This document shows, one piece after another, positions 1 to 64,000 of a DNA stretch of 64,000 nt. The position numbers were made by a program, and so were the translations under genes. Positions within the stretch are counted from its first letter, which is position 1. Each line of letters opens with the position of its first letter. The notes under the pieces are model-generated. The model made no database searches. It saw only the letters and a program-made list of their open reading frames with translations, and had not been told where the DNA came from. Origin of the DNA: Leucoraja ocellata (taxonomy: Eukaryota). The stretch covers positions 4,526,001-4,590,000 of the forward strand of contig JAWMAR010000012.1 of assembly GCA_036785375.1 (NCBI GenBank), given 5' to 3'.

Positions 1-1262
1 CTGTGAGATAGAGTCCATGTATATCTAGCACAACATCTGTGTTATTACCTAAATCTGTCCTTTGTCTCCATAACAATTGGCTTGTTGGATTTATTCCAAA
101 TAGTGGAAAATAAATGACTACTGTACATTTCATACCATTCAACACTGCACCATTTAAAAAAAAGGTTTGGCTACCTTCATAAATCAATCCCTGGGTATAG
201 GTTTTCCATTAAGTTGAATGATTGAGAAATATTTCCCAGAACAATTGTACTTTGAGATTGGCAAGTTTCTCTCACAAGGATGATTCCCTAATGTAGCTTC
301 AAGCATTTGGATTAAGTGCAGAAATCAGCGGTTGGCAAAGGCTATTGATAACTTGATTTAACTATTCCCCATCTCCCAAATCCAACTGCACAGCTAAAGC
401 CTGACGCAATGATTCCTGTTCACAATCTGTTCATGCTGTGAACATAGGTATACCTTAATGTTTGCTCTCTAAGTGTTTCTTACATATGATGACTTACACA
501 TGATCTCCAGATGCTAAGAAGAACATCCAGCAGTTCTAACATCTATCCCAATTTTCGGGAAAAAGAAATATTGTGTTGCATTAGTGTAGGTTTCAATTGC
601 TATTGTAACCATCGTCTGGCTTTCAAAGGTTCTTGAGCAATTTATTTTATGCAATGATGTACCTAATTTGTTTTTTTCAAAAGAACCATGTTAAAAATAG
701 TTAATAAAGGAACATATCAAATTTAAGTCAGATTTAATTTTAATAGAATAAAAACTTAAAAAAATTGAAAGGAGGCAAATTAGTAAAATTGCTATGTTGA
801 AGCTATCTTCTTCATACGCTAGAGAACCATCTCTCTGATGTTTCTCAAATTCATAGTGTTGAAGTGATATCTACGATTATTTACTTTTCAACTGTTTTAA
901 AGAAAGTTAATATAGGCTCGTTATTACAGTGAAAAAAAGTGATCATTATTCAGCATCAAAATGTAATTGGCCTGGATTAGATTTGTCTGCATATTGCACC
1001 CACAGCATTGACAAGTTGAGAGTTTGGCAGCACTACTCACAGGAAAAGGTTCCAGTGTTCAGTGTTCGCTTAACTCAAAAATATCCTAATGGTTCTGAAA
1101 CCAGTCCCAATATTTGGACAACAGAAATATTGAACAGCAATAATGTAGGTCCCAATATTAAGTGGGAACAATATTAATTGGGATCAATTTACACTCCAAA
1201 CCATTTTTTAGTTAACTCACAGGATTGGATGGAATACAGATTTTATACCTTGCATGGTAATA

Positions 1263-1989
1263 TCTATATTACTAAAAGTCTGTTCTTGACCGGTTTTGGC
1301 GATCTGTGCTGCGATTTCCGAGAGAACGCCGCCACCTACAGCTGTCATTTTTGGCCACCTCGCTCAGAGCCCCCCTCCGCCACATGTGTGCTGAGGATTT
1401 TTCCAGTCAATGAAAAATGACAAAGATATTAATCATTTTACAAAATTCTCCATTCTCCCTGCTGCCCCCGCTGGCGGCAGGGGGGGTGGACTATAAAACC
1501 AGGAAGTGGTGTACCACAATTAGTCTGCAAGCTGGAGGAAGGCAGATGGTCATGTTTCTCCGAGCTGTGAATGACACTGAACACATGTCCACACAATTGT
1601 GAGTAAGTACCCGTAATGTGGTTTGAAAATGAAAATATGGTTAAAGTAACAAAACACTGCCTGCAAATGGTTGTTTGGGGGGTTTGGGTTGAAATAAAAA
1701 TACACTCTCCCCTCCCTCCCTCCCCCCTCCCCCTCACTTTCCCTCCCCCCCTCTCCCCCCCTTCTCTCCTCTCTCCTCCCCCCCTCCTCCCCTCTCCTCC
1801 CCCCCTCCTCTCCCCTCCTCCTTCTCCCCACTCTCTCCCCCTCTCCTCTAAACCCTTTCATCTCTATATCCTTTCCACTCTCTCCCCCCCCTCCACCCTC
1901 CCCTCTCTACACCTCCCTCCCCCTCTCACCCCCTTGCCCCCCTCCCTGTGTGTGTGAGAGGGGTGGTTAGTGTGTGTATGACATCACAG
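1263..1989 (+). mobile_element. Non-autonomous Helitron, 5' portion (3' hairpin/CTAG end missing)
   Basis: Starts A|TCTATATTACTAAAAG, the same 5' end as the copies ending at 30409 and 54133, and is collinear with them. Contains a C/T-rich tract at about 1706-1947. Confidence 0.75.
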
Positions 1990-3739
1990 TTGTGCATCGA
2001 TTTTATTCCCCGTGCATTCATGGAGCAATCTGCACAACATCTGTTATTCCCACCAGCCTCACCTTATTGTCAGGCAGCCAGTGGCTCTGGTACAGTCTGT
2101 ACCGCAAAGAGCTGAAAGATCAAGTTGAGACGGCAAGGCGAGGCTAGGAATTGTGATGTGCATGGAGCTGGTAGTCGGAGGTTATTCACTTTGTCCTCAT
2201 GGATATGGATGATGTGCAAGAAGATGAAATTAGTAAATCTTAGCTTCATGTATGGCACAGACATTGTGGGTAAAGGGCCTGTTCCTGTGTTGTATTTTTC
2301 AATGTTCTGTGTTTCTCGTCTTGTCATACTAGTCCTTGTTGTACCACGGTTAGTCCCACCACCAGTTGCAGGTGTAAACACCTCTTCCATCATTGGCTTT
2401 CAGGCAATGAACACACTTCTTTATCAGACATAAATCCACAGAGGAGAAATGTATTTCATTGCCAAATCACATTGCGACACCATACAATGGTACTATTTTC
2501 CAGTAGCTGAGCTAGATTGTGGCATTCTGCCAACAATTATTAAATGTGATAATTTTATTGACTGGAGCCAATTGTGAATGATCTCTACTTGAATGGATAC
2601 ACAAAAAAAATTCAAAATATGTTTTTGATCAACAAAAGTCTGGGTTGAACAATGTTACATTTATATCCTGAGAATATACAGTATGGTTTCATCAAGATCA
2701 TGCAAGAGTTTCCTTCATCTTGAAAATATTACTGGAGTTGTTTTAAAGGAGCAAACTAAGTACATGGTAGTTCAAATTGGGCTCTGCTTCTTCAAGTTAA
2801 TAGATTCCCCATTTCTCTCTCATTGTTCAGTGAACCATATGAGATTCTTTGTGCGAATGATATTTTGTCTTTCCCAGAGCAACACGAGGAAGAAAATATC
2901 ATATTTGAACATGTCACTCTATATAGTTAGGTATTCTTCTTACATTACAACCAAGCAATTCATGAAAAGTTCTAAATGCAGGATAAGTGTTCCGTGGTAA
3001 TCAAGCTTCAAGGAAGTAAAGGAAGACTTTGGCCTGGATACTGAATGCACAATAGTCTTGAATGTACAAACAATGTCAATGAGTTTGTGCAGTAAGAACA
3101 ATTTGAACTTCAAATGGCTTTCAGAGTACGGTTAGACTTTATCAAGATATTCTTTAAATAAACATATATTAACATCTTGCATGGTTTTAATTGGTAGTGC
3201 CTTGAATAATCAAGCATCATACGGCTGGTCAAAATAAACAATTTCATGCACCTAATAGCTAGAATTGGGTTGACAATCTGAGCACAAGAATTATTCTATT
3301 TTCTTACAGGAAGTTTTTATTTTTACTTTCTTGCAAGAGTAGAAATGTCCAGTCAATATTTTACCCATTTTGCATATTCTTAAGCATCAATTTAGATGAA
3401 ACATGCACTTTTTCCATTCTAATTCATTCTAGTATAGAATTCCAAATATAGAAGAGCAAAACAGGAATTGGGCAAAGAAGCTTCATGTTCAATTTAACAT
3501 TTTGAAGGGGGCAAGGGATAAGCAAAAGGAAGGAATTCAAATTTAGATGATCTTATTCTTATTTGCAGTTTGCACCATTAATGATTTATTACTCAGAATC
3601 CCTGCTGCAGAACACTTCCTTTGAGACAAAAATAGTGATTGCACTGAAAAGGTAGACAGGTAATGCAATCAAAAGTATATGCAATGACCAAATTAGACCA
3701 CAGTCCATTTTTTCTGCTTCTACTAATGCAAATCTCACA

Positions 3740-3824
3740 TCCAGCGTATCCAGGTTAGAGCAGGAACTTGGTATATATATATTACATATATACCAAGTTC
3801 CTGCTCTAACCTGGATATGCTGGA
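3740..3824. repeat. Near-perfect inverted repeat (39-bp arms, 7-nt loop)
   Basis: tccagcgtatccaggttagagcaggaacttggtatatat (3740-3778) pairs with 3786-3824; one mismatch, which is G.U on the + strand. Confidence 0.9.
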
Positions 3825-4289
3825 ACTATATATATAATTATGAAAAAAATCTGATTTGACATACACTGTCATGCAATGACAAATCACTGCTGGACAGTCT
3901 ACTTACCACCTTTAAGATAATCAACAAGTTTCATTTCATAAATTTAATTTAGATTGAAAGACTTCACAAACCCCTTAACCTTTCTGACCTTGTTTTATTT
4001 AATATTAGCAATATGATTATCATTTGGGTGAATTTTGATTCACTCATCTGTTAAAAACCGCATTTCATCATAAATATTCACCAAGACCATCAAAGTTATA
4101 TCAAAGCAGAAATAAACTGAAGGCATTATTGAATGCATTCAAACCAAATTGTAGGCATTATTCAACAGTCAAGGCAAATCTTAAAAATCATTCAGCCATG
4201 TCAATCTCACAAAGGCAACTGGTATATTTTGAACAACTTAATCAAGTTTGCCTATTTAAATACAACTAGCTTGATATTTCTATAGCTTC

Positions 4290-4950
4290 AGGTTTCTAGG
4301 TGTAAATATCACGAACAATTTGTCCTGGTCCAACCACATTTCATGGCCAAAAAAGCACATTTACTTCCTCAGGAGATTAAGAAAATATGGGGTATCTCCA
4401 ATGCCTCTTACCAATTTATACAGATGTACCATTGAAAAGTATCCTATTAGGATGCCACAGCTAGCTGTAGCAACTGCTTTGCCCAAAATTCTAAGAAATT
4501 GCAGAGTTGTAAACACAGCCCATCCATGTCACGAACCAGCCTCCCCCCTTCGATTCCTTTTATACTGTACTTCACATTGCAGCCCACATAATCAAGGACC
4601 ACTAACATCCTTTGTTATTCTGTGTTCTCTCCTCTCCTGTCAGGCAGAAAATATAGAACTTGAAATCATGCACCACTAGATTCATCACCAGCTGTTATCA
4701 CAATCTTGAACAGATCTCTCATATTCGAGGATAAATCCCTATTTTCCAATCTACCTTATTGTAGCCCTTGCACTTTTTATAAATCTATACTTTTTCTGTA
4801 GCTGTAACACTATATTCTGCAGCCTTGTTTATGTACTCTTTTAAACTACACATCGGGTAGCTCATATTTGGCGTTATTTGCATGGAAAGTGCCAAAAACA
4901 AGTTTTTCACTGCATCTCAGAACACGTGACAATAATAAAGCAATGCCAAT
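4290..4950 (+). mobile_element. Degenerate Rex1/Babar-type LINE 3' fragment
   Basis: YFLRRLRKYG...LTNLYRCTIE motif; 3' end gtgacaataataaa. Confidence 0.7.
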
Positions 4951-5626
4951 ACTTCGAACATAAATGTTTGTTTCCGAACAAAGTGGAGAACCACATTGCA
5001 TGTTAATGCATTAATTACTTTATTAGTTACGTTGTAATGCAATAATTGGCATAATTTGTTTCAGGAATTTTAAATAATTAGAAGCAACAAAATTCTTTCC
5101 CATTTGAACAAAATGACTTGAGTCAATAACTGTGTTGTAGTAGAGCTGCCGATTACAGATCATGCATGAAGTTAATACAAATTCCTTGCAGTAGCTTTGA
5201 AATGGTCTGTGGTGAGAAAAGAAGCCTGGTAATGCCACATATGGAGGAAGCACACACTGCAAGTATTGCCCAAGACAACACTGCCAATTAAATGAACGTC
5301 AGATGCCATACAAAAGTGCTGTTAAATGACATTATTAAGGCAAACTTGTAATATTATTAAAGGATTCAATAAGCATTCAAAGACTAATACCAGAATAAAT
5401 TTGTACTATCTTGTATCAGATTTGGAAACAGCTGATGTCCTTAAGCCTTTCAAGTTATCCAATGAGATCGGTTGATACCAATTCCATAGCTTTAAAGCCA
5501 TATTTTGTTAACTTTAAATCTAAAGATGACAGATATGTGTTAACAGTTTCTCCAGCATCAAGTGCAGGTTGCAGATTTGTGCCGCCCTCTACTCTAATTT
5601 TCAGACTGTGGCCCATGATTCTAAAT

Positions 5627-6089
5627 ACAATAGACAATAGGTGCAGGAGTAGGTCATTCGGCCCTTCGAGCCAACACCGCCATTCAATGTGATCATGGCT
5701 GATCATCCACAATTAGTACCCTGTTCCTGCCTTCTCCCCATATCCCCTGACTCCACTATATTTACCACCCCTATCTAGCTCTCTCTTGAAAGTATCCAGA
5801 GAACCGGCCTCCACCACCCTCTGAGGCAGAGAATTCCACAAACTCACAACTCTGCGACAAAGTGTTTCCTCATCTCTGTTCTAAATAGCTTACCCCTTAT
5901 TCTTAAGCTGTGGCCCCTGGTTCTGGACTCCACCATCATCAGGAACTTGTTTCCTGCCTCAAGTGTGTCCAAACCCTTAATACTCTTATATGTTTCAATA
6001 AGATGCCCTCTCATCCTTCTAAATTCCAGAGTATACAAGCCCAGCCACTCCATTCTCTCAGCAGTCCAGCCACCAGCAGTCCCACCACC
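5627..6089 (-). mobile_element. CR1 LINE 3' end (distal half of a split copy)
   Basis: Encodes LGLYTLEFRRMRGHLIETYK...RTRGHSLRIRG with a (CTATTGT)n tail. Collinear with the minus fragment at 8979-9355. Confidence 0.85.
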
Positions 6090-8978
6090 GGAGAAAGGGG
6101 CAGACTGACAAGGGACGTCAGGGACAGTATAAAAATTCAAGCAATGAAGTACAACATAGCAAAGATGAGTGGGAAGCAAGAGGATTGGGTAATGTTTAAA
6201 GAACAACAGAAGATAACCAAAAAGACAATACGGGGAGAAAAGATGAGGTATGAAGGTAAGCTAGCCAAGAATATAAAGCAGGATAGTAAAAGCTTCTTTG
6301 GGTATGTGAAGAGGAAAAAATTAGTTAAGACCAAAGTTGGACCCTTGAAGACCAAAAAAGGTGAATTTATTATGGGGAACAAGGAAATGGCAGATATGTT
6401 GATCAGGTACTTTTGATATGTCTTCATTAAGGAGGACATAAACAATCTTCCTGATATAGTAGTGGCCAGAGGATCTGGGGTGTGGAGGAACTGAAGGAAA
6501 TCCACATTAGGCAGGAAATGGTGTTGGATAGACTGATGGGACTGAAGTCTGATAAATCCCCAGGGCCTGGTGGTCTGCATCCTAGGGTACTTAAGGAAGT
6601 GGCTCTAGAAACTGTGGATGCATCGGTGATAATTTTCCAATGTTCAATAGACTCAGGATCAGTTCCTGTGGATTGGAGGGTAGCTAGTGTTATCCCACTT
6701 TTTAAGAAAGACGGGAGAGAGAAAACAGGAAATTATAGACTAGTTAGCCAAACATCAATGGTGGGGAAGATGCTGGAGTCAATCATAAAAGATGAAATAT
6801 CCGAACATTTGGATAGCAGTAACAGGATCGGTTCGAGCCAGCATGGATTTACGAAGGGGAAAAATTGCTTGACTAATACTCTGGAGATTTTTGAAGATGT
6901 AACTAGGAAAATGGACAAGGGAGAGCCAGTGGATGTAGTGTACCTGGACTTGCAGAAAGCATTTGATAAGGTCCCACATAGGAGATTAGTGGGCAAAATT
7001 AGGGCACTTGGTATTGGGGGAAGAGTGCTGACATGGATAGAGATGTGGTTGGCAGACAGGAAACAAAGAGTAGGGATTAACGAGTCCCTTTCAGAATGGC
7101 AGGCAGTGACTAGTGAGGTACCGCAAGGCTCGGTGCTGGGACCACAGCTATTTATAATATACATCAATGATTTACAATACAATACAATTTATTTGTCATT
7201 TGGACCCCGTTAAGGTCCAAACGAAATGTCGTTTCTGCAGCCATACATTACAAAACGAAAAAGACCCGAGACACAACACAATTTACACATACATCCATCA
7301 CATCGCTGTGATGGTAGGCAAAAAAAACTTCTCTCCACTGCACTCCCCCCCCCCCCGCCCGATGTCAGAGTCAAAGTCAAAGCCCCTGGTGGGCGATGGC
7401 GATTGTCCCACGGCCATTTAAAGCCACGCCTGGTGATGCAAGGTCGCGCACCGGGTCTTGGTGTTAGAGCCCCGGCGGGCGCTCGCAAAGTCCCGTGGCC
7501 ATTCCAAGCCGCGTGGGGCGGTGATGTATGGCCCCGCTCCAGGTGTTCTTCAACCCCGCAACTCAGGCGGGAGAAGTCGCCGCTGCGGAAGCCCCAAAAA
7601 GTGGTCTCCCACCAGGGACCCGCGGGCTTCCGGTGTTGCCGTCCGCCAGACCCGTGGTTGTAGCCTCCGAAACTCCGGGGGTTGGGTCGCAGCAGCGCTC
7701 TACCACAGGTCCACCCGCTCCGGACTCGGCCAGTTCCGCGACGGTGAGTAGGACCGCAGCTCCGCAACTGGAGCCCCCGGTCGTTCCTGTTGGAGGCCGC
7801 TCCACGTTGCAGCCCCAATGACAACGGAGACCCGACAAGAAAAGGTCGGGTCTCCCGTGCAGGGGAAAGATTTTAAAGCTACACCCCCCCCCCCCCACAC
7901 ACACATACTCCGACAAAAAAAAAAAAAAAACTACATAGAAACGAGACAAAAATAATAAAATACAGATGGACTGCAGAGGCCGCTGCTGACGAAAGTCGCG
8001 CCGCCATACCTTCATTTGGATGAAGGGATTCAAAGTAACATTAGCAAATTTGAAGAGGACAGAAAGCTGGGTGGCAGTGTGAACTGTGAAGAGGATGCTA
8101 TGAGAATGCAGGGTGACTTGGACAGGTTTGGGGAGTGGGAAGATGCGTGGCAGATGAAGTTTATTGCGGATAAATGTGAGGTTATCCACTTTTGTAGCAA
8201 AAACAGGAAGGCAGATTACTATCTAAATGGCATCGTTGGGAAAAGGGGAAGTACAACGGGATCTGGGGGCCCTTGATCATCAGTCTATGAAAGTAAGCAT
8301 GCAGGTACAGCAGGCAGTGAAGAAAGCGAATGGCATGTTGGCCTTTACAACAAGAGGAATTAAATATAGCAGCAAAGAAGTCCTTCTGCAGTTGTACAGA
8401 GCCCTAGTGAGACCACACCTGGAGTATTGTGTGCAGTTTTTGTCCACTAATTTGAGGAAGGACATTCTTGCTATTGAGGAAGTGAAGCGTAGGTTTACAA
8501 GGTTAATTCCCGGGATGGTGGAACTGTCATATGCTGAGAGAATGGAGCAGTTGGGCTTGAACATACTGGAGTTTAGAAGTATGAGAGGGTTTCTCATTGA
8601 AACATATAAGGTTGTTAAGGGTTTGGACATGCTAGAGGCAGGAAACATGTTCCCGATGTTGGGGGAGTCCAGAACCAGGGGCCACAGTTTATGAATAAGG
8701 AGTAAGCCATTTAGAACAGAGACGAGGAAACACTTTTTCTCACGGAGAGTGGTGAGTCTGTGGAATTTTCTGCCTCAGCGGGAGGTGGAGGCAGGTTCTC
8801 TGCATGCTTTCAAGAGAGAGCTACAAAGGGCTCTTAAATATAGCAGAGTCAGGAGATATTGGGAGAAGGCAGGAATGGGTTACTGATTGGGGATGATCAG
8901 CCATGATCACATTGAATGGTGGTGCTAGGTCGAAGGGCTGAATGCTCCTGCACCTACTCCTGCACCTATTGTCTATTG
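6090..8978 (+). mobile_element. 5'-truncated CR1 LINE ORF2 (reverse transcriptase), disrupted
   Basis: Motifs KSPGPGGLHPRVLKE, QHGFTKGK, DVVYLDLQKAFDKVPH, VPQGSVLGP, LYRALVRPHLEYCVQF. Contains stops/frameshifts, a ctattgtctattgt tail and an insertion at 7174-8013. Confidence 0.92.
7174..8013 (-). mobile_element. GC-rich non-autonomous retroposon inserted in CR1
   Basis: ATTT target duplication (7170-7173 / 8014-8017). The minus strand ends gacaaataaattgtattgtattgt. The host CR1 reads through when the insert is removed. Confidence 0.8.
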
Positions 8979-9355
8979 TCACCCCGGGAATTAACCTTGT
9001 GAACCTAAGCAGCACTCCTTCAAAAGCAAGAATGTCCTTCCTCAAATTTGGAGACCAAATCTGTACACAATACTCCAGGTGTGGTCTCACGAGGGCACTG
9101 TACAACAGCAGAAGGACCTCTTTGCTCCTATACTCAACTCCTCTTGTTATGAAGGCCAACATGCCATTTGCTTTCTTCACTGCCTGCGGTACCTGCTTAC
9201 TTTCACTGACTGATGAACAAGGACCCCCAGATCCCGTTGTACTATCTCTTTTCCCAACTTGACACCATTTAGACAATAATCTGCCTTCCTGTTTTTGCTA
9301 CCAAAGTGGATAACGTCACATTTATCCACATTAAACAGCATCTGCCATACATTTG
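8979..9355 (-). mobile_element. CR1 LINE fragment (proximal half of the copy split by the 6090-8978 insertion)
   Basis: Encodes QAVKKANGMLAFITRG...RPHLEYCVQIWSP...RFTRLIPG and continues at 6089; cacc occurs at both junctions. Confidence 0.85.
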
Positions 9356-10711
9356 TCTTCCAAACCCATCCCCAAATCCCTCCCAAAGATATTGGAACTG
9401 GTTTTTCTTTATCCACCTGATCAGCCCCCTTACTGTTTTGAAATCTGAAAAATGAAGTAACCATCTACATTATTTGGAAAATGCTTTTCTCTTCATCGTT
9501 GGACCTTCAGCATAATTTTAGTAAATATTTGTTGGACTTCCTCCCATACAGAATATCCTTTCCAAATTATAGTGCCCCAAACTATTCTCAGAACTTGTGG
9601 TGTTGCCAAGCTGTGGTCTCCATAGGTACCACCCATTCACTGTATTTTGATTAACTTTGGCATGTCCATGGCAAATTAATGATCAATGCACACGGATTCT
9701 ACTGCTTCTGGTTCTCCATCATTCAGAAAGTAGCTTGTTCCTTTCGTTTTACAGACAAAAGTGGATACACTCTTACACCAATCTTCGTTTTGCAAGATCC
9801 ATTCATTCTAATATATTTATTACAATACTGTGTAACCTCTATCAATAGCAACTTTAAAAAACATGTGGATATAAATTGCATTATCTAAGTTAGTGCAAGT
9901 TGTTCATAAGTAGAAATAATATTTAAGACCCAGCATATTCTTGTGGGGACCACAAGTAAAGTTCTGCTAATTAAAGTACTTGCCCATCATCCTCACTCCT
10001 TGTCTCTCGTCACTTAATCAATTTCTTCAGTGTAAGCCACGGAGAATATCCCCATCTACCAAATAATTAAGATATAGATTTGCTCATTCTCAAGATACCA
10101 GCATGTCTACTCTGCTGTGCTACCTCGTACATATTTAGAAATTAAAAGGTTTTCTCCTTCCATTAAAAACATAAATTACTCATTTTGGAACATAGTCATG
10201 TACACAAAAAGACCAAGATTTACTGAGAATATTACCAGGCAATCTTCTGAGATTAATTGAAAAAGACGTGTGAAAAACATTGGAAGATGATTACTTGCTG
10301 CAGAGCTGGAGCAGGATCCAATTAAAGCTAAATCACTCACTCGCCATTTTAAGAATGCCTTCTACAATGTTCAAGTAGCACTCAATCTCATTGTTTCTCT
10401 GCCACTGGACTGATATTCACTCCATAGACGTTCAATGCCTTCATGGTGCACTGTTTGTAGGTTTTTCCAGTCAACATTTCACTTACACTTTTCTATCCAG
10501 ATGGCATTTTTTCAGCATCTCATGTTCACTTACATAATACTTGCATTATGTAAGCTTTACTTTCCCAGATGCTTTTTACCTCTCATTTGATTGTATCAGC
10601 ATGCAAAATGTGTTGCCTTTGTATCTTTGCATACCTGTATACACTTGCCTGGAGTCAACCCTATCTTGTATAATAAAAGATCTTTTAGCCGGTGCTCCAG
10701 ATAGAACAAGA

Positions 10712-10852
10712 AATCTGGTCTGAAGAAGGGACTCGACCCGAAACGTCACCCATTCCTTCGATCCAGAGATGATGCCTGTCTCGCTGAGTTACTCCCGCAT
10801 TTTGTATCTATCTTCGGTTTAAATCAGCAATTGCAGTTCCGTCCTACACAAA
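10712..10852 (+). mobile_element. Penelope-derived short element with minimal hammerhead motif
   Basis: ggt-CTGAAGA-A-gggactcgaccc-GAAACGTC-acc (10717-10750) followed by the family tail ctgagttactcc.gcattttgt. Confidence 0.65.
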
Positions 10853-10954
10853 CAATCTGATCCCTGACAAGCAGATCCTTTGGAACTGCAAACTTTAATT
10901 ATTTGCTTAATTCCATTAACAAAATGGTCAAAGAATTCTTGTGGTGGTCAACCT

Positions 10955-11825
10955 ACTCAGGTGGCAACTGTACAAGTCATTGGTGAGACCACACTTGGAT
11001 CATTGTTGTGCACAGTTCGGCTCGCCCAGCTATAGGAAGGATGTCATTAAGCAGTAAATGTTGCAGATAAGATTCACAAGGATGTTACTGGGACTGGAGT
11101 GCTTGAATTAAGAGAGGCGGGATAGACTGGAACTTTATTTACCTGGAGAGTAGGAGATTGTGGGGTGAGCTTTTAGAGGTATATAAATTCAAGAGGGGTG
11201 TAGAAAAGGTGGATGCTCACTCTTTGTTTCCCAGGGTAGGGAACATTCAAACTATAGGGCATAGATTTAGGATTAGAGGTGAAAGATTTCATTTAGTTTA
11301 GTTTAGAGATACAGCACAGAAACAGGCCCTTTGGCCCACTGAGTCTGCGTCGACCAACAATCCCCACACACATTAACACTATCCTACACACACTAGGGAC
11401 AATTTACACAAACACCTAGCCAATTAAACTACATACCTGTATGTCTTTGGATGAGGAAACCGAAGATCGCAGAGAAAACCCATGCGATCTCGGGGAGAAT
11501 GTACAAACTCCGTACAACCAACACCCGTAGTCGGGATTGAACCCATGTCTGTAAGGCAGCAACTCTACCATTGTGCCATCGTGCAGGGGACCCAAGGGGC
11601 ACATTTTTCACACAGTGCTTGGTGGGTATATGGAACAAGCTACTAGAGGAAGCCATAAAGCCAGGTACAATTACATTGTTTAAAATACATTTAGACATGT
11701 ACATGGATAAGAATTATTTAGAGAGATATGGGCAAAATGCAGGCAAATGTAACTACCTCAGATAGGAATCTTGGTTGACTTGAATGATTTGGGCCAAAGT
11801 GTTCATGCTGCATAAACCTATGACT
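10955..11825 (+). mobile_element. Older CR1 3' fragment interrupted by a SINE
   Basis: tggtgagaccacacttgga... through the typical 3' end; a SINE occupies about 11291-11583. Confidence 0.7.
11291..11583 (-). mobile_element. tRNA-derived SINE (elasmobranch HE1-like) with (CTAAA)n tail
   Basis: Minus strand has a GGTTCAATCC B-box-like motif and a gtacggagtttgtacattctcccc core; a homologous copy lies at 26715-26951. Confidence 0.75.
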
Positions 11826-12424
11826 ATGGTTGACAGTTTCATTTCTGGGCAGGTTTTGTTGTGACTGCAATTATGCAAGATTTCATTTGAAGAATTAGTG
11901 ATGCAGTATAATTATCTCCTCTTGTGGGCAGTGAAGTAGAAAAGCATTTTTACTATCATCTGTTCAAGTTTATGGTGCACCATAAATGGTGAGAACGTTT
12001 TCTCTTGATGTCTCTATTCTTTAGTGGATTACGAGCATTGCTCCACAATTTTTACCTTTTCCATGATGTTGTTTCACAAGTGAATCACAAAGCTCACTTT
12101 CTCAGAGCATTTCCATGTGTTATTTTAATCAGGGTCAATCCCATAAAACATTAAGCATTAATCCAAATCTCACACTTTACCAAGTAGCACTTCTAGCACC
12201 ATGTGTCTATTTCATCCCTCTAGAGGATAGTAAGTCATTTAAACTAACAAACTGTTTATTAAACAAAATCACTTGCAGAAAGGCAGGCATCATGTCTGTG
12301 CTGTGTACCTACCACACAAAGAGACAAGATGTTAAAACACAGAGAGACCAACGTTCTGGAACTTTATCCCTAACCAATTTACACAGCAAGCAGTCAGTTA
12401 TTTATTACAAATCTCAAAGGAGAA

Positions 12425-13072
12425 CTAGACCAAGTGGGACCCATTGGGTCCCGTCTCCTCAACGTGTGGCTGCGGGGGAAGGGGTGGTCTGCGGCGTCAC
12501 ACACACNNNNNNNNNNNNNNNNNNNNNNNNNNNNNNNNNNNNNNNNNNNNNNNNNNNNNNNNNNNNNNNNNNNNNNNNNNNNNNNNNNNNNNNNNNNNNN
12601 NNNNNNNNNNNNNNNNNNNNNNNNNNNNNNNNNNNNNNNNNNNNNNNNNNNNNNNNNNNNNNNNNNNNNNNNNNNNNNNNNNNNNNCAAGCCACCTGACT
12701 GACTCAAGACAGACCCGAGCAACCTGAGACCGACCCGACCTGACCCGAGTCAAACTTGATATCTTGTTCTTCACTCACAGCGCGTGGAACACAGCGTGCA
12801 GATCCATTGTGACATCATCAGCGAAAGACAGACGTTTTTTTCTGATTTTTGAACATTCTCATCAATAACTCGAGAAATAAAGCATGAATTTTTCAGATAA
12901 GGCCATTTGCAGATAAGGCCAAATCTCTACCGGAATATGTAAATTTTTACTGTTAGCATGTCGTTTTTTCGAGAAGATGGGATTATACACAAACAAACAA
13001 AGACACACACAAATAAAGACACACACAAACAAATACATCCACATACAAGATCAGACTTTTAATAGTTATTGA
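12425..13072 (-). mobile_element. Non-autonomous Helitron (spans an assembly gap)
   Basis: Minus strand reads A|TCAATAACTATTAAAAG ... gggacccaatgggtccc hairpin, 7 nt, CTAG|T. Confidence 0.8.
12507..12686. other. Assembly gap (180 N)
   Basis: Run of n. Confidence 1.
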
Positions 13073-14826
13073 TATACAAGCTATATTATAATATACAAGC
13101 TAATATATTACAAGCCCTGCTTGTACACACAATCAGAATTTGAGAGTCAAACAAAAACTTGGCTAAATTTTAACTAGATATTTGGACATGGAACTGTTGC
13201 CATTGAATTGTTTAGCCACAGTACACATCATCACATCTTGGATGTTGTGGATTTCAGTAAAGAGAACGATAGTGTCGAGAGTAAGCGAAGTTGGATCATT
13301 TTGGCTCTTTTGCAGTAAGTTATTAAAATTAACTCAATTATATTATTTTTAAGACAACATTAATTAAAATGAGCAAAAATTAGGATCTTTGTTGAAGAAG
13401 GGGAAACAAGAGATTAATTTGAAGATAAAATTGATTCTAGGTAAAGACAGTACAGTCAAGATGTCAAAAGCATGCCACCCAAGATGTACTAGGAACTGGT
13501 AATTTGCTTTGCAATTAAAGGAAAATTATCTTATGCAAAATAAATTGTAAACCCGGCTTTTGATACTGTGCTACACTACTAAATAACTATTAAGCTGATG
13601 ACAGATTGAAGTCTAACCTGTCTCTCCATTGGCAGACACTCAACGCATTAATAAGATGGATGGCACGGTGCATAATAACTCTTTGGCTCTTTGGACATCG
13701 TATCTAATCAATTCATACAATGAGCTATGTCCACAACTAATAATTGGGATTGTATAACGTAGTTTCAGATTGGTCCAGTTGGGAAATAAATTAGACATTT
13801 GCTCAGCTGATGTGAAGATTTTCAATTTCTCCACAATAGATCACAATTGAGAAATACATTATGTCTGATTGTCATCCCACAGATAAAAATAATCATGCAG
13901 TGTGCTGGTAAGGGAGAACGAGCAATGTTAAGAGAGAGCATAGTTCAACATAACCATCTCCAATGATTTCTAAAAAATTATTCTCAGTCGAGTGAATCAA
14001 TAAGATTGGATCAAGTACCTGACCATAGTGGTCCTGAAAGACATCAGATAGGATGTGATAAATATGACAATTAAAATCAGATTATGACATATTATGCAGA
14101 TAAATTTAATGTTGTATAGTGTGTAGAACTTTGAGTAGTCTGCACTGCTGAAACACGGTCAGCCCACCAGACCATGGAAAAAGCACAAGAAAATAAGGAT
14201 CCCAGGAAGAATGAATAATGAAAAAAGGAAAAAGTGTTATATAAAGTTGAAGAATGGAATGCAGAAGGTTGCAATGTGCCTAGACACAAGATGAGGTGTT
14301 GCTCTCAAGTTTGCCTTGGTCCTGTTCTCTCAGTGCAGAAAGCCAAATTCAGAAAGATCAGACTGTGAATGGATACACAGGCTATACCAAATTAAACTGC
14401 AGGAGAAACACAGCGGGTCAAGCAACATCTATGGAGGCAAAGGGATAGTCATTGTTTTGGGTCGAGACCCTATGTCAGGACTGAGAGTGTAGAGTGTAGG
14501 CAGTTTAAAGATATGAGTGGGAGGGGTGATGTAGGGGTTAAAGGGTGACAGATGGAATGACTTAAGGAAGGGGATAATGGGCAGGGGGAGCCAGGTGGGG
14601 GATGGAGTTAGGATACAGTGGTTGGTAGGTGGAAGGTAGATTTGGACAAGGAGAGAGGAGGAAAATAGAGCAGATATAGCCAGGTGGGGAGAGAAGGGAT
14701 GATGAAGGCACAGACAAAGGATGGAAGTCAATAAATGGAGGCACAATAGGATGTAGATGCTGGAACCTGATAATAAAGAAAGGGGATAAGTGCAACCAAA
14801 TAAGGAGGGAGGTGGATGAAAAGAAC

Positions 14827-14865
14827 CAAGTCAAGTCAAGTCAAGTCAAGTCAAGTCAAATCAAG
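14827..14865 (-). repeat. (CAAGT)n microsatellite, tail of a minus-strand LINE-type 3' end
   Basis: caagtcaagt repeats adjacent to tttatttgttacatacac (AATAAA on the minus strand). Confidence 0.75.
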
Positions 14866-15090
14866 TTTATTTGTTACATACACATACGAGATGTGCAGTG
14901 AAATGAAAGTGACTTTTGTGCAAAAAGCCAAACAACCTATAAACACAATCATAACACACATATACCTTTACATAATAAATAATGGAAGGAAAAACAAAAG
15001 GGAAAGAAAATAGGAGAATCAGTAGTCTCAGGTTTAGATGACGGAAAAACAGCAGATCTGTCAAAATACATTCTATTATGATACTTCATA

Positions 15091-15592
15091 CTCCGCTCGG
15101 TCCGCACTAACCAAACCAAGTGATTGCTTCACCGAACACCTCTGCGCGGTCCGCAATAACCAACACCAAGCGTAGGCTTGGCGATCATTTCGCCGGACAC
15201 CCTCCGCTCGGTCCACACTAACCAACCTGACCTCCCGGTGGCTCAGCACTTCAACTCCCCCTCCCATTCTGTATCCGACCTCTCTGTCCTGGACTTCCTC
15301 CACAGCCAGAGTGAGCAACACCGGAAATTGGAGGAGCAGCACCTCGTATTCCGCTTGGGTAGTCTGCATCCTGGTGGCATGAACATTGATTTCTCATAAT
15401 TCTGTTAACCCTTGCTGTCTCCTCCCCTTCCTACCTCAGCCCTCGGGCTCCTTCTCCTTGTTCCTTTCTTCTCCCCGCCTCCCCCCACCCCCGATCAGTC
15501 TGAAGAAGGGTTTCGACCCGAAACGGTGCCTATCTCCTTCGCTCCATAGATGCTGCTTCACCCACTGAGTTTCTCCAGCATTTTTGTGTACA
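15091..15592 (+). mobile_element. Penelope-like element 3' fragment (GIY-YIG endonuclease C-terminus plus hammerhead-bearing tail)
   Basis: Encodes PVAQHFNSPSHS.SDLSVL...RKLEEQHLVFRLGSLHPGGMNIDFS, followed by ctgaagaagggtttcgacccgaaac at about 15500. Confidence 0.8.
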
Positions 15593-17086
15593 TTCAAAAT
15601 ACATGTTGGTAATTATCCTCCTGTGTTTTAACCAGAAAAATACAATGTCTAAATAAAGATTGAGAATGCACAACCCTTAGTGGCCCATTACCTTTGTATG
15701 ATAAGGAACAAGCAATATTGGTGCAGTACATCTCAAATAAAAGTGGTAATTGCTTAAATACAGCTGGAAACATTTTTACTTCCTTTGTAACTATTATTGG
15801 GAAGATAATTACAATTATATTTGAAGGAATAGGTCAAGAAAAACAGGATTATATAACAAGCAAAAGTAAGATTACATTGCAGATAGTGCACGTTGGTAGA
15901 TGTGGAATTTGGAAAGGCAAACATTTTGTAAAATGGCATTGAACTGATGAAACGAATTGATCCCCTTGGGATTAGAGAGGCATTAGCAGCACAAGTTTAA
16001 AATTGGTTAAGGAACAAAAAGCAGAGCCTAATCATAAATAGTTATTATTCAGGCTGGAAGGAAGTATATAGTGGTCTCCCGAGAGAGCTATTTTTGTGAC
16101 TGCTGCTTTGATTTGATACATTTTAATGACCTGGTCTTGACATGGGGAGGATAATTTTAAAGTTTGCCACTGCTACAAATTTTAGAAAAGTGTTATTGTG
16201 AAAGAAGGAACAAATTTTAGTAGAGCATAGACAGGTGATAAAAGCAGACACATGGGAGATGGAATTTAATAGAGAAGTGAGAACTGATACAATTACGAAG
16301 GAAAGCCACGGAAAGGCAATAGAATCTAAATTACATAATTATAAAGTGGGTGAAGGAACAATGTGAACCATGGATTTACATCCAGAAACATTTGAAGGTG
16401 ACGGGACAAGTTAATAAGGCTGTTAATAAAGCATAACTGATGATTGACTTCATTAAAAGTGACAATCTAGAAAACCAAGAAAGTTGCAATTAATCTTTAT
16501 GAAATAATTGGTTAAGATGAAACTATTATTCTACAATGACACTGAGTTTGTTGGGGTCGATCTTCCAATTAGATATATACAGATCTGACTAGTCCCTGAC
16601 TAGGCTGTTCCTTAGCCGAGGAAGTGGTGAGGTGCTACGCCCATCACAACATTGGCCACTAGACACCAGTACTCCTCGTGGATACAACAGGAGAACGTGA
16701 ACTTCTGTACATTTCCATGCCCTCAGGTTAAGCAAGTCACCCTGGTTTGCACTTGCAGGTTTGATGAGGTCCAGTCAAGTCGAATTTATAGTCATGTGCA
16801 CAAGGTACAGGTACAATGAAAATCATGTTTGCAGCAAATTCACGGGCACATAACATAAATTATACATAACACAACTTTTTTTTTTTTAAACTGTGCACAA
16901 CATAATTAGGAGAAAAAAATACAAGTTCATAGTAGTGCAAGAGATTGGGTGGGTTGGTTCAAGGTCTGTACCTCCTGCACAATGGTAGCAGTGATAAAAG
17001 AGCATGGGGCTTGATTATAGATGCTTTCTTGAGACATTGCCTCAGGTAGATGCATTTATTATGAAATAGAGCAGAAAATCTGTGTA

Positions 17087-17286
17087 NNNNNNNNNNNNNN
17101 NNNNNNNNNNNNNNNNNNNNNNNNNNNNNNNNNNNNNNNNNNNNNNNNNNNNNNNNNNNNNNNNNNNNNNNNNNNNNNNNNNNNNNNNNNNNNNNNNNNN
17201 NNNNNNNNNNNNNNNNNNNNNNNNNNNNNNNNNNNNNNNNNNNNNNNNNNNNNNNNNNNNNNNNNNNNNNNNNNNNNNNNNNNNNN
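17087..17286. other. Assembly gap (200 N)
   Basis: Run of n flanked by unrelated LINE fragments: Rex-type tail on the left, APE endonuclease pieces (VVMGDFN; DLPGFTTV...SGKIKGGG) on the right. Confidence 1.
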
Positions 17287-18143
17287 TGGCATGTAACAAA
17301 GGTAATTCCACTGTGGTTATGGGAGATTTCAATATGCAGGTAGACTTGGAAAAATAAGGTGTTATGACCTGGATTACACCATCTATTGTTCTCCAGCAGA
17401 GCAAGACCCCCACCTTTGATCTTCCCACTCGCCTTCGAGTCTCCATCCGTTTGTACCGTAGTGAAGCCGGGTAGATCCACACAGGAGTCCGGGATGTTGT
17501 CCGTCTCAGTGGAGTGGGGTTTGGGCAAATGATGGCCTTGTCAACTATGAACAATCTGTGCGAGTATAGTAATGAGTACATTATCAGCAATTGTCCTCTA
17601 TAACCGAGTAAGGGATTATGATTATGATTGAAAAATAAGTGGAAACAACTGTTTTCTGTTGTGCTGGAGCAAGCAAGAATTTAAATGTCCTATCTGGGAG
17701 ACATGACGATAAAACTCTCTTGACTCTTGATGCTTGTTAATATACAAATGGACACAAAGTGCTGGAGAAACTCAGCAGGTCATGCAGCAAATCTTGAAAA
17801 CATGGATATGGTGACCTTTCTAGTCAAGACTTCTTCAGATTTGGTCTGGAACTGGGCCTTGAATCCCGGTGAGGTTGATGGTCCCAACATTCTGGTGGCA
17901 GGGGAGAGGTGAGGATCGACTGTGTCATAGGCCGTGGCCTCGTGGGTGGCCGGAGGGCTGCCGATGAAGCTGCGCGGGCCGGCAGTGGTGGCTGTAGGTC
18001 CAGCCTGGTAGCAGCCGGGGGTGGCTTTGTGCACTGGGGGTGACATCGCCAACCTGGCCTGGAAGTGGCCAGGGAGGCTGGAATGGCGATAGCACCCTGG
18101 CCGGACTGTAAAAATCAGTAGGTCCATCCGCTTTAACCAAAGG

Positions 18144-20213
18144 CAGGAACGGGGTACTGATTGGGGATGATCAGACATGATCACATTGAATGGCGGTGTT
18201 GGCTCGAAGGGCCGAATGGCCTACTCCTGCACCTATTGTCTATTGTCTATTGTCAAATAGTATTGGGTAGACTGATGGGACTGAAGGCTGATAAATCCCC
18301 AGGGCTGATGGTCTGCATCCCAGGGTGCTCAAGGAGGTGGCTCTAGAAATCGTGGATGCATTGGTGATCATTTTCCAATATTCTATAGATTCAGGATCAG
18401 TTCCTGTGGATTGGAGGGTAGCTAATGTTATCCCACTTTTCAAGAAAGCAGCAAGAAAGGAAACAAGGAATTATGGACCAGTTAGCCTGACATCGGTGGT
18501 GGGGAAGATGCTGGAGTCAATTATTAAAGAAGTTATAACAGCAGGTGCTATTGACCTGCATGGGAAGGTAGACGCTCCCGCCTCCACGAGTCTCGGGCAG
18601 ATGGGGCTTGTCAGCCTAGGAAGGCAGTCCATCTAGGAGAAGGAAAACTGATTTAAAACCTCCACTGCCTTGTGGCCACATCCAGTCATGGAAAAGGCTC
18701 CAGGAGTAAACCTCAAGAAAATCCAGTCAGAGCCCCTAAGGCAGTTCGTCGTTGTCTACAACCTTACTCTGGCAGCTCCTGCGATGGCGCTTGTGCCAAA
18801 CTGTAATGGCCCTGCTGTTCCTTTGGATCGATCAGCGATGTGGAGAGGGGGGACGTGCTGCATGGGCAACAGCCTGTCCTCCATATGACATCGCCCAGGC
18901 TTGCATCTGACCAGGACTGAGAGGGGCCTACTTATAAAAACACACGTCAGCATGGATTTATGAAGGGGAAATCCTGCTTGAATAAACTTCTGGAATTTTT
19001 TGAGGATGTGACAAGTAAAATGGATGAAGGAGAGCCAGTGGATGGAACTGGACTATCAGAAAGCCTTTGATCAGGTCCTGCACAGGAGATTAGTGGGCAA
19101 AAGTAGAGCACGTGGTATTGGGCGTAGGGTATTGACATGAATAGTGAATTGTTTGGCAGACAGGAAACGAAGAGTTGGAAAAAACGGGTCCCTGTCAGAA
19201 TGGCAGGCAGTGGCGAGTGGAGTGCCGCAAGGCTCGGTGCTGGGGCCGCAACTATTTACAATATATATATTAATGATTTAGATGATGGGATTAAAAGTAA
19301 CACTAGCAAATTTGCAGATGACACAAAGCTGGGTGGCAGTGTGAACTGCGAAGAAGATACTAGGAGGTTGCGCAGGGTGACTTGGAGATGTTGAATGAGT
19401 GGGCAGATGCGTGGCAGATGCAGTATAATGTAGATAAAATATACACTTTTTGCGGCAAGAACAAGGAGGCAGATTAATATCTCAATTATGTCAGATTAAG
19501 AAAAAGGGAAGTGCGACAAGACCTGGGTGGCCTTGTACACTGGTCACTGAAAGTAAGCATGCAGGTACAGCAGACAGTGAAGAAAGCTAATGGCATGTTG
19601 GTCTTCTTAACAAGAGGGTTTAAGTATAGGAGTAAAGAGGTCCGTCTGCAATTGTATAGGTCCCTAGTGAGACCACATCTGTATTATTGTGTGCAGTTTT
19701 GGTCTCCTAATTTGAGGAAGGACACCCTTGCTATTGAGGCAGTGCAGCGTAGGTTCACAAGGTTAATCCCTGGGATGGTGGGACTGTCATATGAGAAAAG
19801 ATTGGAAAGACTGAGCTTTATTCACTGGAATTTAGCAGGATGAGAGGATATCTTAAAGAAACATATAAAATGATTAAAGGACTGGGACAAGCTAGATGCA
19901 GGAAAAAAAATCCCAATGTTGGGGGCGTTCAGAACCAGGGGCCACAGTCTAAGAATAAAGGGGAGGCTATTTAAAACTGAGATCAGAAAAGTGAATTTGT
20001 AGAATTCTCTGCCGGTGAAGGCAGTAGAGGCCAATTCACTGGATGAATTTAAAAGAGAGGTAGATAGAGCTCTGGGGGCTAGCGGAATCAAAGGATATGG
20101 GGAGAAAGCAGACATGCGTTACTGATTGTGGATGATCAGCCATGATCACAATGAATGGTGGTGCAGGCTCGAAGTGTCAAATGGCCTCCTACTGCACATA
20201 TTTCTATTTCTAT
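18144..20213 (+). mobile_element. CR1 tail (18144-18253) abutting a second disrupted CR1 ORF2 copy
   Basis: Motifs LKEVALEIVDALVIIFQ, SKFADDTKLGG, LYRSLVRPHL; typical CR1 3' end. Confidence 0.88.
18544..18940 (+). mobile_element. Probable RTE-clade 5' fragment interrupting CR1
   Basis: The motif ggcagtccatctaggagaaggaaaactgatttaaaacc resembles RTE-type 5' regions; CR1 resumes at gtcagcatggattta. Confidence 0.45.
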
Positions 20214-21639
20214 TTTGTGGTGACAATGAACATAAACATCAAGTATTCTTTAATAAACAAAATTCTTAAATAAGTGATTTGTTTCTGCATTAGAAATCAG
20301 TCATGAGCCCCAAGTGAAAGAAACATTGTGTTAACATATTTTCTCAAGCATCAATCAGACACAAAAAACAGAACATTCTGCTCAAGTCCACTATCAGATA
20401 TTGCACATCCTACAATTTTGCCAGCACTGGAAAATGACAATTGCTGTATATACAGCTTGTTCATGTTCAGGTGACAATTACTGAATTTTGCAAATGAATA
20501 AAAGGGACTTCAGATGAATGGTGACTATTCCTGAAAGCTCTTTTTCAGCTTCTGTTATCTGAATTTGTATGTTCATACTTTGCAGCATAAGATCATTTAG
20601 ACCAGTTTATTTATCTAATACTCAAGTTATTTCGATCAGTAATGGTTGATCATTTTTATCAATTTATTTTTTTTTAAATCTTTTGCTCACTATCATTAAA
20701 AGTTAAAAAAATATATATATTCTTAGTTACCTAACAATTCTGAGATTCTGGAGGCAAAAGCTCAGGGATGCTAAAGAAATACATTATTTACATTGTGTAC
20801 ATTATAAATGATGTAGTTTTAGTCAAGGCGCCAGCTTCTGTCTCAGCCACCGTGGTACACAACACAGTGCTAGAACATAAGTGTGGTGATGTAGAACTCT
20901 CCCCAGGTTGTTTGCTCCAATATTTGTAAGAACGTGCACCATTATAAATAAGATAGGAAATTTGAGTCAAAACCTTTGTCAAAAAAGCACATCTCTTTGC
21001 AAGAAGATCAATATTTGGCAATAAATGTGCAGTCCTTCTAAAAAGACAATACATTCAATAATGCAAAAAAGCTCATCCAAAGGATCAGTGATTGTATGAT
21101 GAGCTGAACTATAATGACCAGAGATTTCTCTGCTTTGTCTTTAGTTTCTCCTGAGTTTTGAGGGGAAAAAAACCACCAAAAGTATTTTCTAATGGCACCC
21201 CTAGGTGTCTTTTGAACAATTTGTTGTTTAAATGCATAGCCATTCACAAACAAATAGTCCTCTGGAGCGTGACAACAAATAATGTACTTGTTCCAAAATG
21301 GAAGAAACATGGTAGCTGCTTCTATCAGTAAATGAATTTAGGAATTGAATTAAAATTGAGCAAGCATTCCTGATGGGAAGAAAGATATGATTGTAAGAAT
21401 GTATAAAACAGCTAATGTGCATATATGCCATTTCTCATATAATAGTTAAAGCTCTTCTATAAGCATCCAAAGTACATATTTGCCACAAACTTTCGACTGT
21501 AGACTCAAGGAACTGCAGATACTGGTTTACACATGCTACTAAATTACTGCATTTCTGGAATAACACATTTCTGGAGCTTTCAGGTTCTGATCAGGTTTTC
21601 CCAGTGATTAACAATCAGGCTGCAGATCCCCATTCCACA

Positions 21640-22410
21640 TTCAATCTACAGGTAATTTCCAACAGGCCAATCTACAGGCAGGGATCAGAGTTGGGTCCCT
21701 TTTTGATTGTCGTCTATGTTAATGATTTCAATGGGAACTTAGGCAGCACGAGTAGAAAGTTTCTGGATGACCCTAAAATTGTTAATGTGATGAACAATTA
21801 AAAATTTAGTCTAAGGTTACAAGACCAAGATCATTGAGAATGTATGCAGAGGAATGGCAGGTGGAATTTAATGCGGACAAGTGCGAAGTAATGAACTTTG
21901 GAAAGTTAAATCAGGGCAGGACTTGATAGGGCCCTGGGGAGTGTTGTAGAGTGGTGAGTGAGGATTACAGGTACATTGACTACAGGTGTATAGTTTCCTT
22001 AGAGCCAAGGAAACTGAGGAGTGACCTTGCAGAAATATATAAAATCATCAGGGTGGTAGATAAAGTGGGCCAGAGACGTTTTCCCTAGAGTAGAGTTTAA
22101 AACTAGAAAACATAGGTTTCAGGTGAGAGAGGAAAAATTATAAAGAGAGTCAAGAGTGTTTTATTGCCATATGTCTCAGATAGAACAATAACATTCTTGA
22201 GGGGGTAATTGTTTCGCCCATGGGTTGATGGGTATGTGCGAGAGGAAGTGTATAGAAGCAGTACAATTAGAATACGTCAAATGCATTTGGATAGATTCAT
22301 GTGTAGGGTAGAAGGTTTAGAGGGCTTAGAGGGCTATGCATCAAATTGGTCAGCAGGGGCAAATTGAGCTGAAAGTCCAGTTTCTGTGTTGTACAACTCT
22401 ATGATTCTAT
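21640..22410 (+). mobile_element. Old degenerate CR1 fragment
   Basis: QGSELGP..VYVNDF..KFLDDPKI remnants; ctctatgattctat tail. Confidence 0.65.
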
Positions 22411-22935
22411 TACTATAATTGCAAAATACAGACTTTGATTCTATATGCAAGTAGTTAATGTATTGAAACCCGAGCTAGCAGTTTGGATGTAAGGATAGAT
22501 TACAATTCTTCAAAGGTCTTCAGAATATGATTTGCAGTCCTTGAAATATGACAAGCAGAGTGTCATCCTCCATTTGTGAAACCATAGATCCATTCAGGAT
22601 GTCATCTTGGCATTTCCCTTATTCAATCCTGCACTCCCATGGAGTAACTTTTAAAGCTTTTTTTGGTTTAGGCCACTACATAAAACTATCGCATTCCTCA
22701 ATATCCTGCTATCAAAGAATATATTCATCCCAATCACAGTCGAAAAACATGAACAGGAAATTTTACCCAGTCCAAAAGCAAGTTTTGACATCTTTAATAT
22801 TAGATTTTTAATGGATAATTGCATATCCCAGTTAGCCTTCAGAAAAAATGTTAATCTGTTACTACTCTGAGAGAAATTGAAATAATAGGGCAAGGGTCTA
22901 TTCCAACTGACAATTGTAATTTATTTTACAATGTA

Positions 22936-23163
22936 ATGCCCCTGTCCCACTTAGGAAACCTGAACGGAAACCTCTAGAGACTTTGCGCCCCACCCAAGGT
23001 TTCTGTGCGGTTCCCGGAGGTTGCAGGTGGTTGCCGGAGGTTGCAGGTAGTGGAAGCAGGTAGGGAGACTGACAAAAACCTCTGGGAACCGCACGGAAAC
23101 CTTGGGTAGGGCGCAAAGTCTCCAGAGGTTTCCGTTCAGGTTTCATAAGTGGGACAGGGGCAT
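22936..23163. mobile_element. MITE with about 85-bp TIRs, flanked by TA
   Basis: TA|atgcccctgtcccacttaggaaacctgaacggaaacctc ... gaggtttccgttcaggtttcataagtgggacaggggcat|TA. Confidence 0.9.
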
Positions 23164-24322
23164 TACACAAAGGAATTTCTACAAGAAAATAATCATTAAA
23201 AAAAATTATAAGGAGTACATTGGGATTGAACTCTCAGCATTCTTAATTTCAAGTCCTCTGACCAGCTGGCATGTTCAGACACAGGTTGCTAATGCATGAT
23301 CAGTTGCATAATACAGCATCTAACATTTCTGTACATTCACCTTATCTAATCCCTTCACGATTCTATACATCTCGACAAAATCGCCACTTAGCCTCCTGCA
23401 CTCCAAGGAGTAAAAGTCCTGCCTGCTCAACCTTTCCGTTTAGCTCAGACCCTTGACAATTGGTGACATCCTCGTAAATCTTCTCTGCATCATTTGCAGC
23501 TTAAATGCCGTGAGCCATTGTTGCAGAAACAGATGCAAGATCTGTAATGCATCGAGTAAGCTGCATACTAAACCCTTCACAGAAGCGTTCCTTCCTCCCC
23601 ATAATCTCATGGCTCAGCAATCATGCAAACTACAAGGATGCAAAGCAATGGTCTTACAATGGATAATTTGCAGAAAAGATACCCAGTCCACAAAATGGTT
23701 TGCAGTGATAATTCCATTAACGACAAACACTAATTGATCTGTTATCCATCTGTGCAAGGGCAAAATTATTTCTAGGCTCTATTTGTTCCTGTCACACCAA
23801 ATAGATATTATGTACTTCAACTAATTTACAGACCTCTGTCCAATTTATTCTCTTAATAACTGTATCTGCACGTTCACCCTTCTGATTAGCTGTTGATGAC
23901 GTTCATTCAATCAGTCAAATTCAGTCAATCATGACTTCAGATAGTAAGGGATTAGAAGTTCCACCTTACAGTCAGCTCCAGAACAATTAATATTACATTT
24001 TCCAGAGGGTTGTCCTAATTTTACTTTATTGTAACTCTTCTGAATATCAAATTAGAGTTATTTCAGGGTGCTCGGGTATATAAGATAGACACGAGGGGCT
24101 GGAGTAACTCAGTGGGTCAGGCAGCATCTCTGGAGAATAAGGATAGGGGATGTTTCAGTTTGGGATCTTTCTTCAGACCCTTCTCAATCTCATCCGGGTG
24201 TCTGGTTTGCTGGTAAAAAAAATACAATGTATGAAGAGAGTGTGACATTCTGGAACAAATAACTCAGGTAGAAGAATAAATACAATAACAGTGAAAGACA
24301 AGTTTCATTTGTGCAGCCTTAA

Positions 24323-26529
24323 ACCCCTTTCTCATGGTGCGACTTGACGCAAGAGTTAACCAGAGTTTAACATTGTGGGAACCTCGTGCGATAACAGTAC
24401 AGCATTCGTGGACCACCGTGGCACTAACGGCAGGTAATCGTGTAACTTGTTGACTCGGGAGAAAATTCAAGCAAGCTTGAATTTCTCCAAGAGTGACTTG
24501 TACACTTGTGGTTGAGCATTGCAACATTATATGAACGTAGTGGCCAGTGCGATATCTGTGCGATATCCGTAATAACTCTTGCGGTTACCTTGGGAACTCC
24601 TGCGAATGGTAAACCCGGAAGCTGGACAGAGGGGACAGAAGGTGAGTAAAAATTGTCTTCTGTGGGATTGAATTAAAAAAATAAAGATTTGCATCCGCTT
24701 ATGGACATTAACTTATTCATGAGTTATGTTAAGAAAATAACTGTAATCTTTAAAAGGGACTTTACTGACAGGTCCCGCATTTCTATTGTCCGTGAGAAAT
24801 TTTTCACATGTACTTCTTTGAGAGATACAGCTCGGAGTCCTCGCCGACTAGCGATCGATGCCTTTCCGAAGCAGGGTCCGGAACGCTACCAATCAATGTT
24901 CTCCAGAGACCTGTAAGGAGTGAACTGCACATGCTGGTTTAAACCGAAGACAGACACAAAAAGCTGGAGTAACTCAGTGAGTCAAGCAGCATCTCTGGAG
25001 AAAAATAGGTGATGTTTCGGGACGAGACACATCTTCAGACTCAATTCCGATTAGGATGTCTGAAGAAGGGTTCCGATTCGAATCGCCACCTATTCTTTTT
25101 CTCCAGAGATGCTGCCTGACCCGCTGACTTACTGCAGCTTTTTATGTTTTTCTTCCCAGATCTGAGGTAACTTAGGTAACTTACACTCTCTCTCCCCCCC
25201 ATGGTCAGGATCGAACCCCGGTCTCTGGGGCTGTGAGGCAGCAACTCTACCACTGTGTCGCATGTAGTCAGATTTAATAAATTGCTGGTGTTGCTTCCAA
25301 AGACAGAGGCATTGATAATATTAGATCAGAATTGCATCTTTCCGCTAATAGAGTCAATTAATAATAGAATCAATTATTGTTGGTGACATTTCACCTACGA
25401 ATATCAGACTATTTTCGCAGAGGTAAGGGCCAATTAGGCATAGCAAAAGGTATGAACACTTTTAAACATTTTTTCCCGACTATTTTGTCAAATGCAAATA
25501 TAGGGAGAATGATCAAAGTGCTCACATGGTTCACTCTGTTAGAAGCGTTCTGAGTTTAAATGTTCCGTATATTCCTTCTTAAAGTATAAATTTTTGTGTG
25601 GCCAGGGGTGCGATTGAGAACAGCTGGGAAAGGGTGGAGGGGGAACCAAATGTAGACATAAAGTGCTGGAGTGACTCAGTGGGTCAGGCAGCATCTCTGG
25701 AGGAAACTGTTAGGCGACATTTCGGGTCGGGACCCCTCTTCAAAATACCCTGCTGAGGTCATCTGTTGTTGGCCCTGATTTGTCCCGGTCTTTTCTTGCT
25801 TCCAGTTCCCCCCTATAATCATCCCAAAGAAGGGTCCCGACCAAAAATGGAATCTATTCCTTTTCCCCAGAGATGCTGCTTGGCCCGCTGAGTTACTCCA
25901 GCATTTTGAGTCTAACTTGCTGATTCAGACAGTTTTTGATTATCAAGGATTCTGCGCTGACTCTTTACAAGTACCACAGATCCCCACCTTTATAAATTTC
26001 TACCTGGCAGTGTTTTCTGTCTCAGGAATTTCAGCCCTTTGTCTGTAGTTACTGTCATCAAATATAGACAAAGGGCTGAAATTCCTGAGACAGAAAACAC
26101 TGCCAGATAGAAATTTATAAAGGTGGGGATCTGTGGTTCTTCTGAAATACACGTTGGAAATTTAAACTTGGGTGCAACTAACATCGTCTAAGTAATGTGG
26201 CATCTTCCTGCAGTAAAGTCACGGCATTAGTACAGGCATGTCTCCAAATGAGCCAATTCAACCAAGGGAGGATATTTATAGTGTGTGAAAAAAAAAGTGA
26301 CATTATTTGTGCCATGTGACACTTCACAGTTCACAATGTTCATTCAAGATTTAACGGGAAAGCTCGGGAGACGGACAAGTCACTCGCACAAATAACAGAA
26401 ATGCCGAGTACCGTGGGAACTCTTTAACTACCCCCCCCCCCCCCCGTTATATCGTGTGATATCGTGCTAGACCACGATCACTTCACTATGGTTACATCTT
26501 GCGTCAAGTCGCCCCGTGAGAAAGCGCCA
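24323..26529. mobile_element. Non-autonomous TIR DNA transposon (about 2.2 kb) with nested insertions
   Basis: About 40-bp imperfect TIRs (ctttctcatggtgcgacttgacgcaaga / tcttgcgtcaagtcgccccgtgagaaag). TTAA on both sides (24319-24322, 26530-26533). Confidence 0.7.
25973..26137. repeat. Near-perfect inverted repeat (72-bp arms, 21-nt spacer)
   Basis: 25973-26044 is the reverse complement of 26066-26137 with a single mismatch. Confidence 0.92.
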
Positions 26530-26714
26530 TTAATGTGGAAAAATGACCCAAAGTGGCACACTGGCACCTTAGGTAGTGCAGCCATCTCAGAACTCACAAT
26601 CCCAGTTTGATTCTAACCTCTGATGATGTCAGTGTTGAGTCTGAATGTTTGATGCCTGGGTTCACCACAAGTTTCCTCTGATGTCCCTAAGATGTCCTAA
26701 TTCTAAATAACCTA

Positions 26715-26951
26715 CAGGTGCTGTCTGTACGGAGTTTGTACGTTCTCCCCTTGACCTGTGTGGGTTTTCTCCGAGATCTTCGGTTTCCTCCCACAGTCCA
26801 AAGACGTACCAGTTTGTAAGTTAATTGACTTGGATATAAATATAATTGTCCCTGGTGTGTGCAGCATTAATGCGCGGGGTTTGCCTGTTTGGTGCGGACT
26901 CGATGGGCCCAAGGGCCTGTTTCCTCACTGCATCTCTAAACTAAACTAAAC
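26715..26951 (+). mobile_element. SINE (same family as 11291-11583), 5'-truncated
   Basis: gtacggagtttgtacgttctcccc core; ctaaactaaactaaac tail. Confidence 0.8.
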
Positions 26952-28734
26952 CTCTGGAGTAAATAGGGATGGGAGACTCGGGGAGCACTAATGGTCTTTT
27001 GGGACAGAATAAGTTGCAGAAAATGGAGAGGTGGGATTGACCTGACATGGACTTGATGACCTTCCTCTGTGATATATGGAGAAATGATTGTTGTTAGAAA
27101 TAGATACCTGGCACATTTGTATCACTCCCATTTTGATCCTGCTTTTTATCCATACAGTATTTGGTTAATATAGAAGGACTGGCAAGGAAACTGTACATAT
27201 CAGACATCTGGTTGAAGGAATATAGAAGGCAATAGGGTTGACCCCGCCCTCCCGCCCTAGTTCTTTCATAAAGATTCCTTTCACCAAGCTGAGGGATGGA
27301 AATAAGAACTAGCACATTGTGAAATAAAAGCTGTCAGTTGGACATCCAGATCATTTGAATTCCAGGGATTGGATTGCAATTAGTCCAATCTAATCTGACT
27401 GATTTATGTGTCACATCTCCTACACAGCTCATTAATAAAAATCTTTCTTAAAATGAGTTTAATTTACAGAAACATTAATTGAAATAATCGTTGATGGAAA
27501 ACTGGAACTTTTCTTTAGTTAACAGTCCTTAACATTTAACAATTCAGTTGCTCACAAAAAATCCAGTAGATATTAAAGTCCACCTGCAGTGGCTTATCAT
27601 GGTAACATTTACCCTATCCACATCTATCTGCAGCACAACGTTCTCAGACTGTCTTTTATTCCTCTAAAAGCAGTTTTGGCCTCTAATTCCATTAGGTGTT
27701 GTTTGCATCATTCCACGTTTGAAACTTGCATCCACAAAGAAAATCTCATGACTGCTACCAAAGTTCAAAATAATGGATCAAAGTATTTAAGTTTGACTTA
27801 ATCTTACAAGATCCACCATTGGGTAGGATTATTAGGTATTATCCAGAAAAATTTCAAAGTTTGAGAAATTTCAAAAACTTACCATTCTTGCCATTCAAGT
27901 TATTTAACCTGATGCACACTTGCCTTTTTATTAAGTCTTATCTTGCCAAGCAAAACTGAAGCTCTTTCAGCCCCCTCATTGCTTAGACTTTCAGTGGCCA
28001 AAAATCCTGGCTCCTGGCTTCAAACTACATTTTGACTTCAATAACAACTTGCAATTAGGTTTTTAGGCTACTCATTCTTATCTGTAGATTGCAAGATATG
28101 AGATGCAAATTAATCTCATTAGCATAAATTCCAGTCTGCAAATGTAATTCACTCGTGTTAAAAAGCTCTCTTAGAAGTGGTGGGTCATATTATTGGCCTT
28201 AGAAGTGGTGGGTCATATTAAACTTTTAGTTAAGTTACAGTGTGGAAATAGGCAATTCAGGCCACTGAGTCCATGCCCATCATTGATCACCCATAGACCA
28301 GTTCTGTGACCTACACACTAGGGGATTTTATAGAAGCCAATGCACCTACAAACCTGCATGTCATAGAGCAATAGAGCGTGGCCTGCTCCGGGGCCCTGCC
28401 ATTCACCGTGTAGGTTTTGCCCTGCTTTGACTTCTCAAAATGCAACACCTTGCATTTATCTGTATTTAAGTGTTTCAACCATTCCTCAGTCCACCTACCC
28501 AACCGATCAATATCCTGCTGCAATGTTTGACACCCATCTTCACTATCAACAATACTACCCACTTGAGTGTCATAGGCAAACTTACGGATCATGCCTTGTA
28601 CATTCTCAACTAAATAATTTATATAATGTCAAACAAGCAATTGGTTCAGCACCAAACCCTGAAGCACACCACTAGTCACCAGCTTTCAGTCTGAAAAACA
28701 ACCTTCAACCATTACCCAATTTCTATCCTACATA

Positions 28735-30409
28735 CTAGACTAAGTGGGACCCATTGGGTCCCATGTTCACATGGGAGGGCTGGTCCCCTGACGCAATATT
28801 CCACCTCTCCACCAATTCCAATATTGGTGACCAGTGCGGGGGGGGGGGGGGGCTTTCTGGAGTGCTGGTATGGGTTCTTGGGGTGGCAGCTCAGTCCCTC
28901 AAGCCTGAACTGCTGGCAGCTCACTCACGGCTGGTGGGCTGGCAGTTGACATGACTATTCCTTGAAATTCCATTTCAAGCAGGGTGCAAGGCCACCAAAT
29001 TCAAGTGCAGTTTCCAACCACTTCAAGCTGGATCCAAGGCCACCAAATTCAAGTGCAGCTTCATACCATTTCATGCAGGGTGAAACCACCATAAAACCAC
29101 ACAAAACTCACAGTTCAGTAGACATTCATTGTGTTCAGTTGATTCACAGCTCAGACAGTCATGACCTCTCCCTCCCCACCATGCAGAGACTGAGCCACAC
29201 CCACACTTCTGGGTTTTATAATCCCTCCCCCTCCCACCGGAAAAGGTATGGCTTTCAGGGCGTGATTGACAGGAGAGAGATTCTCAACATTTTTTAAACA
29301 CTAATAACTCTTTTATGTTTCATTGATGGGAATAATCGTCTGCACCTGCTCAGCGGAGGGGGGACTGAGTAAGAGGGCCAAAGATCACAGCCATAAGTGG
29401 TAGCGTTTTATCTAAAATCAATATGCAGTGCAAACAGGAAGTAAGTGCATTTGCAGTGGTGCTTTTCAACTTCAAGCCAAAGCACCCAAGCCACCATTTG
29501 CAGTAAGTAGTGCCTTTCAACTTTAAACCAAAGCTCCCAAGCCACCATTTGCAGTAAATAGTGCATTTCAACCTCATGCCAAGGCACTCAAGCCATCATT
29601 TGCAGTAAGTAGTGCCTTTCAACTTCAAACAACACACCAAAGCCACCATTTGCAGTAAGTAGTGCCTTTCAACTTCAAGCCAAAGCACCAAAGCCACCAT
29701 GTGCAGTAAGTAGTGCCTTTCAACTTCAAACAACACACCAAAGCCACCATTTGCAGTAAGTAGTGCCTTTCAACTTCAACCCAAAGCTCCCAAGACACCA
29801 TTTGCAGTAAGTAATGCCTTTCAACTTCGTCAAAGCACCCAAGCCATCATTTGCAGTAAGTAGTGCCTTTCAACATGAAACCAAAGCTCCCAAACCACCA
29901 TTTACAGTAAGTAGTGCCTTTCAACATCAGGTCAAAGCACCCAAGCCACCATTTGCAGTAAGTAGTGCCTTTCAACTTCAAGCCAAAGAACCCAAACAAC
30001 CATTTTAAGGCGGTGCCTTTTTACTTCAAACAAACCATATTTTCATTTTCAAACCACATTAAGGGTACTCACAGTTGTGTAGACATTTGTTCAGTGTTAT
30101 TCTGAGCTCAGAGAGACGTGACCCTTGGCTTCATCCATCTTGCAGAGACTGAGTGAGGCACACCACTTACTGGTTTTATAGTCCCTCCCCCTCCCTCCAG
30201 CAGGGGCAGCAGCGAGAATGGTGATTTTCTTTCAAAACATTAATATCTCTCTGATTTTTCATCGATGGGAAAAATCTTCTGCACCCATAAGGCGGAGGGG
30301 GGCTCTGAGCAAGGTGGCCAAAAATGACGGACGTAGGTGGCGGCGTTCTGTCGGAAATCGCAGCACAGTGGGCCAAAAGCAGTCAATATCAGAGATTTAG
30401 TAATATAGA
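28735..30409 (-). mobile_element. Non-autonomous Helitron with both termini (1675 bp)
   Basis: A|TCTATATTACTAAA 5' end; gggacccaatgggtccc hairpin (28746-28762) 7 nt before CTAG|T; no target duplication. Confidence 0.88.
29445..30030. repeat. 51-bp minisatellite (about 11 copies) inside Helitron
   Basis: Unit ccaccatttgcagtaagtagtgcctttcaacttcaagccaaagcacccaag; unit starts at 29491, 29542 and onward. Confidence 0.9.
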
Positions 30410-31799
30410 TTTGGAATGTGGGAGGAAATTGGAGCACCCAGAAAACCCCACACCATTACAGGGAGAAAGTACAAACCACACACAGACAGTACCAGTGGTC
30501 AGGGTTGAACCTGGGTCTCTGGCGCTGTGAGGCAGCAGCTCTACTGTGCCACTGTGCTATCCTACCTTATTTGCAGAAAAAAATACTCTGGACACCCATG
30601 GCAGCATCTACATTCTGCACAACAGCAACAGAGGGCTGTATTCTTCCTCCAAAAATATTGTCCATAAAGCTATATGTTGGTCAACTTACAACATATAACA
30701 TGTACTTCATGTACTGAACTGTGAAAACCTTCAAGGCAAATACAATGCATATTACATAGAACAATACTTTAAATATTTATAAACTAATCATCAGTGATAT
30801 CTTGAGAGCTCTATTCATTTATATATTATTCTCACAATTATTCTCGCACACAACAATATCAATAAACTTTCTTAAAAATAAGAAAACAATATTTTCTTGA
30901 CAGTTACTTCTGACCAGCACTCAAGTTCATTTCCCAAGCGTCATTCACCAATAATCTGCCTTCTTTTCCAAGCAATTGGATCTTGTATAAGAATATAGAT
31001 CCACGAAGTGTAGCAAAATATTATTGTGTACTTCGTAATAAAAGTATAAGCAAGTATAAGAAACAATTTTCTGCAGGAGTTCAATACATAAAAATAATTT
31101 ATACTGGAAGTTATTAATGAGGAAGTAAAACATTTATAGCAATAAAAATTGTACATCAATTCTTTGCCTCATTTGTGTAAAATAAATTTTTTTATAGGTT
31201 TATAGACTTGTAGTTTGAAAACTTAACATCGACTACCAAAATAATTTTTTATGCATGTTGCAATTCCTTTACAAATTAAATTCTCAAAAATAAATTGCAG
31301 ATCTGTGCCAGATAGCCCCTTGTCTTCCCTTTAATGCACTCTACACCCACTATAATCAAAAGGTATGATTAATGTTTGATGCCTTGGCATTTAGTGCGTG
31401 GTACAAGGTCTGTAACAACTAACACTCCTCCTCACACTGCAGTCCACTACTGATCTTTTCCAGAGCACAGATGAATAAACACTGAAGTAAATAAATACAC
31501 TAGATTATATGACATGTAACGTAATGTAGATGAATGTGGGACCAGCAATCTATTTTAGTTTTCTTAATATTGGAAATTAGGTTTGCTTGAATTAAATTCA
31601 GCTTTACAGACAAATGACGTCTCTGGGTCAGACGTCAAAGAAAGTTGTTTCCTTCTGTTGCTTTCAGTTCCAAATTTCCATAGCCCCTATGTGTATCCTA
31701 TCTAGACAGGAGCAAAATATTTGACCTATGACCATTCTGTAGCCTTCAACATTCTAACGTGTCAATTCAATCATCAACTCCTTGGTAAGTACGTGGATG

Positions 31800-33520
31800 T
31801 AGTCGTAGAGTCATACTACATGGTATTGACCCCAATGGCCCAACGCTGACCAAGATGCCTCTTTTACACTAATTCCACCTGCCTGTGGATATCCTTCTAA
31901 ACCTTTTCTGTCTATGTGCCTGTCCATAGTATTTTAAATGTTGTTATAGTATCTGCCTCAACTACCTTCTCTGGAAGTTCCTTCTATATACCCACCACAC
32001 TTTGTGTGAAAAAGTTGGCCCTCAGGTTCCTCTTAAAATGTTCCCCGCTCACCTTAAGGTTATGTTCTCTGGTTCTTGATTCCTCTATTCTGGGTAAAAG
32101 ACCATGCACATTTACCCTATCCAATGTGCCAAATGCCTTCTTGACCTCCTATCGACCTGTGATGCCACCTTCAAGGAACTATTTACTTACACTCCTGCTC
32201 TACGACATTCCCCAGATCCCTGCCATTCACAGTGAAGATCCTGCCCTGGTTTGAATTCCCAAAATGCAACACCTCGCACTTATCTGTATTAAACTCCATT
32301 AATTATTTCTCAGCTCACCTTGCGCAACTGGTCAAGATCCTGTTGTTAATGAAAAACATAGCCAATGTTATTAATGAAATCCATTTAATTTGGATCTAGC
32401 ATAAATACTTGTAGCCTGGGGCTTTTTTCCCTGGAGTTCAGCGGGTGATCATGAGGGGGATAGAAAGAGACACAGTCTTTTCCCAGTTCAGGTGAGTCTA
32501 AACCTAGAAGGCATGGGTTTAATGTGAGATGGGAAATATTCCAAGAGACCTGAGGGCCAGTATTTTCACACAGAGGGTGATGTGAATGTGGAACAGGCTG
32601 CCACGGGAAGAAGTAGAGTCAGGTACAATTACAACATTCAAAAGACATTTGGACAGGAATGATTTAGGCTAAATGCCGGTTAATGGGACCAGCTCAGGTA
32701 GGCAACTTAGTCAATATGTACAAGTTGGGCAGAAGGGCCTTTTTCCATGCTGTGTAACTCTGAATCCACGATTCTGCAGCAGACGAACAGGTGCTTCTGT
32801 CCATGATGTCTGCGCCCACCCATGATGCCAATTTTAACTAATCCAGCACCTTCCGTACCAGTGCCTTCAAGGTACATCACACACTGTGTAAAAATCTTGC
32901 ATCAGACCTCAGAAATCACCTTTAAAATTGTTTCTTCTCTCATCTCTGCCCTTTAGCATTAGAGGTATTAGAGATTATGCCTATCGATCTTAACCTTGCC
33001 CCTCATAATTTTATATACTTCTGTCATGTTCTCTCAGTCTTTGACTCTCCAGAGAAAATAATTCTAGCATGTTCAACTTCTCTTGATATCTTACACTCTC
33101 TAATCCAGGCAACATCCTGTTGAACTTCTTCAAAGTATCCACAGCCTTTCAGTAATGGGGTGACCAAAACTTTACACAATGCCTTAAATGTGGCCTAAAC
33201 AAAGTTTTATGTAGCCGTAACATACATTTTCAACTTGTTTACTTAATGTCTATACCGATAAAGGAAAGTTTGGCAAACACATTATTTCCAACCCTATCTT
33301 CTTATGTGACCTTTTCCAGGAAGCTACGGACTCCCAACCCTCTGTACGCCAAAGCGCCAAAGGGTTCTGCCATTTACTATTTGCTTTCCTCTTACATTTG
33401 ACATCCCAACATTTTACACTTGTCTGGATTAAACTCCATCTGCCATTTATCTGCCCATGTTTCCAACTGACCTGTATCCTGCTGTCACAACCTTCCTCAG
33501 TATTCATGACACACGCAATC
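31800..33520. mobile_element. Cluster of old CR1 fragments in both orientations
   Basis: Degenerate CR1 3' motifs (ttttcacacagagggtg; tggggtgaccaaaac...gtggcctaa). Confidence 0.6.
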
Positions 33521-34285
33521 AACTTTCCTTCAATTCCTACATTCCCTGCTTGAACTTACCATCTCTGGCATAAAATAAATAATTCTGATTGCCAAAGAGC
33601 AATTGAATAACATTTATAACAGAGGCTTGCTCAAAGAAGCTAACACCAGTACATTTGTTCCAAGGTAAAAAGATAAATTCCAAGAAATAATCTGCCAAAT
33701 TCCAGTAATGCTCAGATCAGTACCCTGACCTTTGCTCCGTTTAAAAAAAACATTTTTCCAATACTTTTACAATGGAAAAAGCATTCAGTCTGTCTTCAAT
33801 GCTCTTCACTTCTGCCGTTCTCCAGGGAGAAGGGTTTTACCCAATCCAAACGTATTGAGAGCTCTTTTGTCAATAGGAGACACAGATGGAAAGACTCGGA
33901 TCTGCCAAGTAAAATTACAGTATTCTCTTACATGCAATACACGTGAAAGTCTTCATTTTAAAATCATCATGTTGCTGCTGACATAGCATTTGAAGCCCTT
34001 TTCTGTGCTACCTAATGATGAAAAATATGTTTGTGCACAAAGTTCCTAATGAAATTCTGCTAATCAGTACTTGTGGAAAACCCAATTATACCACACCATA
34101 TGTTCAAACTGAAGTTGAATTTAATTATGTCTTGTCATTTGCTCTTATTGTACTACTAATAAATTCTGAGGTTTTTTTTTTACAGTTCAACTTCAGATGA
34201 AACTGCCAAATTAAAAAAAATAATGAATACTTGCTTTTTTGGCAGTTGATATAAAAAGGTTAACATATGCCATTCATTTTAACAG

Positions 34286-34439
34286 CAAGATGAAATTATG
34301 CCAGTGAAGTTTGATGAGTCTCTTGTTTGGGTGGCAGCTGAACATCCAATTAAGGACCAACATTTCCTGCTGAATTCAAAAGTCCTCGAAGTGTGTGGCA
34401 ATCGTCCTATTTATTGGCTCCATCCAATATACTTGAAAG
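34286..34439 (+). CDS. TNMD: Tenomodulin internal coding exon (C-terminal part of BRICHOS domain)
   Basis: Acceptor ttttaacag, donor AAAG|gtaaaa; 154 bp, phase 0 to 1. Encodes QDEIMPVKFDESLVWVAAEHPIKDQHFLLNSKVLEVCGNRPIYWLHPIYLK, matching the TNMD/CNMD WV.AE.PI...FL.NSK.LE.C....YW..P pattern. Confidence 0.9.
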
Positions 34440-34567
34440 GTAAAAACAACAGAAGTAAAAGTATCAAAGACTGTGCATGTAGTTTCATATCAAAGAAACC
34501 ATCGTGTTATTAATAAATTGATAAGATCGATTCTTTGCATTCAGTAATATTATATTAATAAGACTAG

Positions 34568-35390
34568 ATTGCTGCTGTTCTGTGACTGGAGTAAAGAGAA
34601 CTGCCTCATCCTGAATGCAACCAAGACCAAAGAGATGGTTGTTAACTTTGGCAGGTCCAAGCTCCCCCTTCAGACGGTTAACACTGCAGGGGTGGGCATT
34701 GAGGTGGTGCTGACATATAAATATCTGGGAGTGCACCTTGATAACAAACTGGACTGGTCTGTCAGCACCGATGCCCTCTACAAAAACGGACAGAGTAGAC
34801 TTTTTTTCCTCAGAAGGCTCAGATCCTTCAATGTGCTCAATGATATGCTGTACATGTTTTACCATACTGTGGTTAAAGTGTCATTTTTTATGCTGTTGTC
34901 TGCTGGAGCAACAACATTAGTGCTAAAAACAACAAGAAGTTGTACAAGCTGGTAGTTCGAGCTAGCTCAGTCCTGGGGGGGAGAATGGACTCTGTGGTGG
35001 ATGTGCTTGAGAGGCACATGAGGAGAAAGGTGCAGGTCATCCTCGAAAACTCCGGGCACCCCCTCCATGAAATTCTGGAGGTTCAAAAGAGCACACGGAA
35101 CAACAACCGGCTCCTCTCCCTGCGCTGTAGAACGGAGCGGTTCAGGAGATCCTTGACTCCTGCAGCCATTAGATTTTATAATACTGACCACTAAGCTGTA
35201 TGGGGATGCTTTGCATGTTTTTAATAGTTAATTATTGGGTCTTTTTAAGTATTTATTGCTTTCATGTATTGTCCATATTGTATTTTATGTATTTTTTGTC
35301 TGCTTTCGTTCTGAATGTGTGGGTTTGTTGGTTGTTGGCTTCTGGACATCTGAATTTCCCTGAGGGGATCAATAAATTCATTTTTATTAT
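34568..35390 (+). mobile_element. Rex1/Babar-type LINE 3' fragment in TNMD intron
   Basis: Motifs LILNATKTKEMVVNF, YKYLGVHLDNKLDWS, SRLFFLRRLRSF, CRTERFRRS; gggatcaataaa end; agact occurs on both flanks. Confidence 0.85.
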
Positions 35391-36864
35391 TAGACTCTGA
35401 TTGCTGTTTTGTGATTAACTTGATATCATTACTTCAGTATCTTACTCAATTTCAATTGAATGCCTGGCTCCTTCCCTTGTGAATTATGCAACTACGATGA
35501 AGAGAAAGTAAGAATTATTGCCAAAAAATATATTATGTAATTCAGAACATAAAACTTAAATTTAAAACTTTCATGTTACCATCCAAAATGATTATTCAGC
35601 ATCCAATAGAGAATGTGATCAGCCATGAATAAAATAATAAGAAATCAAAGCAGTTAGAAAAAAAGTGATTTTTAGTGAGCAAAACTCATGTTCAGAGTCA
35701 TTATGCCCCTTGATGAGTTTTTAGCTTTGAGCTCACATCACTTGTGGAAGACTCTGTGATTGGTAAAACAAAAGCAAATTGCAATACTCAATTTTGACAT
35801 GCAGCCTTGCAGCATGTTTATCTGTCAAATCATTTCCGAATTACTTTGTTACCAGTTCGGGTATCACTTCCATCCAAGAAGTAGAGAAAAGAATGTTGCA
35901 TTTTGTCCCCATAATTCTCAGGCCGAAGAATTCAGTCATTCTGAAATGGGGTTACCCGGGACTTTTTAGTGATATACACACAAAGAGCTAACAGCAAATA
36001 TCATTCAGTGTATTAACATCTTAGAACATTGACATAGAGTTGGTAATATGTTATATTTCATTGTATGTTCCAGGCTTAGCTTCGAGAGGGTTTATCACTT
36101 ATCGATGGTGTTCACATCCCATAATTGTTTTTAGCAAAGCACTGAATGAATATTGACCTAAAACCCACCAATGCTTGACACAAAGCATGTTATTGGAAAC
36201 TACTAATTATGTTCATAAATCTATAATGAATGTGTCAAAAGCATACTTTGAGGCAGAATTGATCACAAAGTAATGGACATCTGTTTAAAGATTTCTTCCT
36301 GTCCAGACAAAAGTCACTTCTGGCATACCCTTAAGAGAAGTTTTTTTAGAACATAAAAAGTCTCAATTTCAATCTTCTATTCCTTAGCTGCCTTATGTAG
36401 TTCAATCCATCATACTCACACTGGATGAAATGATTGGCTTTTTGACAAGAAATACAATCTCAACAATTCAAATAATAAAATCTTTTCTTTCTTGCTGCAT
36501 GCAAAAAAAGTATAGAAACAATGTTTAAAACAAAATCAAACCATATTCTGTTTTCGTTTAGGGATAAAATAATAAAGATATTTGCAAACAAAATGCCATC
36601 TTCTTTTAATCAGAGACAGTTGCTGATGCTCAACAGAATAGTAATCAATATTTTATAATTGCTATTGCCCAATACTTATGCAGCCCCAATGCGCCAGTGG
36701 AGTCAGCTTTCATTTCCATTTTTATATCGTCTGAACAACAAGTGTCCCAAGGGCAGCAAGATAGATACTAATAGCAATTGGGAAATGCAGGGGAAACCTC
36801 ATCACTGTGCTACCTTGAATGCAAGGAATTCCCAGAATTTTAAAGTAACTTTGTATCTTTTCAG

Positions 36865-36986
36865 ATACAGAATTTTATGATTTTGGAGAGCCTGAGGAAG
36901 CTGAAGAAGATGCACATTTGGATGAGTTGAAAAACAAACGCAATGGAAGACGCTCAGCACGCGACGTAAATGACGTAAACGATTAT
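36865..36986 (+). CDS. TNMD: Tenomodulin penultimate coding exon (acidic linker with basic cleavage-like motif)
   Basis: Acceptor tcttttcag, donor TAT|gtgagt; 122 bp, phase 1 to 0, compatible with both neighbouring exons. Encodes (D)TEFYDFGEPEEAEEDAHLDELKNKRNGRRSARDVNDVNDY, ending NDY like mammalian TNMD. Confidence 0.85.
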
Positions 36987-37835
36987 GTGAGTGCCTGCAC
37001 CCATCTTGAAAGAGTGATACACTTTTTCAAATAGTTTTTACTTAGTTGCGTTAAAACAGAAGTTTGTGAAGTAATTGTTCAGTACTATAACATAAATAGT
37101 AGAAGAATTGTAATGGCACTATTAGCCTTTAATAATGGATTTCTATTCATATATCATCACCAGTACCAGTCTGCAATTTTATTTTTTTTAAACAATTAAT
37201 TTAGTTAATATTGGTTGGGACTGATCCTTGACCTGAGAATAAGTAGTAAACATTTCTAATTAAAGCTAGGTATTACTACAACTTTAGAGCACCACTAATA
37301 ATGTACACCATTTCCTACATGTGCCTATGCTCAATCTAACTCACGATATGGGTATAGATGCATTGGTTGAAATAGACAGTAATTAAAGGAAGTATGTCTT
37401 GCTGTAATGAATAAACTGTTTAATGTCATTATCACTGGACCTGATACTGAAGAACATGCTACACTTGAAGGAATAGTTAATAATTGTGTTTTGAGGATGC
37501 TTTATTTTGGAAATCATCTGTTTACTCAAGAAGCCATGAACACCCAATTTCATGCCTGAAAAAAAGCCTCCACACCATTCCTGTATTTAGGAAAGCAGAA
37601 CTGCTCACCATACTCCAAATGCAGTCTCACCAAAGTCCTGGAAAACTCTTAACAGGACTTCCTGGGTCATACTTATCTCGACCAATGAAGGGAAGCATAA
37701 TTATGCCTTCTTTGCCAATAATATTCTTTCCTTCAGGTGCATGGCCAATTCCAGTTAGAAATGGACCATTTAATCTACCTCCACTCCTCTTTCTATCTAT
37801 CCATTCCAAGTCTTGGCTTCTTCTCTAGCAAACAA

Positions 37836-38324
37836 TCTGCAGATTGAGACTAAATGAGAATAATTGTGGACACATCCCAGACCATCACACAAACCAACCT
37901 GCCTTCTATTGACTATATTTATACCTCACTCTGCCTCGGCAAGGCCAGCAGCATAATCAAGGACAAGTCGCATCCTGGCCACTCCCTTTTCTCCCCTCTT
38001 CCCTCAGGCAACATGTACAGAAGTGCGAACACACACATCTCCAGATTCAAGGACAGTTTCTTCCCAGCTGTTATCAGGCAACTGAATTATCCTACCACAA
38101 CCGGAGAGCAGTGCTGAACTACTATCTCTACCTCTTTGGTGATCCTCAGACTATCCTTGATCTGACATTGCTGGCTTTACCTTGCACTAAACGTTATTCC
38201 CTTATCATGTATCTATACATTGTAAATGGATCAAATGTAATAATGTATTGTCTTTTTGTTGACTGGTTAGCACGTAACAAAAGCATTTCACTGTACTTTG
38301 GTACACGTGACAAAAAACTAAACT
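37836..38324 (+). mobile_element. Rex1/Babar-type LINE 3' fragment
   Basis: Encodes KASSIIKDKSHPGHSLFSPLPSG...RFKDSFFPAVIR. Confidence 0.8.
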
Positions 38325-39561
38325 GAGCTACAAAAAGTAAATAAATGAAAATGAGGGTACATAAAGATCCCGTAGGTATTACCACGCTTCCATGACAATG
38401 ACTGATTGCTTTATGCCAGTTAGTTTGACAAAAACCAACAAAAAATATGGTTTGACATCCAACAGAGAAGCAAAAATCACCAATGTCACCAAAAAATCAC
38501 CAATAACAACCAATAAATCCATCTGATGCTCTAGGAAAACCTGCTCTTGCTTTTTGAAATACTTACAGATAATACGTCATGTAATGTAGTTATATCTACT
38601 GGTTTTTTTCCCTTTGCCTGTGATATAAAAAATCTTTTGTTGAAAACAATTGCACATTCATCCAGGTTCAAACCACTCGCAAAACAAGAACGCATAGGGG
38701 TGGGATTTTCTTTGCATAGTAGCTCCAAATTGATTAATTGCTGTCCATTTTACACTTCATTAAGTTTCAAAGAAAACTGGGCAGAGTGGAAGATGGGGAG
38801 GCTGATGTTCAAAATGATAATCCACTTAAATCAGATGTAGCCCTACTGTGTGAAAGTACTGTCCTTACGAAAAATCCCTTGCTTCAGATCAATTATCTAT
38901 CATCAAAATGTAAAATATTAATGCAGTTTCTCTTTTTTACAAATCCCGCCTCATTAGTGAACATTCCCAGCAATTTCTGCATTGCTTTCATCCACAAGGC
39001 TGCATGCAAACAGGACAGCAGGAAAATTAAAGGCTCACCGGCCACTGTGGTATGGATTTTCCAATTCCACTGCCTGGGAGATATCAGATTGACTTGGATC
39101 TGCAAATATTTGAAATCCAAGCAGGGATTCGTACACGCACAAACAAAGTCTACCTGATTTTCTGTCCATTAATTAAATGTGAAATCACCCTGGTCTCCTT
39201 TCTCTTTGTGTGTTTGCTGTGGCATTTCACTTTGCGTGTGACAAGTACATTGACTTGTACTCTCCGAGGACTGGCCAGCCAGAAAGCAAACAGGCATCTT
39301 AGACAGATCTGCTTCAGCTCCATACAGTGCCACACAGCTGGCCAGACATGTAATCACAAAAATACTGCAGACTGAACACCATGAATAACAAAAAGGAAGA
39401 TTAAAAGTGCTGACTGAAAACTATTCACTTTTATCCCAGGTTTCAGGAGGAAGCTTCCAAAAGGATCAGAGCAGAGTAGTTGTTTGTTTCATTCTTCATG
39501 AAATGGCTGCAGACTGTAATTTGCCTCTTTTACTGATACCTGGTGAAAACAATACTCTTTG

Positions 39562-40424
39562 TAGGTATGTTACAAAACCTACCTGAATCGCCATTGGGAA
39601 TCTGCCCACAGCCATTTGCGCGATTTTGGCGCTGTTTGGAGGGGGCGGGTTTAAAACGCGATTTTTACTAGGCTGTACTAATCGCAGATGTTCAGCCTAG
39701 TAAATCATTAACGAAAAATCGCTGCAAGACCCGGTCGCAAAAGGTATTATTAGTTTTATAGGCCTCGATAATATAGTTATGATAATTTTAAATTACTGTC
39801 TCATTCCGCAACATCTCGCAGCCCCAGGGTTTTATAAAGCAAACAATTAAAGGTATGTACCTTATTTTTACATTAAATGGGGCATATATATAACCCTATA
39901 TATCACGTTATCTATAGCGAATAGTTCATTTTGGGCTTTTTATATCCCGCAGTATTTTTCTCGGCATTTGAGGGCACTAATCCAGCGCGCTGTCAACATT
40001 CTAAATCAGCGCGTTCACAGAAACCCACTAGAAAGCCGATTTAAATGGGCATTTATTTACAGCAATTGAACACTAAATTCCTTCCATTTGGCCTATAAAA
40101 TAATGTTAATTAGATATAAAAATCATGTAATATAGTGTGAATTATTTGTGAATAATCTTTGGACACTTAGGCTATTTAAAAATGTTAATCTTTCCTTAAG
40201 AAATGGCCTGTTGACTATCCAAGATCACAGCTTTTTTGTAATGTCCATTGAAAATCAATAGGGAACAAGATGCTAATTTCCGAGTATGAAAATGGCCATA
40301 ACTTTTTTAATACTTGAGATATGAAAGTGAATTTGGTGTCAAATTAAACTTATTGTTATGCTTTATCTGATGGGATAAATTGCAGACTTGATTTTTAAAA
40401 TCTCAAAATTTTGTAACATTGCTA
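39562..40424. mobile_element. Non-autonomous hAT-like DNA transposon (863 bp)
   Basis: 16-bp TIRs TAGGTATGTTACAAAA / TAGCAATGTTACAAAA (14/16); direct repeat ctctttg at 39555-39561 and 40425-40431. Confidence 0.75.
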
Positions 40425-40868
40425 CTCTTTGAAAAATAAAATGAAAATTTCAGCTAAGTATAGGTGTGACTGCTATAGATACTGTATATCTTCTACAGTG
40501 AAGTATGACAGGCCTTCTTCCATTGAAAATAAAAGGGGTCAGTGTTTGCCACTCTTTATCCCAGCTTATTTCTCAAGTTATGTCATGCATTTGTTGACAA
40601 GAAAGTTGTGGTTGAACCACAGTGTTCATGACAAGAGAAAGGTTTCTGGAAGACAAGTAACTTCCAACAGGAGCTACATCACATGTCAATTCTGTCAAGC
40701 CTTTCATCAAATTACTGTCCCAGTTCTTAACCTGGTAAAAAGGTCACTGTCACAAGTTTGTCTTTCACAGTATCTTTAATTCAGCTTTTCTTGGGAGAAT
40801 GTATTCTTCATCTCCCAATTTTTGCTGACTTTTGGAAGAATATATTTAATTTATCTGTAAAAACCTCA

Positions 40869-41690
40869 GAGTGGTTGGACAATCTTGGATTGGTGTCTCT
40901 GGATTGTCAGAGTTTGATGGGAAACCTGATAGACATAAAAGGTTATGAGGCATAAATAGTATAGTCAGTCAGAACCTTTTTCCCAGGATGGAAATATCAA
41001 ATAATAGAGGGCATTGCTTTAAGCGAGAAAGGCAAAGTTTAAATGAGATGCATTGGAAATATGTTTTACACAGAGGGTGGTAAGTGCCTGGAGTGGTGGT
41101 GGAGATAGATATGATAGTGGCATTTATGGAACTTTTTGATAGGCACATAGCTATGTGGGAATGAAGAGATATCAATTATGTGTAGATTCAGATAAGATTT
41201 GATCTTGTCATTATTCTCTTTATTCTCTGTAGCGCAGAAGGTTAAGAGGGGACTTGATAGAGGTCTTTAAAATGATGAGAGGGATAGACAGAGTTGATGT
41301 GGACAAGCTTTTCCCTTTGAGAATAGGGAAGATTCAAACAAGAGGACATGATTTCAGAATTAAGGGACAGAAGTTTAGGGGTTACATTAGGGGGAACTTC
41401 TTTACTCAGAGAGTGGTAGTGGTGTGGAATGAGCTTCCAGTGGAAGTGGTGGAGGCAGGTTTGTTGGTATCATTTAAAAATAAATTGGACAGGCATATGG
41501 ATGAGAAGGGAATGGAGGGTCATGGTATGAGTGCAGGCAGGTGGGACTAGGGGAAAAAAAGTTGTTCGGCACGGACTTGTAGGGCCAAGATGGCCTGTTT
41601 CCGTGCTGTAATTGTTATATGGTTATATGGTTATTATGTTCGGCACAGACATTGTGGGTTGAATGGCCTGTTGCTGTACTGTTCTATTTG
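40869..41690 (+). mobile_element. Old CR1 3' end with a younger CR1 3' end nested at about 41232-41634
   Basis: The nested copy encodes LRGDLIEVFKMMRG...TRGH...NFFTQRVVVVWNELP and has a (GGTTATAT)n tail. Confidence 0.8.
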
Positions 41691-41729
41691 CTTAACACTC
41701 ACAACCAAGCTGTCAGAGAATAAAACATG

Positions 41730-41908
41730 TGTCAGAAGAAACTGCAGATGCTGGTTGAAACCAAAGATAGACACAAAAAGCTGGAGTAACTCAGCGGGAC
41801 AGGCAGCATCTCTGGAGAGACTCTGAAGAAGGATCTCGATCCAAAACATCACCCATTCCTTCTCTCCAGAGATGCTGCCTGTTCCGCTGAGTTACTCCAG
41901 CTGTGTCC
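41730..41908. mobile_element. Palindromic Penelope-derived short element
   Basis: Inverted arms gctggagtaactcagcgggacaggcagcatctctggagag around a degenerate ctgaagaaggatctcgatccaaaac. Similar elements lie at about 24915-25150 and 25650-25915. Confidence 0.7.
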
Positions 41909-44699
41909 AACTTCAGAGAATATAACTTTCCTAATAGTCTTCCGATGGGAATTAGTATGTTGTTGAAGTTCAGGATCTTCCTCTATTTCAGGCAACACCT
42001 TATATTCAGGCTGAAGGCTGAAGAGGCACAATCTTCCAGAGGAAATGTTTGCCATTTGATTTGCCATTCACTCAAATTCGATACATTCAGTTCATTATCT
42101 CTCAAATATTCATTCAGATATTAACAGTCTAATGAAAATAATGCACAGAACTACTATATGCAAAAAAAATTGATCAAATTCTGTTCAATCCGGCCGGCGG
42201 ATAAAAAGTCACCCTTGGTTACATGATTTAAATGCCAAATATTGTAGCATAAAGATAACTATCTATAACGTGTAGTTAATTAAACCAAACTTCAGAAGTG
42301 GAATATAACACATTCGCTGAAATATCATGTATAAATCATCTTTCTCAGTGATAGTTTAAATTATAGAAATTCTATTTTTTTATATTGAGAAAAGAAAGAT
42401 AAAAGGCTAAGGTCTACCTTACATAGTTTGAAACCAGCAGGGATACATTTAACCAGAAACCATGACTAAATGATGGCCTGCAAGATTCTTGGAGTGCACA
42501 AGGAGACAAATAGCTCAAGATTTAAGCTTCTGAAAAAGCCACCATTCACTACCATTACAGAATCACACACTGAGTAATAGTCTGGTTGACAAGAGATCTG
42601 GTTGTGCAGATTAGGCATGTATCCCCTTGCATATGTCATGGGAAGAAATGATCAGACAGGCAGAGACAAGATTCAAGTATGTGCTCAAAGCCTCTTTTGG
42701 AAAAATGCAGCATTCTAGTTGACGCTGGGAAGTGTGGCCCATGACTGGTCAAGGTGGAGATGGAACATTTAGGATATTAATAAGCCTGTCCCTAAAGAGT
42801 AGGCACGAGCCCTGATGAGCAGCAAAATTAAGCCTCAAACCACCTATTAGCCTGCCCCATTGAGGCACCTCCTGTCCCATCCACAACTGTTGAAGCCATG
42901 TCAACCTCATCAGGCATCCACGAGCACAAAAAAAACTGAAATGGAAGAGCAAATCATTCTCAGTCCTGAGAGATAGCCTAGGCAGGAGAGAAAGGAAAAC
43001 ATGATATAATCTGATACCTAAAGAATTGTTAGAGGGAAATACTATCTTTGGTGGTGCAACCCACATCATCACACAATTAGAGTATAAAGTGAATGCCAGA
43101 AAATGAAGTCACCAAGTATCTCATCACACAAAAGATAGGAACCCCCCTCATCGGTATCCACCTATCATTTGCTTGGTTTTATCCAAGCCCCGCCTCTCTT
43201 GTCCTGCTTTCTACGATCAGTCTGAAGGATCCCAACCGAAAACGTTGTTTGTCTATATCCTCCACAGTTGTTGCCTGATCTGCTGAGTTGCTCCAGCACT
43301 TCATGTTTTTCTCAAGGTTCCATCACCTGCAGTTGTTTGTGGTCATCACAGAAAATTAAAGTTTACATATTCAGAACAGATATATGAAGATTCCAATTAG
43401 GAGCAGGAGTAGGCCACTTGAGCCTGCTTTGCCATTTAATAAGATCATGGGAGTTGAGCGTAAACTGAACTCAGCATTCTCTTCCATCTTCTGTAATCTT
43501 TCAACAACTTGCTAATCAAAAATCCATGAAATAAGAATTAACCATAACAAAGGCTAAGGGATGGAATGGGTTTTCCTGCTTCTGTGTTACTGGAATGGAG
43601 ACACGCTTTTGATCCAATGCTGGCATACCAAGTAAGGAGATGATCTAGTAGTACTTTTGTAGGGACAATTAGGAGACCATTGATCACAGTAATATTAGTA
43701 TTGGTATTGATAGTCATTGATATTGATTTATTCTTATCGTGTAATAAAGTACAGCAATAAACTTTGTTTTGCATGCTAACCGAACAAATTATACCATATG
43801 CGAGTACATCAGGTAGTGCAAACGAGAAAATAAACCGAGTGCAAAATATAATATTTAAAAAAAGCACAAGGATCATAATTGAATAGATTGAAAGAATCAA
43901 GAATTTATTCTTAGCAGATGAGAGGTACAGTACATGCAAGGGCTGAATAACAGCAGGGAAGAATCTGTGCTTGAAAGATGCTTTCATTGATGAAGTGAAG
44001 GCAAGATTATTTATTAGGAGACTGAAGAAAGCAACCCCACTTTCACTGTTGCTGTGCACTGAATAAAACCATTGCTAACAGCTATTTTGATAGAAGCTGG
44101 GAAGTGGAAGCATTGTGGTTTGACAGGTATACTTCTCTGCTATCAGAGCTATTCCTATTACTTCCTCAACAAATGCTTTTGTTTCTTACTTATTGCAAAT
44201 CTAGCAAATCAACCCAGTCAACAACTTTACTTTTCATTAAGCCAATGCATCTGTAAAAGGAAATAGAATGTAATTTAAGATCATTTTGAAGTGGAATAAT
44301 CACCCTTAAGAAGTAATGGATGAATTCTTGCAAAAGAAAAAAGTGATTTCCTTTGCTTCCTAGAATAGATAAAGGGATACTGGATTATCTCGTTAGTTGT
44401 ATACTATATTGACTTGTGCATTAATGTGTGTGGACATGACAAATTGAAAGAAAAATGAAGATCGTCAGATAAGCTTTGCCCTTTTGAAATTATTCTGCTC
44501 TAGCCTCTCCCACTTTGCACAGTTCCCCTACGATTAATGTCTTACACAGATAAACTTAAAAATAATAATCTATCATCTAAGGTGGAGAATTACAGTTGAT
44601 GATAATAATACATGGCACTTAATCTAATGGGTTAAAAGTTCCACTGACAGAGATGGGTCAAGTATTCAGATGCTAATATGTTAGTTTCTAGGACATCCT

Positions 44700-45662
44700 A
44701 GGACCTAATCGCACTTCCAGATGAGGCAGAGAATCACATATACATCCTCCAACATATGGTGTTCAGTATTTTTGATGAGGCCTCCTCTACATCGGTGAGA
44801 CCAAATAAAAAATAGGCAACTACTTGCCAACCACCTAGACTCTGTCCACTATTGCCATATTGATCTTCTGGTTTCAAGCCATTTTAATTCCCCTTCACAT
44901 TCCCGCACTGGACTGCCTGTCCTTTGACTGCTCCACTGCCAGGGTGAGGACAAGCACAAATGAGAGGAACAGCACCTCATATTCTACTTGGATAGTCTAC
45001 AACACAATGGCACTATTCCACTTTCTTGTCACCCGTGCTCCCTCTGTCCCTTTCCTCCTACCTATGCTGGTTTTGTCTCATAACCCTTCTCCCCACCTTA
45101 CCCTCCAGGTTCCAGTCACCCTGTTTCTTTCCATTTCCCCACCTACTTAATTTGTCCATCATCAACACAGTTCTCCTACTCGATTCCCTTTGTCACCAGG
45201 CCTACGACACAACCCTCCCATCCCTCTGTTGTTACCATCTGCCACCATTCCACCTTATTTAATTCCACTCTTCACCCTCATTTCTTTTCAGACTCCAGAA
45301 TCTGCACCTTTTGTTTTCCATTTATTACCTCCCAGCCTCTACTGTTACATCTACCCTTCAATTCGCAGTTTTACTGATTATATAGGGCCTGTCCCATTTG
45401 CGCGTCATTTACGCGACATCATTTACGCGTCACGGCGCATGTGATGCGCGCATGGTGCACATCGTTGTCACCTACCCCTCAGCTAACAATGATCCATTCT
45501 ACATTTTCCTTGACCTGCATCCCCTTCGATCTCTCAATTTCATACCTTATCCTTCCATATCTCTATGTCTCCCTCTCTTCTGACTAATTCTGAAGGAGGG
45601 TCTCAACCTGAAATTTCACCCACTCCTTCTCGTCAGAGATGCTGTCTGTCCCTCTGAGTTAC
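44700..45662 (+). mobile_element. Degenerate Penelope-like element (GIY-YIG remnant and tail), with a short TIR-element fragment near 45384-45460
   Basis: ctctacatcggtgagacc (LYIGET) and gaggaacagcacctcatattc (EEQHLIF); tail ctgaaggagggtctcaacctgaaa. Confidence 0.65.
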
Positions 45663-46074
45663 ATTTACCTCTATCCCCCATATGACTTTACTTGCCCATC
45701 GACCCCTATTCTCTTGGATCCACTTAACATGTGCTAACTCTTGCACCACCTCTCTCCTCACCTCATTCTATTGGCAACTTCCCCCTACATTGTTCCTCCG
45801 CTGGGAGAGAGTGTCTCTCGAAATGTAAGTTCAAGTCCAGGAAGGCACAATATTGAAATGCTACTGCACTACCACAAGTGGATGAGTATAATTGCAATGT
45901 GACAAGTTACATTGAGATTTCCCTTAATAAATGTGATCATAAGAATTTATAATGAGAAACAAATGGTACAGTGTGCAGTCAGACATGAGATTTTTGATTT
46001 AATATTTATTTTCCCTGTGTACAGAATTTTCTGCCTGAGAAAGATTTTATATATTTACCCAAAACTCAAGATGA

Positions 46075-46308
<234 letters not shown>

Positions 46309-46459
46309 AAAGAGTTCTCTGCAGTTACTGAACCAGTACCCAAAGTCCCTGTCCATCACATTTGATTTTCTCACCTCTAAAATAACCACCGCAATGGCAT
46401 CCACTGATTGACAATTTTTAAATGGTTCATTTGTTGTTCCGAAGAAAAGTTCAAATGTC

Positions 46460-46680
46460 ATAGAAACATAGAAATTAGGTGCAGGAGTAGGCCATTCTGC
46501 CCTTCGAGCCAGCACTGCCATTCAATATGCTCATGACTGATCATCCAAAATCAGTACTCCTCCGTTCCTGCTTTCTCCCCATATCCCTTGATTCCATTAG
46601 CCCTAAGAGCTATATCTATCTCTCTCTTCAATACAGTGAATTGGCCTCCACTGACTTCTGTGGCAGAGAATTCCACAGAG
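46460..46680 (-). mobile_element. Antisense CR1 3' end about 150 bp after the TNMD stop codon
   Basis: atagaaacatagaaattaggtgcaggagtaggcc is the reverse of a CR1 tail, homologous to 5627-5840. Confidence 0.85.
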
Positions 46681-47082
46681 GATGGCTGACTTTTTTGTTA
46701 GTAAGTTTCTATCAGAAGTTCCTCTAAGTTTATTGAAAGTAAGAAAAGATAATAATATCCTTGGAACTTCATTCGAGTAACTGCCTGTAGATCTGTGATA
46801 TTCCATTCATATTGTGGGGCCATGGTTTAAGAATGACCAGTAAATCCCAAGATTGTGGCCCTAACGCCATTTTCACTCAACCAATTTCTGGCCCAGAAAC
46901 ACTAGTCCTTCCTTTATAATTACACTTTTATTGTAAACTTTTGGACTTTCCAAAAATATTAAAATGACAATCTAGCTTTATAATACATGACAAAAACACA
47001 TCACACTTCCCAAATAGAAAAAGTCACGTTGGTCAATAGAAAATCAAGGTTTCAATTTTAAAAAATCATGTTTTCTTCCAAT

Positions 47083-47388
47083 AATAAATGTTGCCATATT
47101 AATCAAAGAATTATTCGTGATGCCCCACAGCTGGATCAGCAGAAGAAAGAAAAATCCTTTATTGAGATTTGCATATTTATATTGATCATTTCTGCACCAT
47201 TTAGTATTTTCTTTCTAGATAAATTGTGTTCACTGTGGCTTGCTTAAGAAAATGATCTGTGAGTTGGCTGCATTTTCATACCACAAACATTGTTGTATTT
47301 CATACACCTTTTATATATTAAAGGAATCTATTATTTTAGAAATATATTATACTTAAACCAGGTATTTTACTTCTACAAAATTAATAAA
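47083..47388 (+). terminator. Candidate TNMD polyadenylation signals (AATAAA at 47083 and 47383)
   Basis: Canonical hexamers 0.8-1.1 kb downstream of the stop. The context is AT-rich, so they could be chance. Confidence 0.3.
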
Positions 47389-48480
47389 CATATCTTGTTA
47401 TAAAAACTAAGACCAAATTTAGTTTCTCACTCCTTGTGTGCTCCATGGTCTGTATTTCCTGAACATAATCAGCCCCTGTTTTGAACAAAGAAGGCAAAGG
47501 AGTTATATTGTATACTTTTAATGGGACATACTTAGGCACACATGCCTGTGCTTTAGCATTAAGATAATACATTTTGCATTACTTGCAGGGCAATAATAAA
47601 ACCTGCTCTGGGACAATCTTCTATAGGATGAGCCACATGTTTGACACCCCCACCCGAGATTACTTGCTATACAATGTACATGAATTTAATACATTTCTTT
47701 TGCTGGTATTCTGATCTTATTTTTATTGATTTACGGCCTCTATCAGACGCAAGATCATATATCACGCAGAATTAAACTGGAATAAGAAACACCTGTCCAG
47801 AAACCCATTCCAACCCAGCCCAATCTTGCACAAATCCATTTAAATGGATAGAATGTGCTTGTTGTACACTACACCAATGTTTATGCCATGGTCCCTGCAG
47901 GTATCCAAACTGAATTAAATAAAAAATGCTTTTAAAACCAGGTAGAGTAATTCTTCCAAAGTAAAGACCAGAGTATCCTTATGTGCTAACTCCAATGACG
48001 AACAGGTATGTAGGTTAATTGGCTCGGTAAATGTAAAAATTGTCCTTAGTGCGTGTAGGATAGTGTTAATGTGCAGCGCTCACTGGTCGGCGCTAAATCA
48101 GTGGGCCAAAGACACATTGCTAACTGGACTAAATTAAAACAACGCTGTGAAAGAGCAGTGATTTGTGGATAACTAACGATGCTATTTGTAATTTAATTTG
48201 ATCTTTGTACAAGTGGCATCTTCTGCAGAAGCACGAGAATATTTGGCTCAGTTTATGCAATGAGCTGAGAAATGTCACTTATGTTGGCTAAAGGCCCATT
48301 TTCAGATTAGTTTGTGTGTAGTTTAGAATGCTGCAAATCTCAGTGGGTTATGCCAATGGCTGGTTTGAACTTGGAATCAGTTTAATTTTCGTTACTGATA
48401 AGAAATTAAAACAATCACTTCACACAGTTGCATAACTCCACTAATTGAAAATGTCAGTGTTTCTCCAAGAGAAGCATGCT

Positions 48481-49622
48481 ATTGGCCATTTCTGGGTTGT
48501 TTCATGTCATTCAGAAATTTTGACTGGCATTTCCTGTTGTAATACGATTCTAACTTGGTTTCCATTTTGAAGTCCATTGAATGTGGTTATTCTCCGGCCA
48601 ATGCTACTTCACAGGACATTGGATGGACATAAATATCCAGGTCTTTAGGCCATACCAACCTAATAATAACACAACACCAACCCCCATCTTGTAGTTCCTT
48701 GTTTTACCAACACATATTTCATCTCCTGAAGCCCGATCAACCCGTCCAAAGACAGTGATTTCCCCTCAACCAATTGCTTCACCCACAATGATGGCAGTTT
48801 CAGTCCCCATAATGATTTCCATTATCTCCAACACCAACCTCCACCCCACACACCTCACCATTTCCACCACTCAACGACAACTCTTGGCCTCCAATTGTCC
48901 TCGCCTCTCCCCCCAATGTATTAGACTTTGATTCAGTCGCTCCCATTCTCTCTCTCCCTTCTTCACTTCCATCACAGGCTCCTGTACATTTATGTTATGA
49001 AAGTGTGTGACACCCTTAGTTTGTTGCGACTGCTGCTGTGTGTCGGTGAGATAAAACATTCACTGCTGCCCATTCCCATTACCATTCCCACTCGCTCTGC
49101 CCTTCCCTCACACTGACCACGCCACACATCACAACGCCAGACCACAGCCCCTCTAATGTGCGCTAAGGGGAACAATAGCATTTCCAGGCAACAATAGAAC
49201 AGTAGAACAGCCAGAGATTTGAAACAGAATCAGGTCTGTCCCTACCCAGATTTCTATTCACTGCACGTGCCGCCATTGTTAAAATTTGATATCAGGTACC
49301 TGAAAGATTACATTTCACTGGTAGACACATTGCTAACTGGACTTAAGAACTCCAAGCCAAACCAAGTTGAGAAAATAAATGAATAGATTTGATGTAAAGT
49401 TACTCAGTGCTAGAATCTCAAGCAGCAAAATACATATCTGGATTTGTAGGGTCCAAAAACATAAATACTTATCTCCTTCCAACACCCTGTGAAGTAGTAT
49501 TGGCCTGGGAAATATGGCATTCTGTGAACTTCTGTCATGGAAATTGAATTGGGATACGGATTTCAACAGGATATGCCTGTCAAAATTTCTGAATGATGTA
49601 AAGCAATCCAGAAATGGCTAAT
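48481..49622. mobile_element. Ancient fold-back/TIR element with about 180-bp diverged inverted arms
   Basis: 48481-48660 aligns by eye to the reverse complement of 49441-49622 (shared blocks tcattcagaaattttgac.ggcat and ggccaat.ctacttcacagg). Confidence 0.7.
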
Positions 49623-51619
49623 GACATTAAACATTACTCAGCAACAATTTAATCTGATGAACACCTGCCAAACTCAGTGACTGCGACTTAATGCGACTCG
49701 ATTTAGCCAAGTTTAATTTGTATTTTAAACCAGATATTACTCAGATTTGGATGCTTTCTTCCACAGATTTCCATATAGGTCGTGTTTTATTCGATTGGCA
49801 GTATTTCCCTTCATCTTTTTTATATATGTACTCTTCTCAGCCATCACACATATCACAGGACTTTATTTCTCATCTAATGCTCCTCCACACTACTTTTGGT
49901 TCTTGCTGCCGTCAACTTTGATGGAAAAGGGAAATTAACTGGTGTGTAGGATGGAGTAACTTCTTTCATTGCTTAGGGTGGAGCTATAATGATTATGATA
50001 AATGATATTAAAACATTTATTACCATTATTGTTTATAGTTATTGCATGGTTTAATAAAAGGTTTGTCACAAATGTGTACGGTTGTGTCTATTTTTACTTA
50101 CCCTAGCGTTTGCCTTATTGTGTTGAAGAAAATTAAGGCAGTCTTTCAGAGTCTTGTTGACAGTTGCATGAGCCTCTACAGACCCTTCGTCTCCAGCGAG
50201 TGTTACATGTGGACGTGTTCATCAGTACCTTTAAATGTCCCAAATATTGACCTGAACACACCACTGATTGGTAGTATATAAAATAGATTGTAACTGCTTC
50301 GAAGTTGGTAGGCTCAGGATGGAGAGGGGGAATGTAGAGAAAGTTATAGAAATGTCAAAATAACACAATTTTGGAATTTATATTTGAACAAAATTAAACT
50401 GCAACATTTCTTATAATCCAAAGGTTATGCCAAAAATTGAATTATAGCAATAACTTAAATTTTTGTTTAACCCAGGCGATGATTTTTTGCTTGTAACCTG
50501 ATCAGATTGCATTGGTTTTGACAATTAACAAATAAAACTGCGCATCGTGGAAATTTGAAACAAAAACAGTAAATGTTGGAAACACTCAGTTGGTCATGCA
50601 GCATCTGTAGAAAGAGAACCAGTTAACAGAAGGGACCAACACAGGTGAGCATTGAACTGCGCAGTAACAGCACTAATTGTTGTGCCATTGTGCCATCCAA
50701 CTAGGGCGGCAAGTTGTGCAGCTAGTTCATTCCTGAATTTGGGTGCTGTTTGTGTGGAGTTTAAATGTTATCTCTCTGACTATGTGGATGCTCTGTTTTC
50801 CTGCTTTAGCCCAAAGATGTACAGGTCAGTAAGTAGGCCGGCCAGTGCAAATTGGTCCAAGTGTGTCATGAGTGTTCGGAGGAATTGAGGTGTGGGAGGG
50901 AATCGTGAAGCTGGAAAAAGTGCAGAGAAGATTTATGAGGATGTTGTCATGATTTAATCGCCTGAGCTCTAGAGAGAGGTTGGACAGGCTAGGACTTTAT
51001 TCCTTGCAACACAGAAGGCTGAGGGGTAATCTTATCGAGGTGTATAAAATCATGAGGGGAATAGAAAGGGTGAATGCACAGTCTTTTACCCAGAGTGAGG
51101 AAATCGAGAACCAGTGGACAGAGGTTTAAGGTGAGAGGGGCTGCCAGAGGAGATAGTTGCAGCAGGTACATTAACAACATTTAAAAGACATTTGGACAGG
51201 TACATGGATAGGAAAGATTTAGAAAGATACTAGACTAAATGGGACCTGTTGGGTCCCATGTTCACACGGGAGGGCTGGTCCCCTAACGCAATATTCCACC
51301 TCACCACCAATTCCAATATTGGTGGCCAGTGGGAGGGGAGGGAGGGGGCTTTCGGGAGCGCTGATATGGATGTTGTGGGCTGAAGGCACTGGTCTCCAGA
51401 GGGCTAGTATGGATATTGTGGGCCAAATGGATTCTTGGAGTGGCAGCTCAGTACCTCAAGCCTGATGTGCTGGTGGTTCACTCGTGGCTGGTGGGCTGGC
51501 AGTTGACTCACGGCTATTCCTTGAAATTCAATTTCAAGCAGGGTGCAAGGCCACCAAATTCAAGTGCAGTTTCTTACCACTTCAAGCAGGGTGCAAGGCC
51601 ATCAAATTCAAGTGCAGTT

Positions 51620-52747
51620 GGATTTATGATATCAAAGTAGAATACACAAAAGACATTTGTGCAAATCCAAAGAAAATGGAAGATTAGCTCTTCCTAACTT
51701 TCTTTTTTACTACTGGGCAACTAACATTAAAAATATAATCTTCATGTTGGACGATACATGTCAACAGGTAAATTGGTTAAAAATGGAGAGGGAAGATTAT
51801 TTGCTTTTTAATATAGGCTCGATTCTCCTATCCAATACATTTGAATAAGTCAACGTATGAGCAAAATCCGATAATACATAGTACTTTACGTATCTGGAAA
51901 CAGTTGAAATTATGTCTTAAACTGAGAAAATTGTCTCTCCTTCTGCCTATTGCAAACAATCCCTCGTTTAAACCGTCTACTTGAGATAGGGTGTTTGTTC
52001 AATGGAAAAACCTGGGAATTAATACTGTGGGAAGCCTCTATAAGAAGGGGACTCTCTTTTCTTTTCAAGAACTACAGGAGAAATACTATTTGAATGCAAA
52101 CAATTTTTTTAGATACTTTCAAATCCGAGATTATGGGAAAGCATACACACAATATTTTCCTTTTATAGGTCCAGATATATTAGACAATTGTTTGAATAGA
52201 CATGCCGATACAAGTAAGTTGATATCTTACATTTATAACACTCACTTAAATATTGATACCCCACCTTCTGTGATTTATAGGCGAGCATGGGAGGACAAGT
52301 TGGGTTTACCTATTTCAAAAGATATATGGGAGGAAAGCCTACTATACATACACTACTGTTCTTTAAATGTCAGGCATTGCCTGATACAATTCAAAATATT
52401 CCATAGGTTATTCTATTCAAAGACCAAATTGAATAAGATTTTTCCAACTGTCTCCTCTATCTGTGATAAATGTCACCTCCAAGAAGCCACCCTAACCCAT
52501 TCCTTTGTATCCTGTATAAAAAAAACAAGATTTCTGGACGTGAATATTCAATACCATCTCTAAAACACTCAAAATTCAACTGGAGTCAGATGCAAAACTA
52601 ATAATTTTGGGAATGTCAGAGGGCTGCTCTAAGTTAACGACATTCCAAAGACGTTTCCTTGACTATGGCTTAATCACTGCGAAAAAACATATTAAATTCT
52701 GGAAAAACATAACAGTTCCCACAGTGAAGAAGTGGATCACAGAAATG
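51620..52747 (+). mobile_element. L1/Tx1-type ORF2 C-terminal fragment (zf-RVT region) inside Helitron
   Basis: Motifs GRLALPNFLFYYWA, FFRYFQIRD, LIQFKIFHRLFYSKTKL, CDKC...ATLTHSFVSC. Contains stops; no poly(A) and no target duplication. Confidence 0.82.
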
Positions 52748-53195
52748 ACCATTTCAAGCAGGATGCAAGGGCACCAAATTCGTGCAGTTTCTTACCACTT
52801 CAAGCAGGGTGCAAGACCACCAAATTCAAGTGCAGTTTCATACCACTTCAAGCAGGGTGCAAGGCCACCAAATGTAAGTGCAGTTTCATACCACTACAAG
52901 CAGGGTGCAAGGCCACCAAATTCAAGTGCAGTTTCATACCACTTCAAGCAGGGAACAAGGCCACCAAATTCAAGTGCAGTTTCATACCATTTCAAGCAGG
53001 GTGCAAGGCCACCAAATGTAAGTGCAGTTTCATACCATTTCAAGCTGGGTGCAAGGCCACCAAATTCAAACACAGTTTCATACCATTTCATGCAGGGTGC
53101 AAGGCCAGCACATTCAAATGCAATTTCATACCATTTCATGCAGGGTGGAAGGCCACCATTTTTAAATGCAGTTTCATACCATTTCAAGCAGGGTG
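52748..53195. repeat. 48-bp minisatellite (about 9 copies) inside Helitron
   Basis: Unit ccacttcaagcagggtgcaaggccaccaaattcaagtgcagtttcata; two more units lie at about 51530-51619. Confidence 0.92.
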
Positions 53196-56100
53196 AAACC
53201 ATCATAAAACCACCATAAACCCACACAAAACACCACACTCACAGTTCAGTAGACATTCAGTGTGTTCAGTTGATTCACAGCTCAGACGGAGTCGTGACCT
53301 CTCCCTCCCCCAGCATGCAGAGACTGAGCTACATCCACATTTCCGGGTTTTATAATCCCTCCCCCCTCCCACCGGAAAAGGTGTGGCCTTCATGGCATGA
53401 TTGACAGGAGAGAGATTCTCAATTTTTTTAAAACACTAATAACACTTCTATTTTCATTGATGGGAAAAAACCTTTGCACCTGATGAGCGGAGGGGGACTA
53501 ACCAAGATGGCCAAAAATCACAGCCGTAAGTGGTAGCATTTTATCTAAAATCAATATACAATGCAAACACGAAGTTTTCAAGTTTAGACTACCAACCATT
53601 TGCAGTGCTTTTACTTCAACCCAAAACCCCACCAACCATATGCAGTGCTTTTACTTCAACCAAACCCCCCACCAACCATTTCCAGTGCTTTTACTTCAAC
53701 CCAAACCACCACCAACTATTTGCAGTGCTTTTACTTCAAACCAACACACATTTTCATTTTCAAACCACATTAAGGGCACTCAATGTCAGTAAAACCACAC
53801 TCACAGTTTAGTAGACATGTGTTATTCACAGCTCAGACTGAGAGAAGTGACCCTCTCACTTCCCCCATCTTGCAGAGACTCACTGAGGCACAACACTTCC
53901 AGGTTTTATAGTCCCTCCCACCAGCATGGGCAGCAGAGAAAATATCAACATTTTTTAAACATTAATAACTCTTTTATGTTTCATCAATGGGAAAAATCCT
54001 CTCGTCCTGCGCAGCGGAGGGGGACTCTGTGTAAGCTGGCCAAAAATCACAGCCGTAAGTGGCAGTGTTTATTTCTAAAATCATTAAACAGAAAAACAGG
54101 AAGTGGTCAAGATCTTCCTTTTAGTAATATAGATGGCAGATGGGATTAGCGTAGATGGGGCATCTTGCTCAGCATGGGCCGAATGGCCTGTTTCTGTGCT
54201 GTCGGTCTCTATGACTCAAAGGGGGCTTGTGCTCCTGGAGCTAGTAATACCATTTAATTAAAACAGGAGGAGAAGCATTCTCTCAGTATCAACCCCCTAA
54301 ATCCATCTCAGAGTGTTATTTATTGAAATAAAGTCACCTCCCTTCTTCTAAACTTGTAGAGAGTGTAATTCAGCCTGATCTATATTTCCTCATATGAAAA
54401 CCTTTTCATCCCAGGCAATAATGAAGTGACATTTCTCTGAAATGCCTCCAACATCAAAATATCCTTCTTTGATAGGAAGATGGAAACTGTTGCAGTACTC
54501 CAGATGTGGTCACACTAAAGTCTAATGTATTTGTAGTCAGACCTTTCTACTTTTATCACAGAAATCACAGAATGGTTACAGCACAAGAAGCCTTTCAGTT
54601 CATCAAGTTCACACCAATTCGGCAACAGACTAATCCACTTCATCTGCCCTCGGTCCAAAGCCCTGCAAAATCTAATTTTCACACATTTTTCCAGCTCTCT
54701 TTTGAATGATACATTTGAACCTTCCTTCATTAATATTGCTGGAAGTGCCTTCCTGGCCCGAAAAATGTACTTTGTAAAATAAATGTTCACATATTACTTC
54801 TGATTCTTTTGAAAATCATCTTCATTCTTTGTCTCAAGATCTTGATCCCTCCACCAGAGAGATTAGTTTTTCTCTGTCTACGCCAAATGTTTTTTAAATA
54901 TCTCTATCAATCCCCTCACAGCCTTCCCTGTTTTAAGGAAAACAACCCAGGTTTCCCTAGACCATACATATTACAACAGTCTCTTATCACTGGAATCACT
55001 TTGGTGAATTTCTTCTGCACTTTGTCTAAAGCCTTTATATCTGTTCTACACTCCATCACTTTTGCAATAAAGTCCAACATCCCGATTACCTGCTGTAATA
55101 CATACAATCCGTGATCCATTTAAGCCAGGGCACTCGAATGATATTTACAACACCACTATTAATCTCTATCCATTTAACAGACCATAGGGCATAGAATAGT
55201 ACTGCACAGGAACAGGCCATATGTCCATTCCGAACATAACACCAAGATAAACTAATTTAATCTGCCTGTACATGAGCAATATCCTTCCTTTCACTGTATT
55301 TCCATTCACCTGTCTAAATGCTTCTTAAATGCCACTACCACTCTTGGCAGTACGTTCCAAGCACCCACCACACTTACCCCACACTTCTACTTTACATATG
55401 CCCCTTATAAAAGTCAGGAATTCTTGCTGAAGCTTTATAGGATTTAGGTTAGTCTGCATTTGGAGTACTATGTGCATTTCTGGTCACCCCATTGCAGGAA
55501 AGATGAGGTTTTGGAGAGGATGCAGAAGAAGATTATAGAATTATGTCTGGATTAGAGGTAATTAGCTATAAGGAGAGGTTGGATGAGCTTGGATTGTTTT
55601 TCCAGGAGTATCAGAGGCTGAGGGGGACCTGGTAGAAGCATATACATTTATGAGAGGCAGACATAGGGTAGATAGTCAGAACCTTTTTCCCCAGGATGAA
55701 AATGTCAAAGACTACAGGAAACAGCTTTAGGCAAAGAGGGGCTAAATTAAAGGAGATTTGCAGGATAAGTTGTGCCTTGGACAGCACAGTGATACGCCTG
55801 GTGGAACCTTTGCCCGAGACCCAAGATTGATTCTGACCTTCTGTGCTGTCTTTGTGATTTGTCCTGTAATCACATGGGATTTCTCCGGAGGCTCCAATTT
55901 TGCCCATATCCCAAAACGTGTGGATTTGTAGGTTAATTGGCCTCTATAAATTGCTCGAGTGGTTGAAAAAGTAGGATAATATGGAATCAGTGTGAATGGG
56001 TGATCGATGGTTCCTCGGGGATTCGGTGAGCTGAAGGACCTCTTTCCATGCTGTATCTTTCACGCATTTAAGTTTCTTTACACAGAGATGGAGGGTGTCT

Positions 56101-56845
56101 TGAACATGCTGTCAGGGGTGGTGGTTGAGGCAGGTACCATAGTGTATTTAAGAGGCTTCTTGATATGCATATGGATATTCTGGGAATGGAGGGGTTTCGA
56201 TGAAGTGCAGGCAGAGGAGATACGTTTCACATGGCATCATGTTTGGCATGGATATTGTGGGCCAAAGGATCTATTCCTCTGCTGTACTCTGGTTCTATGC
56301 TCTAATTGTAATAAGTTCCTCTGTCACGTTTGTTACTTCCTACAATCATTGGGATGTGTTTAATTTCTTGTGCAATGAAGATGGATATAAAATAAAATCT
56401 CTAACATTTTTCTTATTTCTTAATACTAATGTAACAGTCTCCAACAACTACCTTAATTATCTTATTTTGAATAAACTTGCTGGAACTATTAGGAATTGTT
56501 TGATAGTTCTTGGCTGGTTACTTTCATAATCTATTTTACCCGTTTTTTTGCAGTCATCTTTCTAAAATGTTCCCAGTGCTCTGGGCAGTTACTAATCTAC
56601 TCATCATTGCCAGCCTTTCCCTTCACTGAGATAACACTCTTTAATTTGCACAGATAGATCCTTCTCTTGGAGTCTTTATCTCTCAATAAAATATATATTT
56701 TCTGAGAGTTATAAAATATCTCCTCAAACGTTTGCCACTGTTTATCTATAATTGTTGGTTTTAATCTATTCTCCCACTACACTTTTGCTAATACTGCCTT
56801 CACACCTTTGTAATTCCCGTTACTTAAGACACTACAAATCTGCAT

Positions 56846-58833
56846 TGTCCCTGCCTGCTTCAAAGTCTCCACTATTGTCCCCGTACACAAAAAGCCAAGG
56901 ATTACTGGTCTTAATGACTACATGCCTGTCGCACTGACCTCTGTAATCATGAAAGACTTGTGCTAGCCCACCTGAAAAATATCACAAACCCCCTGGACCC
57001 CCTGCTGGACCCGCTGCAGTTTGCATACCGGGCAAATAGATGGGGGAAGCTTTAACTTTTCTATGTGGAGGAGTGGGGCAGGGTAAGGGGGAAACTGTTT
57101 TCCAGTCGCTTCCTGGCGGGGACGCGACTATTTCTCTGAGTCGCGTCCTCGCCCCCCTCCTCGCGGCCTACCACCTGGATCGGTGCGGCCTTTCCTGCCG
57201 GGGACCGGGAACCGGACCAGAGCTACAACAGCGGCGGCGCAGCGCTGAATTTACCGCGGAGCGGGCGATGCCTACATGGATCACCGTTTGGAGCTCTGGA
57301 GCGTTGGGCCGCTGCTCCAACATCGTGGAGCTGCGGTTTGGGAGAGCTTCCAACACGGGCGGCACTAACCGTCATCGTGGAGTCCTGGGGCAGTTAGCCG
57401 AGGGCCGCCAGTGTTGCATCTCCGCCCAGCGCGGCATGCGGACTTTGGGAGCCGTGGAGTCCAGTAGGATGTGGCCGACTCTAATGTCCAGGCCGCTGAG
57501 GATGTCCCCCAGCCCCGACGTCGGACTTACATCACCACGGCGAGCGGGCCTGAACATTGGGCTGCCCGTAGAGGCGATTATTTATTTTTATTGCATGGCT
57601 GTATGGTAATCACATTTCACTGTGCCATCTGGCACATGTGACAAATAAATGTAACTTGTTTATCTTGTAGATCAGTGGATGACGCAGTCAACCTAGGCCT
57701 GCACTTCATTCTCCAGTACCTAGACCGCCAGGGGACCTATGCAAGGATTTTCTTTGTGGATTTTAGCTCTGCATTCAACACCATTGTGCAAGAGCTACTA
57801 CACTCTAAACTCTCCCAGTAGACTGTCACTGGTTCATCAACTTCCTGACAGACAGGAAGTAGCATGTGAGGCTGGGAAAACTCATCTCAGACCCGCAGAC
57901 CCTCAGCATAGGAGCACCGCAGGCTGTGTACTCTCCCCTCTCTCTACACCAACTATTGCATGTCCACAGACTCCACTGTCAAGCTTCTCAAGTTTGCGGA
58001 TGATACAGCCCTGATTGTACTGATCCAGCATGGGGAGAAATCTGCCTACAGACAGGAAGTGACACAGCTGGCGTCCTGGTGCCATCGCAACAACCTGGAG
58101 CTCAATGCTCTTAAGACGGTGGAATTGATAGTAGATTTTAGGACAGCTCCCCTCCCCTCCCCCTACTAACCATCGACAACACCACAGTCACATCTGTGGA
58201 GTCATTTAAGTTCCTTGGAACCATCATCTCCAGGGACCTTAAATGGGAGGCCATCATCTATTCCACAGTCAAAAAGGCTCAACAGACGATGTACTACATG
58301 CGGCAGCTGAGAAAACACAATCTGTCACAGGCAATGATGGTCCAATTCTATACGGCCTTCATAGAGTCTGTCCTCACCTTCTCCATCATGGTCTGGTTTG
58401 GCTCAGCCACCAAGCACGACATCTGGAGGCTGCAGCGCATTCATTCGATCAGCCGAGAAGGTTGTTGGCTGCAACCTTCCCCCCCATCGACGAACTATAC
58501 ACTGCAAGGGCCAGGAAGCGAGCGGGTAAGATCACCTCTGACCCCTCTGACCCTGGCCACAAACTCTTTGAAGCACTTCCCTCTGGAAGGCGACTCCAGA
58601 TTGTCACAGCCAGACATAATAACAGCTTATTTCCACGATGGTTAGCTCTACTCAACAGCCAAAAGTCTGTAGCCTCCTTATGCTCTGGCATTTTATTTAA
58701 TTATTCACATGTTTAAATTATAATGTTTTATTTGTAATTGTCTACTGTATATCATGTTGTTACTTGCGAGCAAAGCATCAAGACAAATTCCTTGTATGCA
58801 TACATATTAGGCTATGTATTCAATTCAATTCAA
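56846..58833 (+). mobile_element. Rex1/Babar LINE reverse transcriptase, disrupted
   Basis: Motifs DPLQFAYRANR|SVDDAVNLGLH, FVDFSSAFNTI, KLLKFADDT, LELNALKTVELIVDFR, FKFLGTIIS; (ATTCA)n at the end. Confidence 0.9.
57042..57667 (+). mobile_element. GC-rich non-autonomous retroposon inserted in Rex1/Babar
   Basis: TAGAT target duplication (57037-57041 / 57668-57672); ends gtgacaaataaatgtaacttgtttatcttg. Confidence 0.82.
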
Positions 58834-60879
58834 TTCCATTTTCAGACCAACCTCAAAATCAGTCACTATATAAAATTGTGCCACACTATGAGATCAATGA
58901 TGCCACAAGGAATTTTGTAGAGCACATCATCTGTACCACAAGCACCTTAACAGTTCTATGGAAACCCTCCAGCAGCCATCAGGTCTTCTGAAAGAGTGAT
59001 AGGCTCATAAGGTTCATTTATTGTCACATACACCAATTGATGTAGTGAAATTCAAGTTGCCATTGCAGCACATTAATAAGAATACAACATAACATTATAA
59101 AGAAATTGAACATAAAACATAAAAACATTCCCCCACAATGGTTCCCACTGTCAGGGAAGGCACAAAGTCCAGTCCCCATCCCCTTGTCCACTAATAGTCG
59201 GGCCTATTGAGTTTCTATTGTACCATAAAAACCTTCGATAGAAGTTATTGTAAATAAAGCCACTGGAGTTATCATGGAAGCTGAAATGTTAGCAATGGAT
59301 GCTGAAGTCATCAAGTATATTCAAGACTGAAATATACAGGCTTTTGAATAACATGGGAGTCATGCATTTAGAGGATCCAACAGGAAAGTGAAGCTAAGGT
59401 CAAATATCAGCTTAGAGCAGGCTCAAGGTGCAATGTGGCCTGAACGTGCTCTTGTTTCTCATGTTCTCCTTGGTGTTCACTCTCTCATTTATTCAATTAT
59501 TCCTGTCACTAATTTAAATCCTCTCGCATTTCTTACAGCCTTCTCCATGAAACAGATGATGCCTTTAAGAATGGTCACTGTTTATGATGCAGCCCCTCCT
59601 GATGCCTGCAGGCCACAAAAAGTGTGTGTAGTACTGGCTGCAAGCAGATAGAACCAGTAAATACACTGCCTGTAAAACAATGTATGGACATGGTCTAACC
59701 CCATCAAATCTCAATGCCCACTTTCAAAGGGTAGCCAATTAAACCCTATACAGTCCCACCAGTGATGGGCACTTTACCTGAATGTGGAAAACTCCTTTGG
59801 GTGCTAATTTAATCCTGAAGGTTACATCATCTCTTCAGTGAGAGCAACAAAATCTACCATCATTACTACCTTCATATTTCATAATACAGTGCACTAAATT
59901 CCACCTGCTTTCTTGCAAAATCTTTCCACTTAATGTACTGAAACTCAAATCCTTAAGTCTTATTTGAGAAAGCAAGCTGTTTCTTTGACTCGCCTGTTTC
60001 AATTTCCTCTTCCAACAAGTAACTGTGAAACTGCAATCATAAACTGGGTATAGGGTGTTACTCAGCAACCAAAATGGAATTGGATCAAAATTAGACCCTG
60101 ATAGCTTCAAACTAATGCGTGAATGGCCCATTTCCCAAATCCATGGAAGAATATTGCAGGAAAATATATTGTGACATCCTAATTATAACAATCTGGAGTC
60201 AGATGGGCAATTCAACTTCAGTATAAATTGGTTGCCACGAAAATTGCATCTGTGATATGAGAATTATCTTTCCAGTATTTCACATGTAAGAGCTTTCTGA
60301 AAAATGTGGGAAATAATGGAAGAAGATATCTCTCCTCCAATGGGTCATTTATAAACTAATCAGTTGTGGAGTCTACCCAGCAATTTAATCTTCTGCAGCA
60401 GTGCTCTGCAGGAAAGGTCTTTGATCATAAAGGGTAATCAAAGAAGTATCTAGAAGCATCATCTGTCTCCACTCCACAACACAAATCTACAGCATTTCAT
60501 CAACAACAAGAAAAAAGCCATAGAATCATTGCAGACAGCTATTCCAACTCATCCCTTCCAAGCCAATAAAACATTGTAACTCCTGGTGACACCCTTTCTT
60601 TCCTTCCTCCTTTAATCTTCATCTTTCTAAACCTGATCTTTACATTATCTAGCCCATGCCTCTGAATTTCCTTGATTCTGTACAGTGTTTTTTGCCCTTT
60701 CATATCAGTTTCTCAATGGAAGATCTGTATCAGTTTCCTTTAAACAAACGGAGAACAAAGACTCCAAAAGGATTTTGCACATTCCAGAGTGATGAAGATT
60801 TCTCAGCATCAAGCAGGTTTCTGGTACTTATATAAGTACATCTGTAAAATATATTACCACAAGCATCAAAATTTAGAGA

Positions 60880-61270
60880 TACAACAGGCTGTGCATGCTG
60901 GGATCTGGAGCAAGAAACACACAGCTGGTGGAACACATCTGTGAGAAGGAACTGTTGACATTTCAGGAACTTGGACTGCAGAGCAGGATGGTTGAGCCAA
61001 TAAGTGGACCGAGGATGGGAAGAGAGTTAATGGGGAGATGCAGCCAGGTAGAAGTATGGGATGGGTGGAATTGGGATGCCACCAGATGGGTGGAGATGGG
61101 ATGATGGTGGAATCAACTGGTGGAGGATGATAGGATGATTTGCAAGCTGCTTGTCTAGCCTGCACTTGGTCTCGCTGGTGTAAAGAAGAACACTTGGTGG
61201 GCACTTAATGCAGGAGGAGGTGTAAGTGAATCTTTGTCTCACCTGGAAGGGCTATTTAGGTCCCCGGATG
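60880..61270 (-). mobile_element. Degenerate Penelope-like fragment
   Basis: The minus frame RQRFTYTSS...LLYTSETKCRL resembles the Penelope GIY-YIG region. Confidence 0.6.
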
Positions 61271-61416
61271 ATGGAGGTGTCAAAACAAGTGCTGATCAAG
61301 ATCTTGTTGCAGCTGATGGAACCGTGTGTGGGAGAGGGATCCCGTGGGTGAAATGTGCAGGTGGTAGGTGAATGAAACCTAGAGGGAATGAGGATGAAAA
61401 TACTGTAGATGCAGTA

Positions 61417-61511
61417 TTTAATCCATTTTAGAAGAATTTAATCAATTTTAGGCTGTAATGTAACAAAATGTGGAAAATGTGAAGGGGTCTAAAAACTTTC
61501 TGAATGTACTG
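61417..61511 (+). mobile_element. Tc1/mariner terminal inverted repeat fragment
   Basis: aggctgtaatgtaacaaaatgtggaaaatgtgaaggggtctaaaaactttctgaatgtactg|TA, a typical fish Tc1 end. Confidence 0.75.
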
Positions 61512-62119
61512 TATCTCCCTCCAGTAGTTGTCTCCACATTCACCCACACATGGCTCCATCTGCCCTTTTATTTCTGCTTTATTTGCTTCCACCCATCACC
61601 CACCTGCTTCAGCTCCCAACTTCATCCCCTTTCCACACTTCACTCAATCTACTCATTATTCTTAACCCCTACTGTGTCCACCTTTCACTTACTGAATCCT
61701 ATCTCACCCTCTTCCTCTCCTCTTTAAACTGGCTATCTTCCCTCTCCATTCTCAATCCTGATGCGGCGTTTCAACCCAAAGCATGGGCAATTCCTTTCCC
61801 CCACAGATGTTGCGCGACCCATTTAATTCTTCCAGTAGCTTGTTTATGGCATAAAAATCTAAGTGACTGAAAACTTTACTGATTCACATGTATCAATTAA
61901 TCTCTTCTCAGATTAAAGGATTAAATATGCCATCGGATATTCAATTTATAGCCTTTGTTGACAACTGCATGGTATTTATGGCTTTGTAAAACAATACTTT
62001 GTAATTACAGGTATACCATCAGTATATGGGTATCTCTATCTAATAGCCACTGTGTGTTCAACAATTTGCTCAACAATTCCGTACCTGTATTTCATTTTGT
62101 CAAACTCATCAAGTCTGTG

Positions 62120-63560
62120 TCAGAAATGGGAGAATTTATAATCATGAGCAAAGAAATGGTAGAGCAATTAAACAAACACTTTTGTTCTATATTCATGGAA
62201 GAGTGCACACATTACTTCTCAGAATTACTAGGAAAATGAGAGTCTGATGAAAGAGAAGAATTCAAAGAAATTAGCATTGGTAAAAGACTAGTGCTGGAGA
62301 AATTAATAAGACTGAAAGCTGATAAATCCACAGAGCCTGATAATCTATATGCAAAGTACTAAATAATACAAATACTAAAAGAGGTAGCATGGAAATAATA
62401 ATGCATTGGTTGTCATCTTTGAAAATGTTATAGATTATGAAACAATTCTTCCAGAATGGAGGATGACAAATATAACTCCATTGTTTCAAAGAGGAGATAG
62501 AGAGAAAAAGAACAGGAAATTATAGACATGGCCTTCTAACATCAGGAGGAGGCAAAATGCTAGAATCTATTCCAAAAGGATTAGATAAAATCAACATAGA
62601 TTATGAAAGGAAAATCATGTTTGGCAAAAACACGATGGAGTTTTTTTGTGGATGCAACTGGTAGAATAGATAGAAGACACAATGGGATATGATATTTGGA
62701 TTTTCAGATGATTTTTGATAAAATCCCACATAAGAGATGAGTGTGCAAAACTAATGTACATAGAATTGGAGGTAAATATACTCTCACAGATTGAAAACTG
62801 GATGACAGATAATTAATAACCAGGAATAAATGGGACTTTCTCAGTGCAGATGATGATCTGTGGAGTGAATCAGGCGGTATCACTACTTGATCCTCTGCTG
62901 CACACAATAATCATTAATGATTTGGGTAAAGGAACCATATATATAATATTTCTAAGTTTGCAGGCGATATAAAACTAAATGGATTTGTGAGCTCTGAGAA
63001 CAATGCAAATAGGATTCAAGATCGTTTTGATGTGTTCAGTACATGGTAAATACAGTTTAACATGAATACATGTGAAGTTATCCACTTTGGTAAAATAAAT
63101 ATTGATAAATTGTGAATTGGTGTACAAATTAAAAATGCAAATGGTGTGTTAACTGTTATTGCAAGAGGATTTGAGTATAGGAGTAAATACATCTTACTAC
63201 AATTATACAGGGGCTTGTGCTGTATGCAGATTCTGCTTCCCCACCTGAGAAAGGACATAAATGCCATTGATGGAAAGAAACAAAGGTTCACCAGATTAAT
63301 TACTGGGATAGTCGGATTGCTTTTCGAAGAGTGATTTAGTCAAGTTAGCCTGGATTCACCAGAATTGAGAAAGTGAGAGGGGGTCTCACTGAAATGTACA
63401 AAATTCCGGCAGTTTAGGGAGGATATTTCTTCTGGCTGGAAGAATCAAAAATAAAGATTCAGAGTAAAGTATTTTGCACTGAGATGGCGGGCAAATCTTT
63501 TCACTCAGAGTGGTGAACCAATAAAGTTCTCTACCAGAAGGCTGTGGAGGACATTGTTAA
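62120..63560 (+). mobile_element. Old, heavily decayed CR1 ORF2
   Basis: Remnants ctgaaagctgataaatcc, tttgataaaatcccacata, ARGFEYRSK.ILLQLYR, RFTRLI. Confidence 0.75.
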
Positions 63561-64000
63561 TGGTTCTAGTGTGCAGTTTAATGGCAGACTCTTGGAGGGG
63601 GAAATTTTACCTTCCTGTTTCCCAAACTGTTGTGAGGTTTGCCATTTAACCATACAGAAGATAAAACTGGCCTTACTGCATATAATTAAGAACATAATGT
63701 ATGACTTTAAAACAAGGACTTAATTAAGCCTTATGCCCCCATCTAATTATCTCCAACCTTCTAAAAAAAGAAATACTTAAAAATACCTTCCATGCAGGAT
63801 TCAGTTACCTGTCATTATTAACATACTATTGGGTCGCAGCTGATTTCAGGAGTGAATTCATTAAGTAAATCTTTAAATAAAAGGCAGGAGCAAACAATAA
63901 CAGAGGATGATGGATCAATTTATCTTGATACATATGACCTTGGGAAAATAGATGTTAGTGACCTAAGCCTGTAAAGAAATTGGGTCAAAATGTACATAAA

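Follow-up and report, generated by a model that had tools for sequence, protein, structure and literature searches.

Helitron copies in the window

The window, that is, the whole 64,000-nucleotide stretch of DNA analysed here, contains four Helitron copies, designated E1 to E4, and this identity is practically certain. Their coordinates and internal features are as follows.

1263..1989, plus strand: E1, Helitron copy; 5' end intact with A|TC at 1263; 81% identical to E3 over 453 bp
12425..13072, minus strand: E2, non-autonomous Helitron of another subfamily; 648 bp; 5' end TCAATAACTATTAAAAG; E3-type hairpin; 180 N inside
28735..30409, minus strand: E3, non-autonomous Helitron; 1,675 bp; TC at 30409, CTAG end at 28735, A|T site
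28746..28762, minus strand: terminator hairpin of E3, GGGACCC-AAT-GGGTCCC; 8 pairs counting the flanking T-A; CTAG 7 nt further
28970..29079, no strand assigned: tandem array in E3, 48-bp unit, 2.3 copies
29094..29419, minus strand: inner duplicate of the E3 5' module (~330 bp), 69% identical to 30051-30359
29455..30005, no strand assigned: tandem array in E3, 51-bp unit, 10.9 copies
51230..54133, minus strand: E4, non-autonomous Helitron; 2,904 bp; E3-like layout; A|T site within a CR1-type tail
51620..52747, plus strand: decayed L1-type ORF2 fragment, ~1.1 kb, within the 48-bp array of E4
52748-53195: E4 counterpart of the 48-bp array of E3, 9.4 copies

Read on the minus strand, E3 runs from 30409 to 28735 as A|TCTATATTACT...GGGACCC-AAT-GGGTCCC-ACTTAGT-CTAG|T, E4 from 54133 to 51230 as A|TCTATATTACT...CTAG|T, and E2 from 13072 to 12425 as A|TCAATAACTATT...GGGACCC-AAT-GGGTCCC-ACTTGGT-CTAG|T. 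All four window copies carry TC at the 5' terminus. The first-pass annotation had described three copies that start with TC, end with a hairpin 7 nt before CTAG and occupy A|T without a target duplication, and these boundaries of E2-E4 were exact on the minus strand; its fourth copy, E1, does retain the 5' end, on the plus strand. E1 keeps 727 bp and has lost the final ~60 bp with the hairpin and CTAG, and the hairpin of E4 has one mismatch (AAC-AGG on the loop side). When up to two mismatches were allowed, the hairpin pattern matched the window four times (three matches being the ends of E2-E4) vs 0.09 expected, and none of 100 shuffled windows reached four matches. Folded as DNA, the E3 hairpin has an energy of -8.6 kcal/mol (z -2.4), and the window hairpins range from -8 to -8.6 kcal/mol.

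E3 and E4 are built in a common order: 5' module, minisatellite, second module copy, 48-bp array and 3' end. Each copy of the duplicated 5' module contains TATAAAA (1492-1498 on the plus strand; 29214-29220, 30174-30180, 53348-53354, and 53904-53910 on the minus strand), and the inner copies also contain TGATTGACA (29263-29271 and 53398-53406, plus strand), which we take to be a TALE-type site. E2 has only its ends in common with E3 and E4, with no BLAST alignment between them, and among 80 3'-terminal 130-mers, none aligned to E2 over more than 100 bp vs 41-43 to E3/E4. The earlier description of four copies of one family therefore has to be revised: E1-E4 are a group of two or three mosaic subfamilies that share ends, and E2 resembles the others there only.

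The ORF2 fragment in E4, presumably L1-type, has neither a poly-A nor a duplication, and 4 nt of the array unit are lost; the zf-RVT profile stayed below the cut-off on it (E 0.039). The idea that this piece is cargo of the family was unsupported, as no other fetched locus spanned either of its junctions. Several nested CR1-type LINE fragments also occur in the window (5627-9355, 18140-20213, and 46460-46679), and no host exon was evident by eye among the window frames of at least 110 aa.

Genome-wide ends and insertion sites

A 28-mer from the 3' end had 7,930 exact matches in the 3.44 Gb assembly, whereas the reversed control had none. T was the next base after 7,693 of these ends (97%), with 237 exceptions. 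A sister 3' end with the hairpin CAGACCC/GGGTCTG had 8,080 matches, which brings both ends together to ~16,000; the 5' patterns matched 1,970 (E1-type) and 653 (E2-type) times. Across 197 distinct ends, the families differ at two stem pairs (G-C/C-G and G-C/A-T), which remain paired in 187/197 and 192/197; this covariation goes back to a single split passed on repeatedly and does not count as many events.

Sixty loci were taken with 7 kb upstream, 51 of them distinct. A 5' end could be recognised in 31 of the 51, and in the other 20 none was found within the 7 kb. TC stood at the 5' terminus in 28 of these 31 loci. For 28 loci and three window copies, the paired junctions as first called were A|T in 22/31, and internal 5' ends and stutter miscalls were among the nine called otherwise; once stutter was removed, A preceded TC in 54 of 63 heads. 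The k-mer common to both flanks did not exceed 2 nt at any of the 31 paired junctions (0-2 nt in the 28 loci), and for one locus (L132) a precise empty paralog lies at window position 38157. The seven distinct CR1-hotspot loci described below likewise show no target duplication. Among L001-L175, 10 of 90 loci were near-identical duplicates of a locus on the same contig, so the counts overstate independent insertions; the duplicates suggest that the assembly retains uncollapsed haplotypes or includes segmental duplications.

Six loci (L137, L138, L141, L152, L166, and L175) have an internal 5' end and a common upstream TTGCCTTGCC repeat flank. Loci of this type hold composite elements in which a new 5' end was acquired further upstream.

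RepHel partner elements

Genome-wide, PF14214 had 120 matches to Rep domains, many of them near-identical. The RepHel of family A is a stop-free frame of 1,851 codons with the first Met at codon 14 (G000:C2153, L046:6656 to L047:2208), and it contains PF14214, PF05970, and PF21530, that is, Rep and PIF1 domains. The profile search found no endonuclease domain on it. The protein matched Helraiser (7LCC) with an E value of 2.5e-101, has the HFH and Y..KY motifs, and begins with ~480 residues of charged tandem repeats. Autonomous family A copies stand in chains with short non-autonomous ones. The family B RepHel is decayed, and its protein is 65-70% identical to that of family A. Its words were present at a share of 0.23-0.29 in 18 sequencing runs (8 organisms, 10 studies), with no RNA run among those listed; we give this result no weight as evidence.

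The search for a RepHel copy with the same ends was successful. The element G000:C51:3174574-3181838, with a decayed RepHel, bears both E3 ends (84.5% identity over the first 359 bp, 79-83% in the 3' parts), and E3/E1-type 5' and 3' ends enclose a decayed RepHel in C51, C635, and C3155. Because the C51-type element matches the E3 ends, E3, E4, and E1 derive from family B ends. Family A, which gave the top RepHel matches, was rejected as the partner of E3/E4 since its hairpin differs; family B is the partner. For E2, the search for an autonomous partner returned only a match of 28-30 bp confined to the 3' end (L081/L082), or else a subterminal match of 75% to family A. Copies are about 88-95% identical in family B and about 92-99% in family A, indicating at least two waves.

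Together with the genome-wide ends, the lack of a target duplication, the empty paralog and the stem covariation, this RepHel with the same ends bears out the proposed identity as non-autonomous Helitrons. Derivation from Helentrons (HLE2), from satellite carriers or from another element class is extremely improbable: the internal minisatellite arrays do resemble the Helentron-borne arrays reported for oyster in the part of PMC7492417 available, but the sites are A|T rather than T|T, the ends are TC and CTAG, the RepHel has no endonuclease domain, and the partner element with E3 ends refutes it.

A target motif downstream of A|T

Free insertion sites were defined from the first 90 of 100 listed 3' ends; after the removal of 10 duplicates and 9 chain junctions, 71 sites remained, of which 67 begin with T. 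TAWA started at +7 to +9 in 44 of the 67 sites, compared with 6.7 in AT-matched background (maximum of 17 in 5,000 draws) and 7.9 in shuffles. Position +8 was A or T in 70/71 free sites, and T occurred at +8 or +9 in 63/67. The motif was first noticed on L001-L030 (18/21), and in the later loci, which served as a held-out set, it was present in 26/46. Genome-wide, TAWA was found 9,473 times at +7 to +9 vs 1,230 times six bases further out (+13 to +15), with some double counting in both figures. All 16 free flanks of family A, about 12 of them distinct, had the motif, although two or three are possibly unrecognised 5' ends. The sites of E2 and E3 themselves scored only at the 76th and 45th background percentiles with the free-site matrix, so the motif is a preference, and very probably a real one.

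A mere taste for AT-rich or easily melting DNA, with 5' ends being hit for their AT-richness, might produce a similar picture. Free flanks are indeed AT-rich (mean 14.5 of 19 positions vs 11.4), and Helraiser favours AT-rich DNA 3' of the insertion, according to the part of PMC4778049 available. However, this explanation is very unlikely, given the AT-matched and shuffled counts above, the lack of TA enrichment at +4 or +14 in the free sites, the equal offset in barley (PMC5738225, available part) and the distribution of insertions within a single CR1 tail described below.

An insertion hotspot in a CR1-type tail

E4 lies in the 3' tail of a LINE, which we take to be CR1-type from its sequence features.

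50908..51229, plus strand: 3' part of the CR1-type LINE, left of E4
54134..54220, plus strand: remaining CR1-type tail to the right of E4; 12 nt absent beside the insertion

The target of E4 reads A|TATCTTTCTAAA, with TAAA at +9. It had been claimed that E4 splits this tail exactly. The A|T at the split point is real, being present in 18 of 23 paralogous tails, but 12 nt beside the 5' end of E4 are missing. The two flanks put together therefore do not make a complete tail, and an exact restoration by excision of E4 was ruled out. The word TAWA was already there in 11 of 23 empty paralogs of the E4 site; the target word thus pre-exists in the targets.

The E4 site of this tail carried 145 Helitron insertions in the genome, whereas another A|T site of that tail, ~20 nt from it and without the motif, carried none. 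The motif-less site is as common as that of E4, as judged from the empty CR1-tail sites in 1.62 Mb (9 vs 6). Among 30 fetched hotspot loci, eight (seven distinct) had the CR1 left half abutting TC, with elements of differing lengths; the others comprised one false match, two non-CR1 left flanks, four loose cases and a remainder that was too long or unclear.

CR1-like pieces also occur within autonomous Helitron copies, indicating that CR1 and Helitrons were active in turn. With these pieces and at least two waves, the single Helitron burst after the CR1 insertion that had been proposed is not upheld. A CR1-type 3' fragment lies in the 3' part of family A autonomous copies (G000:C2153 element, 12880-13395 of the joined stretch). 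In L006, L010, and L153, copies of different subfamilies stand at or next to one point within a different repeat segment, of the A|TTTTATATACTTCTATCAGG type; this point is likely a second hotspot.

Head-to-tail junctions and chains

The 5' ends of these elements themselves contain an A|T with a TAAA-type target 4-5 nt inside. The first 100 E2-type 5' ends were inspected by hand; with decayed variants counted, about 43 had a 3' end in front of them. Because the E2-type 5' pattern has a leading H and may miss precise CTAG|TC joints, junction types were counted from exact junction searches. In the first 100 of 202 exact E2-type junctions, 88 lacked the first five bases, which places TAAA at +8; three were at 3|4, one was a precise CTAG|TC and eight were of other types. 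When E2-type 5' ends were scored with a matrix derived solely from free sites, 5|6 came first, 3|4 second and 0|1 last, and the junction counts follow this order (88, 3, and 1).

E1-type 5' ends were seldom hit (78 junctions vs 1,970 ends). By hand count, 47 of the 78 junctions leave TATA, with TAAA at +9, and 16 are precise CTAG|TC. The matrix ranked 4|5 first for these ends, but none of the 78 junctions was there, and the matrix is therefore only partly right. Some E1-type junctions fit concatemers or insertion at a host A|T; the E1-type data also fit a rule, made post hoc, that T is required at +8 or +9 and that longer 5' variants are targeted.

Chains are usually interpreted differently, as rolling-circle concatemers or tandem duplications of the same Helitrons (PMC5876387 and PMC2267711, in the parts available), with joints that lost a few bases. 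The 16 precise E1-type joints and the near-identical tandem repeats of autonomous copies (C4112, 98%) agree with that account. Nevertheless, we consider it improbable as the main origin of these chains, since a precise joint was found in only one of 100 E2-type junctions and the number of missing bases depends on the family (5, 4, or 2), while TAAA is always at +8/+9. Neighbours in chains are also unlike one another: those compared were 78-84% identical over 50-176 bp (79% for L214; one pair reached 95% over 38 bp), and the upstream partner had the 3' end of another family in at least 14 of 30 cases counted by eye. Finally, remnants are located at chain heads. A TCTA/TCATA-type remnant was present in 6/6 chain heads, and 0/35 remnant-free heads lead a chain (p 0.0006), with only six chain heads available and the source loci partly picked for chains. 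Register-fixed insertion of elements into one another is, in our judgement, probably the main source of the chains.

The stutter at 5' ends could instead reflect joining that was aborted and restarted at one target, in one event with no later insertion. Eleven stuttered heads have no chain behind them (~5 expected by chance), the hotspot loci L270, L275, and L283 are stuttered without an internal 3' end, and stutter units are often more numerous than chain members. On the other hand, such an event leaves unexplained why the 5' end behind CTAG lacks its first bases, and in L214, L225, and L176 the remnant and the remainder together rebuild a 5' end; we regard it as unlikely, though less so than concatemers. 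As the hotspot-locus stutters lack internal 3' ends, their remnants were inherited or are of other origin. Some 5' ends are preceded by (TCTA)n runs of up to 14 units (L241, L248, L262, and L110-type heads), and repeated head insertion could have seeded GATA-type microsatellites.

Proposed mechanism

Helraiser is described as being nicked at the 5' TC, peeled off as a single strand up to a hairpin terminator, circularised and inserted at A|T (PMC4778049 and PMC5876387, available parts). The non-autonomous copies studied here are likely mobilised in trans by transposases of the RepHel type from other loci in the genome. The transposase would read the A|T step together with a TAAA/TATA word one helical turn downstream, its contact with the distal word being deduced from the motif. 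Because their own 5' ends contain a target site, the elements likely insert into one another and form chains. In such an insertion, the first 4-5 nt of the resident 5' end (TCTA or TCATA) would stay before the newcomer, and the remainder would follow the CTAG of the newcomer. In later rounds, copying from any TC to any hairpin may produce stutter at 5' ends and combine termini into mosaics, and it may account for the way in which interiors vary among the window copies. We consider this whole explanation, with Helitrons copied in trans, a two-part target and self-insertion into resident 5' ends, to be well supported and quite probable.

Comparison with known systems

Canonical Helitrons (HLE1) and Helentrons (HLE2) are defined in the available parts of PMC11417382 and PMC4224331. 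The elements have the HLE1 features, namely a 5' TC, a 3' CTRR with a hairpin ~11 nt upstream, A|T sites and no target duplication, and their partner is a RepHel (HUH Rep plus PIF1 helicase) with the same ends; the HLE2 features of T|T sites and an endonuclease on the RepHel are absent. Judged from sequence, the E1-E4 group is best classed as canonical HLE1 Helitrons, with the RepHel assigned through its pairwise match to Helraiser. The family is one more canonical group of a known kind. In the article texts searched, there was no description of skate or ray Helitrons, and the available parts of PMC5381603, PMC10468316, and PMC9804982 contain nothing on Helitrons of cartilaginous fish.

The closest likeness is to the Helibat/Helraiser HLE1 elements of vesper bats (PMC4778049, PMC5876387, and PMC4224331; 7LCC), which in the parts available share the TC and CTAG ends, the hairpin 11 nt from the end, the A|T site without duplication, and a single RepHel frame alongside many non-autonomous copies. 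Unlike Helraiser, the skate elements have end sequences of their own, and the family A protein has the ~480-aa N-terminal tandem repeats. For the Helraiser target, the same parts describe AT-richness on the 3' side only, with no fixed-offset word and no insertion into its own 5' ends.

Adjacent and nested Helitrons, multiple termini and chimeric ends are known from maize (PMC2267711 and PMC3288121, available parts). The maize joint is CTAG|TC at a host A|T, whereas in the present elements free targets predict the site, which is fixed to the exact base. Self-insertion of Helitrons was proposed in Fusarium (PMC5148889, available part), but that model concerns non-canonical elements and assigns them no fixed site. 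The article texts searched contained neither fixed-site insertion into own 5' ends nor a link from a target motif to chains. Head-to-tail arrays are cited as evidence for concatemers; the junction signature described here separates the two routes and favours successive targeted insertions. If this is true, CTAG|TA.. vs CTAG|TC at the junction would distinguish insertion from concatemers in any genome. The natural stop-free RepHel with matching ends also offers a means to assay target choice.

The asymmetric target itself is already published for barley, where the triplet AAA stands 8 bp beyond the A-T of the Helitron site and was read as a contact one helical turn away (PMC5738225, available part). 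The skate elements share with barley a downstream A-rich word at a similar offset; they differ in their vertebrate host, in the form of the word (TAWA at +7 to +9) and in its association with both chain junctions and a retroposon hotspot. The barley rule is thereby extended to a vertebrate, where it explains the retroposon hotspot and the 5' stutter. With moderate confidence, we propose that a two-part Helitron target reaches from barley to a vertebrate and that head insertion at a fixed base, rather than concatemer formation, builds most of the chains, stutters and mosaics in this genome.
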